Shown piece by piece: positions 1-64,000 of a stretch of DNA of 64,000 nt. Position 1 is the first letter of the stretch. Every line of letters begins with the position of its first letter. The translations under genes and the position numbers were made by a program. The notes below the pieces were generated by a model. The model worked only from the letters and a program-made list of their open reading frames with translations, was not told the origin of the DNA and searched no databases. Origin of the DNA: a virus (taxonomy: Duplodnaviria > Heunggongvirae > Uroviricota > Caudoviricetes > Ackermannviridae); the IMG/VR virus record IMGVR_UViG_2974514734_000001, positions 32,683 to 96,682 of that record; one strand, written 5' to 3'.

Positions 1-2
1 GC

Positions 3-824
3 GCCCCTGAGAAACGCGCATTCTATCTTGACGTCGGTACTCTCGGTAAGAAATCTGCTGAAGAATACATGACCATGATGATGGGTAAATTCAAAAACCG
101 CAACGCATATGACCGCACCACTGGTAAGATAACAGGTAATGCCCATCTTATGGGTATTGCAGAGGATTATTGGTTGCCGCGCCGCGAAGGTCAGAATGCT
201 ACAGAGATTGCGACTGTTGGGGGTGGGAATCAATTGGGCGAAATGGATCACGTGAACTATTTCCGTGAAAAACTCTATGATGCTCTAATGATCCCTAAGA
301 GCCGCCTCCAAGAGGAAGGATCTATTAACATTGGGGGTTCTAACCTTGCGGAGATTACACAGGAAGAGCTGCGCTTCAGCAAGTTCTGTGCTGGGTTACG
401 ACGCCGTTACTCCCATTTCTTTATGGAATTCTTGCGCCGCCAGTTAATTTTGAAAGGCGTTACGGATGAAAAGGATTGGAATGAGAAGATCAAACCGTTT
501 ATAAAGTTTGAATTCACATCCGATAGTTACATTCGTGAACAACAAGAAAACGCTATCTTGAATGATCGTCTGGCTTCATTGAACACTGTTGAGCCATTTG
601 TTGGTTCCATTTTCTCCATAGACTACGTCATGAGAAATGTATTGCGTATGTCTGATGAAGAAGTTAAAGAACAACAAACGAAGATCGCGGAAGAGAAGAA
701 GAAAGGTCTCTATCCGAAGGTTCAAGCAGATGAAACTGGCAATTATAGCGGTTCAGATGTTAGTCCGTTGAAGTTTAAACCTGAGACTATCCCATTCTCC
801 GGTTCAACAGACGATAGTATTTAA
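3..824 (+). CDS. 20: portal vertex protein gp20, C-terminal part (5' end lies outside the window)
   Basis: Open frame from base 3 with no upstream stop; first gene of a 20-67-68-21-22-23 T4-like head gene series. Confidence 0.7.
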   Translation, partial: APEKRAFYLDVGTLGKKSAEEYMTMMMGKFKNRNAYDRTTGKITGNAHLMGIAEDYWLPRREGQNATEIATVGGGNQLGEMDHVNYFREKLYDALMIPKSRLQEEGSINIGGSNLAEITQEELRFSKFCAGLRRRYSHFFMEFLRRQLILKGVTDEKDWNEKIKPFIKFEFTSDSYIREQQENAILNDRLASLNTVEPFVGSIFSIDYVMRNVLRMSDEEVKEQQTKIAEEKKKGLYPKVQADETGNYSGSDVSPLKFKPETIPFSGSTDDSI

Positions 825-829
825 AGTTC

Positions 830-841
830 AACTAAATATAG
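830..841 (+). promoter_or_regulatory. late-promoter-like CTAAATATAG upstream of gp67
   Basis: TAAATA core similar to T4 late promoter TATAAATA, about 25 nt upstream of the ATG; flanked by an AT-rich inverted repeat TATTTA/TAAATA. Confidence 0.3.
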
Positions 842-865
842 AAAATTAATTCGGAGATCAAAATC

Positions 866-1036
866 ATGAGCGCAATTGATATCGTTCGTGCAGTAATTGA
901 CGGTGACACTGAAACTGCTGTTGCAGAATGCAACATGGAACTTGATGCACGTAGTCAAGAACTATTAAACCAAGGCACAGCATATGTTCTGGATTCTATC
1001 GCAGCTGATATGAATTCAAACAACAACGGCCAGTAA
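866..1036 (+). CDS. 67: prohead core protein gp67-like (56 aa)
   Basis: Small ORF not in the six-frame track (<60 aa); GGAGA RBS; lies between gp20 and gp68 as in T4. Confidence 0.55.
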   Translation: MSAIDIVRAVIDGDTETAVAECNMELDARSQELLNQGTAYVLDSIAADMNSNNNGQ

Positions 1037-1044
1037 GGAGATGC

Positions 1045-1362
1045 ATGATGGAAATCACAGAGATCGCCACGTTCGCTGATTTCCTGGCCTCTCGTATGGA
1101 CGAGCAGCGAGTCATCGATAAAGTGAACGCTCGTGGTAAACGCCGCCGCCGCTTGAAATGTGCCCCTGGGTTCAAATTGTCGGCTGATGGTTCACGTTGT
1201 GAAGTTATGGACGCCAGCGAACGTCGTGTTCGCAAGATCGGCAACCGCAAAGCCCTCCGCTCTAAAAAGCGTATGGGAATGGGCTATCAACGTAAAATCG
1301 AGCGCCGCAAGAAAAAGGCTATGAAGTTCCGCAAAATGATGGGACTGAGTAAGAACAAGTAA
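1045..1362 (+). CDS. 68: prohead core protein gp68-like (basic, R/K-rich)
   Basis: AAGGAG RBS; highly basic 105-aa protein in the T4 gene 68 position. Confidence 0.55.
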   Translation: MMEITEIATFADFLASRMDEQRVIDKVNARGKRRRRLKCAPGFKLSADGSRCEVMDASERRVRKIGNRKALRSKKRMGMGYQRKIERRKKKAMKFRKMMGLSKNK

Positions 1363-1369
1363 GGAGTTT

Positions 1370-2038
1370 ATGATGAAACTGTTGCGTGAGATCACAGCGA
1401 TAGGGAAGGATCTTCAAATCGGTGAGGCCACAACCTCAACTGGTGGGAAGGCCATGTTCATCGAAGGTCCGTTTGTGATGTGTAACCAAGTCAACCGTAA
1501 CGGGCGTAACTATGATCTGCAGAAAGTGGGTATTCCTGCTGTCGAAGCATACGACAAAGAGTATATCCAAGATCGTCGCGCAATCGGTGAAGTCACACAT
1601 CCTGACTATCCTTTCCCTAATCTGGTGGAAGCTGCGCTCAAAACCGAATCCCTTCGCTGGGAAGGCACTAATGCCATCGGTCGGGCGCGAATTTTAAATA
1701 CACCAAAAGGCCAAATCATACGTGCATTGGCTGAAGCAGATTTCAATCTGGCCGTGTCTACACGTGGTCTGGGCGAGACCAAGTCAGTAAACGGTTATGA
1801 CGACGTTCAACCTGGCTTTATGCTCACCGCTGTTGATGCAGTCGACCGTCCTTCTGGACAAGTTTGTTATGTTAAGGCTGTGAGTGAATCTGTTGAATGG
1901 CAGCTTGATGAGGCTTCGGGTATTTGGATGCCTCGTGATGTTAAAGGGAAAGTTGTAGACCAGTTGGTGAAAACCAATATCCAGGTTGAAGACGATTTCC
2001 TGCGCCGCCTTGATGCAGCATTGAATCATCTGGGCTGA
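1370..2038 (+). CDS. 21: prohead core scaffold protease gp21
   Basis: 222 aa, AAGGAG RBS; size and position match T4 gp21 (212 aa) between gp68 and gp22. Confidence 0.8.
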   Translation: MMKLLREITAIGKDLQIGEATTSTGGKAMFIEGPFVMCNQVNRNGRNYDLQKVGIPAVEAYDKEYIQDRRAIGEVTHPDYPFPNLVEAALKTESLRWEGTNAIGRARILNTPKGQIIRALAEADFNLAVSTRGLGETKSVNGYDDVQPGFMLTAVDAVDRPSGQVCYVKAVSESVEWQLDEASGIWMPRDVKGKVVDQLVKTNIQVEDDFLRRLDAALNHLG

Positions 2039-2047
2039 ATTTCAGCT

Positions 2048-2058
2048 CACTAAATACT
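2048..2058 (+). promoter_or_regulatory. late-promoter-like CACTAAATACT upstream of gp22, in the loop of a TTCAG/CTGAA hairpin
   Basis: CTAAATA motif 27 nt upstream of the gp22 ATG. Confidence 0.35.
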
Positions 2059-2084
2059 GAAAAATCGTTCAGAAGGAAACTATC

Positions 2085-2924
2085 ATGAAACCTGAATTGC
2101 AAAATCTGTTTGAAGGCGTTAACGGCATCAGCCCAGATTTCCTGGATAAAGTATCCAATTTGCTGGAATCGAAAGTTGAAGCGGCTCGTCTGAAAGCTAT
2201 CCAAGAAACCGAAGCAGCTGGCAACGTCGAGCGCCTGAATTTGGTAGAATCTCACCAGAAAGAAATCGCCGACCTGAAAGAAAATTTCATTCTGCAATTG
2301 GCTGGGAAAGTTGACTCATTCCTCAACGCGGTGGTTGAAGAATGGGCTAACAAAAATGCCCCAGCTATTGACGCTCAGATCAAAACTGAAGCTGCTGAAC
2401 GCTTCCTCACTGGTTTCTCCAACGTGCTGAAAGAAGCAGGTGTGAGTTTCGCTACTGACCCAGACGGTCAGATTGCCGCCCTCACCAGTCGCCTTGCTGA
2501 AGCAGAACAACGCGCCAATATGGCTAATACAGAGTTGAGCCAACTCAAAGAAAGCGAGACTAAACGCCAGCGCAATGATGTCATTGATCGTATTTGTGAA
2601 GGTATGGTTGACACCAAGAAAGACACTGTTGTCAACCTGCTGGAAGGTATTGAATTCCAGACCGAGTCTGAATTTGAATCCCGTGTGCGCACCTTCCGTA
2701 ACCTGGTAGAAGGCAAAGATGACTTCTCTGATAAAGTCGGCAAAGACAATGAAAAAGGCAAGCCGGATGGCGACAAGTCTGAAAAAGACATCAAAGAAGG
2801 TAAAAAACCGAAGAAAGAAGGTGAAGCCGACGATGATGACGATGACGATGATGACAAAGACGAAGTTGGCAAAGAAGTCAACGAAGCCGTCCGTCGCCAG
2901 ATCAGTGCTTTGCTGAACGGCTAA
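2085..2924 (+). CDS. 22: prohead scaffold protein gp22
   Basis: 279 aa, coiled-coil, very acidic C-terminus with a DDDDDDDDDK run; T4 gp22-like. Confidence 0.85.
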   Translation: MKPELQNLFEGVNGISPDFLDKVSNLLESKVEAARLKAIQETEAAGNVERLNLVESHQKEIADLKENFILQLAGKVDSFLNAVVEEWANKNAPAIDAQIKTEAAERFLTGFSNVLKEAGVSFATDPDGQIAALTSRLAEAEQRANMANTELSQLKESETKRQRNDVIDRICEGMVDTKKDTVVNLLEGIEFQTESEFESRVRTFRNLVEGKDDFSDKVGKDNEKGKPDGDKSEKDIKEGKKPKKEGEADDDDDDDDDKDEVGKEVNEAVRRQISALLNG

Positions 2925-2935
2925 TTTTAGCAGCC

Positions 2936-2962
2936 ACAGCCCTCGAAAGGGGGCTTGATTTT
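2936..2962 (+). terminator. stem-loop AGCCC-tcgaaa-GGGGCT followed by TGATTTT
   Basis: GC stem plus T-run after the gp22 stop. Confidence 0.45.
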
Positions 2963-3015
2963 GAACTACTAAGTAATTTCAACTTAACTGAATATCAATG
3001 TAAGGAACGAGCATC

Positions 3016-4338
3016 ATGACTAAGAAACTTGTAACCGAAGAAATGCGCAAACAGTGGCTGCCAGTTCTCCAAAAAGAATCTGAAGCTATTCAACCTCTGT
3101 CTGCCGAAAACGTAACCATCCGTCTGATGCAGAACCAGGCTGAATGGAACGCAAAAAACCTGGGCGAATCTGACGCACCTGGTTCTGTGAACAGCACTGT
3201 CGGTAAATGGCAGCCAGTTCTGATCGACATGGCAAAACGTCTGGCGCCGATCAACATCGCGATGGACTTCTTCGGTGTTCAGCCGCTGTCTGGTCCTGAC
3301 GGTCAGATCTTTGCACTGCGCGCTCGCCAGGGTATTGGTGACAGTTCCAACACCGCACAGTCTCGTAAAGAACTGTTCATGCAGGAAGCCGATTCCGGCT
3401 ATTCCGGTGATGGTACTGTACAGGCTGGCGACCCGTCAGGCTTTAGTCAGGCTGAGATCGAAGGTTCCGGCTCTGTCGTGACCACTATCGGTAAAGGTAT
3501 GCCGTCAAGTGACGCTGAACTGCTGGGTACTACCACCAATCCGTGGGCGCGTGTTGGTATCACCGTTCAGAAAGCGACCGTTACTGCCAAGTCTCGCGGC
3601 CTGTATGCTGATTACAGCCATGAACTGCGTCAGGATATGATGGCAATTCACGGCGAAGACGTGGATAATATCCTGTCTGACGTGATGGTAACTGAAATTC
3701 AGGCGGAAATGAACCGTGAATTCATCCGTACCATGAACTTCAGTGCTGTTCGCTTCAAAAAATTCGGCACCAACGGTGTTGTTGATATCGCGCAGGACAT
3801 CTCTGGTCGTTGGGCGCTGGAAAAATGGAAGTTCCTGACTTTCATGCTGGAAGTTGAAGCGAACGGTATCGGTGTTGACACCCGTCGTGGTAAAGGCAAC
3901 CGTGTTCTGTGTTCTCCGAACGTGGCGTCTGCTCTGGCGATGTCTGGCATGCTGGACTATGCTCCGGTTCTGCAGGAAAACACCAAGCTGGCTGTTGACC
4001 CGACTGGTCAGACCTTCGCGGGTGTTCTGTCCAACGGTATGCGCGTCTATGTTGACCCGTATGCTGTAGCAGAATATATCACCCTGGCGTACAAAGGCGC
4101 GACCGCGCTGGATGCTGGTATCTTCTTCGCGCCGTATGTGCCGCTGGAAATGTACCGCACCCAGGGTGAAACCACCTTCGCTCCGCGCATGGCGTTCAAA
4201 ACCCGTTACGGCATCTGTGCTAACCCGTTCGTACAGATTCCAGCTAACCAAGACCCGCAGGTTTACGTGACTGCTGACGGTATTGCTCAAGACAGCAACC
4301 CGTATTTCCGCAAAGGTCTGATAAAAAGTTTGTTTTAA
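3016..4338 (+). CDS. 23: major capsid protein gp23 (440 aa)
   Basis: N-terminal region alignable by eye to T4 gp23 (…DFFGVQPLSGPDGQIFALRARQG vs …AFDICGVQPMNSPTGQVFALRAVYG); follows gp22. Confidence 0.9.
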   Translation: MTKKLVTEEMRKQWLPVLQKESEAIQPLSAENVTIRLMQNQAEWNAKNLGESDAPGSVNSTVGKWQPVLIDMAKRLAPINIAMDFFGVQPLSGPDGQIFALRARQGIGDSSNTAQSRKELFMQEADSGYSGDGTVQAGDPSGFSQAEIEGSGSVVTTIGKGMPSSDAELLGTTTNPWARVGITVQKATVTAKSRGLYADYSHELRQDMMAIHGEDVDNILSDVMVTEIQAEMNREFIRTMNFSAVRFKKFGTNGVVDIAQDISGRWALEKWKFLTFMLEVEANGIGVDTRRGKGNRVLCSPNVASALAMSGMLDYAPVLQENTKLAVDPTGQTFAGVLSNGMRVYVDPYAVAEYITLAYKGATALDAGIFFAPYVPLEMYRTQGETTFAPRMAFKTRYGICANPFVQIPANQDPQVYVTADGIAQDSNPYFRKGLIKSLF

Positions 4339-4363
4339 TTAACAATAACTTACGCTATAATCA

Positions 4364-4390
4364 AACCCCGCCATGTGCGGGGTTTTCTTT
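4364..4390 (+). terminator. rho-independent terminator AACCCCGCcatgtGCGGGGTTTTCTTTTC
   Basis: 8-bp GC stem plus T-run immediately after gp23; near-identical copy at 21633-21660. Confidence 0.7.
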
Positions 4391-4430
4391 TCTAAGATAT
4401 GGGGTTATATTACTCAGAAAGGAGATCATT

Positions 4431-5276
4431 ATGACCCCGTATGTGTACAGAATAAAATCTAAACAAGGACATTTCTATTACGGATGTCGTTATTCCAAAG
4501 ATTGCCATCCCGATGATTTGTGGGCAACATATTTCACTTCTTCCTCCCTGGTTAAATCTTTAATAGAAGAAAATGGGTTAGAATTCTTTGACACCAAGAT
4601 TGTTATGGTATGTGAAACTCCAGAAGATGCTCTGCGCGTAGAAGGATTATTAATATCAAAGACTCATAAGTTTCCTGGCTGTTTGAATCAATTCCTTTGT
4701 CGTAGAGATGGAACTCCTGTCTACCTTGGCACATATGGTAAACGTGACCCAGAACTAATTGAAAGAATAGCCCAATTACACAGAGGGAAGAAAAGAAGTC
4801 CTGAATTTAGGGAATATATGAAAGCATTAAAAACAGGAACCACTTGGTCTGAAACACAAAGGAATGGTGTCAAGGCTTTCCAACAAACAGAAGCGTACCA
4901 ACAATTAAGAAACAAAATCAATACAACCAATAAAAATAGAACAAAAACTCCCGAAGAGTTGGCTTCCATTTCAACTTCCCTGAGAGGACGTAAGAAGCCC
5001 GCTGGATTTGGGGAAAGGGTATCGGCCACCAATAAAGTAAGAAACTCTTCTCTGAGCATTTGGCAAACGAATAGAGCCAAACCATTACAACACGTTTGGG
5101 CTATGGCTGACCAATTCTATCAATTATGGAAGAATGAAGGTTGGGGACATGAACGATTTTGTAACCGGATGAACGACGGGAATAATATTCGAGTGTTCTA
5201 TAACATGTACAAAATGTTCAAATACGAAAATTGGGTTCCTATGGAAGACCCTGAATGGGTAAAAGATTTCATGTAG
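4431..5276 (+). CDS. GIY-YIG homing endonuclease, Seg-like (T4 segD position)
   Basis: N-terminal YVYRIKSKQGHFYYGCR (GIY-YIG variant), NUMOD-like repeats; paralog of 35958-36680; AAAGGAG RBS. Confidence 0.7.
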   Translation: MTPYVYRIKSKQGHFYYGCRYSKDCHPDDLWATYFTSSSLVKSLIEENGLEFFDTKIVMVCETPEDALRVEGLLISKTHKFPGCLNQFLCRRDGTPVYLGTYGKRDPELIERIAQLHRGKKRSPEFREYMKALKTGTTWSETQRNGVKAFQQTEAYQQLRNKINTTNKNRTKTPEELASISTSLRGRKKPAGFGERVSATNKVRNSSLSIWQTNRAKPLQHVWAMADQFYQLWKNEGWGHERFCNRMNDGNNIRVFYNMYKMFKYENWVPMEDPEWVKDFM

Positions 5277-5336
5277 TTTTTCTTTATCTGTCCTCAGTGC
5301 TATTATGATATGGTCTATCACTGAGGAAACTACATC

Positions 5337-5777
5337 ATGTCAAAAGAAAAATACATATTCATCAGCCCCGCTACGAAGGAGTTCTTCATCTCCGACGTGA
5401 AAGATCGTGTTGAGAAGTTCCGCTACATGCGCAGCTATGGTTTGCCATCTGGTGATATTGATTATCAGTCACTGGACAATGATCGCCAAGATCTGATCGA
5501 CGACGGTTGGCGTTTAGTTCCGTCCCCTCAGTACATTCATATCACGTTGTACTACATGAAGGACAGCGGGAAGTTCTATTCCGAAGGTGAACTCGTACTC
5601 AATCGAGGAAAAGCAGAAGCCGAACCTGCCAAAACCTGGATGTTGGCGATGGATCAGATCCGTGAATTGCTGGACTCCGGCAATCTGCCTGGCCTGATCA
5701 AGGGTTCAAAATTCGACGTGTTCGTTACTGGCCAGGGTCATCCTGGTGGCTATCCACATTTGTTCCGTATTAACTGA
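5337..5777 (+). CDS. hypothetical protein (146 aa)
   Basis: ORF with GAGGAA RBS. Confidence 0.45.
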   Translation: MSKEKYIFISPATKEFFISDVKDRVEKFRYMRSYGLPSGDIDYQSLDNDRQDLIDDGWRLVPSPQYIHITLYYMKDSGKFYSEGELVLNRGKAEAEPAKTWMLAMDQIRELLDSGNLPGLIKGSKFDVFVTGQGHPGGYPHLFRIN

Positions 5778-5785
5778 GGTTCGAC

Positions 5786-6022
5786 ATGAGAATCAAAAAG
5801 ATAGGTGCAAGCCCATTGACGGGAACAATCTTCCAGGGCACATTGAACACCAAGACCAGTATGTGGGTCGGTGAGAAGACTGATGTGACCGAGGACTGTG
5901 TAGCGGCCACGGCCGAACACTTGCGCCACATTAAAAAGAAATACTGCTGGCCGACAACCGACGGCAAGTTCTTAGTGTTGTCTGCTCAGGTGTATGACAC
6001 TCTCCCTGATGAATTCAAATAA
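5786..6022 (+). CDS. hypothetical protein (78 aa)
   Basis: ORF closely following the previous gene. Confidence 0.35.
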   Translation: MRIKKIGASPLTGTIFQGTLNTKTSMWVGEKTDVTEDCVAATAEHLRHIKKKYCWPTTDGKFLVLSAQVYDTLPDEFK

Positions 6023-6039
6023 TTAAAAGAATTCAATAG

Positions 6040-6073
6040 ACGGGGTTTACTTCTTCAATAAACCCCGTATACT
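6040..6073 (+). promoter_or_regulatory. PeSL-like cassette: 10-bp stem-loop (ACGGGGTTTA/TAAACCCCGT) overlapping a T4-type early promoter (GTTTAC 6045-6050, 17-bp spacer, TATACT 6068-6073)
   Basis: Read directly; the same TTTACTTCTTCAATAA architecture recurs at 43178 and other sites. Confidence 0.6.
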
Positions 6074-6123
6074 TTCATTCCATAAGCAGCACAACACTGA
6101 CTCTGAAATGAAGGAACTACACC

Positions 6124-6588
6124 ATGACAACCGTAAAAATCTCCGTCTGGGCATTCAACAATTTCACCAAATTTGACGCGTTTGTTAAAAACGCTCTGGG
6201 CATCACCAACATAGAATCCTTCACTTCTTATGACCGCGAAGATCAGGTCAAAATGCTTCGTCCTGAAATCGACCTTGACGCAATGCTGAACGCCATCAAG
6301 AATCACGATGACAACCTGGTTGAATTCGAAAACCTCCGCACCTCTATCTTCAAAAAGAACGGTGGAATTCGTAAGCTGAGCAACAAAACCATCAAATATG
6401 TCACCGAAGGGTTCTTTGTGGTGTTCGACTTCATCGAAACCAAGCCGAACGAACTGCGTAAAGATTTAGACGGCAACGTCATCACCCTGAAAATATTTGG
6501 CGAAGCCAAGGCCGATATGATGCGTGACGGTCTGTGTGATGAGACATTCACATACGACGAATATTGCGATCAGTGCCAAGATCTGTAA
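6124..6588 (+). CDS. hypothetical protein (154 aa)
   Basis: ORF with the conserved GAAGGAACTACACCATGAC initiation region. Confidence 0.5.
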   Translation: MTTVKISVWAFNNFTKFDAFVKNALGITNIESFTSYDREDQVKMLRPEIDLDAMLNAIKNHDDNLVEFENLRTSIFKKNGGIRKLSNKTIKYVTEGFFVVFDFIETKPNELRKDLDGNVITLKIFGEAKADMMRDGLCDETFTYDEYCDQCQDL

Positions 6589-6656
6589 TTTGTTCTAAAC
6601 CATTTGAACGGGTATGTTAAAATCATACCCAACCCCTACAAATAGAGGACTATAAC

Positions 6657-6974
6657 ATGGCTTGTAAAACACCAGAAATGAAATTAGTTGTTTCTTCAAC
6701 GAGGCGTCGCAGCCGCAGTCGAAATCTCATCACCCGTTTAGATATTCTACGTCAAAAATATCAAGGCCACAGCGTGTTCACACGCATCCGTAACGCATTA
6801 AAGGAAGGGCGAACCGAGTTGGAGCTATATCGTCCGAACGGTTCGACTCGAGCGTATCAGACCACCGACGGTTTGCTGGAACTGATACGCCTATCAGGGA
6901 TGAACATAGAACCCCGTTCATCGGGAACCCCGCTATGCAGCCTGTACGTCATCAGCAATCTTGGGGTGCTGTGA
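6657..6974 (+). CDS. hypothetical protein (105 aa)
   Basis: ORF. Confidence 0.35.
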   Translation: MACKTPEMKLVVSSTRRRSRSRNLITRLDILRQKYQGHSVFTRIRNALKEGRTELELYRPNGSTRAYQTTDGLLELIRLSGMNIEPRSSGTPLCSLYVISNLGVL

Positions 6975-6979
6975 GTTCT

Positions 6980-7402
6980 ATGAAGAAGTATATCGTTCTT
7001 ATAACGGGTTCCCGTTCTATAACTGAGCGGGACAAAATATTTGCCAAATTAGATGAACTCTTAATCCCTCACGAGATAGAGACGTTTATTGAAGGTGAAG
7101 CAGTAGGTGTGGATCTGATATCCCGTGATTGGTGTGAAATCAATTATGTGCATATCACACCAATGCCGATCCCTCAAAATTACCATACGTTATATGGGAA
7201 AGGTGCGGGCAATCAACGTAACAAAGATATGCTGGACAAGGCTCTAACATTGGCGAAGCAAAAAGATCTTGAGGTCTTTGGAATTGCATTATGGGATGGT
7301 TCGTCTACTGGGACGCAAGACATGATCAAGCGCATGAAGAAAGCGGGAATAAATGTCAATATCACTCTCATGGGCAAACCCAAAACCAAACGATTGTTAT
7401 AA
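6980..7402 (+). CDS. hypothetical protein, possible SLOG/DprA-LOG-like nucleotide-binding domain
   Basis: N-terminal KKYIVLITGSRS…GVD motif; weak, from memory of the family. Confidence 0.3.
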   Translation: MKKYIVLITGSRSITERDKIFAKLDELLIPHEIETFIEGEAVGVDLISRDWCEINYVHITPMPIPQNYHTLYGKGAGNQRNKDMLDKALTLAKQKDLEVFGIALWDGSSTGTQDMIKRMKKAGINVNITLMGKPKTKRLL

Positions 7403-7405
7403 ATA
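7398..7405 (+). promoter_or_regulatory. exact T4 late promoter consensus TATAAATA
   Basis: TATAAATA, 27 nt upstream of the ATG at 7433 (GAGGAG RBS). Confidence 0.45.
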
Positions 7406-7432
7406 AATTTGCCACCCATGAGGAGTTATACC

Positions 7433-7603
7433 ATGTTACAAATACTGTTGGTGCTTTGTGTCGCATTTACCATGTACTTCATGGCGCGCATCTGTTTTAT
7501 TACTTTAGATGACATGAAGGGTATCCCGCGTGACCCCAAATTCATCTTTCTGAAGAAGTTTGCCAAAAAGTTCTCAGAAAACTTTATTTATCATCTACCA
7601 TGA
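7433..7603 (+). CDS. small hydrophobic/membrane protein (56 aa)
   Basis: MLQILLVLCVAFTMYFMARICFI… hydrophobic N-terminus; GAGGAG RBS. Confidence 0.4.
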   Translation: MLQILLVLCVAFTMYFMARICFITLDDMKGIPRDPKFIFLKKFAKKFSENFIYHLP

Positions 7604-7607
7604 TTAA

Positions 7608-7632
7608 ATACCCCCAAAATTGGGGGTATTTT
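7608..7632 (+). terminator. stem-loop ATACCCCCAaaatTGGGGGTAT plus TTTT, directly before the ATG at 7634
   Basis: GC stem, T-run; TTAAATA motif overlaps its 5' side. Confidence 0.5.
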
Positions 7633-7633
7633 T

Positions 7634-8362
7634 ATGAACACACAAATCTATGATGTCCTTTCCTCTGGCAATGCATTTAGCAATCCGCTTCCATCCCTCT
7701 CCGGTCCTTCTCAGGATTTAATAACCAGTGGCATCACCAATATACCATTGATAACTGCCAACGCTACTCCGGAGATGCAGGCGGCTATGGCAGCTGGTGG
7801 ACTAACACCAGAAATACTCACAGCAGCCACCACCATGTATAGCACCGCCAACACAGGGATAACAACTCTGAACACATATGGCGACCAAAGTATCAATGAC
7901 GCGTATTCTCGCATCGGTACTTCCGTGTCATACAAATCAGGTCTGAAGGGTATATCACGAGAGCCAAACAATTGTGATTTGATCAACAAGGCTTTTGGTG
8001 TTGTTCAGGATTTAGGACGCCAATGGCTGAATGCTATGGAAGGCGCTCTACAGACCGTAACAAACAAGATATCGGAATTATATGAGATGATCATGGAAGG
8101 TGCCTCAGAAGGAATGGCAAAGCTGCAGGAATTGGCTGCAGAAGTAACGGGACACATCAATACTGCGATAACCGCAGTCAACGGGGTTATAAGTGATATT
8201 ACAGATGGTATAGCCGCAGAACTTGCTCACATCGAAAGCATGATCAAAGAGTGCTTGAATTTCTCTTTTGCTAACGTGCTCGGGGAATGGGCTAAAGATC
8301 TGTGCGCCGGAGGTGTTATTGACAAAATAGGGACTCCAGCATTAAAAGAATCCCTGAAATAA
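7634..8362 (+). CDS. hypothetical protein (242 aa)
   Basis: ORF. Confidence 0.5.
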   Translation: MNTQIYDVLSSGNAFSNPLPSLSGPSQDLITSGITNIPLITANATPEMQAAMAAGGLTPEILTAATTMYSTANTGITTLNTYGDQSINDAYSRIGTSVSYKSGLKGISREPNNCDLINKAFGVVQDLGRQWLNAMEGALQTVTNKISELYEMIMEGASEGMAKLQELAAEVTGHINTAITAVNGVISDITDGIAAELAHIESMIKECLNFSFANVLGEWAKDLCAGGVIDKIGTPALKESLK

Positions 8363-8363
8363 A

Positions 8364-8984
8364 TCAATGACGAGCAGGGAGGACTCCCACTGGTTCGATG
8401 CCTTCGATCATCAGGGAGTCCTCTCCAACATCGCTCAAGCGAATCCAAACCTTACCCCCTGGCCTTATCTCATAGATGTTCATCTCGTTTCCAACAGCAG
8501 ACCCATTCACAAAAACGCCTTGAGTAGCAATCCGAATAGGCGTTTTGGTGTTGTTAATTATCTGAAAAGATATCGTCATATCCCTTGTCAATTCCACATT
8601 TCTTGCTGTTGTATATCTCCTCATTTTTTCAAAGAAAGATGGATTGAATGTGGCTATGATGCTGTTGTTTTGTGAGTAGTAAATACTGGCAGACAGGTAA
8701 GGGATTTTCCCCTCATCACCTTTCCTCAATAGAGGGATCGTGGTTTTCCAGTACGGTCTCAACGCCTGGTTGTTATCATCAAAACAACCGACGGCTTGTA
8801 TGGTTTGGAAATTCTGGAAGTCCGCCACAACTTGATCCAGTAACTTTTTATTACATTTGTCGACATCAGCAGAAATATTGACTGGTATAGTTCTGATTTC
8901 AGGATCCCAAAGATCGGTGACAGAAATCACGGACGTGACAAAGATACGGCAGCTTGTAAGTACAAGCACCATTATCATCGTCAT
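8364..8984 (-). CDS. putative lipoprotein (signal peptide with LTSC lipobox)
   Basis: Start chosen at MTMIMVLVLTSC… (ORF in track extends to 9062); lone minus-strand gene in a plus-strand block. Confidence 0.4.
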   Translation of the reverse strand: MTMIMVLVLTSCRIFVTSVISVTDLWDPEIRTIPVNISADVDKCNKKLLDQVVADFQNFQTIQAVGCFDDNNQALRPYWKTTIPLLRKGDEGKIPYLSASIYYSQNNSIIATFNPSFFEKMRRYTTARNVELTRDMTISFQIINNTKTPIRIATQGVFVNGSAVGNEMNIYEIRPGGKVWIRLSDVGEDSLMIEGIEPVGVLPARH

Positions 8985-9047
8985 GATCCATTTTCTGAAT
9001 CCGCGTATCAGGAACACTAAAACGTTCTCCACAGCAAAGGTGCTAAC

Positions 9048-9545
9048 ATGACAGGTGTACAATTCAAAAACGAAAATCCTAATTTCGCGGCTTCCGATAA
9101 ATGGCGCTTAACCATCGGAGACCTGGTGCTGCTAACCCGTTCGATACATGACTTCAGTATCCCTGGCGTGTATTCCGAAGGTATCGAAGGCCCATCCCCT
9201 GGCGATGTCCTAAACTCTATACCTTCAGAACGTCTCACGTATGACCCCATCGTATTTACGTTCGTTATCGATGAGAGTTGGTACAACTGGGAACAGATTT
9301 ACAATTGGATCGCTTCGAACGCTGGTTCAGATTTAGCTGTTAGCCGCGACATCACCATCGACCTTCTTGATAACATGAATCGACCTATTGGTCTACAATT
9401 GTTGTTGGAAGAAGCCCGTCCCACAGCTTTGGATAACGTATTGGTGGATGTGGATGCTGCGGTTCCCCAACTGGTCACGACTGTTACGTTCAAATATTTG
9501 AAACTGACACCGACCCGCGTAACCCGCGAAATTGATAAACAATAA
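9048..9545 (+). CDS. hypothetical protein (165 aa)
   Basis: ORF. Confidence 0.45.
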   Translation: MTGVQFKNENPNFAASDKWRLTIGDLVLLTRSIHDFSIPGVYSEGIEGPSPGDVLNSIPSERLTYDPIVFTFVIDESWYNWEQIYNWIASNAGSDLAVSRDITIDLLDNMNRPIGLQLLLEEARPTALDNVLVDVDAAVPQLVTTVTFKYLKLTPTRVTREIDKQ

Positions 9546-9583
9546 GTTATAATACAGAGAGTTGAAACAGCAGGAAATAAACC

Positions 9584-10039
9584 ATGAGTGAAACAAAATT
9601 TGAAACAATGAAGACCGAAGATATAATGGCGGAATTAGATCCTCTTATTTCGGTGAATCCTGAAGACATGAATTTAGACCAAATATCATTGAAAATTGGT
9701 CGTTCATGGATGGCTGTCCAGCGCCATTACATTCGTGAAGGGCGTTATCTAGAATTTTTGACAGGAAAATTCCGTCAAATCGATCTTTATTTACGTCGGT
9801 ATTATGCAGGGGAATTACCACCCAACGTTTATGTTGAACGCCCATTAAAAGTTCGCCCCCTGAAATCCGATATAGATGTATGGGTAAAAGCAGATGATGA
9901 TTATATCGAATTGTCTAGCATGCTTCAAGAGCAGAAAGCCAAAGTCAAGTTCATCGAAAGTTGCTTAGATCGTTTGAACAAACTCGGCTATGAAGTGAAA
10001 AATGCGATTGATTGGCGAAAATATTTGGACGGTATGTGA
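9584..10039 (+). CDS. uvsY: recombination mediator UvsY-like
   Basis: 151 aa; …YYAGE… and C-terminal FIESCLDRLNKLGYEVKNAIDW resemble T4 UvsY …YYSGRG… / LDFCSGALDAIKSRGFAIKHIQD; adjacent to uvsW as in T4. Confidence 0.65.
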   Translation: MSETKFETMKTEDIMAELDPLISVNPEDMNLDQISLKIGRSWMAVQRHYIREGRYLEFLTGKFRQIDLYLRRYYAGELPPNVYVERPLKVRPLKSDIDVWVKADDDYIELSSMLQEQKAKVKFIESCLDRLNKLGYEVKNAIDWRKYLDGM

Positions 10040-10785
10040 TGGTTTCCCTGCAGGCTTTGCGTAAACTCAATGATTTTGAGAACCGCCATTACACATTTCA
10101 GCAGTATGCCTTGCCCTTTAAGGAACTGACTTGTATAACAACGGAAAACGGTCGCCATTATGTGTCTCCAACAGGCGTCAAACTCACATCTGTAACAACG
10201 ATGTTGGGGCGTACCGGAGATCATACATGGTTAGAAGCCTGGCGGGACAAGTTGGGACACGAAGCCGCCGATATCGAAACAGAGCGTTGCGCAGACCGTG
10301 GGGAAAAACTTCATTTGGCCTGTGAATTATATCTCAAAAACAGGCCGATGAAGGAAGTGTTAGAAGCCGCAGGGGAATACGTGTTTATGTTTAAACAGGT
10401 CTTCCCCTACCTGAACAAAATGAGCAAGATATACGCACAGGAGATTCCGTTATATAGCGAAGTCCTTGGTCTTGCTGGTCGTGTTGATCTCATCGGCGTT
10501 TACGAGGGAATCCCCAGCATTATCGATTTCAAAACATCTAACACCCTGAAAACTCGGAGCATGATAGAAGATTACAGCATTCAACTATGCCTGTACTCAG
10601 TCATGTTTCAACAGATGTTTAATGTTAAGATCGAACGTTTGGTCAATATTATATCTAACGAAAATTCTCTTGTCCCGACTATAATCGAATTTAATCGAAA
10701 AGACGTTATTTCTAAAATGTTTGATCGTGTTCGCCTGTATCATAAAATGGATAAAGAACAGAACGGGATCTGGGCGGATCGCTAA
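10039..10785 (+). CDS. PD-(D/E)xK nuclease (YqaJ/Cas4/RecB-like fold)
   Basis: …GRVDLIGVYEGIPSIIDFKTS… (D…D-x-K motif); ATG overlaps the uvsY stop (TGATG). Confidence 0.5.
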   Translation: MVSLQALRKLNDFENRHYTFQQYALPFKELTCITTENGRHYVSPTGVKLTSVTTMLGRTGDHTWLEAWRDKLGHEAADIETERCADRGEKLHLACELYLKNRPMKEVLEAAGEYVFMFKQVFPYLNKMSKIYAQEIPLYSEVLGLAGRVDLIGVYEGIPSIIDFKTSNTLKTRSMIEDYSIQLCLYSVMFQQMFNVKIERLVNIISNENSLVPTIIEFNRKDVISKMFDRVRLYHKMDKEQNGIWADR

Positions 10786-10813
10786 ATACTCCATAATATT
10801 GGGGGAATTAGTG

Positions 10814-12319
10814 ATGTCAGAAATTCAAATAATCAAAGTTAACGAAGTGCGCATGCGAATCTTGGCGGAGGACTATATCCGCGAAGAACTCAACGATTAC
10901 TTCAAATTTGAAGATCCTAATTTCCAACCGAATCCATTCAGTAAATGGGATGGCGTGGTACGCTTGTTCACAAAGAGTTCTGGCCTTATAGACATCGGTC
11001 TGTTGTTTGAGGTGTTTAAGTTCTGTAAGATGAATGGTTACACCATCAAATTAGATCCCGCCTTAAAATATATCCAAGATATACCAGACGAAGAGATACA
11101 TACATTTATCAATTCCCTGAACGCTGTTTACCGTGATGAAAACAAGCAATACCAAATCGCAACAGTGCGTGACTATCAATTCGACTCAGTGGCCACAGCA
11201 ATACGCCAATCCAGATGCGTGCTAGAAGCGGCTACGAGCGCGGGTAAATCGTTTATTTTGTACATCATGGCGCGTTACTACAGGCAACGCAGAGAGGCAC
11301 TGGAAAGCAATCTCAAGACGTTGATCGTTGTACCTTCCATTCACTTGGTGACTCAGTTGTATGACAACTTTGAGGAATACAGCCACGGGACAGATTGGAA
11401 TCCGATGATGAATGTCCAAATGATATGTGAAGGTGCAACAAAGGATATATTCAAGCCCATAGTCATTTCCACTTGGCAGGGAATTCAGAATCAGCCCAAA
11501 GAATGGTTCCATCAATTTGGGGATATTGTTGTCGACGAAGTACACACATCTAAATCTGAAAAGCTATCTTATATCCTGAACAACTGCATTAATGCTGACC
11601 AAAGATTGGGTGTAACCGGAACCCTCGCGAATACAAAGGTTGCAGGGTTGCAGGTCGTTGCCCATTTTGGAGCATACCATAAAATTATTACAGCACGTGA
11701 TTTAATAAATCTTGGTTATGCCACAGATATCCATGTCAACATGATTGAAGTCATACATCCCATGGCGGATTGTATAGAAATGCATGGTGCTGAGTATCAA
11801 AAGGAAATAGAATTCCTCATAGCGAATGAACGTCGAAACGAATTGATAGCCAAAATGGCGTTGTCTTTGAAAGGTAACGTGGCCGTCATGTTCGAACGCA
11901 TTGACGCCCATATGATGATTGTTTATGAAATGCTTTCAGCCGTTAAGAAAAACGTATTTGTCATTAACGGCGAAGTTAAGACAGAAGTTCGTAAACAAAT
12001 TCAGGCAGCGATGGAAGAGGGTGAAGATATAACACTGTTGGCATCTTATGGGACCATGCAACAGGGCGTGTCGATCAAAAAACTTCATCATCTGATATTG
12101 GCACACCCGAGTAAATCCTATATTCGTGTCATACAGACTTTAGGGCGTCTCATGCGCCAGCACTCTTCAAAGGATGTTGCCAAGATCTGGGATTTAGTAG
12201 ACAACTTGCGTTACAAAGGATTTTCGTACAACCATGCCCTTAGACATTCACATGAAAGATATAAATTTTATCTTATGGAGCGACACCCTGTACAAATGAA
12301 GAAAGTGTCGCTCCAGTAA
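10814..12319 (+). CDS. uvsW: UvsW-like SF2 DNA helicase
   Basis: Walker A AATSAGKS, DEVH box (IVVDEVH), helicase C motifs; start at MSEIQ with GGGGGA RBS (track ORF starts earlier and overlaps the upstream gene). Confidence 0.85.
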   Translation: MSEIQIIKVNEVRMRILAEDYIREELNDYFKFEDPNFQPNPFSKWDGVVRLFTKSSGLIDIGLLFEVFKFCKMNGYTIKLDPALKYIQDIPDEEIHTFINSLNAVYRDENKQYQIATVRDYQFDSVATAIRQSRCVLEAATSAGKSFILYIMARYYRQRREALESNLKTLIVVPSIHLVTQLYDNFEEYSHGTDWNPMMNVQMICEGATKDIFKPIVISTWQGIQNQPKEWFHQFGDIVVDEVHTSKSEKLSYILNNCINADQRLGVTGTLANTKVAGLQVVAHFGAYHKIITARDLINLGYATDIHVNMIEVIHPMADCIEMHGAEYQKEIEFLIANERRNELIAKMALSLKGNVAVMFERIDAHMMIVYEMLSAVKKNVFVINGEVKTEVRKQIQAAMEEGEDITLLASYGTMQQGVSIKKLHHLILAHPSKSYIRVIQTLGRLMRQHSSKDVAKIWDLVDNLRYKGFSYNHALRHSHERYKFYLMERHPVQMKKVSLQ

Positions 12320-12320
12320 T

Positions 12321-12698
12321 TCATTTGTCTTGGTTCACATAGGCGGGGGTTGCCTCGCCTTCTTTGTCAGAACCGAACAAACAACCCATCGTGTTGATGC
12401 ATTGTTGTAGAACTTCCGGTTCAAGAATCTGACTCATCAGTTCTTCATTAGATTCCATCAGCGGGATGACTTTTACTTCCCGCGCCTGTCCTTGTTGGAT
12501 AATGCCGATATACAGACCTTTGGTGTCTGGCAGTAACGGGATCACCATCATTGGTGTCACGACAAACTTAGAAGTGCAATAGAGGCTGTGTAAGTAAACA
12601 CCTTTCAATGTCGGTTGTGCTTCTGCCAACATTGAAGACATTGAAAGGTTGGATTCTTGAACTTCCCCCACTGCATATAAACCTACGAATTGTTCCAT
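12321..12698 (-). CDS. hypothetical acidic protein (125 aa), convergent with and abutting uvsW
   Basis: AAGAGAG RBS on minus strand; stop 1 nt from the uvsW stop. Confidence 0.5.
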   Translation of the reverse strand: MEQFVGLYAVGEVQESNLSMSSMLAEAQPTLKGVYLHSLYCTSKFVVTPMMVIPLLPDTKGLYIGIIQQGQAREVKVIPLMESNEELMSQILEPEVLQQCINTMGCLFGSDKEGEATPAYVNQDK

Positions 12699-12905
12699 AT
12701 ATCACTCTCTTGTTAGTAAACATAACTACATAATAATCTCATGCTGTGTTTAGACCAAATAAATTATTTTGCTAGTTGAATAAAAATCGCTTTCTTGTTG
12801 AACAATCCGTGCGTAATATACGAGTTGTGAGCTTTGCGAGCAACGAGTATTATCACGAGCGAAGCGAGTAGACTGTTAAAGAAAGGTTTTATTAAAACAG
12901 AATAT

Positions 12906-12930
12906 TATAAATGCCGTCAGGCATTTATTT
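12906..12930. promoter_or_regulatory. palindrome ATAAATGCC-gtca-GGCATTTAT containing TATAAATG (late-promoter-like on both strands)
   Basis: Perfect 9-bp inverted repeat inside a 335-bp non-coding region. Confidence 0.3.
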
Positions 12931-13034
12931 ATCGCGCGTAGGGCAATTTATTACTTGTTCTATAACTACAAACACGCGATACTAATTTGCGTCAAATATG
13001 ACTTGAACCCCACTATATTTTGAGGATACAACTA

Positions 13035-13703
13035 ATGCAAGAGATCACTCTCTCCGAACGCACTTTACAACTGCTGGCTAACTTTGAAACCATCTGCCCC
13101 TCTATCGTTCTGGCACCTGGTAAAAAGTTGCGCACTGTTAACGATTCCAGTACAGTTATCGCTATTGCCGACATCGACGAAGACTTCCCGTTCGAATTCC
13201 CGATTCTGGATCTGACCAAATTGCTGGCAATCCAGCGTCTGCCGAGTTTTAAAGGCGGTAAAATTGAAATGTCAGAAGACCACATTTTGCTGAAAGGTGA
13301 AAACTCCCAACTGCAATTCTGGCGTTCCGCTAAAGAACTGACTGTCGTTCCGGCGGACAGCATCGATCTTACGTCTGTAGAATTTGAAGCAACGGTCACT
13401 CCTGAAAAAATGAAAGAGCTGACTCGCGCCTGTTCTACTCTGGGTCACAAAACTGTACGTCTGGTTGCCAGCGGCGGTAAAACTCGTCTGGTGGGCACGA
13501 CCACTACTATCGACAATTCCAACGATTACACTGTTGAGTTGGGTGAAACAACTCTGGGTGATTTTGCTATGCCTGTTGATGTGGTCAACCTGAAAATGAT
13601 CGAAGGCAACTACGTGATCCGCGCCTGTGCCGAAATGCAACTGGTTAACTTCCAATCCGCAGACGGCACCATCAACTATTACGTCGGCATGCAGCTGGAT
13701 TAA
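13035..13703 (+). CDS. 45: sliding clamp gp45
   Basis: 222 aa, GAGGA RBS; same length class and position as T4 gp45, followed by a terminator then gp44. Confidence 0.8.
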   Translation: MQEITLSERTLQLLANFETICPSIVLAPGKKLRTVNDSSTVIAIADIDEDFPFEFPILDLTKLLAIQRLPSFKGGKIEMSEDHILLKGENSQLQFWRSAKELTVVPADSIDLTSVEFEATVTPEKMKELTRACSTLGHKTVRLVASGGKTRLVGTTTTIDNSNDYTVELGETTLGDFAMPVDVVNLKMIEGNYVIRACAEMQLVNFQSADGTINYYVGMQLD

Positions 13704-13728
13704 TCAATAACGATTCGGCGCTTTATTA

Positions 13729-13755
13729 TCGGTGGCGGGGGTTTCCCCGCCCTTT
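13729..13755 (+). terminator. terminator GGCGGGGGtttCCCCGCC plus CTTTG
   Basis: GC-rich hairpin between gp45 and gp44, as in T4. Confidence 0.55.
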
Positions 13756-13781
13756 GAAACGTTTTATCTAAAGAGGCTGCA

Positions 13782-14771
13782 ATGTCTAACATCACTATCG
13801 TCACAGATCAATACGCGTGGGAAAACAAATATCGCCCTGACAATCTGGATGAGATCGTCCTCCCTTCAGACGTCCGTGCAAAAATCCATGGCTATGTTAC
13901 ATCAGGCAATGGAAACATCCCCTCAATGCTGTTCTATTCCCCTCAGCCTGGTACGGGCAAGACTACTTCTGCTCTGGCTGTGTGTAACGAAATCGGTTGC
14001 ATCAAACCGTTGATGATCAATGCGTCACTGGATAACAGCATTGATGTCATCCGTGACCGTGTTATTCAATACGCAACTGGCGTCAGTGTTTTCGGTGGCC
14101 GCAAAGTCGTTATCCTCGATGAAGTTGAGCGACTTTCCATGGCGGCGCAGGAATCCCTGAAAGGCATCGTAGAGAAAGTCTCCAAAAACTGCTCCTTCAT
14201 CCTGACGACTAATGCGAAACAGCGCGTTAACGAACCTCTGCGTTCCCGCTGTCGTGAAATTGATTTTATCTGGTCCGAAAAGGAAGCAGATGAAGTTAAA
14301 CTCCAATTCATGCGTCGTTGCGCAACTATCCTGACAGAGGAAGGTATTCCGTATGAAGCTGGTGTAATTGCTTCCATTGTGAAAGCATATTTCCCAGATA
14401 ATCGCAAAATTATGGGAACTCTTCAGGATAATGCCACCACGTTTGGTAAAATCGATGAACGCGCTCTGGCACAGGTTAAAGCAGGGGAATTCCAAGCGCT
14501 GGTTGATTTCCTGAAAACCAATGATTGGGCTGGGATGAAGCAGTGGGTGACCGACAACCAAAACTACATCACTGAAGATTTTTATTCCCGTTTCTTCCAT
14601 TTCTGCGTTCCCCAGAACAAGGAAAAGACTCCTTTGATTCAAAAAGAGTCAATCCCTGATCTGGTATGTGTCTGTGGTCAGTCTCAGATTGAACATCGTT
14701 CCGTCGGCGACGTCTGGTTACACGGCGTTTACTTCTTGACAAACGTCATGCTAAACATCAAATGGAAGTAA
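13782..14771 (+). CDS. 44: clamp loader large subunit gp44 (AAA+)
   Basis: Walker A PQPGTGKTT, DEVE Walker B, SRC motif (LRSRC). Confidence 0.9.
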   Translation: MSNITIVTDQYAWENKYRPDNLDEIVLPSDVRAKIHGYVTSGNGNIPSMLFYSPQPGTGKTTSALAVCNEIGCIKPLMINASLDNSIDVIRDRVIQYATGVSVFGGRKVVILDEVERLSMAAQESLKGIVEKVSKNCSFILTTNAKQRVNEPLRSRCREIDFIWSEKEADEVKLQFMRRCATILTEEGIPYEAGVIASIVKAYFPDNRKIMGTLQDNATTFGKIDERALAQVKAGEFQALVDFLKTNDWAGMKQWVTDNQNYITEDFYSRFFHFCVPQNKEKTPLIQKESIPDLVCVCGQSQIEHRSVGDVWLHGVYFLTNVMLNIKWK

Positions 14772-14775
14772 TATT

Positions 14776-15198
14776 ATGGCCGCTCCGTCACTGTTCGATT
14801 ACCTCGGTGCGTTGAATAGCACCAAAGAGAATCTGTTGATGACCGAAGACCCCGAAATCAGAAAGGCATTTGATCCTTTCATGACTCGGCGCGGCCTTGC
14901 TCAGAGTAAAGACACGCTTGTGGTTGCTGAACAAATGAACCGCTTCCATGCCATTACTCCTTGGATGCAATGGAACCTGGCGTTTCATAGCATTCCGGCA
15001 AAACGTCGCTATGACAAGTGGTCTAAGAAGGGAGCTATGGATCCTGATGTAAAATTGATTTCTGAGTATTATTACATCAGTCCTGAAAAGGCTTCAGAAT
15101 ATGTTCGATTCCTGCCGAAAGAAGTCCTGGCTGAAATCAAGGCGAAGGTCGAACGTTCCAACAGCAACGAAAAAGCCAAACCGCGCAAGGCTAAGTAA
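14776..15198 (+). CDS. 62: clamp loader small subunit gp62
   Basis: AKRRYDKWSKKG resembles T4 gp62 PRGKRYGKWAKL; immediately after gp44. Confidence 0.65.
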   Translation: MAAPSLFDYLGALNSTKENLLMTEDPEIRKAFDPFMTRRGLAQSKDTLVVAEQMNRFHAITPWMQWNLAFHSIPAKRRYDKWSKKGAMDPDVKLISEYYYISPEKASEYVRFLPKEVLAEIKAKVERSNSNEKAKPRKAK

Positions 15199-15227
15199 TT
15201 CAAATAATTGTTAAAGGGGTATGAGTC

Positions 15228-15692
15228 ATGGCGCGTAATACGCTGGACATCTTAAAACTTTCAGCTGTCAACGATGAGGCCAGCATTGTTGACTGTATGG
15301 TTGAAGTTCAATTGAACCAAGACAAACCAGGGATTTTCCTGGGTATCAAGGAAACGCTGAGTCGGATAGGGGTTAACACTCGTCAAGAGCCTAACACCTT
15401 GTATCAAACGTGCCATATTCTGCATAAATTTGGCAGATATCACATCGTGCATTTCAAGCATTTGTTCATGCTAGATGGGCACTACAACGGCTTTACGCGT
15501 GAAGATGTCCTGCGTATGAATCGGATTATACGGCTTCTGGAGCAATGGAATATGGTTAAGATCTTGCATCCGGAACAAATAACCGAAGTGGCTGACATGT
15601 CTCGGATCAAAGTTGTAAAACATGACCAAGTTTCTGAGTGGAAATTGGTTCCAAAATACACTATTCGCCCAAGTCGGGCAAAAAGCGAATAA
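15228..15692 (+). CDS. regA: translational repressor RegA
   Basis: …KETLSRIGVN…LYQTCHILHKFGRYHIVHFKHLFMLDG…EWKLVPKYTI matches T4 RegA almost motif for motif. Confidence 0.9.
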   Translation: MARNTLDILKLSAVNDEASIVDCMVEVQLNQDKPGIFLGIKETLSRIGVNTRQEPNTLYQTCHILHKFGRYHIVHFKHLFMLDGHYNGFTREDVLRMNRIIRLLEQWNMVKILHPEQITEVADMSRIKVVKHDQVSEWKLVPKYTIRPSRAKSE

Positions 15693-15708
15693 CTGGAGTC
15701 GCTATATT

Positions 15709-16578
15709 ATGACAACTACATTTAATAAAAACGTGAGATTGAATTTGGCTTTTGGTAATGCGGCTGGAGATATTACAGCCCCTGACTTCGGTAAAATTCG
15801 CAATCAGGCCAAACTGGTTCTGGAAGAGACCCGCGAATTACTGGAAGCGGCTTATTTCGACCACGAGGTGAAAATTGAGTTCACTGCATCTCCGCGAGTC
15901 CTGAAAGAACCTGCTGTTGTCGACATCAAAGACATTATGCGCCAGATTTTGGACGCTCAGGGCGACATCACAACAGTCAATGACGGCGTGGCACACATTG
16001 CTGGTTTTAATGGTGATGAATGTTTACAACGTGTGTTTGCCTCTAACATGAGCAAATTTATTCGCTCAGAAGATGAAGTCGGTCCGGCACTGGAATATTA
16101 TTATTCACGCGGTTTCCCAGATGGCCAGTTACGCGTTGAAGGTGAATTCCCTCAGGCATGCATCAAAGTGAATGAGACTGTGATGTGGAATGGCAAAGAA
16201 TATCCGAAAGGAAAATTCCTGAAAAACATGGCTGTGTTCAAAGAGCCTGATTTCTCTGATATGCTGACGAATACCCCTTCCCGTCAGATCAATGACATCG
16301 TTGTCAGCATGGCAATTGAAGAAGGACAGGTATTTGTTGATGATCTGAACGGCGTGGCGTTGGTATCTCCAAAAACGTTGGAAGTAATTCTTTCTATGGC
16401 AGTTGAAAAATCTTCTCGACCAGTAGATGTTAACGGCCAAATTGAAAGTTATGTGCCAGCGTATATCATTAACGATACCAATATGCCTAAGCTGTGTGGG
16501 GTGTGGGGTGCTAATGTTCGCGTATACGCGTGCGCACCTGTTCAAAACACTGTGACACACCTCTCTCGCTTCGATTAA
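15709..16578 (+). CDS. MazG-like (all-alpha NTP pyrophosphatase, T4 gp56 dCTPase-like) N-terminal domain protein with unknown C-terminal domain
   Basis: LVLEETRELLEAAYF … VFASNMSKF resemble the MazG EExxE… and …N..K motifs and T4 gp56 ADETRELYTSLGG; GGAG RBS; sits where T4 has gene 43. Confidence 0.4.
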   Translation: MTTTFNKNVRLNLAFGNAAGDITAPDFGKIRNQAKLVLEETRELLEAAYFDHEVKIEFTASPRVLKEPAVVDIKDIMRQILDAQGDITTVNDGVAHIAGFNGDECLQRVFASNMSKFIRSEDEVGPALEYYYSRGFPDGQLRVEGEFPQACIKVNETVMWNGKEYPKGKFLKNMAVFKEPDFSDMLTNTPSRQINDIVVSMAIEEGQVFVDDLNGVALVSPKTLEVILSMAVEKSSRPVDVNGQIESYVPAYIINDTNMPKLCGVWGANVRVYACAPVQNTVTHLSRFD

Positions 16579-16597
16579 TATAATCCGTTATTCACTA

Positions 16598-16630
16598 AAC
16601 AACAGAGGCTATAATGGCCTCTGTTTTTGT
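16598..16630 (+). terminator. terminator AACAGAGGCtataatgGCCTCTGTT plus TTTGT
   Basis: 9-bp stem, T-run. Confidence 0.6.
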
Positions 16631-16647
16631 ATTCTAGAGAGGATACC

Positions 16648-17850
16648 ATGAAAGATAAACCGTGTGACATTCCTTATTGCGGTGTTCGGGAAGCTAAAAT
16701 TAAATCTGCCAAACCCGTCCTGGACCAGCAGATTGTAAAGTGGTCTTACGAATGGATGCACGATCGTTACCAGATCCACGTCAAGAAGGACGTCCAGCGT
16801 CTTCCTGCTCCTTGGACGAATAATCCTATACTACGGCAGGTTAAGTTCTGTAACGTCCGGAGAGAGCACGACAGGCAGTCCCTCAACCTGATCAACAACA
16901 TCGTCAAGAACGACGCTCTGAGCATGGCCGACAAAATGTTCAACTGTGTTCTGTTCCGCATGTTCAATCTCTGGGATCCGATCAAGGTGGCGCTCGAGGG
17001 CGCTATGACGATTTCAGACTTTGCTAAAATCAACCTGGACGAGACCCGCGCCCGTCTTCAGAAGTTCGAGGCCGACGGTGGTAAGGTATTCACCAATGCC
17101 TTCAACACGGGCGGTCTGAAGCAATGCCTGGCTTTTCCTGAGCTGGTTGTCAACCACAAGGAGCAGCGCTTCGGTGGCATGATGGTTAAGGTACACCGTG
17201 TTGGCCAGGGTGTCGTGGATGAATTGGATTACAAGGTCGCCAAGAAGCTGGTTGAAGAGAATCCTGGGGAGTACACGATTGAGGGTTGGGAGCCGTACAT
17301 GCCAATGCGAGTCATCCGCTCTTTGAAGGCATTCGTCAACAAACACCCTCATTACTTTGATCGCCTCAGGGAATTTAGCCGTCCCGACTCTGTTTACCAG
17401 GCGATGTATGACGACATTGAGGGGCTTGGGCCATTCCTGGCATATCAGATCTGGGTGGACTTCACATACATCCCTGAGTATCCATTCAGTGAGAATCATT
17501 TCACTATCGCTGGTCCAGGTTGCCGTGCGGGTATTGACCTGATGTTCCTGGATAAGGACGGCATGACTCATGAAGAATGCATATTCTGGCTACGGGATAA
17601 TCAGGACGCAGTTTATGGTCCTCTTGGGTATAACAGGGAAGAATTTTGGTCTGCGGAAGAGCCTTGGGATCACCATTTAAATATAATGGCAGGAGAAAAT
17701 ATGTTTTGTGAACTTCAGAAATACACCCGTTGTGTAGAGGCTTTACAGCAAGGTAAAAAACCGCGCGGGAAGGTTGGATACGATGGGGAAGGACAACCTA
17801 AAGCGACGACATCTGGTTCTAAAAACCTACTAAATTTATTTAAAAAGTAA
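16648..17850 (+). CDS. hypothetical protein (401 aa)
   Basis: GAGAGGA RBS; no motif I can assign. Confidence 0.5.
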   Translation: MKDKPCDIPYCGVREAKIKSAKPVLDQQIVKWSYEWMHDRYQIHVKKDVQRLPAPWTNNPILRQVKFCNVRREHDRQSLNLINNIVKNDALSMADKMFNCVLFRMFNLWDPIKVALEGAMTISDFAKINLDETRARLQKFEADGGKVFTNAFNTGGLKQCLAFPELVVNHKEQRFGGMMVKVHRVGQGVVDELDYKVAKKLVEENPGEYTIEGWEPYMPMRVIRSLKAFVNKHPHYFDRLREFSRPDSVYQAMYDDIEGLGPFLAYQIWVDFTYIPEYPFSENHFTIAGPGCRAGIDLMFLDKDGMTHEECIFWLRDNQDAVYGPLGYNREEFWSAEEPWDHHLNIMAGENMFCELQKYTRCVEALQQGKKPRGKVGYDGEGQPKATTSGSKNLLNLFKK

Positions 17851-17909
17851 CTTACTTTGTGAGTTAAGAAAGTATATTATAACAGGAACTTTCATTTGGA
17901 GTTCCTGTT

Positions 17910-19061
17910 ATGTTTTACGAATTATTGATTTCTAAAGGCGGTAAACCGCATTTTATCAAGAAGTATTTGAGGATGATTCAATCTTTCAAATATCCTGATG
18001 GTGACTACACCGAATTACACCACATCCTTCCCAAGAGCATGTTCCCTGAATATTCCAAAGACAAGATCAATTTGGCAAGACTTACTGGCAGGCAACATTA
18101 TCTTGCCCATGTGTGTTTGGCCTTGGCTTTCCCGAATTCTGATATGGTATATGCTGTTCTTTTGATGAGCCGTGGGGGTAGGTATACACCAACGGGCATA
18201 AAATTTAATTCTCACCTTTACGAAAAGTTAAGGAAAGAATTTGGACAAAGAATATCCAAACTCACAAAGGGTGTCTCTAAATGCGTCGGGGCAAACAACC
18301 CAATGTATGGGAGAAGAGGAAAGAATAATCCCCAATATGGGTATAAGAGAACTCCAGAGCAAGTCAAGAAAATTACCAAAGGATTGATGAAAATCCATGA
18401 AAGGATGGCTTCTGATCCTGAATATAAAAGGCGGGTTTTAGAGAAACGCCGCGCCAACATGGATTTAGAACAATTTTCTGAACGTGCCAGGAAAGCTAAA
18501 CTTGGGGAACTCAATCCCAATTATGGGAAGGACTTAACCAACTCATTCACACCAGAGCAACGCGCCAAACAGAAAGAAAACGCTCAGAAAGGCATGTTGG
18601 CTAAGATGCCTTGGGAGAAGGGTAAATGGAACCCCGACAATGACGTATATTGGGAGAAAGCTGATCAATTCCTTGAAGCCCTGAATACGATGAAACGTTC
18701 AGAAGCCCTCTTGTTCGTGTATGGAACAAAAGATCTGAAGGCGTTTAATGCCACCAGTGGGATAATCGAACGTTTCAATAAAGGCTGGGAACCATTAAAA
18801 TGCGTAAAATGGTTAAAAAGATACAAGGGTGAAAAAATGAGCTGGAAATTGTTCAAACTGTGTAAAGCGACTGATGAGTTTCTTCTGAAAGCCCGTATGG
18901 AAGGACGTCTCGTGTACACTCCTTACCCAGGCACTACTCGGTTTTGCAACACGCTGAGGAAACAGAAATCAGTTTCTGGGCCGAGACGTTTGATGAAGCA
19001 GGGGATGCTGGCATACAACTCCGGTGATACTCGGCCTTGTGACGGCGGTAAGATCGTCTGA
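17910..19061 (+). CDS. HNH homing endonuclease (Mob-like) with NUMOD-type repeats
   Basis: ELHHILPKSM HNH motif; repeated NPMYGRRGKNNPQYG modules. Confidence 0.8.
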   Translation: MFYELLISKGGKPHFIKKYLRMIQSFKYPDGDYTELHHILPKSMFPEYSKDKINLARLTGRQHYLAHVCLALAFPNSDMVYAVLLMSRGGRYTPTGIKFNSHLYEKLRKEFGQRISKLTKGVSKCVGANNPMYGRRGKNNPQYGYKRTPEQVKKITKGLMKIHERMASDPEYKRRVLEKRRANMDLEQFSERARKAKLGELNPNYGKDLTNSFTPEQRAKQKENAQKGMLAKMPWEKGKWNPDNDVYWEKADQFLEALNTMKRSEALLFVYGTKDLKAFNATSGIIERFNKGWEPLKCVKWLKRYKGEKMSWKLFKLCKATDEFLLKARMEGRLVYTPYPGTTRFCNTLRKQKSVSGPRRLMKQGMLAYNSGDTRPCDGGKIV

Positions 19062-19070
19062 ATAAAGATT

Positions 19071-19111
19071 CCCTTTACTTCATTCTTCAATAACTCTTTT
19101 CAACGTATTAT
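19071..19111 (+). promoter_or_regulatory. degenerate PeSL-like early promoter region (CTTTAC…TTCAATAA…TATTAT), followed by a 5'UTR hairpin GCGCCC…GGGGCGC
   Basis: Shares TTTACTTC…TTCAATAAC with the other cassettes, but the -35/-10 spacing is disrupted by about 10 extra nt. Confidence 0.3.
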
Positions 19112-19180
19112 TGACCTCACTTAAACGAAGCGCCCTGGCAAACGGGGCGCACATTTGAACTGAAACAGGAAGACTATACC

Positions 19181-21202
19181 ATGGCAGAATTCAAACCCTT
19201 CGCAACGGCAGTTAATAACAACGTGCTGGCGATGTCCGCAACTGGTCTGTTCATGACCAATATCGATAAAGATGCTCTTTGGGATCTGTATCTGGCATCT
19301 TTCCCTGCTGGTACTAACCCGCTGTACCGCGAACGTACTGAACACGATTGCACCTGCTGTAAACAATTCATCCGTAACATCGGCGGTGTTGTCACCATCG
19401 ATTCAGAGCTGAACGTGATTTCCATCTGGGACAACATTGATCTGGGTAATGAATATGACGTGGTGGCTGCGGCTCTTTCCGCTTATGTCAAACAACACGC
19501 AATCGTCGATGTTTATTTTAACGATTCTGCCAAAGTCGGCCTGTCTCACAATCACGAATCTGGTGAAGATGGCAAAATCCGTACTTACAATCATTTCCAT
19601 ACCCAATTACTTGGTAGCTATGTTCTGCGTCCGGACGCAATCGCTTCGAAAAAAGGTGAAATCCGCCAGGCTATTGAATTGTTTGAACGCGGTCTGCGTG
19701 AAATTACTCTGGAATCAGCTGAAATCGTTCTGGAACTGATTGACCAGAATTCTCTGTATCGCGGCGCAGAACACAAAGCAGCAGTGAAGGGATTTGTTGA
19801 AACCAAAAAGGCATATGAACAAATCCCCGAATCAGCCCGTTCTCTGTGGACATGGCATACTGGATACCGTTCAAACAATCATGTTCCACACGGCATCCGT
19901 AACACAGTTATCGGCACTCTGCTGACAGATATCAGCGAAGGCGTGGAACTGGAAAAGGCTGTTAAGTCGTTTGAATCCAAAGTTGCTCCGGCGAACTACA
20001 AACGTCCGACCGCGCTGGTTTCAAAATCCATGATCGAAAACGCTCAGAAAGAAGTTATTGCTCTGGGTTTGGAAGACTCACTGGCGCGTCGTTATGCGGT
20101 TTATGATGATCTGACAATCAACAACGTTTTGTTCGCAGATCTGGCCGCTCAGAAAGCGATGGATCCGTTTGCACAGCTGGCCGCAGAAGTGAAAACTCCG
20201 ACTAAGTCCTTAGAAAAAGTTGAAGAGATCAGCGTTGATGATTTCCTGAGCAATGTTCTACCAAAAGCGCATTCAATGGAAGTGCTGGTAGAGAATTCTC
20301 ATACTAGCAACCTGATGTCCCTGGTTGCTCCGGCGAACCCAGATGCACCTAACCTGTTCAAGTGGAACAACGGTTTCTCCTGGTCTTACAACGGTGAAGT
20401 GGCCGATTCCATTAAAGAACGTGTAAAGGCTGCTGGCGGTAAAGTTGACGGGTATCTGCGCGTTTCCTTGGCGTGGCACAATAACGACGACCTCGATCTG
20501 CATATGTTCTTTAACAATATGGAGCACGTTTACTTCCGTGATCGTCGCTCTATGACAGGTGCCCATCTGGATATCGATATGAACGGTATGGATGGTATCG
20601 ATCCAAACCGCGCTCCGGTGGAAAATATCATCTTTACAGATGAAAGCAAGCTGCGCGATGGTGAATACCGTTTCGAAATCCACAACTACAATCAACGTGA
20701 AAAGATCGACGAAGGGTTTGAAGTCGAAGTAGAATACAAAGGCGCAACGCATCGTTTCAGCCATCCTGGCCTGAAAGATCAGGGGCGTATCACTGCAGTC
20801 ATCCTGACTGTTAAAGACAAACAAGTTGTTGGCATTAAGTCCGAACTGGCTAATGTTGATAAGTCTAAAGAAGTTTGGGGTATCAAGACTGCGACCTTCC
20901 AGAAAGTACAGCTGGTCCTGAATTCACCAAACCATTGGGATGGGGAGCAAACTGGTAACAAGCATGTGTTCTTCATTCTTGAAGGTTGTGCTAATCCTGA
21001 AGGTACTCGTGGTTTCTACAACGAATATCTGAAGCCAGAACTGGATAAACATCGTAAGGTTTTTGAAATGTTGGGTAGTAAAATGAAAGTCCAGCCGAAT
21101 GAAAACCAACTGTCCGGTCTGGGATTCTCGACGACGCAACGCAACCACGTGTTCGTAAAAGTGTCCGGCGCGTTTAACCGTACTGTAAAAGTCATTTTCT
21201 AA
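19181..21202 (+). CDS. hypothetical large protein (673 aa)
   Basis: AGGAAG RBS plus conserved TATACCATGGC context; no Walker motifs or known signatures recognised. Confidence 0.5.
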   Translation: MAEFKPFATAVNNNVLAMSATGLFMTNIDKDALWDLYLASFPAGTNPLYRERTEHDCTCCKQFIRNIGGVVTIDSELNVISIWDNIDLGNEYDVVAAALSAYVKQHAIVDVYFNDSAKVGLSHNHESGEDGKIRTYNHFHTQLLGSYVLRPDAIASKKGEIRQAIELFERGLREITLESAEIVLELIDQNSLYRGAEHKAAVKGFVETKKAYEQIPESARSLWTWHTGYRSNNHVPHGIRNTVIGTLLTDISEGVELEKAVKSFESKVAPANYKRPTALVSKSMIENAQKEVIALGLEDSLARRYAVYDDLTINNVLFADLAAQKAMDPFAQLAAEVKTPTKSLEKVEEISVDDFLSNVLPKAHSMEVLVENSHTSNLMSLVAPANPDAPNLFKWNNGFSWSYNGEVADSIKERVKAAGGKVDGYLRVSLAWHNNDDLDLHMFFNNMEHVYFRDRRSMTGAHLDIDMNGMDGIDPNRAPVENIIFTDESKLRDGEYRFEIHNYNQREKIDEGFEVEVEYKGATHRFSHPGLKDQGRITAVILTVKDKQVVGIKSELANVDKSKEVWGIKTATFQKVQLVLNSPNHWDGEQTGNKHVFFILEGCANPEGTRGFYNEYLKPELDKHRKVFEMLGSKMKVQPNENQLSGLGFSTTQRNHVFVKVSGAFNRTVKVIF

Positions 21203-21239
21203 TTGATTTTACCACAAATTCGTAATAAGGAACAATGAA

Positions 21240-21611
21240 ATGTTTGATCATGCAACCCGTTTAAAACTGCGTTTCAACTCTAACAAAGGTCTGCTGTCTG
21301 TTGAGCAGGTTTGGGATCTGAACCTGAATGCCCTAAACGAACTGGCGAAAGACCTCAGCCGTCAGGTGAAGGAAGCCGCCAGCGATGAAGAAGATTTCAT
21401 CGGCGTGAAAAGCGCAGTCGACTCTCAGTTACAACTGCGTTTCGATATCGTGAAAGCGATCATCGGTGTTAAACTGAAAGAACGTGACGAAAGCGCAACC
21501 GCCGCCGAACGTAAAGCGAATAACCAGGCGATCATGGAACTGATCCAGCGTAAGAAACAGCAGGAACTGGAAGGCCTCTCTGTTGAAGAACTGGAAAAAC
21601 TCCTGAAATAA
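21240..21611 (+). CDS. hypothetical coiled-coil protein (123 aa)
   Basis: ORF, AAGGAA RBS. Confidence 0.45.
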   Translation: MFDHATRLKLRFNSNKGLLSVEQVWDLNLNALNELAKDLSRQVKEAASDEEDFIGVKSAVDSQLQLRFDIVKAIIGVKLKERDESATAAERKANNQAIMELIQRKKQQELEGLSVEELEKLLK

Positions 21612-21632
21612 TCTGTCGGCTCCGGCCTGAGC

Positions 21633-21660
21633 AACCCCGCTATGTGCGGGGTTTCTTTTG
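21633..21660 (+). terminator. terminator CAACCCCGCtatgtGCGGGGTTTCTTTT (near-copy of 4364-4390)
   Basis: GC stem plus T-run. Confidence 0.7.
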
Positions 21661-21670
21661 GAGAAATATT

Positions 21671-21907
21671 ATGAAACAAATTACTAAGACAGTACAAATC
21701 ACCCAATATCAAACGGATGACGGCAGAGTGTTCGATACTCTTGGTCAGGCCGAACATTATGAGAAGATGAAGTCCGGTATTCGCAAGGTATGCTCTTCTT
21801 GTGATGGCAAAGGTCGCGACTCTCCGTCGGGCGACGGGCGTGATATGACGACTTGTCATTATTGTGGTGGTAAAGGCTGGGTAGAAAAGAAAGAGATATG
21901 GGGTTAA
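21671..21907 (+). CDS. small DnaJ CR-type zinc-finger protein (two CxxCxGxG motifs)
   Basis: CSSCDGKG and CHYCGGKG. Confidence 0.5.
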   Translation: MKQITKTVQITQYQTDDGRVFDTLGQAEHYEKMKSGIRKVCSSCDGKGRDSPSGDGRDMTTCHYCGGKGWVEKKEIWG

Positions 21908-22317
21908 TGAAACCTGTCATCTGTGATTACTGCGGTCAACCTGCCCAATACGTCGGGGGCGATGCTGTATACCCCCACCGCCCCGACCTCCGCAATCTGA
22001 AGTTCTGGGTATGCTCGCCATGCGACGCTCGTGTGGGTTGCCATACCCATGGGGATGGTAGACAACCTCTGGGAAGGATGGCGAATGCCGCTCTCCGTGC
22101 TGCTAAGCAGGAAGCTCATAGGTCGTTTGACCCTATCTGGAAAAGTGGGCAGAGGAGCAGGAGTGATGCTTACAGCTGGCTGGCTCATAATCTGGGGATC
22201 AAGAAGCGCGATTGCCATATCGGCTTGTTCGATATCGATATGTGCCGTAAAGTAGTCGCTGTGTGTAATCAACTAAAGGCACAAGATAATGTCAAAGGAA
22301 ATACAAGAAGCATTTGA
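21907..22317 (+). CDS. zinc-finger protein (DUF3268-like: CDYCG…IYPHRPDL…FWVCSPCDARVGCH)
   Basis: Start overlaps the previous stop (TAATGA). Confidence 0.45.
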   Translation: MKPVICDYCGQPAQYVGGDAVYPHRPDLRNLKFWVCSPCDARVGCHTHGDGRQPLGRMANAALRAAKQEAHRSFDPIWKSGQRSRSDAYSWLAHNLGIKKRDCHIGLFDIDMCRKVVAVCNQLKAQDNVKGNTRSI

Positions 22318-22540
22318 AAAATTATCTCAGGTAATGACCGACTGCAACCGCCGGAATTATTGTGATGAAGCGTATACCAAATTGAAAACTGCTGTTGAAA
22401 CCGAGCTGGCAGGTCTTTCCGTTTTCAAAGATATTCAGACCGAAGTGCTATATCTGTCGGATGAAGATTTAAGGCGTTGTCCCCGCAAGATTTACCAATT
22501 ACTGGATCGTTTGGTGAAAGTGGGGGTGAATAATGGGTAA
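22289..22540 (+). CDS. hypothetical protein (83 aa)
   Basis: ORF overlapping its neighbours by a few codons. Confidence 0.4.
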   Translation: MSKEIQEAFEKLSQVMTDCNRRNYCDEAYTKLKTAVETELAGLSVFKDIQTEVLYLSDEDLRRCPRKIYQLLDRLVKVGVNNG

Positions 22541-23258
22541 TCGTGAAGGGATTAAACTCACACCAGAACTTCTGAAGTCACATATTGCTGAAGTGATTTA
22601 TGAAGACCGTGAAGTTGGTGGTCACCGCGTCATTACATGCCATTTCAAGATGGACAATGGCTTTGTCGTCTGGGGTAAGAATAGTTCCACATCGGTAGAC
22701 CCTGCCAACTTCGATGAAGAAATAGGCAAGCAGCTGGCCTATGAAAAGACCCTTTCTCAACTGTGGGAACTGGAAGCATATCGCGCGATAGTAGAAAAGC
22801 AGATCATCGATGTGTCCGCCAAAGATGCTAAGATCAACATTGATGAATATGTGTCAGAAAGGGGATCGATACATGAGATGGGTGGTTCTGAATTCCTTGA
22901 GGGTAAAGGACAATCCGTCGTGTTTCGTCATCCCAAGGATCCAAGTCGGGGATTTCGAGTTGAATTTGTTCGCACCGATAATGAACGTTATGACGAACGG
23001 CGTAATGGTGAAGCAAGATCTTTGGTGGAAGCGTATCTTCGCTCGTTTATGACTTCTGAAGATCTAAATTCTGAACTTGTCTTGCGTTTGGCGAAAACGT
23101 GTAATGCTGCTTCAGGGGATTATCCGTGGTGTGACCTGTCTGAAGACAAACGCCAAGCAGCTTGTGATCGTGTTAAGAAATTCTTGTTAGATCCGAAAGC
23201 CCAACCTGGTGATTCCGTGGGGGCGCTGTATAGAGCCATCGTGGTGTCATACTTGTAA
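22533..23258 (+). CDS. hypothetical protein with possible Gp49/66-like N-terminal domain
   Basis: …CHFKMDNGFVVWGKNSS…PANFDEEIGKQLAYEKTLSQLWELEAY; from memory, low confidence. Confidence 0.35.
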   Translation: MGNREGIKLTPELLKSHIAEVIYEDREVGGHRVITCHFKMDNGFVVWGKNSSTSVDPANFDEEIGKQLAYEKTLSQLWELEAYRAIVEKQIIDVSAKDAKINIDEYVSERGSIHEMGGSEFLEGKGQSVVFRHPKDPSRGFRVEFVRTDNERYDERRNGEARSLVEAYLRSFMTSEDLNSELVLRLAKTCNAASGDYPWCDLSEDKRQAACDRVKKFLLDPKAQPGDSVGALYRAIVVSYL

Positions 23259-23525
23259 TTCTTCAAAAGTCTTTCAAAATCAATAACGTCCGGCAAATTG
23301 CTGGGCGTTTCAATTAATAAGCCAAGGTATAATGGCCCAATTGTAAAGCGAGGGAAATTACTTTGCCCAAACCATTTTTGCGTTCAGGAGTTGACTCTCT
23401 TGACTCACAGTTTAAACCCAGCGAAGTTTTAATCCAACAGATTGAAACTAATCGCGAATTCATAGAACACATGCTGGCAAAGCCGGAAGGTGAAGCCGCT
23501 CAAACCACCAAAGAAGGTAATAACG

Positions 23526-25742
23526 ATGATTGAATCATTAACATTTAAAAATGCGGTAGCAACTGTCGCGCCGTCTAACCATGTAATCGTTGTGGACATC
23601 TCCGGTTCCATGTATCGTTCACTTCCAGAAGTCCGTAAGCATCTGAAGGAAAATCTCCCGTCTCTGGTTAAACCAGAAGATACCGTCAGCATTCTTTACT
23701 TTTCATCCCGTGGTGATTTCGGTACGGTATTCGCTGGCCGTCAGATCAATAGCGCGACCGATCTCAGTGAAATCAATAAACTGATTGACCGCTTCCTGCA
23801 ACCGTCAGGTTGTACGGGATTTGTAGAACCTCTGAAGTTGGCTGCTGAAACCGCGATGAGCCTGAACAAACCTGGTTATGTCAATAACCTGGCGTTCATG
23901 ACCGACGGCTATGACAACTGCTGGCGCTCTAATGAAATCCTGGATGCCGCTGAAGTACTGCCCAAAGCGTTTGATAACATTACCTTCATCGAATACGGTT
24001 GGTACTGTAACCGCGAACTGCTGTCTCTGATGTCCGAGCGTTCTGGCGCGACCCACGTGTTTGCCGAAGGTCAGACTGAATATCAGACCGAATTGGAAAA
24101 TGTACTGAAATCATCTACGCCGAAAGTGGTTGTTGATGTCCCCCTGGTTTACACTCATGCCATCTACGTTGAAAACGGCGTGGCAACTGTGCTAGCCGTA
24201 CAACCAGATGAAGAACACCCGATTGGCCACGTCAGCATCCCTGAAAGCGTTTCTCAGCTGTGGGTTGTAAACCCCGACATGATCGACCAGCTGGATAATC
24301 TGGCAGACACCCAGGCGGCATACGTGCTGGCATTCTATGGCGTGTACACCATGGACGCCGATCTGGTCTGGGCCGCGCTGAAGAAGACGGGTGACGTCCG
24401 CTTCATCAAACAATACAGCAACTGTTTCACCAAGCAGGACTATTCCAACATCAAAGTCGATCTGACCCAGGCTATCGTGGATGAAACTCTGCGCGGCGTA
24501 GATGGCATCGATTACAATATGGTTCCAGCTGAAGATGCAACGACCATTGTTGATGTCTTGACCTACCTGGCCGAAGCCGATGTCTCTGTTGTCACTAAGC
24601 ATCCACTGTTCTCTTACAACAGTATTGGGCGCGGTACTGTACAGAAAGTTGACGACACCGAAGACAAATTGGCCGAAGAGATTGCGAATGCGACTTCTAA
24701 AGAAGAGCGTAAAGCCCTGGCGCTCAAACTGGCCGAGCACGAAGATTGGACCCCCGAATTCAATCCAGCAGATGATAAAGGGATTGTCCCGATTAGCAAT
24801 CTGGTCTATAATTCAGAACGTCCTAACATTAGTGTACAAACAGTTCAACACGGAACGGTTGTTGTACCCGAGTTCGTACAGAAGAAATATGAACTTCCTG
24901 AAGAGTTGGGAACCTGGCGTTATCGCAATTACACCATTGTCAAGGATGGTATCATCAACCTGAAAACAATGCCTATTACTGCGGATTCTCCGATTGTTCG
25001 GGCTAAGGTGGCACAGGATTTGACTGCCATGGGTGTTCATGTGTTTGGTGGACCGGAAGTCTTCATTGTAAATCTGGAAAGTGTCCCAATGGTTAACCGC
25101 GCTATGACAAAGAATATCAGTGCTGCTGAATTCTTTGCAGACAATGTGCGACGTGAAGCATTGAAGGCGAAACAAAAAGTTCTGAAATTCTATCGTGATG
25201 AGCTGGTTGGTAAAGGCAATGCTGCTGGTTTGGCTTCAAAATATGGCAAAGAAGCGGCTGATTTCCTGTCAGCAAACGGCATTCGCGACTATGGATTTTC
25301 ACCGAAGACTTCTTCTGTAGAATCAACCGATGTCTATATGAGTCGTGAATTGAATGTGAAAATCAAAGGCGCATCTTCACTGCCGAGCATCGCGTCTGTT
25401 ATCAAAAAACAGACGGACGGTAAAAAACTGAATGTCGCTGATCAGCTGATCGCTAATGCCCTGGCTGAATACAATGCATTCGTTAAATCACCGATGATCA
25501 CCAGTGTACCGGAAGAGACTCAGAAAAAGCTGATCGAAAGTTGGATTGGTGATGCAGCAAAAGCAGCTATCAACGAAGTTCGCGCTCTGAACAAAACGCT
25601 GTCCAAGGTAGTTTATGGGATTGTTGCAGGCCATGGTTGGTTTACCGACCTGGATTTGGAAGAATCCACTATGGATGTGGAAGTTGATGGGGTGAAATAC
25701 ACCGTCACTGCCGAACTGGCCGAAAAAGAAGTCAAAATCTAA
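23526..25742 (+). CDS. von Willebrand factor A (vWA) domain protein, 738 aa from the ATG start (track ORF 23490-25742 is 750 aa from an upstream GTG)
   Basis: MIDAS motif VVDISGSMY (DxSxS) plus downstream T/D residues; ATG at 23526 with GAAGG RBS (the track uses an upstream GTG at 23490). Confidence 0.65.
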   Translation: MIESLTFKNAVATVAPSNHVIVVDISGSMYRSLPEVRKHLKENLPSLVKPEDTVSILYFSSRGDFGTVFAGRQINSATDLSEINKLIDRFLQPSGCTGFVEPLKLAAETAMSLNKPGYVNNLAFMTDGYDNCWRSNEILDAAEVLPKAFDNITFIEYGWYCNRELLSLMSERSGATHVFAEGQTEYQTELENVLKSSTPKVVVDVPLVYTHAIYVENGVATVLAVQPDEEHPIGHVSIPESVSQLWVVNPDMIDQLDNLADTQAAYVLAFYGVYTMDADLVWAALKKTGDVRFIKQYSNCFTKQDYSNIKVDLTQAIVDETLRGVDGIDYNMVPAEDATTIVDVLTYLAEADVSVVTKHPLFSYNSIGRGTVQKVDDTEDKLAEEIANATSKEERKALALKLAEHEDWTPEFNPADDKGIVPISNLVYNSERPNISVQTVQHGTVVVPEFVQKKYELPEELGTWRYRNYTIVKDGIINLKTMPITADSPIVRAKVAQDLTAMGVHVFGGPEVFIVNLESVPMVNRAMTKNISAAEFFADNVRREALKAKQKVLKFYRDELVGKGNAAGLASKYGKEAADFLSANGIRDYGFSPKTSSVESTDVYMSRELNVKIKGASSLPSIASVIKKQTDGKKLNVADQLIANALAEYNAFVKSPMITSVPEETQKKLIESWIGDAAKAAINEVRALNKTLSKVVYGIVAGHGWFTDLDLEESTMDVEVDGVKYTVTAELAEKEVKI

Positions 25743-25750
25743 ATTCATCT

Positions 25751-25775
25751 GGCGGGGAAACCCGCCTTCATTTTG
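25751..25775 (+). terminator. terminator GGCGGGGaaaCCCGCC plus TTCATTTT
   Basis: GC stem, T-rich tail. Confidence 0.5.
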
Positions 25776-25779
25776 AGAT

Positions 25780-26097
25780 ATGCTTATGTCAAACAAACCA
25801 ACTTATGTTGAAGTAATGCGTGTTCTGGCTCAGTACGCTTGTGACAACCTGAACATGGAAACTTGGCGCGACGGTGACCATAAAGAAAAGTTCGATAATA
25901 TCGACGACAACATCGATGCGTTGGCTCCTCTTCGGGCCAAGAGCGATCTCGGCGGTGATGATCTTGACATGATTGAACTCATCATGGAAGTTGAAGAACA
26001 ATATGATGTTGAAATCAGTGATGAATGGGTAGGCAAACATGGTGATGATCCCACGCTCGGCGAATTAGCTGAATTGGTAGTTGCCCTCCGCAAATAG
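25780..26097 (+). CDS. acyl carrier protein-like acidic protein lacking the phosphopantetheine-attachment serine
   Basis: LGGDDLDMIELIMEVEEQYDVEISDE corresponds to ACP [26 protein letters not shown], with the DSL Ser replaced by Asp. Confidence 0.5.
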   Translation: MLMSNKPTYVEVMRVLAQYACDNLNMETWRDGDHKEKFDNIDDNIDALAPLRAKSDLGGDDLDMIELIMEVEEQYDVEISDEWVGKHGDDPTLGELAELVVALRK

Positions 26098-26103
26098 CAG
26101 AAG

Positions 26104-26170
26104 TCCCCAACGGTTTGTTGGGGATTTTTACTTTTAGGGGGTTTACTTGAATAAACATTTGCCGTATTAT
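26104..26170 (+). promoter_or_regulatory. PeSL-like cassette: hairpin TCCCCAAC…GTTGGGGA, then early promoter GTTTAC (26141-26146), 18-bp spacer, TATTAT (26165-26170), containing TTCAATAAC
   Basis: Read directly. Confidence 0.5.
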
Positions 26171-26223
26171 TCAATAACTGGCTAACGTGGGGTTGGTCAG
26201 ACATTGAATAGGTTGGTTATAAC

Positions 26224-26463
26224 ATGTCAAATAAAAAAGTAGAAACGACAGTAGAAATTGATCGTAATTGGGGATTACTCCGCGCTAAAGGTTTTCGTCG
26301 TGTTTATATGACCAAGGAAGTTTATGTTCAGCGTCGCGACGTTATTATCAGCAAGAAAGGTAAAGAGTGGGTTGCTGAAGAAGTTGACATTGAAACGGGT
26401 GTCGTCGGTAAGGTTAAAGCCAAGGCCGCGATCCTCTTCGCTCTTCTGAAGCATATCAATTAA
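26224..26463 (+). CDS. hypothetical protein (79 aa)
   Basis: ORF downstream of the cassette. Confidence 0.45.
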   Translation: MSNKKVETTVEIDRNWGLLRAKGFRRVYMTKEVYVQRRDVIISKKGKEWVAEEVDIETGVVGKVKAKAAILFALLKHIN

Positions 26464-26478
26464 TTCTATAAATTATGG

Positions 26479-26504
26479 CGGGGTATGATTACCCCGCTTA
26501 TTTG
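26479..26504 (+). terminator. hairpin GCGGGGTAtgatTACCCCGC plus TTATTTG
   Basis: 8-bp stem. Confidence 0.45.
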
Positions 26505-26522
26505 AAATGTAGGAACTATACC

Positions 26523-27035
26523 ATGACCGATCAACAAATTCAAGATTTATTTTACCTCGTCCATGATAAGTCCCATATCATGCAGCCCGGTACTGTTTCT
26601 CCGGAAGTGGCAGACCTCATAAACGCGCTTAGAACTCGCCAGACCGTGACCCTTTGGCGTGGGTTGTGCAAGGAAGATGTTGTCTTCCTTGATTCTATGT
26701 TCAACGCCCGCGATGCATTCAGAACCTGGTCGTGTGCCCTGAGTATGACCGAATCAAAATCTTATGCCAAGAAATTCTCCCATGGCTACAAAACGAAGGC
26801 GTTGCTGCGCGTGTTATGCCATCGCACTAAAACGACCGAGCGTCCGTTGGGGCTGAACGTCGTGGAAGCCTTGGTCGCCAACATTAACACCAAAGATGAA
26901 GGGGAAGTTGATATGCTGGCGCTGGCGCGGATAGAGCAGGAATGGATATTCAATCGTCCTCGCGTCGCGCCCGTATCCCACATCGTCAACAAAGACGGTT
27001 ATTCTGTTTATACCGTTAACCTCATCACATTATAG
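26523..27035 (+). CDS. putative R-S-E-type ADP-ribosyltransferase (Mod/Alt-like)
   Basis: Ordered motifs TLWRG (Arg), ALSMTES (S-x-S/T), RIEQEWIF (Q/E-x-E); conserved AGGAACTATACCATGAC start context; motif-only inference. Confidence 0.3.
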   Translation: MTDQQIQDLFYLVHDKSHIMQPGTVSPEVADLINALRTRQTVTLWRGLCKEDVVFLDSMFNARDAFRTWSCALSMTESKSYAKKFSHGYKTKALLRVLCHRTKTTERPLGLNVVEALVANINTKDEGEVDMLALARIEQEWIFNRPRVAPVSHIVNKDGYSVYTVNLITL

Positions 27036-27045
27036 GAGCCTTGCC

Positions 27046-27330
27046 ATGGTAGACCCACAAGCGATCGTCCGCGCCCAGGTGAAGGACATCATCAAAGATA
27101 AAACCAACGAGAGCCATACCCTCTCGCGTCAGCTGGCTCGCGTGGCTGAAATCCGGTTCAACATAGAAGAGCGCAACTTCCAGGAGGCGCTGATGGGCAT
27201 GTTGGACTTCATCACCCGCCAGACCGTTGGCAGAGATTACACACCTGATGACTTTACCCGGTTGATCAACACGACCAACCATGAAGGCACCACCATCCGC
27301 GAACTCTTTAAATCAATCCCAAGGGGATAA
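27046..27330 (+). CDS. hypothetical protein (94 aa)
   Basis: ORF. Confidence 0.45.
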   Translation: MVDPQAIVRAQVKDIIKDKTNESHTLSRQLARVAEIRFNIEERNFQEALMGMLDFITRQTVGRDYTPDDFTRLINTTNHEGTTIRELFKSIPRG

Positions 27331-27331
27331 A

Positions 27332-27499
27332 ATGGATATAGATTTGGTCTGGGCCATCACCAAAGGCCTCTTGTTGGTCATCTTTGCCATCTTCATAGGA
27401 GGCGGCTTGTTCTTCCTGTTCTTGTTCAAGCGCCTGGACAGGGAGAAGACGCGGCGTGAAGCAGCACGTGAGGAGCGCCGTCATACCCGCTGGCACTAA
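27332..27499 (+). CDS. small membrane protein (1 TM, basic tail)
   Basis: …LLLVIFAIFIGGGLFFLFLF… ; AAGGGGA RBS. Confidence 0.4.
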   Translation: MDIDLVWAITKGLLLVIFAIFIGGGLFFLFLFKRLDREKTRREAAREERRHTRWH

Positions 27500-27531
27500 C
27501 TAAGGGATAACCCTATATCCCGAGGTGTGTC

Positions 27532-27981
27532 ATGTTCCTTACATCCTTTATTGACTGGATGAATATCATAAATGGCCTGAGGATCCCTGTTGGGAACCTC
27601 GGGCTTTCTCGTTCTTCTATGCCGCAAATCGATGCCGACAAACAAGAAGATTTTCACAAATATCTTGAAGACAACGGCGTGTCCATAGATGCTGCGCAAG
27701 TGCCCATCAAAATGCTTCGTCTTACCCAGAACGAAATCAACAAGATGAAGGTCTGGAAGATTATGAAGCAAATCCGAAATAAGAAACCTATGGGTCGAGT
27801 TTGGGTGTCTTCTGACAATTACGTTGTTGACGGATCTCACCGATTTGTCGCTGCGTTGAACATGGACGGCAAACAGCGCATGAAGGTCTACAAAGTTGAT
27901 TTGCCAGCGATGGAATTCGTAAAACTCGCCAAACAATTTCAGGGTGTGCGATACAGAACGGTCAGTGATAGTCGATACTGA
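27532..27981 (+). CDS. ParB-like nuclease domain protein
   Basis: VVDGSHRFVAA resembles the ParB/Srx DGxHR…A motif. Confidence 0.5.
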   Translation: MFLTSFIDWMNIINGLRIPVGNLGLSRSSMPQIDADKQEDFHKYLEDNGVSIDAAQVPIKMLRLTQNEINKMKVWKIMKQIRNKKPMGRVWVSSDNYVVDGSHRFVAALNMDGKQRMKVYKVDLPAMEFVKLAKQFQGVRYRTVSDSRY

Positions 27982-28065
27982 TCTGAATACGATAGTTTAT
28001 TGAAACCCTTTACTCAACATGGTGACAGCCCTATCATTTTATCCAATGAAATAAGGAGAATCACC

Positions 28066-28755
28066 ATGAAACGTTTAATCATCGCGGTTGTGCTGGCTGG
28101 TCTGACACTTCCTGCCACCGCCAAGCTGAATTCTACAGGTGAAAAACTGTGGTCTGATCTTTCCTACTGTGCTGGGTTCTCCCAAGCCGTGGCTATAGAC
28201 AAAACTGGTTCCATAGAGAACTTTGCTGAACTCTGGGCCACAGGTAATGTCACAGATGCCGTTGTAAATGCTGGTATTGAGTTTAATCGATATAAGCAAG
28301 GCGCGTTCAACCTGAAAGGATATATGAACGACGAAGAATTTAACCGAGGAGGCATGGAGGCGAGCGATCTTATTATGACTGGTCGTATGGGTACACAAGG
28401 ACGAATGACCGTAAGACAGTGCCGTTCTCTTCCTTCTCCAGCATTACAAAAAGGTGTGCAGGTTGGCCGACGTCAGCTGGATCTCATCAATGATGGAAAC
28501 CAATGTATTCGAGTATTTGAATACAGCGCTGATCAAGAATCTGATCGAAGACTGAAAAAGGAATGGCGGACTCGCGCCCTTGGCCTGAGAGCATGGCTGG
28601 TGGAAAATGATCATTATTATGAAGACCGTGTACAGAATGGTTTGAAAGATCTTTCCACTAATTTGTCTGTCAATCTAGACGACCCAAGGCTTTCGCGTGA
28701 ACTCAAGCAAACACGGATTGACTGTGACAATATGATGAAGGAGAACGAAAGATGA
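28066..28755 (+). CDS. secreted/periplasmic protein (signal peptide MKRLIIAVVLAGLTLPATA)
   Basis: AAGGAG RBS; cleavable N-terminal signal. Confidence 0.5.
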   Translation: MKRLIIAVVLAGLTLPATAKLNSTGEKLWSDLSYCAGFSQAVAIDKTGSIENFAELWATGNVTDAVVNAGIEFNRYKQGAFNLKGYMNDEEFNRGGMEASDLIMTGRMGTQGRMTVRQCRSLPSPALQKGVQVGRRQLDLINDGNQCIRVFEYSADQESDRRLKKEWRTRALGLRAWLVENDHYYEDRVQNGLKDLSTNLSVNLDDPRLSRELKQTRIDCDNMMKENER

Positions 28756-29072
28756 GAAACATAATATTCTTGTTATTCTTTTCTATGTTGGCATCATTCC
28801 AAGTTGTGGCAACTCCGGCTAGCAAATTGAATATGTGTGCGGCCTGGTTGTCTACTTATCAACAATTTCACCCTGATGATAAAGATACATCCATCCTTTT
28901 ATCAGATTATGAAGGTGAGTTGAAACGCCTTGATCTCTACAGCGTGGATCAAATAGAGAATGCGCTTGATTTACCCATGATGGAGTCCGCTGCCGACAAT
29001 AGCAAACAGACGATCAAAGATCTGACTATGTGTCGGGAAATAGCGACTAATTTCGTTGGAAATCAAAGATAA
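28752..29072 (+). CDS. secreted protein (signal peptide)
   Basis: MRNIIFLLFFSMLASFQVVA…; overlaps the previous stop (ATGA). Confidence 0.45.
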   Translation: MRNIIFLLFFSMLASFQVVATPASKLNMCAAWLSTYQQFHPDDKDTSILLSDYEGELKRLDLYSVDQIENALDLPMMESAADNSKQTIKDLTMCREIATNFVGNQR

Positions 29073-29120
29073 TTTCAGGTTAAAATTTAACTTCCATTGA
29101 ACTGAAAGGTGTATTTCGTG

Positions 29121-30083
29121 ATGATCATTACCAAAAAGATCGCTGATGCGGTCGTTGAAAAGAATAAAATGTTCGCACCTAACAAAGCAAAGGTTATTCT
29201 GATTCACGAAGACGGGCGCGTCATCTTCGCTGAAAAGTTCGAGCAGGGTTGTACTTTCTGGTTCGCAGACACTATGCGCGAAAGCAAGCTGCAGGGCATC
29301 ATCTATAAATTGACTCTGGTTGCCAAGCGCAATGACCAGGGTGATTGGGTTACGGTCTGCGATTTCAGCTCTAAGGTTGAAACGAAAGCCAAAACCCGCC
29401 AAGAAAGAATTTTAGAGGCTCAGGAAAAACTTCGAGTCGCTCGCACATCATCCGCGGAGAAGCCGGAAATCAAACCAGCCGTTATGCCTGTCACCAAACT
29501 GCCTCCAGTGAGTGAAAAATCTGTTGAGCAGTACGCCGAGAAGCGCAAGGGTGACGGCATGTCTGTTTCAAAGATGTGTAAGATTGTTGAGCCTTTTAAG
29601 GGCGATTCTCCACATGAGCCGAATCCAGTATCTGAATCCCAGCGTTTGGTGAAACTGGAAGACGGCTATGTTGTGGAGAAGTCTGTTTCGACAGTAGAAC
29701 CGTTCTGTCCAGATACAGCAAAAGTCAAATCGCTGGCTGAAAAAGTTCACGGTTCAGAATTCATCTCCCTGCGCGAACTCGAACCACCTACCCGCCGCCG
29801 GATCGCAAATGAGTTATTTGTGTCCTTCAGACCTGACGGGAAGATCATCCTGTGTAAAGCCCTGCGGGATTCTCTACCTTGGACAACCTTGAACATGGTA
29901 GTGACACGCAACTTCAATAGATTCGGTATCATGCAAGGCAAGGATTACAACGTTAACCAGAGCGGAACATATGCAAATCGTCATATGTGCGACAAATTGT
30001 CTTTCCCAAACGATTCTGGCACTATTCGTGTTCGTTTAGAATGGGATGAAAGTTTGAACATGTATGTCGGTGATATAAAATAA
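29121..30083 (+). CDS. hypothetical protein (320 aa)
   Basis: ORF. Confidence 0.45.
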   Translation: MIITKKIADAVVEKNKMFAPNKAKVILIHEDGRVIFAEKFEQGCTFWFADTMRESKLQGIIYKLTLVAKRNDQGDWVTVCDFSSKVETKAKTRQERILEAQEKLRVARTSSAEKPEIKPAVMPVTKLPPVSEKSVEQYAEKRKGDGMSVSKMCKIVEPFKGDSPHEPNPVSESQRLVKLEDGYVVEKSVSTVEPFCPDTAKVKSLAEKVHGSEFISLRELEPPTRRRIANELFVSFRPDGKIILCKALRDSLPWTTLNMVVTRNFNRFGIMQGKDYNVNQSGTYANRHMCDKLSFPNDSGTIRVRLEWDESLNMYVGDIK

Positions 30084-30094
30084 TTCTATAATAC

Positions 30095-30126
30095 AAGGGC
30101 GGTTATTATTAAACCGCCTTTATTTG
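30095..30126 (+). terminator. terminator AAGGGCGGTTattattAACCGCCTT plus TATTTG
   Basis: 10-bp stem. Confidence 0.55.
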
Positions 30127-30139
30127 AGAGATCTATATT

Positions 30140-30808
30140 ATGAACAACAAGAGCCGTATTATCATCGGGGCTGACCAGGGTAATTTATATTTTGAAAGAT
30201 CTGGTGTTGTCGCCCACGCTATCCTTCCCACTGGAATTTCCGTTTATTGTGTGGAACATCCTGACCCTGCAGTTAAACGTCTTTGCTATGTCTCCCGTGA
30301 AAATGGACTAATTGTATTGCCAGAAGGCGCGATTATGCGTGCACGATTTTGGCCGATCGATTTTAATTCCATGAGCAATAGGGAGATCGACGCCCGTTTC
30401 TTCGCATATAATATGAACCGGACTCTAATAAATGAAACTCAGAGAGTTGTTCATTTCGACAATGAAACTCATGGAGTGACGTTAGAATTCAGAACTCGTG
30501 GTGAAGCTCTTCAGGTGAAGAAATCAAGCTGGAAAACTGAAGGGACGTTCACACATGATTATGCGTTAATCGACAAATTGTGCAATCAGTTTCGCATTAG
30601 CCTGACTGCCAACGACGATTTAGGTCAGTATGTTGTATGGACAGCCCGTTCACCACATATGAACGGTATCATGATGGAGAGTGAAACTCGTAATCGCGCT
30701 GTGCTCCAACTGCTGCTGTTAGAAGCGTATTCTCGCAACCCGTTGGAATATCTGTCTCGGGAACAGATTGATAACGCGCTTTCTCATTGTAACCGTCTGG
30801 AGGTGTAA
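30140..30808 (+). CDS. hypothetical protein (222 aa)
   Basis: ORF. Confidence 0.45.
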   Translation: MNNKSRIIIGADQGNLYFERSGVVAHAILPTGISVYCVEHPDPAVKRLCYVSRENGLIVLPEGAIMRARFWPIDFNSMSNREIDARFFAYNMNRTLINETQRVVHFDNETHGVTLEFRTRGEALQVKKSSWKTEGTFTHDYALIDKLCNQFRISLTANDDLGQYVVWTARSPHMNGIMMESETRNRAVLQLLLLEAYSRNPLEYLSREQIDNALSHCNRLEV

Positions 30809-30809
30809 T

Positions 30810-31097
30810 ATGTCCGGCGTATGGTGTGATGTATTGTTGGTAAGATTTTCAAACGGGATGGATAACCAGATTATTTCATTCTTTTATCCTGTTCCCTTTT
30901 CTTCTATGGGTCTGACCGTCAAGCGCGTACTTGACATAGAAGAAAAACTCAACGCCATGCCGTATATGGCACGACCACACGTGCTGGGTTGTGAACTGTT
31001 AAACGAAATGATGATTGACGAGAATCTTGTTGAAACAATTATCACGCGTGAACAGATGAAAACCATACTGTCTCAGGGAGAACCCCATGTCGAATAA
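30810..31097 (+). CDS. hypothetical protein (95 aa)
   Basis: GGAGGTG RBS. Confidence 0.4.
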   Translation: MSGVWCDVLLVRFSNGMDNQIISFFYPVPFSSMGLTVKRVLDIEEKLNAMPYMARPHVLGCELLNEMMIDENLVETIITREQMKTILSQGEPHVE

Positions 31098-31407
31098 ACC
31101 GTTTGAACTTAAATTTCGTGTTTGGCATATTCCCCAGGTTCCTGGGAACGCTTTTCATGTTGCGGTTCCAACATTTGAAGAAGCGCAGCGCCTGAAGAAT
31201 ACTCTGGCTGATTATGATTTGTTCCAGTTCAACAACAATATCAAGCCGGATTATTGTAATGCTTCGGGCATTCAGATTTATCAACATGATCTGACCGATG
31301 ATGATCTTAATGATATGGGTCTGGATGATCGTTGGGTTGATATGGAAGATGTTGACGAACTCAACGATTATTTCGAGCATCTGCGCAGTACAGGGTGGGA
31401 AATATGA
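31087..31407 (+). CDS. hypothetical strongly acidic protein (106 aa)
   Basis: C-terminal DDDLNDMGLDDRWVDMEDVDELNDYFE. Confidence 0.45.
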   Translation: MSNKPFELKFRVWHIPQVPGNAFHVAVPTFEEAQRLKNTLADYDLFQFNNNIKPDYCNASGIQIYQHDLTDDDLNDMGLDDRWVDMEDVDELNDYFEHLRSTGWEI

Positions 31408-31613
31408 TCGGGTTAATCCGTTATCTGTTCATATTCGTAATAACAACATTCATTTTATTTTTCTTTTTCAAATACTTGAAAGAGACTAAAATCTACCGGA
31501 GTAAACGTTGGCGCAAACGGGTGAGAGTAACTTTCCTACTGCTGATTTCTTCGGTTACAATAACTGCACTCACGTTGGGTGCTTATATTTACATTTTTGA
31601 AGGAGTACATTGA
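31404..31613 (+). CDS. small integral membrane protein (2 predicted TM)
   Basis: Hydrophobic; translationally coupled to the SPFH gene (TGATG). Confidence 0.4.
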   Translation: MIGLIRYLFIFVITTFILFFFFKYLKETKIYRSKRWRKRVRVTFLLLISSVTITALTLGAYIYIFEGVH

Positions 31614-32404
31614 TGTTCAAGAAACTGGTATTTGGCGCAATTATGGTCCTAGCAGCAAGCCTTCTTTCAGGCTGCGGCGGTGTTATCGATGAAGGAAACG
31701 TCGGTGTTCGAACCCAATGGGGTGAAGTGGACATGAACCCTGTAACAGCGGGGATCTACACCAGCTTTGTTTCAAGCGTGGATGTTTACACGACCAAAGA
31801 AGCCGTCGTGAGTCTGACGAAAATGACGCCAAAGGCCAAAGACAACCTGACCTTGGAAGATCTGGATGTGGACGTTTATTACACACCGAACGTCGCGAAG
31901 GTTCCTTGGTTCCATACCAAATTTGCAGGTCAGAGCGCTGAACTCGGTGACGGCACGATAGCGGTGGGATTCAACCTGGTTAAAACCGCCGCAGCATCCT
32001 CAACGATGGACGCCGTTTCCTCTTTGGATTCTATGACAATTCACACCCAACGGGCTGAGTTAGAAAAGATGATCAAGGAACGCACCCAGCAGCAATTGGA
32101 AACTGCTGCGCCTGGCATGTTCACAATCACACGTGTGTTGGTGAAAAAGGCGCTGACAGATCCTTCGATTGAGCAATCTATCCGTGATAATGTCATGGCC
32201 GACAAACGTTTGGATACAGCAAGAAAGAACGTTGAAATTCGAGACCAAGAAGCCAGGGCGAATCAGAAACTGACGACATCTCTGACACCTGAATATTTAC
32301 AACACGAATATAACATGGTGTTGCAATCTTGCGCCAACAGCGGGAAATGTACTCTGATTGTTGATGGTTCAGGCTCAAGTAAAATGCTAAACGTCGGCAA
32401 ATAA
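31613..32404 (+). CDS. SPFH/band-7 (stomatin/HflK-like) domain lipoprotein
   Basis: Lipobox LLSGC; EGNVGVRTQWGEV… SPFH-type N-terminus. Confidence 0.55.
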   Translation: MFKKLVFGAIMVLAASLLSGCGGVIDEGNVGVRTQWGEVDMNPVTAGIYTSFVSSVDVYTTKEAVVSLTKMTPKAKDNLTLEDLDVDVYYTPNVAKVPWFHTKFAGQSAELGDGTIAVGFNLVKTAAASSTMDAVSSLDSMTIHTQRAELEKMIKERTQQQLETAAPGMFTITRVLVKKALTDPSIEQSIRDNVMADKRLDTARKNVEIRDQEARANQKLTTSLTPEYLQHEYNMVLQSCANSGKCTLIVDGSGSSKMLNVGK

Positions 32405-32487
32405 ACGCTTTATTCAATAGTATTTGTTAGGTAAGCTGTAGTCCTCTTGTAGTGAAACATCGTAAACAACCAACTGGAGTAATCCGA

Positions 32488-32766
32488 ATGAACCGTACTG
32501 ATTTTATCGCCCACATCGCCCAAACCCAGGGTATGACCAAAGGCGAAGCTGAGAAAATCGTTGCATCTTTTATTAATGGCGTGAAAACTGCAGTCGCGGC
32601 TGGCCAATCTGTCCAATTCGTAGGCTTCGGCGCGTTTGAAGTTAAACATCAGGAAGCGCGCACTGGCCGCAACCCGCTGAACGGGCAAGCGATTCAGATC
32701 GAAGCGAAAAATGTTGTTAAATTCAAAGTCGGTGAAGGTCTGAAAGCTGCTGCCAACGGCCAGTAA
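32488..32766 (+). CDS. HU/IHF-family DNA-binding protein
   Basis: MNRTDFIAHIA…GFGAFEV…RTGRNPLNGQAIQI…; GGAG RBS. Confidence 0.85.
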   Translation: MNRTDFIAHIAQTQGMTKGEAEKIVASFINGVKTAVAAGQSVQFVGFGAFEVKHQEARTGRNPLNGQAIQIEAKNVVKFKVGEGLKAAANGQ

Positions 32767-32814
32767 TCACATCCAGAGCGGTCGTGCCTAGCACAGCGTG
32801 TTAGGCTAAAAGAG

Positions 32815-32845
32815 AAAGCCGAGGTTAATGCCTCGGCTTTTTCGT
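32815..32845 (+). terminator. terminator AAAGCCGAGGttaatgCCTCGGCTTTTTCG
   Basis: 10-bp stem plus T-run. Confidence 0.65.
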
Positions 32846-32891
32846 TGTTGGAATTCGGGTAAACTATAACAGAACCCAAAGGAGGAACAAC

Positions 32892-34613
32892 GTGACAGCA
32901 TTTAATCAATACCGAAAGGCAATTGACGCCATAGGCCGTAAGGTTCCTATAGAAGAAATACAAAGCCTTGCCAAAAACGAATTTCCATATGACAAGGCGA
33001 ACCAAGGCCAGATGGAATGTATCGTCGAAGCCGTTGATGCCTTGGTCAACAAAAAGGTCAAACACGTGATCATTGAAGCCCCAACTGGAGTGGGGAAATC
33101 TTTGATTGGGACAACAATTCATAAAGTGATTCGCCATTTGGTTTTACAGGCCGATCCTTATGGGCAATTCCGCACGTCTATCAGTACGCCCACCAAAGGT
33201 CTACAAGATCAGTATGCTGCTGAAAAGGCGGTGGCGATAGACATCCTGAAAGGCAAGAAGAACTATCGTTGCCACGTACACCCAGATGTGTATTACAACG
33301 CCGTGCAATGCCGTATAGCATGCCGCGACGGGCATTGTAGCAAACGCCGTTGTCCTTATGTACAGGCGCGCAATTTATGGACTGATATTTCGTCATTGCG
33401 TTGCACTAATGCAGCTATGATGATTGAGATGTGCACCACCATCTGTATGAAGCCTGAAAACCGTTCCGATATGCTGATCTTAGACGAGTGTCATAAGATG
33501 CCCTCTACGCTCCTAGAGCACACGATAATGGAATACAATACAAAGGCTGTGGATGGGCTGCGAACTATCCCCGAAGGGAAGGAGATAGTCTCTATCATTG
33601 CCGATATCGTAGAACGCACCAAGGACTATGTCTTGGGCAAGTTGTATTCCTTGTCCGGTGAAATGCATTCGATGTTTGAAGACCTCCATCTTAAAGTGGA
33701 GTCTTTGTTGGAAGTTCTTGAAGAATTGGTTGAAGATGACCGCCTGAGTGAAAGCCAGGTGATGAAACTCGCCGACATTATCGATGTACTACACAATCTG
33801 AGTGATTATTGTGGTATTATGTCTCAGACAAAGGCCAGCACCTTTATCGTACAGGAAAAGGGAGATGACTTTATTCGGTTTAAACCCGTCATGCCTTCTG
33901 ATGTAAGTGAATTTGGATTGTTCAGGAAAGCCGATTACCATGTTCATATGTCGGCAACAATCTGCGGAATCGATTCATATGCCCGTTCCTTGGGTATCCG
34001 CCAGGGGGATTATCATTCAATACAGATTGGAAATCCAATCCCAATTGAAAATCGGAAAGTCAACTATATGCCCATCGTTAAGATGACCAACAACATGGGC
34101 GATTATGAAATGAAAAGGCTGACGGAATACATTGATGAAATAATCGCATTCCATCCAGGGCAATCTGGCATCATACATACAGTGAGCTATGATCGCGCAT
34201 TAGCAATACAAAAATTCAGCAAATACCAGAACTTTATCCATGTGCCACGCACTCGAAAGGCGTTGATGGATATTATGGAAAATGCCTTCAGGACAAAAAC
34301 ACCTTGTGTTATTGCCAGTCCGGCCATGGAAGAAGGATATGACTTCAAAGGTGATTACAGCCGATTCCAAATACTGATCAAAGTTCCTTACGATTATTTG
34401 GGTGATCCATTGATCGCACATATCAATTCAGTGGATCCGTCTGCGTACTTCCGCAACGCAGTATTGCGCATTGTTCAGATGTGCGGACGTTCGGTCAGGG
34501 GTGTGGATGACTGGGCTGCAACATACATAATCGATTCTTCCTTTGAATCTCTTATGATGCGCAACCCAGAATTCTTCCCAACCTGGTTCACCGATGCAGT
34601 GTTTGAGGTTTAA
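32892..34613 (+). CDS. DinG/XPD-family Fe-S DNA helicase
   Basis: Walker A EAPTGVGKS, DECH box (ILDECHK), four-Cys cluster CHV…CRIACRDGHCSKRRC; GTG start after AAAGGAGG. Confidence 0.7.
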   Translation: MTAFNQYRKAIDAIGRKVPIEEIQSLAKNEFPYDKANQGQMECIVEAVDALVNKKVKHVIIEAPTGVGKSLIGTTIHKVIRHLVLQADPYGQFRTSISTPTKGLQDQYAAEKAVAIDILKGKKNYRCHVHPDVYYNAVQCRIACRDGHCSKRRCPYVQARNLWTDISSLRCTNAAMMIEMCTTICMKPENRSDMLILDECHKMPSTLLEHTIMEYNTKAVDGLRTIPEGKEIVSIIADIVERTKDYVLGKLYSLSGEMHSMFEDLHLKVESLLEVLEELVEDDRLSESQVMKLADIIDVLHNLSDYCGIMSQTKASTFIVQEKGDDFIRFKPVMPSDVSEFGLFRKADYHVHMSATICGIDSYARSLGIRQGDYHSIQIGNPIPIENRKVNYMPIVKMTNNMGDYEMKRLTEYIDEIIAFHPGQSGIIHTVSYDRALAIQKFSKYQNFIHVPRTRKALMDIMENAFRTKTPCVIASPAMEEGYDFKGDYSRFQILIKVPYDYLGDPLIAHINSVDPSAYFRNAVLRIVQMCGRSVRGVDDWAATYIIDSSFESLMMRNPEFFPTWFTDAVFEV

Positions 34614-35377
34614 TAACCCGCAATAAACGATAAATGGCACTTGATATTTGGTTCAAGTGTCGTTATCGTGATAATCATATTGTCCACATCTTGGCTGAAA
34701 GATATATTTGCGATCGGTTTGGTTTGAACATGATTATACAGGCTATAAATCAGATCTTCACCACGATAACCGATTTTGCCATCAGTGTCCTGCCAATGAC
34801 CGAGGGTAGACTCTCGAGCGTGTACTCGGAATTCGACCATATGAAACAATGCTTTTGGGATTGTCTTCAGTATGCTGGTCCCAACAACCGGAATATCAAT
34901 AGAAGAGTCGTTGGAGTTTCCTTCATAAACAGATTCCCAACCAAATGTTGGATCCCCGCCAGCTACAGGAGTTCTTTTCCAGTATTGGAATTCTGGGTTG
35001 CCCGAAGCGTTCTTTTGTAGGAGGATTACTTCACCGCCTTCAAAATTGGAAGTGTCTATATCGTCCCTTGCTAATAAATCTGCCGGAGAACCAATAAATT
35101 TCCAAGTTTCGCGATCTAAAATAGACTTATAATAATCGGTGAATACGTTGCTGTCGTTAGCTGCATTGATTGCGTCTTTAAGACCTTCACCTGTGACCAT
35201 CTCATTAAGTTTTAGCCACATGTTTTTGACAGCTGACGCAGCTGCGACTTGACCTTCAGTCCCACCCGCCGTGTAGTCATAAATGATGTCCAGCTTTTGT
35301 ATGGAATCATTTATAGACAAGAGCAAACGCTCAATTTCTGGGGCGGTCAGACTGAAACGATATGCGCGTTCTGACAT
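34610..35377 (-). CDS. hypothetical protein (255 aa), minus strand
   Basis: GAGGAA RBS; TATAAGTA late-promoter-like upstream; convergent with the helicase. Confidence 0.45.
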   Translation of the reverse strand: MSERAYRFSLTAPEIERLLLSINDSIQKLDIIYDYTAGGTEGQVAAASAVKNMWLKLNEMVTGEGLKDAINAANDSNVFTDYYKSILDRETWKFIGSPADLLARDDIDTSNFEGGEVILLQKNASGNPEFQYWKRTPVAGGDPTFGWESVYEGNSNDSSIDIPVVGTSILKTIPKALFHMVEFRVHARESTLGHWQDTDGKIGYRGEDLIYSLYNHVQTKPIANISFSQDVDNMIITITTLEPNIKCHLSFIAGY

Positions 35378-35419
35378 GATTCGTTCCTCATCGATAAAAC
35401 CAGTTTGGGATACTTATAC

Positions 35420-35947
35420 ATGATTGAAATATACACTGACGGGGCATCGTCCCCTCAGAAGACACGAGCCGCTGGTTGGGCATTTGCCATCAGTCCAATC
35501 ACTGGAGAGCAATGGAAAGTGTTTTATGGGTATTTACCCCCGCCGTCAACGAACAATATAGCTGAGTTACTCGGGGTTATAAACGCAATGAAGATCCTAT
35601 GGAAATTCTCTAATTGCGGTGAACGCTGCATTCCCCCAGCCCGCATTATATCCGACAGCCAATATGTTATCAATAGCGTTTTGGAGTGGCGTCGTAAATG
35701 GGAATATGAAGGAATGCCGCCTAAGAACACAGAACTTCTGCTCGAGTTGTTCGATTATTATGACAAAGTTTGTTCAATTTGTGAACTTGAATTAAAATGG
35801 GTGAAAGGTCATGCAGGAACGATGGGCAACGAAATTGCGGATCAGTGGAGCGTTAGAGCCAAAGAAGATAGTTCAATGGTTCTTGAAAATAACCGTTTCT
35901 CGGTCAAGAAAGTCGTTGGTTCTTTCAATGAATTCATTGGTATTTGA
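35420..35947 (+). CDS. RNase HI (RnhA-type)
   Basis: IEIYTDGAS, NNIAELLGV, SDSQYVI, KGHAGTMGNEIAD motifs. Confidence 0.75.
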   Translation: MIEIYTDGASSPQKTRAAGWAFAISPITGEQWKVFYGYLPPPSTNNIAELLGVINAMKILWKFSNCGERCIPPARIISDSQYVINSVLEWRRKWEYEGMPPKNTELLLELFDYYDKVCSICELELKWVKGHAGTMGNEIADQWSVRAKEDSSMVLENNRFSVKKVVGSFNEFIGI

Positions 35948-35957
35948 GGATTAGATC

Positions 35958-36680
35958 ATGGGTATTCCATTCGTTTACTGTTTGAAAAGTAAGGATGGAC
36001 ATTTGTATTTTGGCTCCAAGATTGGAGAAGATTCTGATCCAAAGCAGCTTATGGAAACATATTTCACTTCATCAAAATATGTCAAAGACTTGATGAAAAC
36101 AAAAGGAAACGATTATTTTCAGGTAGTGGGTATAGAAATATTTCCAGGTAAACCGGAAGAAGCGTTTTGGAAAGAACAACAATTGATAGAGTCCTCTTAC
36201 GACAACCCCATGTTACTAAACAAACATTATCAAACTGTTGGGACTAAACCATGGACTCAATTAGGCAGAAAGGGGAACAAACAGTATTTGTTTGGAAAGG
36301 GGCACCTCCGCGCTGGTAAAAATAATCCAATGTTTGGTAAACAAGGAGCCATGAAAGGTATTACAGGGAAAGACCATCCGGCCTATGGCGTAGATCGGTC
36401 GGGTGACAAAAATGGTATGTTTGGGAAATGCGGGGAATTACATCACCACTATGGAACTCCTCCATGGGAAGTTCCAATAAGCAAGAAATTGGGGACTTCA
36501 AAACATTGGTTGGTTGCAGAAGAAATACGATTGGAGTGGGTTGCTGGCGCAAGGCAATGCGACTTGTCAAGGAAATATGGAATTAGCATAAAGACCATTG
36601 AAACTATGGTCGGCAAATTCCGTTCCGGTTGGATACCTTCACAAGACCCTCAGTGGGTTAATTTTAAAGGTGGTGTATAA
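35958..36680 (+). CDS. GIY-YIG homing endonuclease, Seg-like (paralog of 4431-5276)
   Basis: FVYCLKSKDGHLYFGSK, NUMOD repeats GKNNPMFGKQG, C-terminal HTH-like region. Confidence 0.7.
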   Translation: MGIPFVYCLKSKDGHLYFGSKIGEDSDPKQLMETYFTSSKYVKDLMKTKGNDYFQVVGIEIFPGKPEEAFWKEQQLIESSYDNPMLLNKHYQTVGTKPWTQLGRKGNKQYLFGKGHLRAGKNNPMFGKQGAMKGITGKDHPAYGVDRSGDKNGMFGKCGELHHHYGTPPWEVPISKKLGTSKHWLVAEEIRLEWVAGARQCDLSRKYGISIKTIETMVGKFRSGWIPSQDPQWVNFKGGV

Positions 36681-37474
36681 TGTGTGCTATGAATTTTGTA
36701 GACAGGGGTGATAACGTCACCAAATATTTCACAGACGAAGATAATGACCGTGTTGTTGGAATATTGAGAGATTGGATTCCGGCTCGCAAAAAGGCTTTGG
36801 CCGAAGGAACACCCCTACCAAGAATCCCCAATTATGTGGCCATGAATGTTCAGATGATTATTAAGAACATGAGTATGCGCTACAACTATCGTGATTATCC
36901 ATACCGCGAAGACATGGTCAGTGAGGCCGTTGTTAACATTCTTCGTTACCTCCATACATTTGACGTCAGTCATATCGGCAAGAAAGGAAAAATCAATTTC
37001 TTCTCTTGGGTAACGATGTGCGCCGATCGTTCATTCGCCAAGAAACTCACCAGTGAAGAAGAACACAATTATATCAAGTTGCGTTCATTTGAAGAAGCAG
37101 GTGGTTTCGCTGCATTATCAGATGACCCAGACTTCCAGCAACAGACATTCGTAGACAGCACTGGTATAACAATGGACTTCCGTGAGCGTATCGGAAATTT
37201 TGAAACTAAGAAAGAAGCCCAGCGCGAAAAGGAACGCCAAAAGCAAATCGCCATCAAAGAAGAGGAAAAGAATAAGAAAATTCCTCGCGGTATACTTCAA
37301 TGTCTCACAAAGAGTGAAAATACCATTACCGCCGACGCCGAAGATAATTCAGACTATGACTTCGGCTCTACTCAATTCAATCTGGAAGACGAAATATGTT
37401 CTATGGAACCAGATTGGGAAGAAGCAAAGAAACGAGCATTAGAACGGGAGCAACAAAATAATGGCGATTGCTAA
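36680..37474 (+). CDS. 55: late-transcription sigma factor gp55-like, with an extended acidic/basic C-terminal tail
   Basis: …AMNVQMIIKNMSMRYNYRDY…INFFSWVTMCADRSFAKKL resembles T4 gp55 [21 protein letters not shown]…ITQACFNAFVQRIKK; precedes gp47/gp46 as in T4. Confidence 0.6.
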   Translation: MCAMNFVDRGDNVTKYFTDEDNDRVVGILRDWIPARKKALAEGTPLPRIPNYVAMNVQMIIKNMSMRYNYRDYPYREDMVSEAVVNILRYLHTFDVSHIGKKGKINFFSWVTMCADRSFAKKLTSEEEHNYIKLRSFEEAGGFAALSDDPDFQQQTFVDSTGITMDFRERIGNFETKKEAQREKERQKQIAIKEEEKNKKIPRGILQCLTKSENTITADAEDNSDYDFGSTQFNLEDEICSMEPDWEEAKKRALEREQQNNGDC

Positions 37475-38576
37475 AATTGGCGATTTACATATCGGGAGCC
37501 GTAATGGTTCCCGTTACGTTCGAGAATTCATAAAGAATTATCTCATCAATTATTTTATTCCAGAATTGGTTGACGCCGATATTAAAGAAGTGTGGCAATT
37601 TGGTGATACGTTTGATGTTCGCAAATTCATGTATGGTCGCGATAAAGATTGGTTGAAAGATGAATTAACGCCAGCCCTGAGAAAGGCGGGTATCAAATGG
37701 AATGGCATCGTTGGAAACCATGATATCACGTTAGAAGAGTCCAATCGCATTAACTGGCCTTCTTATCTTAATGAATTGGCACCGGATGTTTATCATTATT
37801 ACAGCGAACCAACTGAAGTAATGATTGAAGGTGTCAAGACCCTCCTACTGCCGTGGATTAACAAAGAGAACTATGATGCGTCCATTAAAGCGATACAAGA
37901 TACAGACGCCAAGTACTGTTTTGCGCATCTGGAGTTGGCAGGGTTCAAAATGTACCAGTCCTCTGTATGTGATAAAGGTCAGATCGACTTGGCGCTCCTT
38001 TCGAAATTCGAGCGCGTGGATACCGGACATTTCCATACCCGTTCGATGGAAGGTAACATTCAGTATATTGGGACTCCTTATCATCTTACCTGGGAAGACC
38101 ACAAAGACGGGACGAACCGAGGATTCTATGTAGACGACATGAATGGCGGGGAATTGTTTATCCCCAACAACGAACAACAAACGTTGTTCCGGTTCGTGGA
38201 ATACGACTACACACAAATGTCTTCTGATACTGAAGGTAATTGGATCGACCCCGATTGGTTAAACAATGTTTTGGGTATTGAAGGGCAAATCGTTAAGGTG
38301 ATTGTACAGAACCGTGACAATGCCAAGCATTATGAAAAGTTCTGTGACGCATTGAAGCGCTGTAAATGCATCGATTACAACTTCATCGATCGGACGATTA
38401 CTGTTGCTTCCGAGAAGGTAGAAGTCACTGAAGAGATGGTGGCTACTGATGCTGTAGAAGTCTTGAAAAATGATATCCGCGCAGCCAACAATATCCAGCG
38501 CCCTGAAAATGTTTGCAAACTTGCAGAACAATTTTATAATGCTGCCCAACAACGTTTGAACACATTGGATGCATAA
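37461..38576 (+). CDS. 47: recombination endonuclease subunit gp47 (Mre11/SbcD-like)
   Basis: GDLHIG, GNHD, GHFH phosphoesterase motifs. Confidence 0.85.
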   Translation: MAIAKIGDLHIGSRNGSRYVREFIKNYLINYFIPELVDADIKEVWQFGDTFDVRKFMYGRDKDWLKDELTPALRKAGIKWNGIVGNHDITLEESNRINWPSYLNELAPDVYHYYSEPTEVMIEGVKTLLLPWINKENYDASIKAIQDTDAKYCFAHLELAGFKMYQSSVCDKGQIDLALLSKFERVDTGHFHTRSMEGNIQYIGTPYHLTWEDHKDGTNRGFYVDDMNGGELFIPNNEQQTLFRFVEYDYTQMSSDTEGNWIDPDWLNNVLGIEGQIVKVIVQNRDNAKHYEKFCDALKRCKCIDYNFIDRTITVASEKVEVTEEMVATDAVEVLKNDIRAANNIQRPENVCKLAEQFYNAAQQRLNTLDA

Positions 38577-38578
38577 TA

Positions 38579-40912
38579 ATGAACAATGTAGACCTATTAT
38601 CAAAATTTGGTTCGCTGTTGAAAGAAGCGGACACTCCTGTTTCTGTTGAAGTACCATTTGAAATTCGTGGGGAAATTACCCACAAACTGACTTTCCATCG
38701 CGGTCGCGCTAAAAACTTCCGTTCCATCGGTAATGAATTCATGGAAATTGATTACCAACGCAACCCTGCAACCCTAGTCACATCTGATGACAATGGGGCG
38801 GGTAAATCTACAATGCTTGTTTGGCTGTTGTTCTTCGTTCTGTATAATGACACATATAGCAAGAAAGAAAAGAAAGCCGGATTAGTCAATTCCCAAAACA
38901 AAAAGGAATGCGTGGGTGAAGTTGAGTTCTCCACTCGAGGAAGTGAATGGAAAGTCCGTCGCGGTATCAAACCAGATTTTGTAGAAGTTTATCAGATGGT
39001 GGAAGGAGAGTGGAAGCAAGTCGTGAACGATGCGGCCAAAGCTGATATGAACAAGTACATCGTGAATCTCATCGGTGTGGACCAGAAGATGTTCGAGAAC
39101 TCTTTGGTTCTGGGCAAGGAGAAGTTTATTCCTTTCACAGAGATGTATACTGCTGACCGCCGCGCCATGGTTGAAACAATTTGGGACTTGGGTTTCTTCA
39201 GCCTGATGAATGAGGATGTTAAAGCATCTATCAAGGCGGTAACGAACGAACTCACGACGGTCACCAATGATTACGCCTTTCATGATGTGAATCTAAAAGG
39301 CCAGCAAGCGCAGTTGGAACAGATCAATAATTCCAATGCGATGATTCAGCAACAATCTGCGGATATCCTTGTCCAAGAGAAGGAACGTCTGAATAGCCTG
39401 AATTCAGATATCGGCGCAGTGCAGGAACAACTGACAGAGTCCCGTGCTCAAGACTCTAAATTGGAATCAGAATTATCAGAAGTCCGTAATCGTCTGAACG
39501 CTGAAATGAAGGTGGATATCGATGCCATCAATGACGAGTATTTTGCCAAAATTCAAGCGGTTCAGGATGAGGCTGATACCAAGGCTGAAGACTATGAACG
39601 TATCGAGGTGTCTGATGGCGAACGTTCATTACAAGAAATTCGGGAGAGAATGGCGGTAGTCGCGGAACGTAAAAATGATCTGGTCAGCCAACGGAATGCT
39701 AACCTGGATGAACTGAACAAAGCATTAGCGCGGCGTCAGCAGGGTGAGAACTTCCGTATCAAATTCGTAACAGAAATGGAAGGACATGAATCTGCCATCA
39801 AACGTTTCCACGATATGGGCACTTGCCCTACGTGTACGCAATTAGTGTCGAACGATACCAAATCACGCATTGAAAGTCAATATTATCCACAAATCAGTGA
39901 ACTGACTGACAAGATTCTTCAGGTTGACACAGCCCTAGAAGAAGTTAATTCTCTGATTGAGAATTACAACGTCAAAGATTCAGAATTATCTTCTCAGATT
40001 TCGGTTGTTGACAAAGAACTGGATGCTTTGCGCAATGAAATCCGAGAAGCGGAATCAGCGATCGCTGCATTAAAACGCGACATCCAAGGATTTTATGATG
40101 TGGCAGCTGTTGAGAAAACATCTTTACAGCGGGAACAACAGTCCAAAATTAACGACGTCCTCAAGGCCGTAGACACCCGTTATGAAGATATCACGACGTC
40201 AATCCGTCAAGCGCGTGAGCAGCTCTCTAAGAGCATCAACGACACGGCTGATAAACTCACCAGCCTGAAATCACGCCGTGCCCCTCTGGAGGCATCCATT
40301 GCCGATTTAGAGCGTAAATTGGCGGTTAAGCCGACACCAACTGACGCCCTGGAAGAAGAGATCGCTCGCATCACGGCGTTAATGGAAGATCTGAATGCGC
40401 GGCGCGTAGAGTTGGATGAGAAATTGCAAGACCTGAACCATCTTCTGTTCTTCCTAAAAGATGATCAGACCAAGGCTCGAATTATCAGCCTGTATTTGCC
40501 TTTCCTCAATAGTAAAATAAACGAGTATCTTGAAGCACTCAATATGTTCTTGGATATTGCTGTTGATGATACATTTGAAATCACCATGAGCGCTGCAGGT
40601 CGTAAAGGGCAAAGCATCTTCTCATTATCTACTGGTCAGCGTAGTCGCCTGAACCTGGCTGTGACATTAGCTTTACGAGATGTTGCAAACCTCAAGGCGT
40701 CGGTGCAATGTAACCTGTTTGTGTTAGATGAAATCCTTGAGAACATGAGTGAGCGCGGCGTACAAGAATCGGTTGAGATGCTGAAGCATAAATTTGGCGG
40801 GAACAATCTGTTCGTTATCAGTCAACGCGAGCAGGAATTCCAAGAGTATTTCCAACACAACATCCGTTATGGTCTGCGTAATGGCATGACTGAAGTGATT
40901 AAGAAGGATTGA
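38579..40912 (+). CDS. 46: recombination ATPase gp46 (Rad50/SbcC-like), 777 aa
   Basis: Walker A DDNGAGKST, long coiled coil with CPTC zinc hook, signature LSTGQRSRL, Walker B LFVLDE. Confidence 0.85.
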   Translation: MNNVDLLSKFGSLLKEADTPVSVEVPFEIRGEITHKLTFHRGRAKNFRSIGNEFMEIDYQRNPATLVTSDDNGAGKSTMLVWLLFFVLYNDTYSKKEKKAGLVNSQNKKECVGEVEFSTRGSEWKVRRGIKPDFVEVYQMVEGEWKQVVNDAAKADMNKYIVNLIGVDQKMFENSLVLGKEKFIPFTEMYTADRRAMVETIWDLGFFSLMNEDVKASIKAVTNELTTVTNDYAFHDVNLKGQQAQLEQINNSNAMIQQQSADILVQEKERLNSLNSDIGAVQEQLTESRAQDSKLESELSEVRNRLNAEMKVDIDAINDEYFAKIQAVQDEADTKAEDYERIEVSDGERSLQEIRERMAVVAERKNDLVSQRNANLDELNKALARRQQGENFRIKFVTEMEGHESAIKRFHDMGTCPTCTQLVSNDTKSRIESQYYPQISELTDKILQVDTALEEVNSLIENYNVKDSELSSQISVVDKELDALRNEIREAESAIAALKRDIQGFYDVAAVEKTSLQREQQSKINDVLKAVDTRYEDITTSIRQAREQLSKSINDTADKLTSLKSRRAPLEASIADLERKLAVKPTPTDALEEEIARITALMEDLNARRVELDEKLQDLNHLLFFLKDDQTKARIISLYLPFLNSKINEYLEALNMFLDIAVDDTFEITMSAAGRKGQSIFSLSTGQRSRLNLAVTLALRDVANLKASVQCNLFVLDEILENMSERGVQESVEMLKHKFGGNNLFVISQREQEFQEYFQHNIRYGLRNGMTEVIKKD

Positions 40913-41223
40913 TCATGGGAAGTCTGATCCGTGTATCAAAGAAATCCAAGGGCGCTGAAAAGCGCCTGTACAAAGCTGTTCGCCTGATGATCCTCTACAA
41001 GTACACTGCTGAGAATCAATGCTGGCGCAAGAAGACGCGTGTCCGCTACCAAGTCGCCCAGTACCAGATGAAGCAACGCGTTATCCGTTTGGCGATGAAG
41101 ATCGCAGGAAATTACAAGTATTGGACATGTGAGGCTGTGGGCAGTCGCAAGGCAATTGACCTTGTCGAAGACCGGAATCTGTCTTTCCTGATCAATCTAT
41201 CGGATTATGAGGACATGTCGTGA
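40909..41223 (+). CDS. hypothetical basic protein (104 aa)
   Basis: ORF, GAAGGA RBS. Confidence 0.4.
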   Translation: MIMGSLIRVSKKSKGAEKRLYKAVRLMILYKYTAENQCWRKKTRVRYQVAQYQMKQRVIRLAMKIAGNYKYWTCEAVGSRKAIDLVEDRNLSFLINLSDYEDMS

Positions 41224-41549
41224 AAGTCGTCCACTTCAAGAAGGAGCCATATGACGTCTACATTGGGCGGCCTGGCAAATGGGGTAATGACTTCGAAGTC
41301 AAAGACCATGGGCGCGGCGTTTGTATCGAGTTATTCGAAGACGATTTGTATGTGCGTCTGATTGAAGGGGAAATCACTGAGGATGAACTCCTTGAACTGG
41401 ACGGAAAGATTCTAGGGTGCTGGTGTAAACCACGCCCCTGCCACGGGGATGTTTACGTCAAAGTGATCGGTCGTATTAAACTATTCCGTAAGTTGGGTAA
41501 ATCTTTTACTGAATATTTGAGACAAACATATGTCAGAAGAGAAAGATGA
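41220..41549 (+). CDS. DUF4326-like protein
   Basis: DVYIGRPGKWGNDF…LGCWCKPRPCHGDV; GTG start overlapping the previous stop. Confidence 0.4.
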   Translation: MKVVHFKKEPYDVYIGRPGKWGNDFEVKDHGRGVCIELFEDDLYVRLIEGEITEDELLELDGKILGCWCKPRPCHGDVYVKVIGRIKLFRKLGKSFTEYLRQTYVRRER

Positions 41550-41814
41550 AATACAGATTGCTTGTGATATCGCTGTGGAATTATGGAATCAGCGAAATAA
41601 ACATCATCAGGTAGCATTGACACCAAAACGTTACCTAGAGCAAGGTGGGTTGATCGTTGTTGACGCCGTCTTGGGTTTCAACAAGTACACAGATATGCAA
41701 ATCCTCCAAGGGGATTTCATAGTGGCATCAAAATCAGCATGGGACGATCCTATGGAATTTGTCTACGGTTGGTTGGAATGCATCGAGGAATCATACCATC
41801 TGATCTACGAATAA
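41530..41814 (+). CDS. hypothetical protein (94 aa)
   Basis: ORF. Confidence 0.4.
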   Translation: MSEEKDEIQIACDIAVELWNQRNKHHQVALTPKRYLEQGGLIVVDAVLGFNKYTDMQILQGDFIVASKSAWDDPMEFVYGWLECIEESYHLIYE

Positions 41815-41819
41815 GGTGA

Positions 41820-41850
41820 AGGGCACTAAATATCACGTGCCCTTTATCTT
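41820..41850 (+). terminator. terminator AGGGCACtaaatatcacGTGCCCT plus TTATCTTTT; loop contains CTAAATA
   Basis: 7-bp stem, T-run. Confidence 0.55.
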
Positions 41851-41910
41851 TTAACCCTGTCAGGAGGCTCCAGCGAGCTGCAAGTCGACAAACACATAAG
41901 GAACGCCATC

Positions 41911-42528
41911 ATGACGATGACAACGTTGAAGGCCATGGCCTTGTCCGTGACCTTTACCATTGCCAGCGGGAGTGTGCACGCTTCCCAAAGTACCACCCAA
42001 TGTGATTACGAATTTTCTGATCAGCAACTTTCAACTATGGCCACTGCCTATCACATAGGCAAACAGCAAGACCTTGGTTTCACCCTAGCCGCGATATCAT
42101 GGAGGGAAAGCCGCGCCGGAGAAGATGTGGTATCCATGCGGAATAACCTGAAATCGGCTAATATGGGGGCATTCCAAAATCGCGTCCAAACCGTTGGGAA
42201 ACGGGAGGGATGCAAAACACAGAAGTGTTACGCCAACGTGGCGATTAAATTGCTGGTCAATCAAGAGTACGCAGCCAATGCAGCCCTTGATGAAATGAAT
42301 TTCTGGCTTGGGTATCATAACCAAAACATCCGCAAATCGCTCTCCTCTTACAATGCCGGTTTCAGTCGTAACCAAAAATCCAATTCATACGCTGCTGATG
42401 TCGTGAAGAGGGCTAAATATCTTCAACGATGTGTGTCTTTCAAAGGCATGGCAATAAACCCGAAGGTCGACCCAGGAGTGATCGCCATGAATAAGCGCAC
42501 GATTGAGAAACTCAAGAGGACCCGATAA
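41911..42528 (+). CDS. secreted lytic transglycosylase (SLT domain) with signal peptide
   Basis: Signal peptide; WRESRAG (catalytic E-S), GAFQ, YNAG motifs. Confidence 0.55.
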   Translation: MTMTTLKAMALSVTFTIASGSVHASQSTTQCDYEFSDQQLSTMATAYHIGKQQDLGFTLAAISWRESRAGEDVVSMRNNLKSANMGAFQNRVQTVGKREGCKTQKCYANVAIKLLVNQEYAANAALDEMNFWLGYHNQNIRKSLSSYNAGFSRNQKSNSYAADVVKRAKYLQRCVSFKGMAINPKVDPGVIAMNKRTIEKLKRTR

Positions 42529-43166
42529 TGAATATCACTCCATCCCAGACCGGATACGAGCACTTAATGGTGTTTATTGCGATTCAGGGGGCAAAAGAAG
42601 GCATCATCAGTTCTGAATATTCTGGAACGATGCGCCTGGCTGATTATGTTGCTCCCGAAGCGTTTATCAAGAAATGTATCGACGCATGGTGCCTTTATGC
42701 TCTCGGCACGTATCCTACTCCTCCGGCAGGTGAGCTACTGTTTACCGTTCCGACCCCAGCCGCTGGCGACACAGACGCGATCTTTGCTGATATGTTGGCC
42801 AAAGGTTATCTGACATATGACAGTGCTCACGGCGTGTATGATTTTTCTGCGCTGAATCGTATCTTCGGATTCACCATAACTTCTGAAGCCAATATTCCTG
42901 ATTATGGAATACTAGCATGGGGCGTCGACGGTTTGGGGGCAACATATGCATCTTCGGATGTCGGTCCTGTGTTGATAGACCCAGGGGTGACAATGGAGCA
43001 ATACATGTCACAATTCCCTCAACATAATGTAACCGGAAGCGACATCATTATTGTCTATCCTGGTTCTAATGCGCTACCCCGTTTGGTCACGGGTTGGCAG
43101 CCACAATTGAAGGACATTGTCTCTGGGATCAGGTTCCATATTCCCGTTGTCAATCCAACACCTTAA
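42528..43166 (+). CDS. hypothetical protein (212 aa)
   Basis: ATGA overlap with the previous gene. Confidence 0.45.
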   Translation: MNITPSQTGYEHLMVFIAIQGAKEGIISSEYSGTMRLADYVAPEAFIKKCIDAWCLYALGTYPTPPAGELLFTVPTPAAGDTDAIFADMLAKGYLTYDSAHGVYDFSALNRIFGFTITSEANIPDYGILAWGVDGLGATYASSDVGPVLIDPGVTMEQYMSQFPQHNVTGSDIIIVYPGSNALPRLVTGWQPQLKDIVSGIRFHIPVVNPTP

Positions 43167-43177
43167 ATTATTCAATA

Positions 43178-43222
43178 AAAGGGGCAAAAGCCCCTTTACT
43201 TCTTCAATAACCCACGTATAAT
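43178..43222 (+). promoter_or_regulatory. PeSL-like cassette: terminator hairpin GGGGCaaaaGCCCC, then early promoter CTTTAC (43194-43199), 17 bp, TATAAT (43217-43222)
   Basis: TTTACTTCTTCAATAACCCACGTATAAT, near-identical to the 6045-6073 cassette. Confidence 0.6.
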
Positions 43223-43270
43223 TCTAAACATAAGCAGTACGACACCAACTTGAAACGAAGGAACTATATC

Positions 43271-43639
43271 ATGACCAAAACTGAATTGAACAACATTCTG
43301 AACGTTGCTGGGTACAAGAATATTATTCGTGGGAACAACAAAATCGCGCGTGACCGTAGCAACAAAATCATTAAGGGGTTCCCCCTGTGTAAAACTGGTC
43401 CGCTCGATATCAGCAACCCGTCCAAGCGCTTGTTTAAAGACTTATTGCGTGAACTCGGCACTAAAGGCCTGGTGCTAGATAAAAAGGATGACCTGGTTGA
43501 CTTTGGCATCGCGGTTATGAAGATTGCCAAATTCAAAATAACTCTGTGCGTACAGACAATTCAGACATATGACTACTCTGAAGGACGTGACCCGAATTAC
43601 GAAACAAAATATGTCAACGTAAGGATTGAAGGGTTATAA
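43271..43639 (+). CDS. hypothetical protein (122 aa)
   Basis: Conserved GAAGGAACTATATCATGAC start context. Confidence 0.45.
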   Translation: MTKTELNNILNVAGYKNIIRGNNKIARDRSNKIIKGFPLCKTGPLDISNPSKRLFKDLLRELGTKGLVLDKKDDLVDFGIAVMKIAKFKITLCVQTIQTYDYSEGRDPNYETKYVNVRIEGL

Positions 43640-43650
43640 TACGAATATGC

Positions 43651-43675
43651 GGGGGCTTGATGCCCCTTTCTTTTC
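43651..43675 (+). terminator. terminator GGGGCttgatGCCCC plus TTTCTTTTCG
   Basis: GC stem, T-run. Confidence 0.55.
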
Positions 43676-43720
43676 GCTAATTAAGGAAAACCGCACCGAT
43701 TTATTATCAGGAGAATTACA

Positions 43721-46108
43721 ATGGCCATCCAATCTTTCTTAAATTTCCTTGACGAGTCCAAACAATTGGACGAAGCGTTTAACTCCGCTCCATACGAATT
43801 GACTTTCGGCAAGAAAAATGCTGGTGACATTTTCTTCACGTTCGTAGACGAAGATGAAAAAGAATTCCGCATCCAATTTTATACCCCGCAGGGGCTGGGC
43901 AAGAACGTTCGTCAGGTCTTCATAGGCCAGAAACGTGGTTCAACCTATCCAGACGCAATCGGTCGTTTCAAAAACCCAATGCGTGTCATCGCATCCATGA
44001 TCGAAGCGACTAAACAATTCATGGCGACACCGCTGGGTAAAACCATTGATGGGTTTGCGATTAACTTCTCCAAGAAAGCTCTAGAACGCGGAACGACGTT
44101 ACTCCCAAAAATTATTCGTCAATCTGGTCTGAAGCAGAAACTCAACGTCATGGATCTGACTTATACCCCAATCCCTGACCGTGCCTTCGTATGGGTTGTA
44201 CGCAAAGGCAAGGATCCTGCTCAGGTATTCGATGGTCCGAAAATGAAAGGCGTGACTTGGGACGACCCAGACAAAGTCGGTGACGTTCCTGACCAGGCTG
44301 CTCGTGACGCCGCACTACAAGGTGACATGGATGATTTGAGCCAAGCCATAAATGCCGATTCTCGCTGGATTCTGACCAAGGCTGATCATACTCAGCCTAT
44401 GCTGGTCTGGTCTGGTAAAGAACGTGGGCGGACTATTACCGCCAATATCGCACCTCACGCGAATGAACCTGGTGTGTATGCTGGTAGTATCATGAACGAG
44501 AAACGGATCCGCGCTCAATCCCCAGACGCTATTGTACGCCAACTGGGATTACCGCAGATCCCTGTGAATATTCTGAATGATTTCACCAAGCAGTCGTCCA
44601 TCTTCTGGAAAGAGATGACGGGAGATTCTGGAAAAATAGACATGCAGACTTTGCCAAAAACAGGATCTGTGGATGACTTACGAAATCAGGGTTATATTGC
44701 TCGCCTTCTGGGGATTGTAGACACATATGCTCCACAACAGGTCGGTATGTATGCAGGTGAAAAACTAACACGAATCGGCGCGGGCAAATATCGTACTTCG
44801 GGTGGTCTGGACATTCAGGTTTATTTCTGGGGAATTGTCAACGGAAAACTTTCTGTAGAAGTAGTATCAGATTTGTCTGGTCATTACCAACTTATGCTGG
44901 AAGGAGACGTGAAAAACGCCGCTTATGAAATAGTGGGCGCAATCTCCCGTGCAGCCGATTCTCAATTTGCGGGAGAAGTAGAATGCCGTGTGGTTCCTAT
45001 CAATGGTGCCCCATATCCGATTCAAAAAATTTCCCGTTCTCAGGGATATTCTTACGTTGATTGTGGTTCTTTCACATTGAAGATCGCTGACGCTCTGCTG
45101 AATCGGTTTACCTTGGGCAAGGCGGTCAAACTTGATCTGATGAAAGAGTTTCCTCGTACAACATTCAAAGTCCGCTATGATTGGCGTGGAAAAGATACTC
45201 TGTTGGTTCAATCTTCCGACGAGCGTACTATCTTTGGTGAAATCAACACCAATTCCAGTGAAAATGCAGTGATCACTGCAAACATCAAAGTACCAAGCAA
45301 CGCTAAATTTTTTGGTGAAACCGTTCATGGCTTCTCTGTAGCGTGGGATTTCCAGTTCCCTGCTGGTAGCAAGTTGCAAGCCGCAAGATTCGTTACCAAC
45401 GTAACTTACGATTTTGATCGAAATAAAGCCAACATCACCACCATGTTGACTGAAAATGGTCGAAATGTGGTAGACAGCAATGGATATGATATTTCGTTGT
45501 CTGTCAAATCAGTGCAAGATGCATTGGATGAGATTTCTCGACGCCTGAAAGACGCGGCTTCGCAACTGAGCCATCTCAGTTCATCAAACTATAACCCTAA
45601 CAATCTGTTCCTGAATGACATCACTGTCAGTAAATTTGGCGCGATTATGTTCCAAGACAAAGATTTGGCACAGTCCAGGAACCGCACGGCAGTCATTGAT
45701 GCTTTGGCTCGGGCTAAAGATCAGGCTGCTGGAGGTAAGAATGCAGGTGATCTGGCCACCTATGCCGAATCCATTCGTGACAGCGCTCCTAATGGACGAG
45801 ATCTGGATTGGCAGGTATACACAGCCAGTAATGGTACAGTTCTGAATGTTGCTTGGGATATCACTTTCCGTCGCAATACGACCGAAGGAGCATATCGTGA
45901 ATTCAAGGATCAGATCAACCGTGCCAACCAATACCTGCAAACGGTATACAACGACGCGAAATCTAAAGGCTATAATCCTACCGAGCCAAATCTCATGACT
46001 CTTGAACGCGCTCGCCAATCCGACGAATGGGCTATGAGTAATGGTGATAGTGCATACAGTGAATATGAACAATCGCTGGGTGGTAATCTTCAGATTAGTC
46101 TGAAATAA
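43721..46108 (+). CDS. large hypothetical protein (795 aa) with Alt-like N-terminal prohead-protease cleavage motif (possible packaged internal/injected protein)
   Basis: N-terminus MAIQSFLNFLDE|S resembles T4 Alt MELITELFDE|D and the gp21 (L/I)xE cleavage consensus. Confidence 0.45.
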   Translation: MAIQSFLNFLDESKQLDEAFNSAPYELTFGKKNAGDIFFTFVDEDEKEFRIQFYTPQGLGKNVRQVFIGQKRGSTYPDAIGRFKNPMRVIASMIEATKQFMATPLGKTIDGFAINFSKKALERGTTLLPKIIRQSGLKQKLNVMDLTYTPIPDRAFVWVVRKGKDPAQVFDGPKMKGVTWDDPDKVGDVPDQAARDAALQGDMDDLSQAINADSRWILTKADHTQPMLVWSGKERGRTITANIAPHANEPGVYAGSIMNEKRIRAQSPDAIVRQLGLPQIPVNILNDFTKQSSIFWKEMTGDSGKIDMQTLPKTGSVDDLRNQGYIARLLGIVDTYAPQQVGMYAGEKLTRIGAGKYRTSGGLDIQVYFWGIVNGKLSVEVVSDLSGHYQLMLEGDVKNAAYEIVGAISRAADSQFAGEVECRVVPINGAPYPIQKISRSQGYSYVDCGSFTLKIADALLNRFTLGKAVKLDLMKEFPRTTFKVRYDWRGKDTLLVQSSDERTIFGEINTNSSENAVITANIKVPSNAKFFGETVHGFSVAWDFQFPAGSKLQAARFVTNVTYDFDRNKANITTMLTENGRNVVDSNGYDISLSVKSVQDALDEISRRLKDAASQLSHLSSSNYNPNNLFLNDITVSKFGAIMFQDKDLAQSRNRTAVIDALARAKDQAAGGKNAGDLATYAESIRDSAPNGRDLDWQVYTASNGTVLNVAWDITFRRNTTEGAYREFKDQINRANQYLQTVYNDAKSKGYNPTEPNLMTLERARQSDEWAMSNGDSAYSEYEQSLGGNLQISLK

Positions 46109-46112
46109 GTCA

Positions 46113-46133
46113 TAGCCCCTTCGGGGGCTAAAT
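46113..46133 (+). other. UUCG-tetraloop hairpin AGCCCCttcgGGGGCT followed by CTAAATA
   Basis: Read directly; no U-run. Confidence 0.35.
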
Positions 46134-46159
46134 ACATCAAAATCCTTAGGAGATCCACG

Positions 46160-46729
46160 ATGAAACCGTTTATCGAATATTTTAAAGAACAAGCTCAACA
46201 ACCGCAAACTCATGGCGGCATACAAGGCAAAAGTGTAACCATCACCAAACAGGCCGACGGAACCCAATGGTGTACTGGTGCCACCGTAACCCAGATCACT
46301 CCAGATAATCAGGCCGACATCTATAATCTGGAATTGACTAACGGCAACACCACCAAAGTAAAACTCACACCGGACCAGGTTCATGCGGTTTCTGTGGGCA
46401 AAGATGTTGTTGCCGTTCATGACGGTTTTGAGTTCTTCTTTGGGAAAGATGCCAGCAAAGGTCAGGTCACAGAATCCTATGCCCAAGAATTGGCGAACAT
46501 GGATAAGATGATCGGTAAAGCGCTGGGCGTTGGCAAATCTCGTAAAAGCGGTCGTACAGAGTTTGAATATTCCGGTATTCCTGGTATTGGAAAACCTGTC
46601 GCAATCGACTTCGGCGGAGAAGACGATCCATATGTAATTGTCACAGTCGCTGGCAAACAGCATGACATCAGTAAGGGGAAAACCCTAGCTGCGGACATTG
46701 CCAAATATATTGGCGTTAAACCTGTCTAA
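46160..46729 (+). CDS. hypothetical protein (189 aa)
   Basis: AGGAGA RBS. Confidence 0.45.
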   Translation: MKPFIEYFKEQAQQPQTHGGIQGKSVTITKQADGTQWCTGATVTQITPDNQADIYNLELTNGNTTKVKLTPDQVHAVSVGKDVVAVHDGFEFFFGKDASKGQVTESYAQELANMDKMIGKALGVGKSRKSGRTEFEYSGIPGIGKPVAIDFGGEDDPYVIVTVAGKQHDISKGKTLAADIAKYIGVKPV

Positions 46730-46738
46730 GGAGGTTGT

Positions 46739-46981
46739 ATGAAAGGATTCCAGGACTTCCTCTTGAAGGAAGCAAAGGTTGACCATCGCCGCCTTGGGCA
46801 GCAGGGCATGTACGACATCACGGATGTTGGTCGTCCAACCAAAGGCGAGCTGATCGATTACTACAATCGCAACGGTGATAAGCGGCAGGGGAAAGTGAAG
46901 TCCGTGAACGCGCAAGACATCATGACCCTGACAGACACCGACACGGGTGAAACCGTCAAGATGACTCTGGTCAAGCCGTGA
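46739..46981 (+). CDS. hypothetical protein (80 aa)
   Basis: AAGGAGG RBS. Confidence 0.45.
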   Translation: MKGFQDFLLKEAKVDHRRLGQQGMYDITDVGRPTKGELIDYYNRNGDKRQGKVKSVNAQDIMTLTDTDTGETVKMTLVKP

Positions 46982-46986
46982 TTACA

Positions 46987-47015
46987 ATCCCCCTAAATAC
47001 AGGGGGATTTTCTTT
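46987..47015 (+). terminator. terminator ATCCCCCTaaatacaGGGGGAT plus TTTCTTTTT; loop contains CTAAATA
   Basis: 8-bp stem, T-run. Confidence 0.55.
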
Positions 47016-47030
47016 TTAGGGGTAAATATC

Positions 47031-47384
47031 ATGGTCAATGCGAGTATATTCATCAACCGTGGACTGCTTGCTATAGCCCACTCTCATGCCCTCCACTTCG
47101 TTACAACGTCCTATGCCAAGCACAAGGCACTCGGGGAGTTCTACGGGGAACTGGAGGACTTGCTAGACACCTTTACGGAAGCGTATATTGGTGCGGGTGG
47201 TATATACATTCCAGGATTCGAGAACATCAAATTATACAATCCTGAACCGATATCGTATATCAACAGCGTGGTCATCGACGTTAATGGGATCTACAATCAG
47301 TGTGATAGCCATTTACAAAACACGCTTGACGAAATCAAAACTTTGTGCTATCAAACGATTTACAAACTGAAGCAATTGTCCTAA
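47031..47384 (+). CDS. hypothetical protein (117 aa)
   Basis: ORF. Confidence 0.4.
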   Translation: MVNASIFINRGLLAIAHSHALHFVTTSYAKHKALGEFYGELEDLLDTFTEAYIGAGGIYIPGFENIKLYNPEPISYINSVVIDVNGIYNQCDSHLQNTLDEIKTLCYQTIYKLKQLS

Positions 47385-47447
47385 CTCAATAGGATCATCA
47401 TCAGGTTATAATTTTGCCCATTCGTCATCAATAGGATACAGATAACA

Positions 47448-48065
47448 ATGGGCAAAATCTTTATACCTTCTCACTCAGAAGGTAGTCAAATCGCTGCAAA
47501 ATTTCTACACAAACAAATGAATTGTGGTGCTGTGTTCGTAGAACCAAATTCATTCGATAATCGTGAATCCCCTGACGCCATCGGGTTCAGACCTGGGGGT
47601 TGTTCTATATTAATGGAAGTTAAAGTCTCCCGCGCCGACTTCCTGACAGACAAAAAGAAACCTCATCGCATGAATCCTTCCATAGGCATGGGAGCATATC
47701 GTTTCTATGTTTGCCCAGCAGATGTTATTAAAATTGAAGACCTCCCTCCCAAGTGGGGTTTGTTGTACTTCACCCCTAGAAAATCTTTGAAGCCCGTTCA
47801 CGTTCCGAATATGCAATATTCCTCTTTGTCTTCACCGGAACATTATGCATCATATTTGTCTAAATCTTTGGGCAAAAGAAGACATACAGATATCCCTCCT
47901 TATCTATTAGGGTACAAACAGATGCTGGAAGAATTCGCCCACTTTGAACGCAATCAGGTTGCGGAACAAAATATTCTGTATGGGGCTTGGCGACAGCTTT
48001 GCATAGCTCAAAGTCGCGGGGTGGATTATAATGTGACAGAAGTGTTCCAGAGGCCAAATATCTAA
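47448..48065 (+). CDS. hypothetical protein, possible PD-(D/E)xK nuclease fold
   Basis: …SPDAIGFRPGGCSILMEVKVSRAD… (D…E-x-K-like); weak. Confidence 0.3.
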   Translation: MGKIFIPSHSEGSQIAAKFLHKQMNCGAVFVEPNSFDNRESPDAIGFRPGGCSILMEVKVSRADFLTDKKKPHRMNPSIGMGAYRFYVCPADVIKIEDLPPKWGLLYFTPRKSLKPVHVPNMQYSSLSSPEHYASYLSKSLGKRRHTDIPPYLLGYKQMLEEFAHFERNQVAEQNILYGAWRQLCIAQSRGVDYNVTEVFQRPNI

Positions 48066-49129
48066 TGAAATTCTTGGACGAACAATACATCAATTTTCTC
48101 GCCCCCCGACTTGATAAATTCAGTTGGGAACGTGTTGGCGCTGTCGCCAAATTTCGTTGCCCATTATGTGGGGATTCTAAGAAGAGTGCCAACAAGCGTC
48201 GTGGTCACTTCTTTTATGATCGTGATGACGATGTGTTTCGTTTCAAGTGCCACAACTGTAATGAAATGAGCGGTTGGGCGTTTGAATTCTGGTTGAAGAA
48301 GTTTGACGAGCGTCTGTATAATGAATACAACCTTGAAAAATTCAGGATCATGGGGGATACCAGTTCCCGCCCGTTACAAAAACTCAAACCACTACAGCGC
48401 CTGACCCAGACAGCGCGTATCGGTTCTCAGGTCGCCAAACGGGATGAAGAGCACCTTGGGAATATGATACGCCTTGATCTTCTTGACCGTGATCATATCG
48501 CCCGTCGTTACGTTGAAGGCAGGGGAATGCCGGAGAGCACGTTATCTTTGTTGTATTACAGCAGGAATTTTCGTCAAGATCTTCTGAGTTTCGAAACGGA
48601 TGTTGAGAAGCAAAAGAAGATACCCGAAGATGAGCGGCTGGTAATCCCATTCTGGACCCAAGACGGGCGCATGAAGATAGTTCAGGGGCGCGCATTCGGC
48701 GATAACCTTCCTGATGGGGTATTACGGTATGCCACTGTCAAGCCTAAGAACGAAGATACTAAGATCTACGGGGAAGAGCGCATCATTTGGAACAAAACAA
48801 AGTTGGTAGTAGAAGGTCCAATTGATAGCTTGTTTCTACCCAATTGTCTTGCGACTGCCGATGCCGACTTATTAAGTGCTAAGGGAGACATCTATATCCC
48901 CGATAACCAATACAGGAACAAACAAGTTTGTGACGGTATACAGAAGATGATAGACAGCGGAGTCAAAGTCGTTCTGTTTCCACCGGAAATACCGTGGAAG
49001 GATATCAATGATATGGTTCGCCCCGACAAGGGAAATATCCCGATACGTGATCTGCTTCAGATCATAGCCAAGAACGTATATCAGGGACTGTCGGCGTCCT
49101 TACGATTTTCTGACTTGAGGAAGATATGA
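48065..49129 (+). CDS. 61: DNA primase gp61
   Basis: FRCPLCGDSKKSANKRRGHFFYD zinc ribbon; EGPIDSLF and INDMVR match T4 gp61 RFRCPVCGDSK…EGPIDSLF…VNDMIR. Confidence 0.85.
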   Translation: MKFLDEQYINFLAPRLDKFSWERVGAVAKFRCPLCGDSKKSANKRRGHFFYDRDDDVFRFKCHNCNEMSGWAFEFWLKKFDERLYNEYNLEKFRIMGDTSSRPLQKLKPLQRLTQTARIGSQVAKRDEEHLGNMIRLDLLDRDHIARRYVEGRGMPESTLSLLYYSRNFRQDLLSFETDVEKQKKIPEDERLVIPFWTQDGRMKIVQGRAFGDNLPDGVLRYATVKPKNEDTKIYGEERIIWNKTKLVVEGPIDSLFLPNCLATADADLLSAKGDIYIPDNQYRNKQVCDGIQKMIDSGVKVVLFPPEIPWKDINDMVRPDKGNIPIRDLLQIIAKNVYQGLSASLRFSDLRKI

Positions 49130-49335
49130 TGGATTTAAAAGAACTGAATAGTATGGACGATGAAGAGATTCTTCGCGGGTATATGCAAGCCCGTGAAGGA
49201 TATGTCCTATCTGGTTTAGAATCTAAGAGTTTCATCCATGGTTGGAGGAACGGAATGGTGGACTTCGGCGGTTGTCCTATCACTGAAGAACAAATGAATT
49301 TGGCTCGCCAGTATTTGAAAAAGAAGCCGACCTAA
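49126..49335 (+). CDS. hypothetical protein (69 aa)
   Basis: ATGATG overlap with the primase stop. Confidence 0.4.
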   Translation: MMDLKELNSMDDEEILRGYMQAREGYVLSGLESKSFIHGWRNGMVDFGGCPITEEQMNLARQYLKKKPT

Positions 49336-49363
49336 AACTTTTTAACTCAAAAACCTTCTCTCT

Positions 49364-49388
49364 AGGCCTCATTCTACGAGGCCTTTTA
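49364..49388 (+). terminator. terminator AGGCCTCattctacGAGGCCT plus TTTAAAA
   Basis: 7-bp stem. Confidence 0.5.
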
Positions 49389-49427
49389 AAATACTTCAAA
49401 AATAATTTAAAAATTTATTGAAAAAGA

Positions 49428-49457
49428 CTTTACTCTTCAATAATCATGCACTATTAT
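49428..49457 (+). promoter_or_regulatory. early promoter CTTTAC (49428-49433), 18 bp, TATTAT (49452-49457), preceded by an A/T-rich UP-like tract and containing TCTTCAATAAT
   Basis: Read directly. Confidence 0.5.
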
Positions 49458-49534
49458 AGTTCACATAGGGCGGTACACAACACCCCGCCGAATGAAAAGT
49501 GAAACGACCCAACTACATTATGAGGAATTACATC

Positions 49535-50023
49535 ATGGCTACTACCAAAACTCTGATCACCAACGGCACCATCTCTTTTGAACTGAACACCGAAGTTGCA
49601 AAAGTTGAAATGTTCCGCATCGCTCAGGCAGCTGGCTTCACTGGTGGCAAAACTTCCTTCATGAATCTGCTGAACGGCAAAGTGAAAGCGACCAACGGCT
49701 TCACCCTGGTAGAGCAGGTTGTCGTAGACAAAGCCGTGGTTGCCAAGACTGCTGACAAGGTTGGCATGCTGAAAGACCTGGGCCATGACATCCACGTTGT
49801 CGAAGCGAACACCGAAACTTACGGCACCATCGTAGTCGGTAAAGGTCGCATTCAGCTGAACCCGCTGAACAACGGAACCTTCTCCGTGATGGTATTCCCG
49901 AAAAAGGGTTATGACAACAGCGATATCGTGAAAGCCGCTGGCGGTGAAGCGAAATCCCAGTATGTCAAAATGGGTAAACTGAGCGCCGACGCAGTAGAAA
50001 CTCTGGTGAACAAACTGGCTTAA
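49535..50023 (+). CDS. hypothetical protein (162 aa; A/K/V/G/T-rich), probably a highly expressed early gene
   Basis: GAGGAA RBS; 5'UTR hairpin GGGCGG…CCCGCC; bracketed by terminators. Confidence 0.5.
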   Translation: MATTKTLITNGTISFELNTEVAKVEMFRIAQAAGFTGGKTSFMNLLNGKVKATNGFTLVEQVVVDKAVVAKTADKVGMLKDLGHDIHVVEANTETYGTIVVGKGRIQLNPLNNGTFSVMVFPKKGYDNSDIVKAAGGEAKSQYVKMGKLSADAVETLVNKLA

Positions 50024-50026
50024 CCG

Positions 50027-50058
50027 CAAGGGGGAAACCTCCCCCTTTCAAAGTTTTG
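50027..50058 (+). terminator. terminator AAGGGGGAaaccTCCCCCTT plus TCAAAGTTTT
   Basis: 8-bp stem. Confidence 0.6.
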
Positions 50059-50073
50059 GTAGGAGAATGAGAC

Positions 50074-50262
50074 ATGAGTAGAGCAATTATCCAAGCCTCT
50101 CCTGGCGCTCTATGGGTTGCCGACCGAATTCCCAACGCGCACTTTCCTCAGTTCCAAGAGGAACTGGAACAAGCGATGTTGAAAATATTTGAAAAATATG
50201 GGTATGATTCCGAAGTTAGGACTTCCTTCAAAGAAATCATGCCTGTCGTCGTAGTCAGATAA
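50074..50262 (+). CDS. hypothetical protein (62 aa)
   Basis: AGGAGA RBS. Confidence 0.4.
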   Translation: MSRAIIQASPGALWVADRIPNAHFPQFQEELEQAMLKIFEKYGYDSEVRTSFKEIMPVVVVR

Positions 50263-50331
50263 TCGACACTAAATCCTCAAGTTCGACTTTCACTTTAAAT
50301 ACCTTCGCATACATTGCGGAGGTATTTTCTT

Positions 50332-51126
50332 ATGGCCATTCTAAAACTTGGCAACCGAGGTTCTGAAGTCAAAGCACTTCAACAAAGCCTCAACAAAATC
50401 GGTTTTTCTCTTACAGCCGATGGCATATTTGGTAAAGCAACAGAGAATGCTGTCAAATCCGTTCAGGCAGGTGCTGGATTGGTTATTGATGGTATTGCTG
50501 GGCCAAAGACCTTCTATGCTATCCGCAACGCTGGAGACGCTCATCAGGAACATCTGACCGAAGCGGACTTGGTTGACGCAGCACGTGAACTTGGTGTTGA
50601 GCTGGCCAGTATGAAAGCGGTGAACCAGGTAGAATCCCGTGGCATGGGTTTTACCAAAACTGGCAAGATCAAAACTCTGTTTGAGCGCCACATCATGTAC
50701 AAAAAGGTGACGGCCAAATTCGGGCAAGCAAGAGCCAATGCTCTGTACCAACTCTACCCAACATTGGTTAACCCCAATTCTGGCGGGTATATCGGCGGAG
50801 ACGCGGAGTTGGAACGCCTTCAGGGTGCAATCGCCCTTGACGAGGACTGCGCTTACGAGAGTGCTTCCTACGGCCTATTCCAGATCATGGGGTTCAACTG
50901 CCAAATCTGTGGCTATTCAAATGCCAAAGAGATGTTCACTGATTTCCTGACTGGTGAACGCGCTCATCTTCTGGCATTTGTGAAATTCATCAAAGCTGAC
51001 GCCAATATGTGGAAAGCCCTGAAGAATAAGAATTGGGCCGAGTTTGCTCGTCGGTACAATGGTCCGGCATATGCGAAAAACCAGTATGATACTAAACTGG
51101 CGGCAGCATACAAGAGTTTCTGCTAA
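50332..51126 (+). CDS. endolysin: N-terminal peptidoglycan-binding domain plus C-terminal N-acetylmuramidase-like (DUF3380-type) domain
   Basis: LKLGNRGSEVKALQQSLNKIGF…DGIFGKATENAVKSVQ (PG_binding_1-like); C-terminal YGLFQIMGFN…YNGPAY..NQYDTKL. Confidence 0.65.
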   Translation: MAILKLGNRGSEVKALQQSLNKIGFSLTADGIFGKATENAVKSVQAGAGLVIDGIAGPKTFYAIRNAGDAHQEHLTEADLVDAARELGVELASMKAVNQVESRGMGFTKTGKIKTLFERHIMYKKVTAKFGQARANALYQLYPTLVNPNSGGYIGGDAELERLQGAIALDEDCAYESASYGLFQIMGFNCQICGYSNAKEMFTDFLTGERAHLLAFVKFIKADANMWKALKNKNWAEFARRYNGPAYAKNQYDTKLAAAYKSFC

Positions 51127-51131
51127 TTCTC

Positions 51132-51158
51132 AAGGCCGGAAACGGCCTTTTTCTTTAT
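51132..51158 (+). terminator. terminator AAGGCCGgaaaCGGCCTT plus TTTCTTTAT
   Basis: 7-bp stem, T-run. Confidence 0.6.
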
Positions 51159-51233
51159 CTGATATACAGGTATGCTGGGCGTGTCGCTTAATTAAAGGTG
51201 TCGACAACCCCTGTAGATATAGGAAGGTTCAAC

Positions 51234-52073
51234 ATGCAATCTGCGTCTAAAGTTGTATCCATGAAGCCAGCGAAGACAAAATCTGCTCGTAAGAAAGACA
51301 CCATCCAGAAGGAAGAAGACTGGATGAAGTTTTCCAAAGGCGATTTCAAAATTGCTCCGTTCAATGGCCTCTCAGAAAATCAGAACCTCGCATATCAATC
51401 CGCACTCAATGAACATCTCACTATCGCAATCGGTCCGGCAGGTACAGGCAAATCCTATTGCGGTGCATCTGCTGCAGCAAAACATCTGATAGACAAAACA
51501 ATCAACAAGATCATCATCACACGTTCTCCTTTACCGACCGGAACCACAGCGGGGTTCCGGCCTGGTGACACATATGAAAAGTTGATGCCTTATTTGATGC
51601 CGCTCATACAGACATTCAAAAAGGTTCTCAAAACAGATACGGGTTCCGACGGTTTCTTCAACTATCTGTGGGAGAAACGCATCATAGAAATTCAAGACCT
51701 TGAAACTGTAAAAGGGATGACTTTCGATGATTGTTTCCTGATTATCGAAGAGGCGCAGGAATGCGATATGGAGCAGCTGAAGAACTTACTGACCCGTGCT
51801 TCAGATTCTTCGTACATCTTCGTGAATGGAGATATCAAACAGTCTAACAAGAGACTGCGTGATAGTGCGTTACAGACGTATGTGGATTCCTTTAAAGACT
51901 TCAACAACAAGCTGGAAACAGGTTCCTTGCAAATTGACGGCGTAGAAATCGGAGATGAATATCCAGAGTGGGTTCAACCATTCAGCATCATCGAATTCGA
52001 TAAGTCTGATCGTAATGGTCGCGGCAACTTCACCCGCCTAATGTTAGAAATTAACGACCTGTACAACATTTAA
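51234..52073 (+). CDS. phoH: PhoH-like ATPase
   Basis: Walker A IGPAGTGKS; PhoH-type architecture. Confidence 0.7.
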   Translation: MQSASKVVSMKPAKTKSARKKDTIQKEEDWMKFSKGDFKIAPFNGLSENQNLAYQSALNEHLTIAIGPAGTGKSYCGASAAAKHLIDKTINKIIITRSPLPTGTTAGFRPGDTYEKLMPYLMPLIQTFKKVLKTDTGSDGFFNYLWEKRIIEIQDLETVKGMTFDDCFLIIEEAQECDMEQLKNLLTRASDSSYIFVNGDIKQSNKRLRDSALQTYVDSFKDFNNKLETGSLQIDGVEIGDEYPEWVQPFSIIEFDKSDRNGRGNFTRLMLEINDLYNI

Positions 52074-52157
52074 ATACCACACGAACTTCCCCACCGCCTT
52101 CAATCCATGGAGGCGGTGTATAATAACAGCCTGCATAAACACAAACCGAGGATCGCT

Positions 52158-54434
52158 ATGATTAACATCATAAAGCGGGACGGATCTTCTGTCCCCTTTG
52201 ACATTGAAAAACTCCATACCGTTATTGAACGAGCATGTGACGGCCTTGAAGGAGTATCAGTGTCTGAGGTGGAAGCTGCATCGAAGATTCAATTCACCGA
52301 TAACATGAAAACCGAACGCATTCAGGATATCATTATCCAAGCTGCGGCCACCTTAATTTCTGTTGATAAACCCAATTATCAATATGTTGCTGCCCGCCTG
52401 AAGTCGTATGACCTGCGCAAGGTTGTCTATGGTCAGTACAAGCCACCTCATTTGCTGGATATCTTTGCAAAGAACACCAAGCTGGGTGTTTATGACCGCG
52501 AATTCCTCGAACTTTACTCTAAAGAAGAATTCGAAGAACTTAACACAGTCATCAACCACAAACGCGACAAGAATTTCACTTGGGCAGCAATGGGCCAGCT
52601 GACTCAAAAATATCTTTTGCGTGATCGTTCTTCTGACAGCAAAGTGTATTATGAAACCCCTCAAGTCATGTACATGGCAATCGCTATGGCATTATTCTCA
52701 GCTTGGGATAAAGAAAGCAGACTGACAATGGTAAAGAAGTTCTATGAATACGCCAGTACAGGCAAATTCAGTCTTCCAACACCTATTATGTCCGGCGTCC
52801 GCACCCCGACCCGACAGTTCAGCTCTTGTGTATTGATCAAAACTGGTGATACATTGGACTCAATTAATGCCACTGCGAAAAGCATCGTGGATTATGTTTC
52901 CAAACGTGCTGGCATCGGATTCGATGTTGGAGCAATTCGTGGCATCGGTAGCCCTATCCGTAAAGGGGAAATGGTCCATACAGGTCTGGTTCCATTCATC
53001 AAGTATTTGACTGGTGCCCTGAAGTCTTGCTCTCAAGGCGGTATCCGTGGTGGATCGGCAACATGCTATGTTCCCATCTGGCATTATCAATTTGATGATG
53101 TCGTTGTTCTCAAAAACAACCGTGGATTGGAAGAGAACCGTGAACGCCGTATCGACTATGGGATTCAGATTAACCGCGTCATGTTCGAGCGCCTGGTGAA
53201 CAAACAGCCTCTATACCTGTTTGATCCAAAAGACAACCGTGAAATGTATGAAGCATTTTTCGCAGACGTCAATAAATTCCGCGAAATGTACGACAATATG
53301 ATCAAGGCCGCCGACGCCGGATTATGTCGTTCCAAAAAGCTGCAAGCTGAAGAAGTGTTCCAAATGCTACTAGACCAGCGTTCTGACACTGGCCGGATCT
53401 ACATCGCATTCGTTGATCACATGAACGAGTATAGTCCGTTCAATTTGGACACGATTTATAGCTCTAATCTATGTTTAGAAATCGCGCTCCCGACTCGTGA
53501 GTTCCAACAGTATGATGATGAAGATGGTCGCATTGCCCTGTGTACACTCGCATCATTTAACCTGACGGCATTTGAAGATCCAATAGAAATGGAAGATGTT
53601 GCTTTCGTTCTGGTTTCAGCTTTGGATATGTTGTTGGAATATCAGGACTACCCAGCTCGCCAAGCCCGTTTGGCCGTAGAAGAATATCGTCCTCTGGGTA
53701 TCGGTATCGTCAACGTCGCACATTTCCTGGCCAAGAATTTCACGGGTTATGGATCGCCTATCGGATTAGAACTTCTAGACAAGTGGATGGCGCATCTTCA
53801 TTTCTACTTGGTCAAAGCGTCCAACCGTCTGGCCATGCGTTTCGGATCTTGTAAGAAATCAACTATCCATGAATCCGGATTTGTAACAGCCGACCTTCAG
53901 CCTCTCCCGCTGGACATCCTACCCAATGGCAAAAAGCCTGTTGGGCAAGCCTATGGTCTTGACTGGGAAGGACTGAAGCAGAACCTATCCGAGTATGGGA
54001 TCCGTAACGCCACGTTGTTAGCCGTAGCACCAACTGAAAGCTCCTCTCAAGTGCTGAACGCAACGAACGGTATAGAGCCACCAAAAGGTCTCATCAGCAT
54101 CAAAGGCAGCAAGGACGGCGTCTATAAACAGATCGTTCCGGATGTAGAAACCCTTGGTCCTCTATATGACCTGAAATGGAATCTGGATTGTATTGAATAC
54201 CTGAAGACGGCTGCGGTCATACAACGTTGGGTAGATCAATCTATCAGCACCAACACATGGTATGACCCAGAGAAATATCCAGAAGGCAAGATCCCGCGCT
54301 CTCTTATGATGCAGGATATTCTGTCTTTCTACATGTGGGGTGGTAAAACTCTGTATTACAACACAAACAAAGACTCCAAGGAAGACGAGGAGCTGAAACA
54401 AGTTGAAGAAATTTGTGACACCTGTGTTGTTTGA
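52158..54434 (+). CDS. nrdA: ribonucleotide reductase large subunit NrdA (class Ia)
   Basis: ATP-cone MINIIKRDGSSVPFDIEKL; C-terminal CDTC; GAGGA RBS. Confidence 0.9.
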   Translation: MINIIKRDGSSVPFDIEKLHTVIERACDGLEGVSVSEVEAASKIQFTDNMKTERIQDIIIQAAATLISVDKPNYQYVAARLKSYDLRKVVYGQYKPPHLLDIFAKNTKLGVYDREFLELYSKEEFEELNTVINHKRDKNFTWAAMGQLTQKYLLRDRSSDSKVYYETPQVMYMAIAMALFSAWDKESRLTMVKKFYEYASTGKFSLPTPIMSGVRTPTRQFSSCVLIKTGDTLDSINATAKSIVDYVSKRAGIGFDVGAIRGIGSPIRKGEMVHTGLVPFIKYLTGALKSCSQGGIRGGSATCYVPIWHYQFDDVVVLKNNRGLEENRERRIDYGIQINRVMFERLVNKQPLYLFDPKDNREMYEAFFADVNKFREMYDNMIKAADAGLCRSKKLQAEEVFQMLLDQRSDTGRIYIAFVDHMNEYSPFNLDTIYSSNLCLEIALPTREFQQYDDEDGRIALCTLASFNLTAFEDPIEMEDVAFVLVSALDMLLEYQDYPARQARLAVEEYRPLGIGIVNVAHFLAKNFTGYGSPIGLELLDKWMAHLHFYLVKASNRLAMRFGSCKKSTIHESGFVTADLQPLPLDILPNGKKPVGQAYGLDWEGLKQNLSEYGIRNATLLAVAPTESSSQVLNATNGIEPPKGLISIKGSKDGVYKQIVPDVETLGPLYDLKWNLDCIEYLKTAAVIQRWVDQSISTNTWYDPEKYPEGKIPRSLMMQDILSFYMWGGKTLYYNTNKDSKEDEELKQVEEICDTCVV

Positions 54435-54465
54435 TTAGGTCTATACCACACAATCGTTTAATATC

Positions 54466-54490
54466 AGGGGTGATTCTTCACCCCTTATTC
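54466..54490 (+). terminator. hairpin AGGGGTGAttcTTCACCCCT plus TATTCATC
   Basis: 9-bp stem, weak T-run. Confidence 0.4.
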
Positions 54491-54504
54491 ATCAGGAAAG
54501 AAAC

Positions 54505-55608
54505 ATGAACGAACAAAAGCAATTCTCAGTATTCGATCCATCTTCAAATAATACAGAACTGCCATTCTTTGGCGACCCTGTAAGTATCCAGCGTTATGAC
54601 AAAGTGACTTGGCCTTTTGTTCAAAAATGGTATGAAAAAGGCCTCAGCCAATTCTGGCGTCCGGAAGAAGTGGATGTCACCAAAGACAAAGCGGACTTTG
54701 CCACTCTATCCGCTGCGGAACAACACATCTACTTCAGCAACCTGAAACGCCAAACCATGCTGGACTCTATTCAGGGCGCTGCTCCGTTCGAAGCGTTTGG
54801 CCCATGGGCATCAACACCAGAAGCGCAATTTGCTATTCTGGAGTGGACGCGCCAAGAAGCCATCCACTCACTATCTTATACGCATATCCTTCGTAACACA
54901 GTGAATGATCCTGGTATCGTTTTTGACCATGTTCTGGACGTTCAGGAGATCGTCGATTGCGCCGGACAGATCAGCGTATACTACGACGACATGGTGCGTT
55001 ACAGCGGGATGCGTATGGCTGGACGCGCGTTCACCCGTGAAGACATCATGAACGCCAAGCGTGCATTCTGGCGTGCTCTATTTGCCGCCAACTCCCTCGA
55101 AGGCATTCGTTTCTATGTTTCATTTGCGTGTTCTTGGGCATTCATGCAATTCCTCAACAAAATGGAAGGCAACGCTAAAATCATTCGTCAGATTGCTCGT
55201 GATGAGCAAGATCACCTCATCCTGACCCAGACTTTCCTGAACCGTCTGCCACTGATGGACCCTGATTTTGCCATTATTAGAGAAGAACTGCGCGGCGAAA
55301 TGACCCAGATGTATGTCGACGTTGTCAACCAAGAAAAAGAATGGGCGAATTATCTGTTCAAAGACGGCTCAATGCTGGGACTGAATGCAAATATCCTTCA
55401 TCAAATGGTGGACTGGTTGGCAACACATCGTATGGGAGCCATTGGCCACCCATATCCAGGACAAGCCCGTAAAGACAATCCGGTGCCATGGATAAATGAG
55501 TGGCTAGATAATAAAACAATGCAATATGCATTACAGGAAGCGGAAGCCCCTGATTATCTGACTGGTGTCCTTACTGGATCAGTCTCCGACGGTCTGAAAT
55601 TTGCCTAA
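54505..55608 (+). CDS. nrdB: ribonucleotide reductase small subunit NrdB
   Basis: Di-iron R2 motifs (…EAIHS…, …EGIRFYVSFA…). Confidence 0.85.
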   Translation: MNEQKQFSVFDPSSNNTELPFFGDPVSIQRYDKVTWPFVQKWYEKGLSQFWRPEEVDVTKDKADFATLSAAEQHIYFSNLKRQTMLDSIQGAAPFEAFGPWASTPEAQFAILEWTRQEAIHSLSYTHILRNTVNDPGIVFDHVLDVQEIVDCAGQISVYYDDMVRYSGMRMAGRAFTREDIMNAKRAFWRALFAANSLEGIRFYVSFACSWAFMQFLNKMEGNAKIIRQIARDEQDHLILTQTFLNRLPLMDPDFAIIREELRGEMTQMYVDVVNQEKEWANYLFKDGSMLGLNANILHQMVDWLATHRMGAIGHPYPGQARKDNPVPWINEWLDNKTMQYALQEAEAPDYLTGVLTGSVSDGLKFA

Positions 55609-55617
55609 AGGTGAGAA

Positions 55618-55842
55618 ATGATTACGATTTATTCCAAACAAGGTTGTGCGCAATGTTTACAAGCTGAAAACATCTGTCGCATTCGCGGTATTGAACACCA
55701 AATTCTGAAGCTAGACAAAGATTACAAGCTGGAAGAATTACAGAAAATCACTGGTAAGCAACGCATGTCTATGCCCGTGATTGTTCTGGCTGACCAAACC
55801 GTGACCGACGTTACTGGACTCGCCGCAAGTTTGAAACGCTGA
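55618..55842 (+). CDS. glutaredoxin/NrdH-like redoxin
   Basis: CAQC active site, thioredoxin-fold size. Confidence 0.6.
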   Translation: MITIYSKQGCAQCLQAENICRIRGIEHQILKLDKDYKLEELQKITGKQRMSMPVIVLADQTVTDVTGLAASLKR

Positions 55843-55847
55843 TCTTT

Positions 55848-55897
55848 CAAAGCCCCTCATTGAGGGGCTTTACTTTTGAAACCTTTCCGCCTATACT
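55848..55897 (+). promoter_or_regulatory. PeSL-like cassette: terminator AAAGCCCCTCattgAGGGGCTTT, then early promoter CTTTAC (55868-55873), 18 bp, TATACT (55892-55897)
   Basis: Read directly. Confidence 0.6.
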
Positions 55898-55947
55898 TCC
55901 CAGTAATTCATTGGCAAACGCCACAAATTGAAAGCGGGTACTACATC

Positions 55948-56181
55948 ATGACCAACTCTGAAATATATCATGCTTCTATGCATTATCACGACCTACGCGC
56001 CCGTCCAGGACACGCCAAACAAAAAGCATTCTGGGTGGCAGAACTCAGATTACGCCGTGCTGTCGTTAACCACCAAATAATCATGAATCGGAAAAACGAC
56101 AAATCACCGTTGTTGGCAGATTCTTATCTTGAACTCCGCACAGCCTATGAACAAGCCAAACAGCACGTAATAGGAGCATAA
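55948..56181 (+). CDS. hypothetical protein (77 aa)
   Basis: ATG downstream of the cassette promoter (the track uses an upstream non-ATG start). Confidence 0.4.
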   Translation: MTNSEIYHASMHYHDLRARPGHAKQKAFWVAELRLRRAVVNHQIIMNRKNDKSPLLADSYLELRTAYEQAKQHVIGA

Positions 56182-56182
56182 T

Positions 56183-56644
56183 ATGTCTAACAAATTACTC
56201 ACCAACCCCCGCCACAACTTTGGTTATATCCAATTACCAGAAGTGATAGACACGTTGTTTGCTGAAGACAAGGAAGAAGTTTGTTGGGCACCAGCGACCC
56301 TTATTGAACGCGAAATTTTCAAATCTGAAGTAGACGTGATGTTCCGCATCGGTTCATCCGGAGACCTCCATTATTTGGGGAAAGTGACCGAGTTAAAGAC
56401 ATGCCATGCTCAAAGATTTTTGCGCATTGACACCACTCAATGTGAAGACTTTTCATTCAGCATTCTGCGTGAATATGTTCAGGTCAACCGTCCTGTGTAT
56501 CAACACCGTCCTTATTTGACGTCGATGCATATAGACAATTATATTTCAGATATCCACTTGCGCGCCTCAACCATACATGAAGAGGATTCTGGTGTCGCGG
56601 TTGATACGGTACTCAACATGATTGTGATTACGTTGGTGCCATGA
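56183..56644 (+). CDS. hypothetical protein (153 aa)
   Basis: ORF. Confidence 0.4.
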   Translation: MSNKLLTNPRHNFGYIQLPEVIDTLFAEDKEEVCWAPATLIEREIFKSEVDVMFRIGSSGDLHYLGKVTELKTCHAQRFLRIDTTQCEDFSFSILREYVQVNRPVYQHRPYLTSMHIDNYISDIHLRASTIHEEDSGVAVDTVLNMIVITLVP

Positions 56645-56645
56645 T

Positions 56646-56984
56646 ATGTATAAATTCCCGATATTAGAGACGGTGTATTCCGTCAATAACAAAGAAGAAC
56701 CTTTATTTGAAAATTTAGATACCCTGTTAAAGGAAAGCGCACATGTTCCTCTTGTCCTCAAAGGGAAAGAAATAGGGTACAGCCATGACTGTCAAATAAT
56801 GCGTTCTGAAGGCAGTGATATCCTTCGCATTCGTTTAACATTTGTGTTGACGGGGAGACTAGATGGTATGGTGGTTAACCTAAAGCCAACCACCATAGCC
56901 CATAGAATAGGTGGGAAATTACTGTACCGTTTACTGACGCATTTTGAAATAATTACCAACCGCTCCAATACCAACGCACCTTAA
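56646..56984 (+). CDS. hypothetical protein (112 aa)
   Basis: ORF; convergent with the gp25-like gene. Confidence 0.4.
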   Translation: MYKFPILETVYSVNNKEEPLFENLDTLLKESAHVPLVLKGKEIGYSHDCQIMRSEGSDILRIRLTFVLTGRLDGMVVNLKPTTIAHRIGGKLLYRLLTHFEIITNRSNTNAP

Positions 56985-57365
56985 TCAGTTTGTGCGTTTT
57001 AACCATATGGTGTCTGTTATCGGCTCTGGGTTGTTGACCACATAGAACGTGATGGTTACGCCCAGAGAATGATAATCGTCCGACAATGATACATCAACAG
57101 ATTGCAATTCAGCTCTTGGCTCAAAAAGAGCAATGGCATCTTCAACTTTGTTCTTCACGTCGACCTGTATCGTGGGATTTGTGTTTTCCCCCAACATGGT
57201 ATACAACCCTGCCCCAATACTCGGATATGTCGGCCAATCACCTACTGTAGACATCACGATATTTCGCACAGATTGTAGTACAGCATAAATGCCTGTTTTC
57301 TTAGTGACATCTTTGGTGACCGGATGCATGCCAAACTTCAGGTCAATGTCCTTGTACTCTTTCAT
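56985..57365 (-). CDS. 25: baseplate wedge protein gp25-like (GPW/lysozyme-like fold)
   Basis: MKEYKDIDLKF… resembles T4 gp25 …LYSDIDPEM…; AAGGGG RBS before this ATG (the track ORF extends to 57398). Confidence 0.55.
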   Translation of the reverse strand: MKEYKDIDLKFGMHPVTKDVTKKTGIYAVLQSVRNIVMSTVGDWPTYPSIGAGLYTMLGENTNPTIQVDVKNKVEDAIALFEPRAELQSVDVSLSDDYHSLGVTITFYVVNNPEPITDTIWLKRTN

Positions 57366-57429
57366 GTTAAACCCCTTTGGATATTGCCTCTCCAGCACGA
57401 GAGGGCATTATCTGCCCTCACCAGTGTAA

Positions 57430-59055
57430 TCATGCGCCTTTACCACCAAAATTGCCACCGTTATCCTCTAACTCCGGTTTTATATCAATTGGACCTGGGC
57501 CTGTAGTTGTTACAGGAGTTGCCCCCGCACGTGAGGCGGCGCGACCAGCGCCTTCAGCATATTTGATGTTGCCTTCAATAGTCTGTGCGACCGATAATTT
57601 ATCGCAAATTATTTCAGTTGCCAGTATCTTAGGAACCTTCAAAGTGTTAGACACTTCAAACATTTCACAGATGAGACGCAACACGTTCTGTGCCTGTATC
57701 TCAGCCAATTGGGAAAATTTCATCAACGCTGTTCCAGCGACCACATTGGAATAGTTAGAAGAGTGTAAGTGATAAACTTCTCCTGTCTTGCGCTGTACTT
57801 CAGTCCCACCAATTGTCAGGTTATGATCACGCCCCACATAATAACGTTTGTCGAACATCGTCAGGTCATAATGATCTTTGACTGATTTATTAACAACATC
57901 ACCGTCAGGAAGCATTTGCTTGTAAGAACCAGAAGAGTGCATCCAATGCAAACGTTCCCCGCCTGGAGTGTCATCGACCTCCATAATATGCCCAGCGCGA
58001 GAAGCCATAACATTGTTGTATGGATAACGAGACCCCCCAGCCGAAGGAACCGATACCTCTCCTGTGTTGTCAATATCCTGAACACGACCAGAAGGAGGCG
58101 GTGTTTCTTGGACTTTCGGGGTACGATCTGGAATGGGTTCAGACCATTTACCGTTTTGTTGTGCCGGAGCTGCTGAAGCTGTAGTTGCTGGACCTGGCCA
58201 ACGATAACCCAACACGGATGAGCGGCTAAAACGGCTCACCTTCACAGAATCGGATTGGTTTCCCCCGATACACCAAACGTAGTTGGCGTCAAATTTCTGA
58301 ACGAATGCAACGTGACCAAATGTCGGGTTGTTCCCGCGCCGGAACACTACAACAGCGCCATAACGTGGTTCTGACAGAGGAGATCCCCATTGTAGATATG
58401 AGCGAGCCAAAGCAGAACGTGTTGATGTATATCCGGCCTGTATCAGAACCCATCCAACAAACGACGCACACCAACTAACTTCATCTTCTGAAGCCCCCAG
58501 GGAAGTTGTCTTATGATATTCCAATATCCTTGGGTTGTTATTGAACTTACCAGAATATTCTTTGACGCCCAATTCCCCACGAGCCACGGTCATCCACTTC
58601 TCAGGATCATAACCGTCTACTGGTGGTTGTGGATCCGGTTGCGGTTCATCCTCAATCTTAACAGGAACATTCTCGACGGCATTATACTTCTGCCTTTCTA
58701 TAGATTGAACGACCTGACCCAGCGCCAATGGGTTTGTATCTGACCCATCTGTTGGTGTTGCTGCTGGCCATACCCATGCAATACGGATGTTCTGATATGC
58801 TTCATCCAAAGCAAACCCCATAACGTCAGATCCGACAGTGATACCCGTCGGAGACCAGCCTAAACCTGCCGAGGAGGCGTTAGATGCTGGCATAAGCATT
58901 TTACCCCAAGGCAATAATTCGGTAGGCAGGAGAGTGGTATCCTCCGTGTGTACCCCATAGATGCGTACTGCGACGCGCCCGTTTTGATCGGGATCATTCA
59001 CGTCTTCAACGCGCCCGTAAAACCAACGCAAGTTGTCTAACATATTGAAACCCAT
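57430..59055 (-). CDS. 5: baseplate hub / tail spike gp5 with a CHAP/NlpC-P60-type cysteine peptidase domain in place of T4's lysozyme
   Basis: N-terminus …LRWFYGRVEDVNDPDQNGRVAVRIYGVHT…LPW resembles T4 gp5 LNWFVGVVEDVMDPSLIGRVRVRVHGLHT…LPW; mid-region SWCASFVGWV … GHVAFV (Cys/His CHAP signature). Confidence 0.75.
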   Translation of the reverse strand: MGFNMLDNLRWFYGRVEDVNDPDQNGRVAVRIYGVHTEDTTLLPTELLPWGKMLMPASNASSAGLGWSPTGITVGSDVMGFALDEAYQNIRIAWVWPAATPTDGSDTNPLALGQVVQSIERQKYNAVENVPVKIEDEPQPDPQPPVDGYDPEKWMTVARGELGVKEYSGKFNNNPRILEYHKTTSLGASEDEVSWCASFVGWVLIQAGYTSTRSALARSYLQWGSPLSEPRYGAVVVFRRGNNPTFGHVAFVQKFDANYVWCIGGNQSDSVKVSRFSRSSVLGYRWPGPATTASAAPAQQNGKWSEPIPDRTPKVQETPPPSGRVQDIDNTGEVSVPSAGGSRYPYNNVMASRAGHIMEVDDTPGGERLHWMHSSGSYKQMLPDGDVVNKSVKDHYDLTMFDKRYYVGRDHNLTIGGTEVQRKTGEVYHLHSSNYSNVVAGTALMKFSQLAEIQAQNVLRLICEMFEVSNTLKVPKILATEIICDKLSVAQTIEGNIKYAEGAGRAASRAGATPVTTTGPGPIDIKPELEDNGGNFGGKGA

Positions 59056-59384
59056 TAGTCAATTAGAATCATGTGATATTTATGGCGGGGATTTGAAATC
59101 TGTCGAATAATATATTATAGGAAGCTCTGCTTCCGTTCAACCTTTATTCTTTTCGTTCCTACTCGCTGAAGCTCGTAACACCGCCCTGACAGGCAGTCCC
59201 ATTCCAATGCCATGGAGGCATAAAGGCGAGGAAAATACTGTACACCTCAGAATATGCGTAGAAAAGCATTATTTTTGTTTCAAAACAAATTCAAAACAGA
59301 TTTACACAACATTCATATCAGGAACAATGGTGTTATAGCAATTTCGGGTTAAACAATCCTTTCTTAAACGGTAATACAGGTAAG

Positions 59385-59412
59385 CAAAGAAAACCCCACA
59401 TTACGTGGGGTT
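59385..59412 (-). terminator. hairpin CCCCACattaCGTGGGG with T-run on the minus strand (TTTTCTTTG)
   Basis: Would terminate leftward transcription from the 59562-60365 gene. Confidence 0.4.
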
Positions 59413-59561
59413 GGAAGATTTCTTAGACAATCTAATTTTCAGTGTCTCGGTAAGCAAATCAAGATGCCACGGCATCGATTCACTGATTTCAAATATGCTA
59501 TAGCCGTGTGCCTTTAATTCGTCACACATCACAAAGTAGGAGAGTAAATCAATTTCAAAAA

Positions 59562-60365
59562 TTAAATGAAAATTTCAGTGACACTGTTAAATTTGACTTC
59601 ATGTTCTTTCCCACACGAAGGACATTTAATTTTCGTCGCGTAACGGATACGAGGAATCTTTTTAAAGAAATCGTCGGATATATCTTGAACAATCTCAGAT
59701 TCAATATTTTCCCCCACCCATTTAACAAATTCATCTTTGACGCGTTGACGTTCTTTAGCAACATCAGGTGCTATGCCAGGCTCTGCCGGATTCTCTACTT
59801 TCCAAACCTGACCATCATCGTCATACAAACAATCAATAAATGTCGCGATCATTTGCTCCACAGATGATGCTTCGTTGAGCACTGAGGCGTCCGAGAAGGA
59901 CGGTTGACGCATCTTGATGTGATAGCCACCAGGGAGGTCAAATGTTTCCCTGAAGCCTTCTGGGGACACGCATTTCACTTGGTTGAGGGGGATCGGTAAA
60001 ACAAGTTCTTGACCACATTCTTTAAGGCCAGAAACTGGTTCTTCACCTTCATTTGTGTCGGATGGAACTTTGTTGTTACATTTGTATCGTATCTTCATGA
60101 CCTCGCCGATAGATATACAGCGCATCTTTAAAAATACTTCTTCAGTAACACCGATTGGCAGTTTACTAAAGGGAACCCCAGCGTCAACACAACTATCAAA
60201 CAGTTGCTCCAGCGTCGCCACACGTTCACTCATAGGAGTGTTCGGATCAGCAACCTGAAGTAACATGGTCTGTTGCCCTGCTGTGAAAGCGCGGTATTTA
60301 ATCACCGTCGGCCAGAAATCACTTTTGTGTGTTCTCTCAGTTTTGGGCAATGATGGTAAATTCAT
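59562..60365 (-). CDS. putative late structural (baseplate-region) protein, 267 aa, C-terminal CPSCGKEH
   Basis: Minus strand, GGAGA RBS, exact late promoter upstream; occupies the position upstream of gp5 (T4: gene 53). Confidence 0.35.
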   Translation of the reverse strand: MNLPSLPKTERTHKSDFWPTVIKYRAFTAGQQTMLLQVADPNTPMSERVATLEQLFDSCVDAGVPFSKLPIGVTEEVFLKMRCISIGEVMKIRYKCNNKVPSDTNEGEEPVSGLKECGQELVLPIPLNQVKCVSPEGFRETFDLPGGYHIKMRQPSFSDASVLNEASSVEQMIATFIDCLYDDDGQVWKVENPAEPGIAPDVAKERQRVKDEFVKWVGENIESEIVQDISDDFFKKIPRIRYATKIKCPSCGKEHEVKFNSVTEIFI

Positions 60366-60403
60366 AATGTATCTCCACGGTATATTGTAACCATATTTAT
60401 AAT

Positions 60404-60411
60404 GAGGACCG
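60404..60411 (-). promoter_or_regulatory. T4 late promoter TATAAATA (minus strand) 38 nt upstream of the 59562-60365 gene start
   Basis: Plus strand TATTTATA, i.e. TATAAATA on the minus strand, then GGAGA RBS then ATG. Confidence 0.55.
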
Positions 60412-60414
60412 AAA

Positions 60415-60939
60415 ATGCACGCGTTCTGTTTCAGTAAAGTTGGAGAACAACTTACCATTAATTATCCGGATACAAATACGGATTTCTTTGTATTGCTAAC
60501 GGATTTCGCAAATAAATTGGGGATCAAGAATATCGCCATGACTGTGGACGATATGAAATTTGGTCGTCTGGGTGTAAAAGATTTATTGAATTACGGATTC
60601 AACGTAATCATCGTCGATCAGACATACAGCCCAATTGACGAGGAAGATGTTATTCCAGTTTGGGTTCAACGAGACATAAACACTCTGGATAAGCATTATC
60701 CCGATTGTGTCATCATTGGCGAATTAATACCATATTTTCATAAACGTCGTCGGCTTGAATCAATTAAAAGTTATTTTCAAGATAGCGATGACGGATATAA
60801 AATGGATGTCCTTACGAGCGGTTGGGTTGTGAAGAATACCACAGGCAATGCCGACCGAATTACTTCCCGTCTTTATGAATATGTTAAAGAACGGGATTAT
60901 GAACTGGAGAACAATAATGCCAAACGTAGAACGCGCTGA
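60415..60939 (+). CDS. hypothetical protein (174 aa), divergent from the minus-strand late gene
   Basis: GAGGA RBS. Confidence 0.45.
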   Translation: MHAFCFSKVGEQLTINYPDTNTDFFVLLTDFANKLGIKNIAMTVDDMKFGRLGVKDLLNYGFNVIIVDQTYSPIDEEDVIPVWVQRDINTLDKHYPDCVIIGELIPYFHKRRRLESIKSYFQDSDDGYKMDVLTSGWVVKNTTGNADRITSRLYEYVKERDYELENNNAKRRTR

Positions 60940-61402
60940 TATTCAGCAGGTACAAGACGTCATCCTTCAACGCCTCCGCGCTGTGATCACAAATGAAAAG
61001 GGAGAAATTGCGCCAGGGTTTGAAGGCGCATTCGACGGTTTCGTTGCTGATGATCAGGGGAACCCCGTTGTACAAACGATCGCTGGCATGATTATGCTGA
61101 ATAGCGAATTTATGGCTGATGGTAAAATCCATTATTCTCCCAATCTCAGTGTTGACGGAGAATCTTTGGCTTCCGAAGTGGTTGATTTAACGGTTGCCGT
61201 TGGTGAGTTGGGTTATGTTTTGATGGTTTGCACCGCGCATTATGTGGACGCCAACGGCCATGTGTCATATGGTGATGAAGCGCGGGGGATCAAACGTCAT
61301 GTAGATACTGCTGCAGTTCTGCAGCAGATCCGTCAGATGCAAGAAGAAATGGACTCCAAACCTCGTCTGATTTTGCCAGATAGTAAAATCGTGACAAGAT
61401 AA
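60917..61402 (+). CDS. hypothetical protein (161 aa)
   Basis: GGAGAA RBS; overlaps the previous gene. Confidence 0.4.
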   Translation: MPNVERADIQQVQDVILQRLRAVITNEKGEIAPGFEGAFDGFVADDQGNPVVQTIAGMIMLNSEFMADGKIHYSPNLSVDGESLASEVVDLTVAVGELGYVLMVCTAHYVDANGHVSYGDEARGIKRHVDTAAVLQQIRQMQEEMDSKPRLILPDSKIVTR

Positions 61403-61451
61403 TCCGGTCTAAATACCCATAACACAATGAAACTTCGTTATGGGTATTTTT

Positions 61452-62051
61452 ATGAAATTTTGCGGAATCGACTATTCTTATGGCTGTCCTGCCATGTGCT
61501 TCTGGGATGATAAAGATCCTTTGGATTTTGACCATCTTCATTTCTATGCGCATCATACTGTAGAAAAACATTGTCGTCAGGTACGGCATAACATCCTCAT
61601 TTTACGCCAGCCGAAATATGAATCCCCAGAAGAACGCTTCTACAATATCTCCAAATGGGCCGAAGCTGTTCTTCTAACCGAGAAGCCTGATTTCATCACC
61701 CTTGAGGGGTACGCAATGGGCAACTCGAAGAATTCCAATAACATATGCCAGACTGCTGAAAATACATCTTTATTGAAGCAAGCAATGCGCCGGAATAATA
61801 TGGAATTCCAGATCGTCACTCCTTCTTTCGTTAAAAAGCATTTCTGTGGTAAAGGAAACGCCGATAAATTGGTAATGATCGATCATTTCGAGAAGCTGTT
61901 CAACGTTAAGATGCGTGGTATAATGGACATGTTGGACGTGAAGGATCCAAAGCCTATCGATGATCTTGTAGACTCATTCGCAAACATGGTGTCTGGACCT
62001 TACTTCATAGAAAATTATCCCGATTTCAATAGAGGTGTAAGAAATGATTAA
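61452..62051 (+). CDS. possible RuvC-like Holliday junction resolvase
   Basis: N-terminal MKFCGIDYS (GID-x-S Asp), ITLEGYA (Glu), C-terminal …IDDLVDSFANMV resembling RuvC DAADALAIA. Confidence 0.35.
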   Translation: MKFCGIDYSYGCPAMCFWDDKDPLDFDHLHFYAHHTVEKHCRQVRHNILILRQPKYESPEERFYNISKWAEAVLLTEKPDFITLEGYAMGNSKNSNNICQTAENTSLLKQAMRRNNMEFQIVTPSFVKKHFCGKGNADKLVMIDHFEKLFNVKMRGIMDMLDVKDPKPIDDLVDSFANMVSGPYFIENYPDFNRGVRND

Positions 62052-62340
62052 TTACTGGCTGTTGGCAGACATACTGCTTTTCGCCTTGCTGTTGATAACG
62101 GCATTTATTTGGGTTAAGGGATTTCTGACATTCCTACACTCGTTGAGTGCCATGATATCTTTCTATGCTGTGTCCCCCCATAGTGACGTCAATGTACGAG
62201 CAGCAAATCAATCTGACATGTTGGCTGAATACGTCATGATGCGTGATAAAGCAACCAGGATCGTCCTGTTTTCTACACTGGCGGGGGCGGTTATTATATT
62301 TATACAACACGTCTTGGAGGCAACTCATGCCGTTTTATGA
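62044..62340 (+). CDS. small membrane protein (2-3 TM)
   Basis: Hydrophobic segments. Confidence 0.4.
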   Translation: MINYWLLADILLFALLLITAFIWVKGFLTFLHSLSAMISFYAVSPHSDVNVRAANQSDMLAEYVMMRDKATRIVLFSTLAGAVIIFIQHVLEATHAVL

Positions 62341-62572
62341 TTATGCCTGTACAGGTTGTGGTAATTCTTTCAGTACCAGAAGGTCTTGTGCTGAACGCCA
62401 TACGCCTGAATTAGATCCATGCGCTGAATGTGGCGGTGAAATCAAAATGGTCATTGGAGCACCAAAGATCGTATCTGGTGTCCGTGGCCCACAATCCGCA
62501 CCTGATGGCTTCAAAGACGTATTGCGTCATATTAAGAAGCAGTCTGGGAAGGGGAATACAATCGATGTCTGA
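62327..62572 (+). CDS. FmdB-type zinc-ribbon protein
   Basis: MPFYDYACTGCGNSF…CAECGG (CxxC…CxxC); GGAGG RBS. Confidence 0.45.
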   Translation: MPFYDYACTGCGNSFSTRRSCAERHTPELDPCAECGGEIKMVIGAPKIVSGVRGPQSAPDGFKDVLRHIKKQSGKGNTIDV

Positions 62573-62807
62573 CCAACAAATAGCACAAGTCCTCACACCT
62601 GATTCATTCTCAGAATTGGTGTTGATGCGAGCGAGCCAACGCAAGGAATCAATCCTTGAAACAATGGCCAGTGTTTGTGAAGAGTATGACATCGAAGAAG
62701 CAAAGGTCAAAAAATTGATCACGCCCCCTCTTCTGTCAAGGCTAACAGCTGAATGTTCTGATGCTCGGTTGTTGAAGGGTGAATTGAAATCTAAAAAACT
62801 CATTTAA
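62565..62807 (+). CDS. hypothetical protein (80 aa)
   Basis: ATG overlapping the previous stop. Confidence 0.35.
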   Translation: MSDQQIAQVLTPDSFSELVLMRASQRKESILETMASVCEEYDIEEAKVKKLITPPLLSRLTAECSDARLLKGELKSKKLI

Positions 62808-62816
62808 GGTTGTAAC

Positions 62817-63056
62817 ATGAGCAAAGAGCAAATTTATAAATTGTTGAAGGCGCAAGAGTATCTGCCAGGTTCTATCCGCTGGCGTCACGGTAGCCTCAAT
62901 GAACATGCTGATGATATGGATCGCGTTCGTTTCACAACGCCGGAAGGTAAATCCTATGTCATTGAGTACCATACATTCTTGGAAGGTCATAAAACCTTCT
63001 CGGATGTGTACGATATCATTGAGATAGACCCAGCAAAACAAATGATTGCGGGTTAA
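62817..63056 (+). CDS. hypothetical protein (79 aa)
   Basis: ORF. Confidence 0.4.
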   Translation: MSKEQIYKLLKAQEYLPGSIRWRHGSLNEHADDMDRVRFTTPEGKSYVIEYHTFLEGHKTFSDVYDIIEIDPAKQMIAG

Positions 63057-63152
63057 CTCAATAGCAAAAGGCAGTATAATTACATCGTCGGAATAATTGA
63101 CAAATACATTTACAGAATAGCCCGAAGGGGCGGATTATAGAGGAATATTAAA

Positions 63153-64000
63153 ATGGGTAATTTATTTGATCGTCTTAAACAATCTCGTGGCCAACAAGCC
63201 GAAGCTATGCAACAGCGACTCGCTCAGCAAGGCCAGCGTGTTGGTGGCGGTCGTGACCCACGCATCTGGAAGTGGACCTGGAATGACAAGGGTACTTCCG
63301 AAAACATCATTCGTTTCCTACCTATCCCTTTGGTGGACATGAAGGCTCAAGAAGAAGGCACCATCCCTGAAGATGCTGTGTTAACTCCATGCGCCATGAT
63401 CATGAAACACGCTTTCCAGGGTGCTGGCGGCTGGTATATCGAAAACTCACCTCAGACTTTCGGTAACGATGATCCTGTTCGTGACCACGATCGTCCTCTG
63501 TGGGCACAACAGAAAGAAACGAACGATGAAAAACTGAAGACAGTCCTGAAAAAACGTCTGCCGGACACCAAATACTACGCCAACATCTTGGTGATCAAAG
63601 ATGGCAATAATCCGGAAAATAACGGCAAGGTCTTCTTGCTGGAATTCGGTAATGCCGTCAAGAAAATCCTGGATTCGGCTCAGAATCCTAAGTTCTCAAC
63701 CGACCCTAAATTCGACCCGTTCGATATGTGGGAAGGCGCGAACCTGATTCTGAACCTATTTGGTGAAGAGAAAGAGTTCGGAAACTGGAAAGGCCTGGTT
63801 GCCAACTTCACCAACGTGAAGTGGGATAGTCCGGCACCGCTGGGAACCGACGAATACATTGAAGAGATCTGGGAAAAAGAGCACAGCTTGTTTGAGTTCT
63901 TTAATCCGGCCAACTTCAAATCGTACGAAGATCTGGAAAAACGTTTGCGCAAAGTTCTGGCCATCCCTGATAATCAGCCTCTGGTTGAAGGTGGTGCTTC
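63153..64000 (+). CDS. 32: single-stranded DNA-binding protein gp32, N-terminal part (3' end lies outside the window)
   Basis: Not in the ORF track (no stop within the window); GAGGAA RBS; …NIIRFLPIP… resembles T4 gp32 …AVIRFLPS…; basic/acidic layout. Confidence 0.75.
   Translation, partial: MGNLFDRLKQSRGQQAEAMQQRLAQQGQRVGGGRDPRIWKWTWNDKGTSENIIRFLPIPLVDMKAQEEGTIPEDAVLTPCAMIMKHAFQGAGGWYIENSPQTFGNDDPVRDHDRPLWAQQKETNDEKLKTVLKKRLPDTKYYANILVIKDGNNPENNGKVFLLEFGNAVKKILDSAQNPKFSTDPKFDPFDMWEGANLILNLFGEEKEFGNWKGLVANFTNVKWDSPAPLGTDEYIEEIWEKEHSLFEFFNPANFKSYEDLEKRLRKVLAIPDNQPLVEGGA

Follow-up and report, generated by a model that had tools for sequence, protein, structure and literature searches.

In enterobacteria, few proteins have as many connections as acyl carrier protein (ACP), which takes part in the synthesis of fatty acids, lipid A, phospholipids, biotin and lipoate and also binds SpoT, IscS and MukB. 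AcpS forms ion pairs with D35, E41 and E47/E48 of E. coli ACP (bioRxiv 2025.01.28.635281), and Arg112 and Arg116 of IscS form salt bridges with ACP D35 and D38 (PMC13343975). IscS binding is lost in the ACP variant S36T (PMC13343975). Unmodified (apo) ACP is a strong inhibitor of glycerol-3-phosphate acyltransferase and of growth in E. coli, and SpoT is reported not to bind it (PMC3896788).

ACPs that lack the phosphopantetheine-bearing serine also occur naturally. The mACP of Plasmodium is a purely binding subunit in which the residue replacing the serine lies in the partner interface (bioRxiv 2021.04.13.439690, also PMC8547962). There the replacement is Phe, and the partner Isd11 has co-evolved and lost its phosphate-binding Arg; in the mitochondrial ACP-Isd11 complex an arginine holds the phosphate of the cofactor (bioRxiv 2021.04.13.439690). 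One published search for serine-less ACPs recovered them, among eukaryotes, only in apicomplexans and Vitrella (bioRxiv 2021.04.13.439690). Phages also encode canonical ACPs, such as that of the phiCbK-like Brevundimonas phage Bajun (phrog_5934), which keeps the serine in the motif DLGADSLD and could thus be a substrate for a host PPTase. Here, we describe an ACP-like phage family that resembles these canonical phage ACPs in being small, in having the ACP fold and in lying among early or replication genes of large phages, but that never has the serine.

The DNA analyzed here (the window, 64,000 nucleotides) belongs to Salmonella phage barely (Kuttervirus, Ackermannviridae; NC_049505 / MT074477), with 100% identity over 3 kb around the gene of interest, gp057; subtracting 32682 from an NC_049505 coordinate gives the window coordinate. 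The open reading frame at 25780..26097 on the + strand is real, and its translation agrees with the sequence quoted in the earlier note. RefSeq starts gp057 at the second in-frame ATG (25786) and labels the product "acyl carrier protein." Use of the alternative in-frame ATG at 25780 gives 105 aa, the same length as the version in Vi01; gp057 residue numbers refer to the 103-aa form. The features of the locus are listed in the table below.

Homologues of gp057 were found by tblastn in 273 phage records. All 13 of the records that we opened were Ackermannviridae, the host genera of the remaining records fit this family, and the gene is kept in all Ackermannviridae genomes examined. The homologue in phage Sajous1 is represented by a single peptide in one virion mass-spectrometry table. 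In the literature that we covered, which is incomplete, no paper dealt with the gp057 family beyond annotation or noted the absent serine.

Features of the gp057 locus, in window coordinates
Feature	Position	Strand	Basis
gp056, 738-aa vWA-domain protein, candidate phage partner	23526..25742	+	PF00092
GC hairpin GGCGGG-GAAA-CCCGCC followed by TTCATTTT, after the vWA gene	25751..25775 (stem-loop 25751-25766)	+	terminator scan; fold
gp057 CDS, ACP-like protein, 103 aa	25786..26097	+	ORF list, RefSeq, PF00550, phrog_4154, AF2
Hypervariable segment, residues ~24-50, long helix I-helix II connection with extra short helices	25855..25935	+	alignments
GAT codon of Asp59, which aligns with the phosphopantetheine-bearing Ser36 of ACP	25960..25962	+	gap-free B. 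subtilis and E. coli ACP alignments
Helix II "recognition helix," residues 59-73, with conserved acidic residues; D58 directly before it	25960..26004	+	DSSP on AF2 model; alignment
Family motif W81-x-G-x(2)-G-D-D-P-T90 (end of helix III, loop, helix IV cap)	26026..26055	+	alignment
Hairpin (CCCCAAC/GTTGGGG core) then TTTTT, directly after the stop codon	26099..26130	+	fold
Alt/Mod-like ADP-ribosyltransferase gene, downstream of gp057	26523..27035		annotation

The relationship of gp057 to ACPs is clear from several searches, as the earlier note had proposed from the letters of the gene. Residues 55-100 match the Pfam family PF00550 (PP-binding, clan CL0314) with 30.1 bits against a cut-off of 20.8 (E 5.9e-7), and the phrog_4154 profile, annotated as "acyl carrier protein," matches with an E value of 8.5e-56 (residues 3-105 on profile positions 1-108 of 108). 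A phmmer search of all PDB sequences returned 113 chains, essentially all of them ACPs, and aligned the gp057 stretch DLGGDDLDMIELIMEVEEQYDVEISDE without gaps to B. subtilis ACP. The AF2 model, built from 25 family sequences, is an ACP four-helix bundle (pLDDT 86.8, pTM 0.81), so the absence of this fold, which the earlier note had named as a reason to abandon its reading, was not encountered. A Foldseek search of the PDB with this model gave ACPs for all of the best 50 matches, with target-normalized TM scores up to 0.79. DSSP places helix II of the model at residues 59-73, with residue 59 exactly at its start.

Like E. coli and Salmonella AcpP and B. subtilis ACP (PDB 2x2b, 1hy8, and 1f80), gp057 has the four-helix fold with a similar net charge and pI. 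Its helix II shares the equivalents of AcpP D35, L37, D38, V40, E41, M44, E47, and E48. Identity to AcpP is 55% and is confined to a 31-residue stretch from helix II to helix III, which BLASTP aligns without gaps (17/31 identities for the E. coli protein). Unlike AcpP, gp057 has Asp or, in most of its relatives, Glu in place of Ser36, carries a W..GDDPT motif and is extended ahead of helix II by about 25 residues, with further short helices. It also reaches only half of the cut-off of the AcpP equivalog model (TIGR00517, 34.3 against 70.45), and all 15 of the ACP models listed, NF002148-51 among them, score below their cut-offs. The protein likewise falls short of the mACP family PF14573 (PP-binding_2), at 29.1 bits against a cut-off of 32, and a Toxoplasma structure (T. 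gondii, 3ce7) is a weak match.

We then examined the residue that would carry the prosthetic group. In gap-free alignments with both B. subtilis and E. coli ACP, Asp59 falls on Ser36, so the D-S-L serine of carrier proteins is absent and the replacement noted earlier is real. An offset of the motif, with another Ser taking the modification site, would have been the obvious objection; we saw no offset, and no Ser stands in any invariant or near-invariant column of the family alignment. The sole conserved hydroxyl residue is Thr90, which probably caps helix IV, and no Cys is conserved. Since the serine acceptor is replaced, canonical attachment of 4'-phosphopantetheine, and with it acyl loading, is impossible, in agreement with the earlier note.

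The replacement is strictly acidic throughout the family. Of 37 homologue clusters, 33 have Glu and four have Asp at this position, and none has Ser; across 13 phage loci the codons are GAT, GAC, GAA, or GAG. A profile search of 1.8 billion representatives recovered full-length relatives at 33-52% identity, all of which have Asp or Glu here, in motifs such as FGCDELD, LQGDDLD, FWADELD, FDADELD, and others. A 90-aa version in Serratia phage 3M (Miltonvirus) has Glu (LWFDELD), though it lacks other motifs of the family. Among the family relatives compared, none has Ala, Gly, Asn, or Thr at this position. Because only Asp and Glu occur, and never one of these four residues, across such deep divergence, the alignments argue for selection for negative charge at the position of the phosphate and not for a simple loss of serine.

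The remainder of helix II is also highly conserved. Residues L55, G56, G57, D58, L60, D61, I63, E64, M67, E70, and E71 are invariant in the family, as are V75, I77, and D79, and in total there are 31 invariant columns among 25 family sequences at identities down to 46%. Residues D58, D61, E64, E70, and E71 correspond to D35, D38, E41, E47, and E48 of E. coli ACP and are invariant or nearly so. With all of these acidic docking residues kept, a binding or decoy role is reasonable. Helix II is, however, where the PP-binding superfamily as a whole is best conserved, and its conservation is therefore not specific evidence for mimicry of a host protein. More particular to the family is the motif that ends helix III and leads into helix IV, in which W81, G83, D87, D88, P89, and T90 are invariant; it is missing from the canonical ACPs compared and from the 90-aa Miltonvirus version.

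Purifying selection acts on the gene: Nei-Gojobori estimates over ten pairs put dN/dS at 0.03-0.56 in both halves of the protein. The ACP-like protein also diverges more than its upstream neighbor, with pairs drawn from 12 phages sharing on average 54% identity in the ACP-like protein and 79% in the vWA protein (gp056). In barely and Escherichia phage PhaxI, the vWA proteins are 98% identical, the ACP-like proteins 67% and the 79-aa proteins encoded downstream 85%; at the DNA level, identity is ~98% up to ~25860, falls to 40-68% over ~25865-26270 and then returns to 82-93%. Alleles are most dissimilar in the hypervariable segment (residues ~24-50), in which DNA identity to PhaxI drops from 98% to 40%. 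Synonymous sites are saturated between the two ACP-like alleles (pS 0.75). Given this drop in identity inside near-identical flanks, together with the saturation, these are old, divergent alleles swapped by recombination, with one boundary inside the ACP-like gene. Such allele replacement is typical of accessory, host-facing phage genes, although it is no proof that gp057 has a host-facing role.

The fold, the missing acceptor and the annotation of the genome make a role as a carrier very unlikely. Among the 202 annotated features of the phage, none is a PPTase, ketosynthase, acyltransferase, or acyl-ACP synthetase, although numerous genes carry only the label "hypothetical" and enzymes of the host might be used instead. 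The reading that we favor, while holding it tentatively and at somewhat less than an even chance, is that gp057 is a non-carrier protein of ACP fold that acts by protein-protein binding at an ACP-docking site, with a host ACP client as the candidate target. Binding rather than carrying, functional selection of the acidic residue, and the identity of the target are what we infer here. The acidic helix II would dock on the Arg/Lys patches of ACP client enzymes, where the Asp or Glu carboxylate would sit at the position of the cofactor phosphodiester and may imitate its negative charge, and gp057 would then competitively occupy the docking site during infection.

The known systems offer partial models for such a role. 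The toxicity of apo-ACP in E. coli is a functional model for a decoy, in that an ACP without acyl groups inhibits a client, and by this analogy the idea of an apo-ACP decoy, raised in the earlier note, is plausible. The E. coli effect is, however, an overexpression artefact of the host's own protein, whereas gp057 is viral, permanently unmodifiable, and carries an added negative charge. The primary work on this toxicity is reportedly that of Keating, Carey and Cronan (1995). As regards targets, glycerol-3-phosphate acyltransferase and AcpS would be the best-grounded candidates in the host. SpoT and IscS need the prosthetic group, so a plain "apo" mimic would miss both; if the carboxylate substitutes for the phosphate, then SpoT, IscS, and MukB, which depend on holo-ACP, might also be targets. 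That a carboxylate could imitate the cofactor phosphate is chemically reasonable as a candidate mechanism, because an arginine holds that phosphate in the mitochondrial ACP-Isd11 complex. Like Plasmodium mACP, gp057 has the serine replaced; unlike mACP, where the replacement is hydrophobic, it has an acidic residue, as if a phosphate-like charge were being kept, and it is found in a virus and outside PF14573.

Host ACP clients are thus the leading candidate targets, and the main rival is the adjacent phage vWA protein. Under this alternative, which we regard as possible but unlikely, gp057 would serve another phage protein as its dedicated subunit or regulator, with gp056 the most obvious choice. 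The N-terminal vWA domain of gp056 (PF00092, 32.2 bits, residues 20-184) contains a DxSxS motif (D24-I-S-G-S28) whose D24, S26, and S28 are invariant in 39 homologues, and which we read as a putative MIDAS. Metal coordination in a vWA MIDAS is completed by a ligand Asp or Glu, as is established for integrin I-domains, and such a ligand could be provided by the invariant acidic residue at the helix II tip. The AF2 model of gp056 (pLDDT 86.1) matched only vWA, ArnB, and Sec23/24-type (beta-sandwich) folds in Foldseek; lipid or carrier enzymology in gp056 was considered and rejected on this basis. A partnership would also be in keeping with the family W/GDDPT motif, which suggests a private interface, and with the precedent of Plasmodium mACP, whose replacing residue lies in the partner interface. 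The W81/GDDPT motif and the extra 25-residue N-terminal elaboration could serve a phage-specific partner.

The arrangement of the genes initially looks favorable to such a partnership. The vWA gene lies directly 5' of the ACP-like gene, with a gap of 35-55 nt, in all full-length loci examined (Kuttervirus, Limestonevirus, Taipeivirus, Agtrevirus, and metagenomic relatives down to 33% identity) save that of Serratia phage 3M; in most of these loci the order is vWA, ACP-like and a protein of roughly 80 aa, and in a few the third gene differs. Adjacency counts for little here, however, as synteny extends over the entire region in this phage family, and in Miltonvirus three genes lie between the vWA and ACP-like genes. 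The vWA protein is also found more widely, in 502 phage records against 273, and in Straboviridae (e.g., Citrobacter phage Miller) it occurs at 48% identity with no ACP-like gene after it. Furthermore, the exchange of ACP-like alleles described above took place independently of the vWA gene (67% against 98% identity), and the Asp/Glu ACP-likes of other phages have no vWA neighbor.

Transcription would join the two genes. The earlier note had placed gp057 between two terminators, as a unit with its own ribosome-binding site. Hairpins are indeed present on both sides: the upstream one folds at -13.8 kcal/mol (z -3.1) and the downstream one at -19.0 kcal/mol (z -5.5), and only the upstream hairpin was picked up by the consensus terminator scan, from which the downstream one was missing. 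The picture of an independent unit was not supported. A promoter scan found no sigma-70-like promoter on the + strand from 25300 to gp057 (480 nt upstream), and only ~10 nt separate the T-tract of the upstream hairpin from the gp057 start codon; gp057 must therefore be transcribed by read-through from the vWA gene, and this co-transcription is a further point for a partnership with gp056. We read the upstream hairpin as a leaky terminator or stability element that transcription has to pass on its way to the ACP-like gene. Phages Marshall (+ strand) and Miller (opposite strand) both have an annotated terminator at the corresponding site. A T4-type late promoter (TATAAATA) was considered near gp057 and rejected, as there is none within 18 kb. 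The start at 25786 is preceded by a weak GAGA 8 nt 5' of the ATG.

It appears improbable that gp057 is a polyanionic decoy of a generic kind, such as a mimic of nucleic acid that would block a DNA-binding defense or nucleoid protein of the host and use the ACP fold only as a compact acidic scaffold. The net charge of gp057 is -16 and its pI 4.16, its mosaic allele exchange is like that of anti-defense genes, and host-takeover genes lie nearby, including the Alt/Mod-like ADP-ribosyltransferase and a superinfection-exclusion gene. Host AcpP is, however, equally acidic, and the whole family is AcpP-like in this respect (net charge -12 to -17, pI about 4.1-4.6), so that the charge would have been inherited with the fold. 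Moreover, what is mainly conserved is the specific set of ACP docking residues rather than any periodicity of charge, and neither PDB nor viral fold searches revealed similarity to a known DNA mimic.

We consider it highly improbable that gp057 still acts as a carrier through a non-canonical attachment, such as an ADP-ribosylated Asp or Glu or another modified residue. ADP-ribosylation of acidic residues is known chemistry, the Alt/Mod-like ADP-ribosyltransferase gene lies only 430 nt downstream, and a Mod_ADP_RT gene is found near one divergent relative. The transferase is not a conserved neighbor, however: in Limestonevirus, Taipeivirus, and phage SE14, endonuclease V takes its place or it is absent, and for this reason we demoted the idea that the neighboring transferase ADP-ribosylates Asp59. 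Nor is any Ser, Thr, or Cys conserved apart from the helix-capping Thr90, and acyl-handling enzymes are missing from the annotation of the genome. Finally, a functionless, decaying remnant of a captured host acpP would explain the lost catalytic serine and the sub-threshold scores with ACP equivalog models, but it is effectively refuted by the selection data, with an intact gene in 273 phage records, dN/dS of 0.03-0.56, 31 invariant columns in 25 sequences and a replacement limited to Asp and Glu.

Returning to binding at an ACP-docking site, we looked at acidic ACP-like proteins outside the Ackermannviridae family. About 40 of the best 150 representatives in the profile search have Asp or Glu at the serine position, although the query profile slightly favors such forms. 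One of them (P0082) lies on a 147-kb phage-like contig beside genes for a ribonucleotide reductase, a dUTPase-like protein, a Gam-like protein, ThyA, and DHFR; another (P0054) adjoins ThyX, and two more (P0053 and P0057) are surrounded by small genes with little space between them. P0146 is on a bacterial contig, and all Asp/Glu ACP-likes from cellular genomes are metagenomic proteins. On the unrelated contigs that we looked up, there was no vWA neighbor and no common downstream partner. One weak Mu Gam-like match had suggested a shared downstream partner and a Ku/vWA link, but this was rejected, as the downstream proteins are related neither to each other nor to gp056. When viral contigs were searched for distant relatives, P0040 gave none and P0038 one partial match. 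Together with the canonical, serine-bearing DSL protein of the Brevundimonas phage, these sequences indicate that phages encode both kinds of ACP, and the acidic kind seems to have more than one origin.

The clearest consequence concerns annotation. More than 200 genome records name this product "acyl carrier protein," and PHROGs treats it as an auxiliary metabolic gene; the label implies a function in lipid metabolism that is impossible for the gp057 sequence. The phage and bacterial Asp/Glu forms also widen the range of serine-less ACPs beyond the eukaryotic apicomplexans and Vitrella, and the strictly acidic replacement raises the question of whether a carboxylate can act as a mimic of the phosphopantetheine phosphate at ACP-client interfaces. 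Members of the Ackermannviridae have been proposed for phage therapy and biocontrol directed at Salmonella, E. coli O157, Klebsiella, and Dickeya, and a viral ACP that is permanently barred from loading would offer a tool for probing ACP docking sites, and perhaps for inhibiting them. On a broader and speculative view, which we think doubtful at present, the Asp/Glu-for-Ser look-alikes could form a recurrent, previously unrecognized class of phage host-takeover proteins, with independent origins in Ackermannviridae and other large phages, in which a carboxylate imitates the phosphodiester of holo-ACP. If this were true, a viral protein would occupy the sites that read the holo- or acyl-ACP state (SpoT, IscS, MukB, PlsB, and AcpS), and lipid, stringent-response, or chromosome-organization signaling would be uncoupled from the real metabolic state of the cell during infection.

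The gene directly upstream of the ACP-like gene (gp057) of Salmonella phage barely encodes gp056, a protein with a von Willebrand factor A (vWA) domain. It is highly conserved, with matches in 502 phage records from several families, ranging from Ackermannviridae and Straboviridae to an Alishewanella phage, Bacillus phage AR9, and Rhizobium phages. The protein of Citrobacter phage Miller (Straboviridae) is 48% identical to gp056. In an AF2 model (pLDDT 86.1), the first ~400 residues resemble proteins with a vWA domain plus a beta-sandwich, such as archaeal ArnB (Sec23/24 core) and 4fx5. No clear structural match was found for the modeled C-terminal ~340 residues. A 56-residue ORF that begins with TTG extends 8 nt into the vWA gene and is absent from the annotation of NC_049505, in which the window spans positions 32683..96682. 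Phages fGh-Ecl02, PhaxI, SKML-39, Marshall, and SE14 each have an annotated hypothetical protein of ~56–58 residues, encoded in the equivalent position immediately ahead of the vWA gene and running into its start. The ORF may be an overlooked small gene.

Downstream of the ACP-like gene lies a gene for a 79-residue protein that is 85–91% conserved in most relatives. A sigma-70-like promoter match at 26142–26170, the region's only one, lies ahead of it. The Alt/Mod-like gene that follows is a second mosaic spot, and from ~26570 onward DNA identity to PhaxI falls to 25–60%. In Dickeya phage phiD3 the same slot is occupied by endonuclease V (denV), and in Salmonella phage SE14 by an “endonuclease”. 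Conserved modules of phage barely are also split by several homing endonuclease genes, including gp018, gp021, gp049, and gp074, and such insertions are consistent with the strong local mosaicism around the ACP-like gene.

Features of the region and ACP-like genes at loci outside the window (L handles, local coordinates)
Feature	Location	Strand	Remarks
Small ORF	23363..23533	+	
vWA protein (gp056), 738 aa	23526..25742	+	phrog_2426, function unknown
79-aa protein	26224..26463	+	phrog_804, function unknown
Alt/Mod-like “RNA polymerase ADP-ribosylase”	26523..27035	+	phrog_832, E 1.3e-7
ACP-like, 147-kb phage contig	L023 7001..7249		neighbors: RNR, dUTPase-like, Gam-like, ThyA, and DHFR genes
ACP-like, phage-like contig	L027 7001..7297		adjoins ThyX
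ACP-like, 139-aa form, bacterial contig	L025 7001..7420		adjoins PPIase and enolase-superfamily gene
ACP-like, 90 aa, Serratia phage vB_SmaA_3M (Miltonvirus)	L030 5570..5842		Glu at serine position (LWFDELD)

ACP-like proteins with Asp or Glu in place of the serine were also found beyond Ackermannviridae, at the first three outside loci listed. In the phage and phage-like contigs among these, the stop codon of the ACP-like gene and the start of the following gene overlap.

Finally, the ACP-like protein of Serratia phage vB_SmaA_3M has neither the W..GDDPT motif nor the long N-terminal insertion, and its gene lies downstream of the vWA gene, with three small genes in between. This 90-residue protein may be nearer the ancestral form of the ACP-like family.
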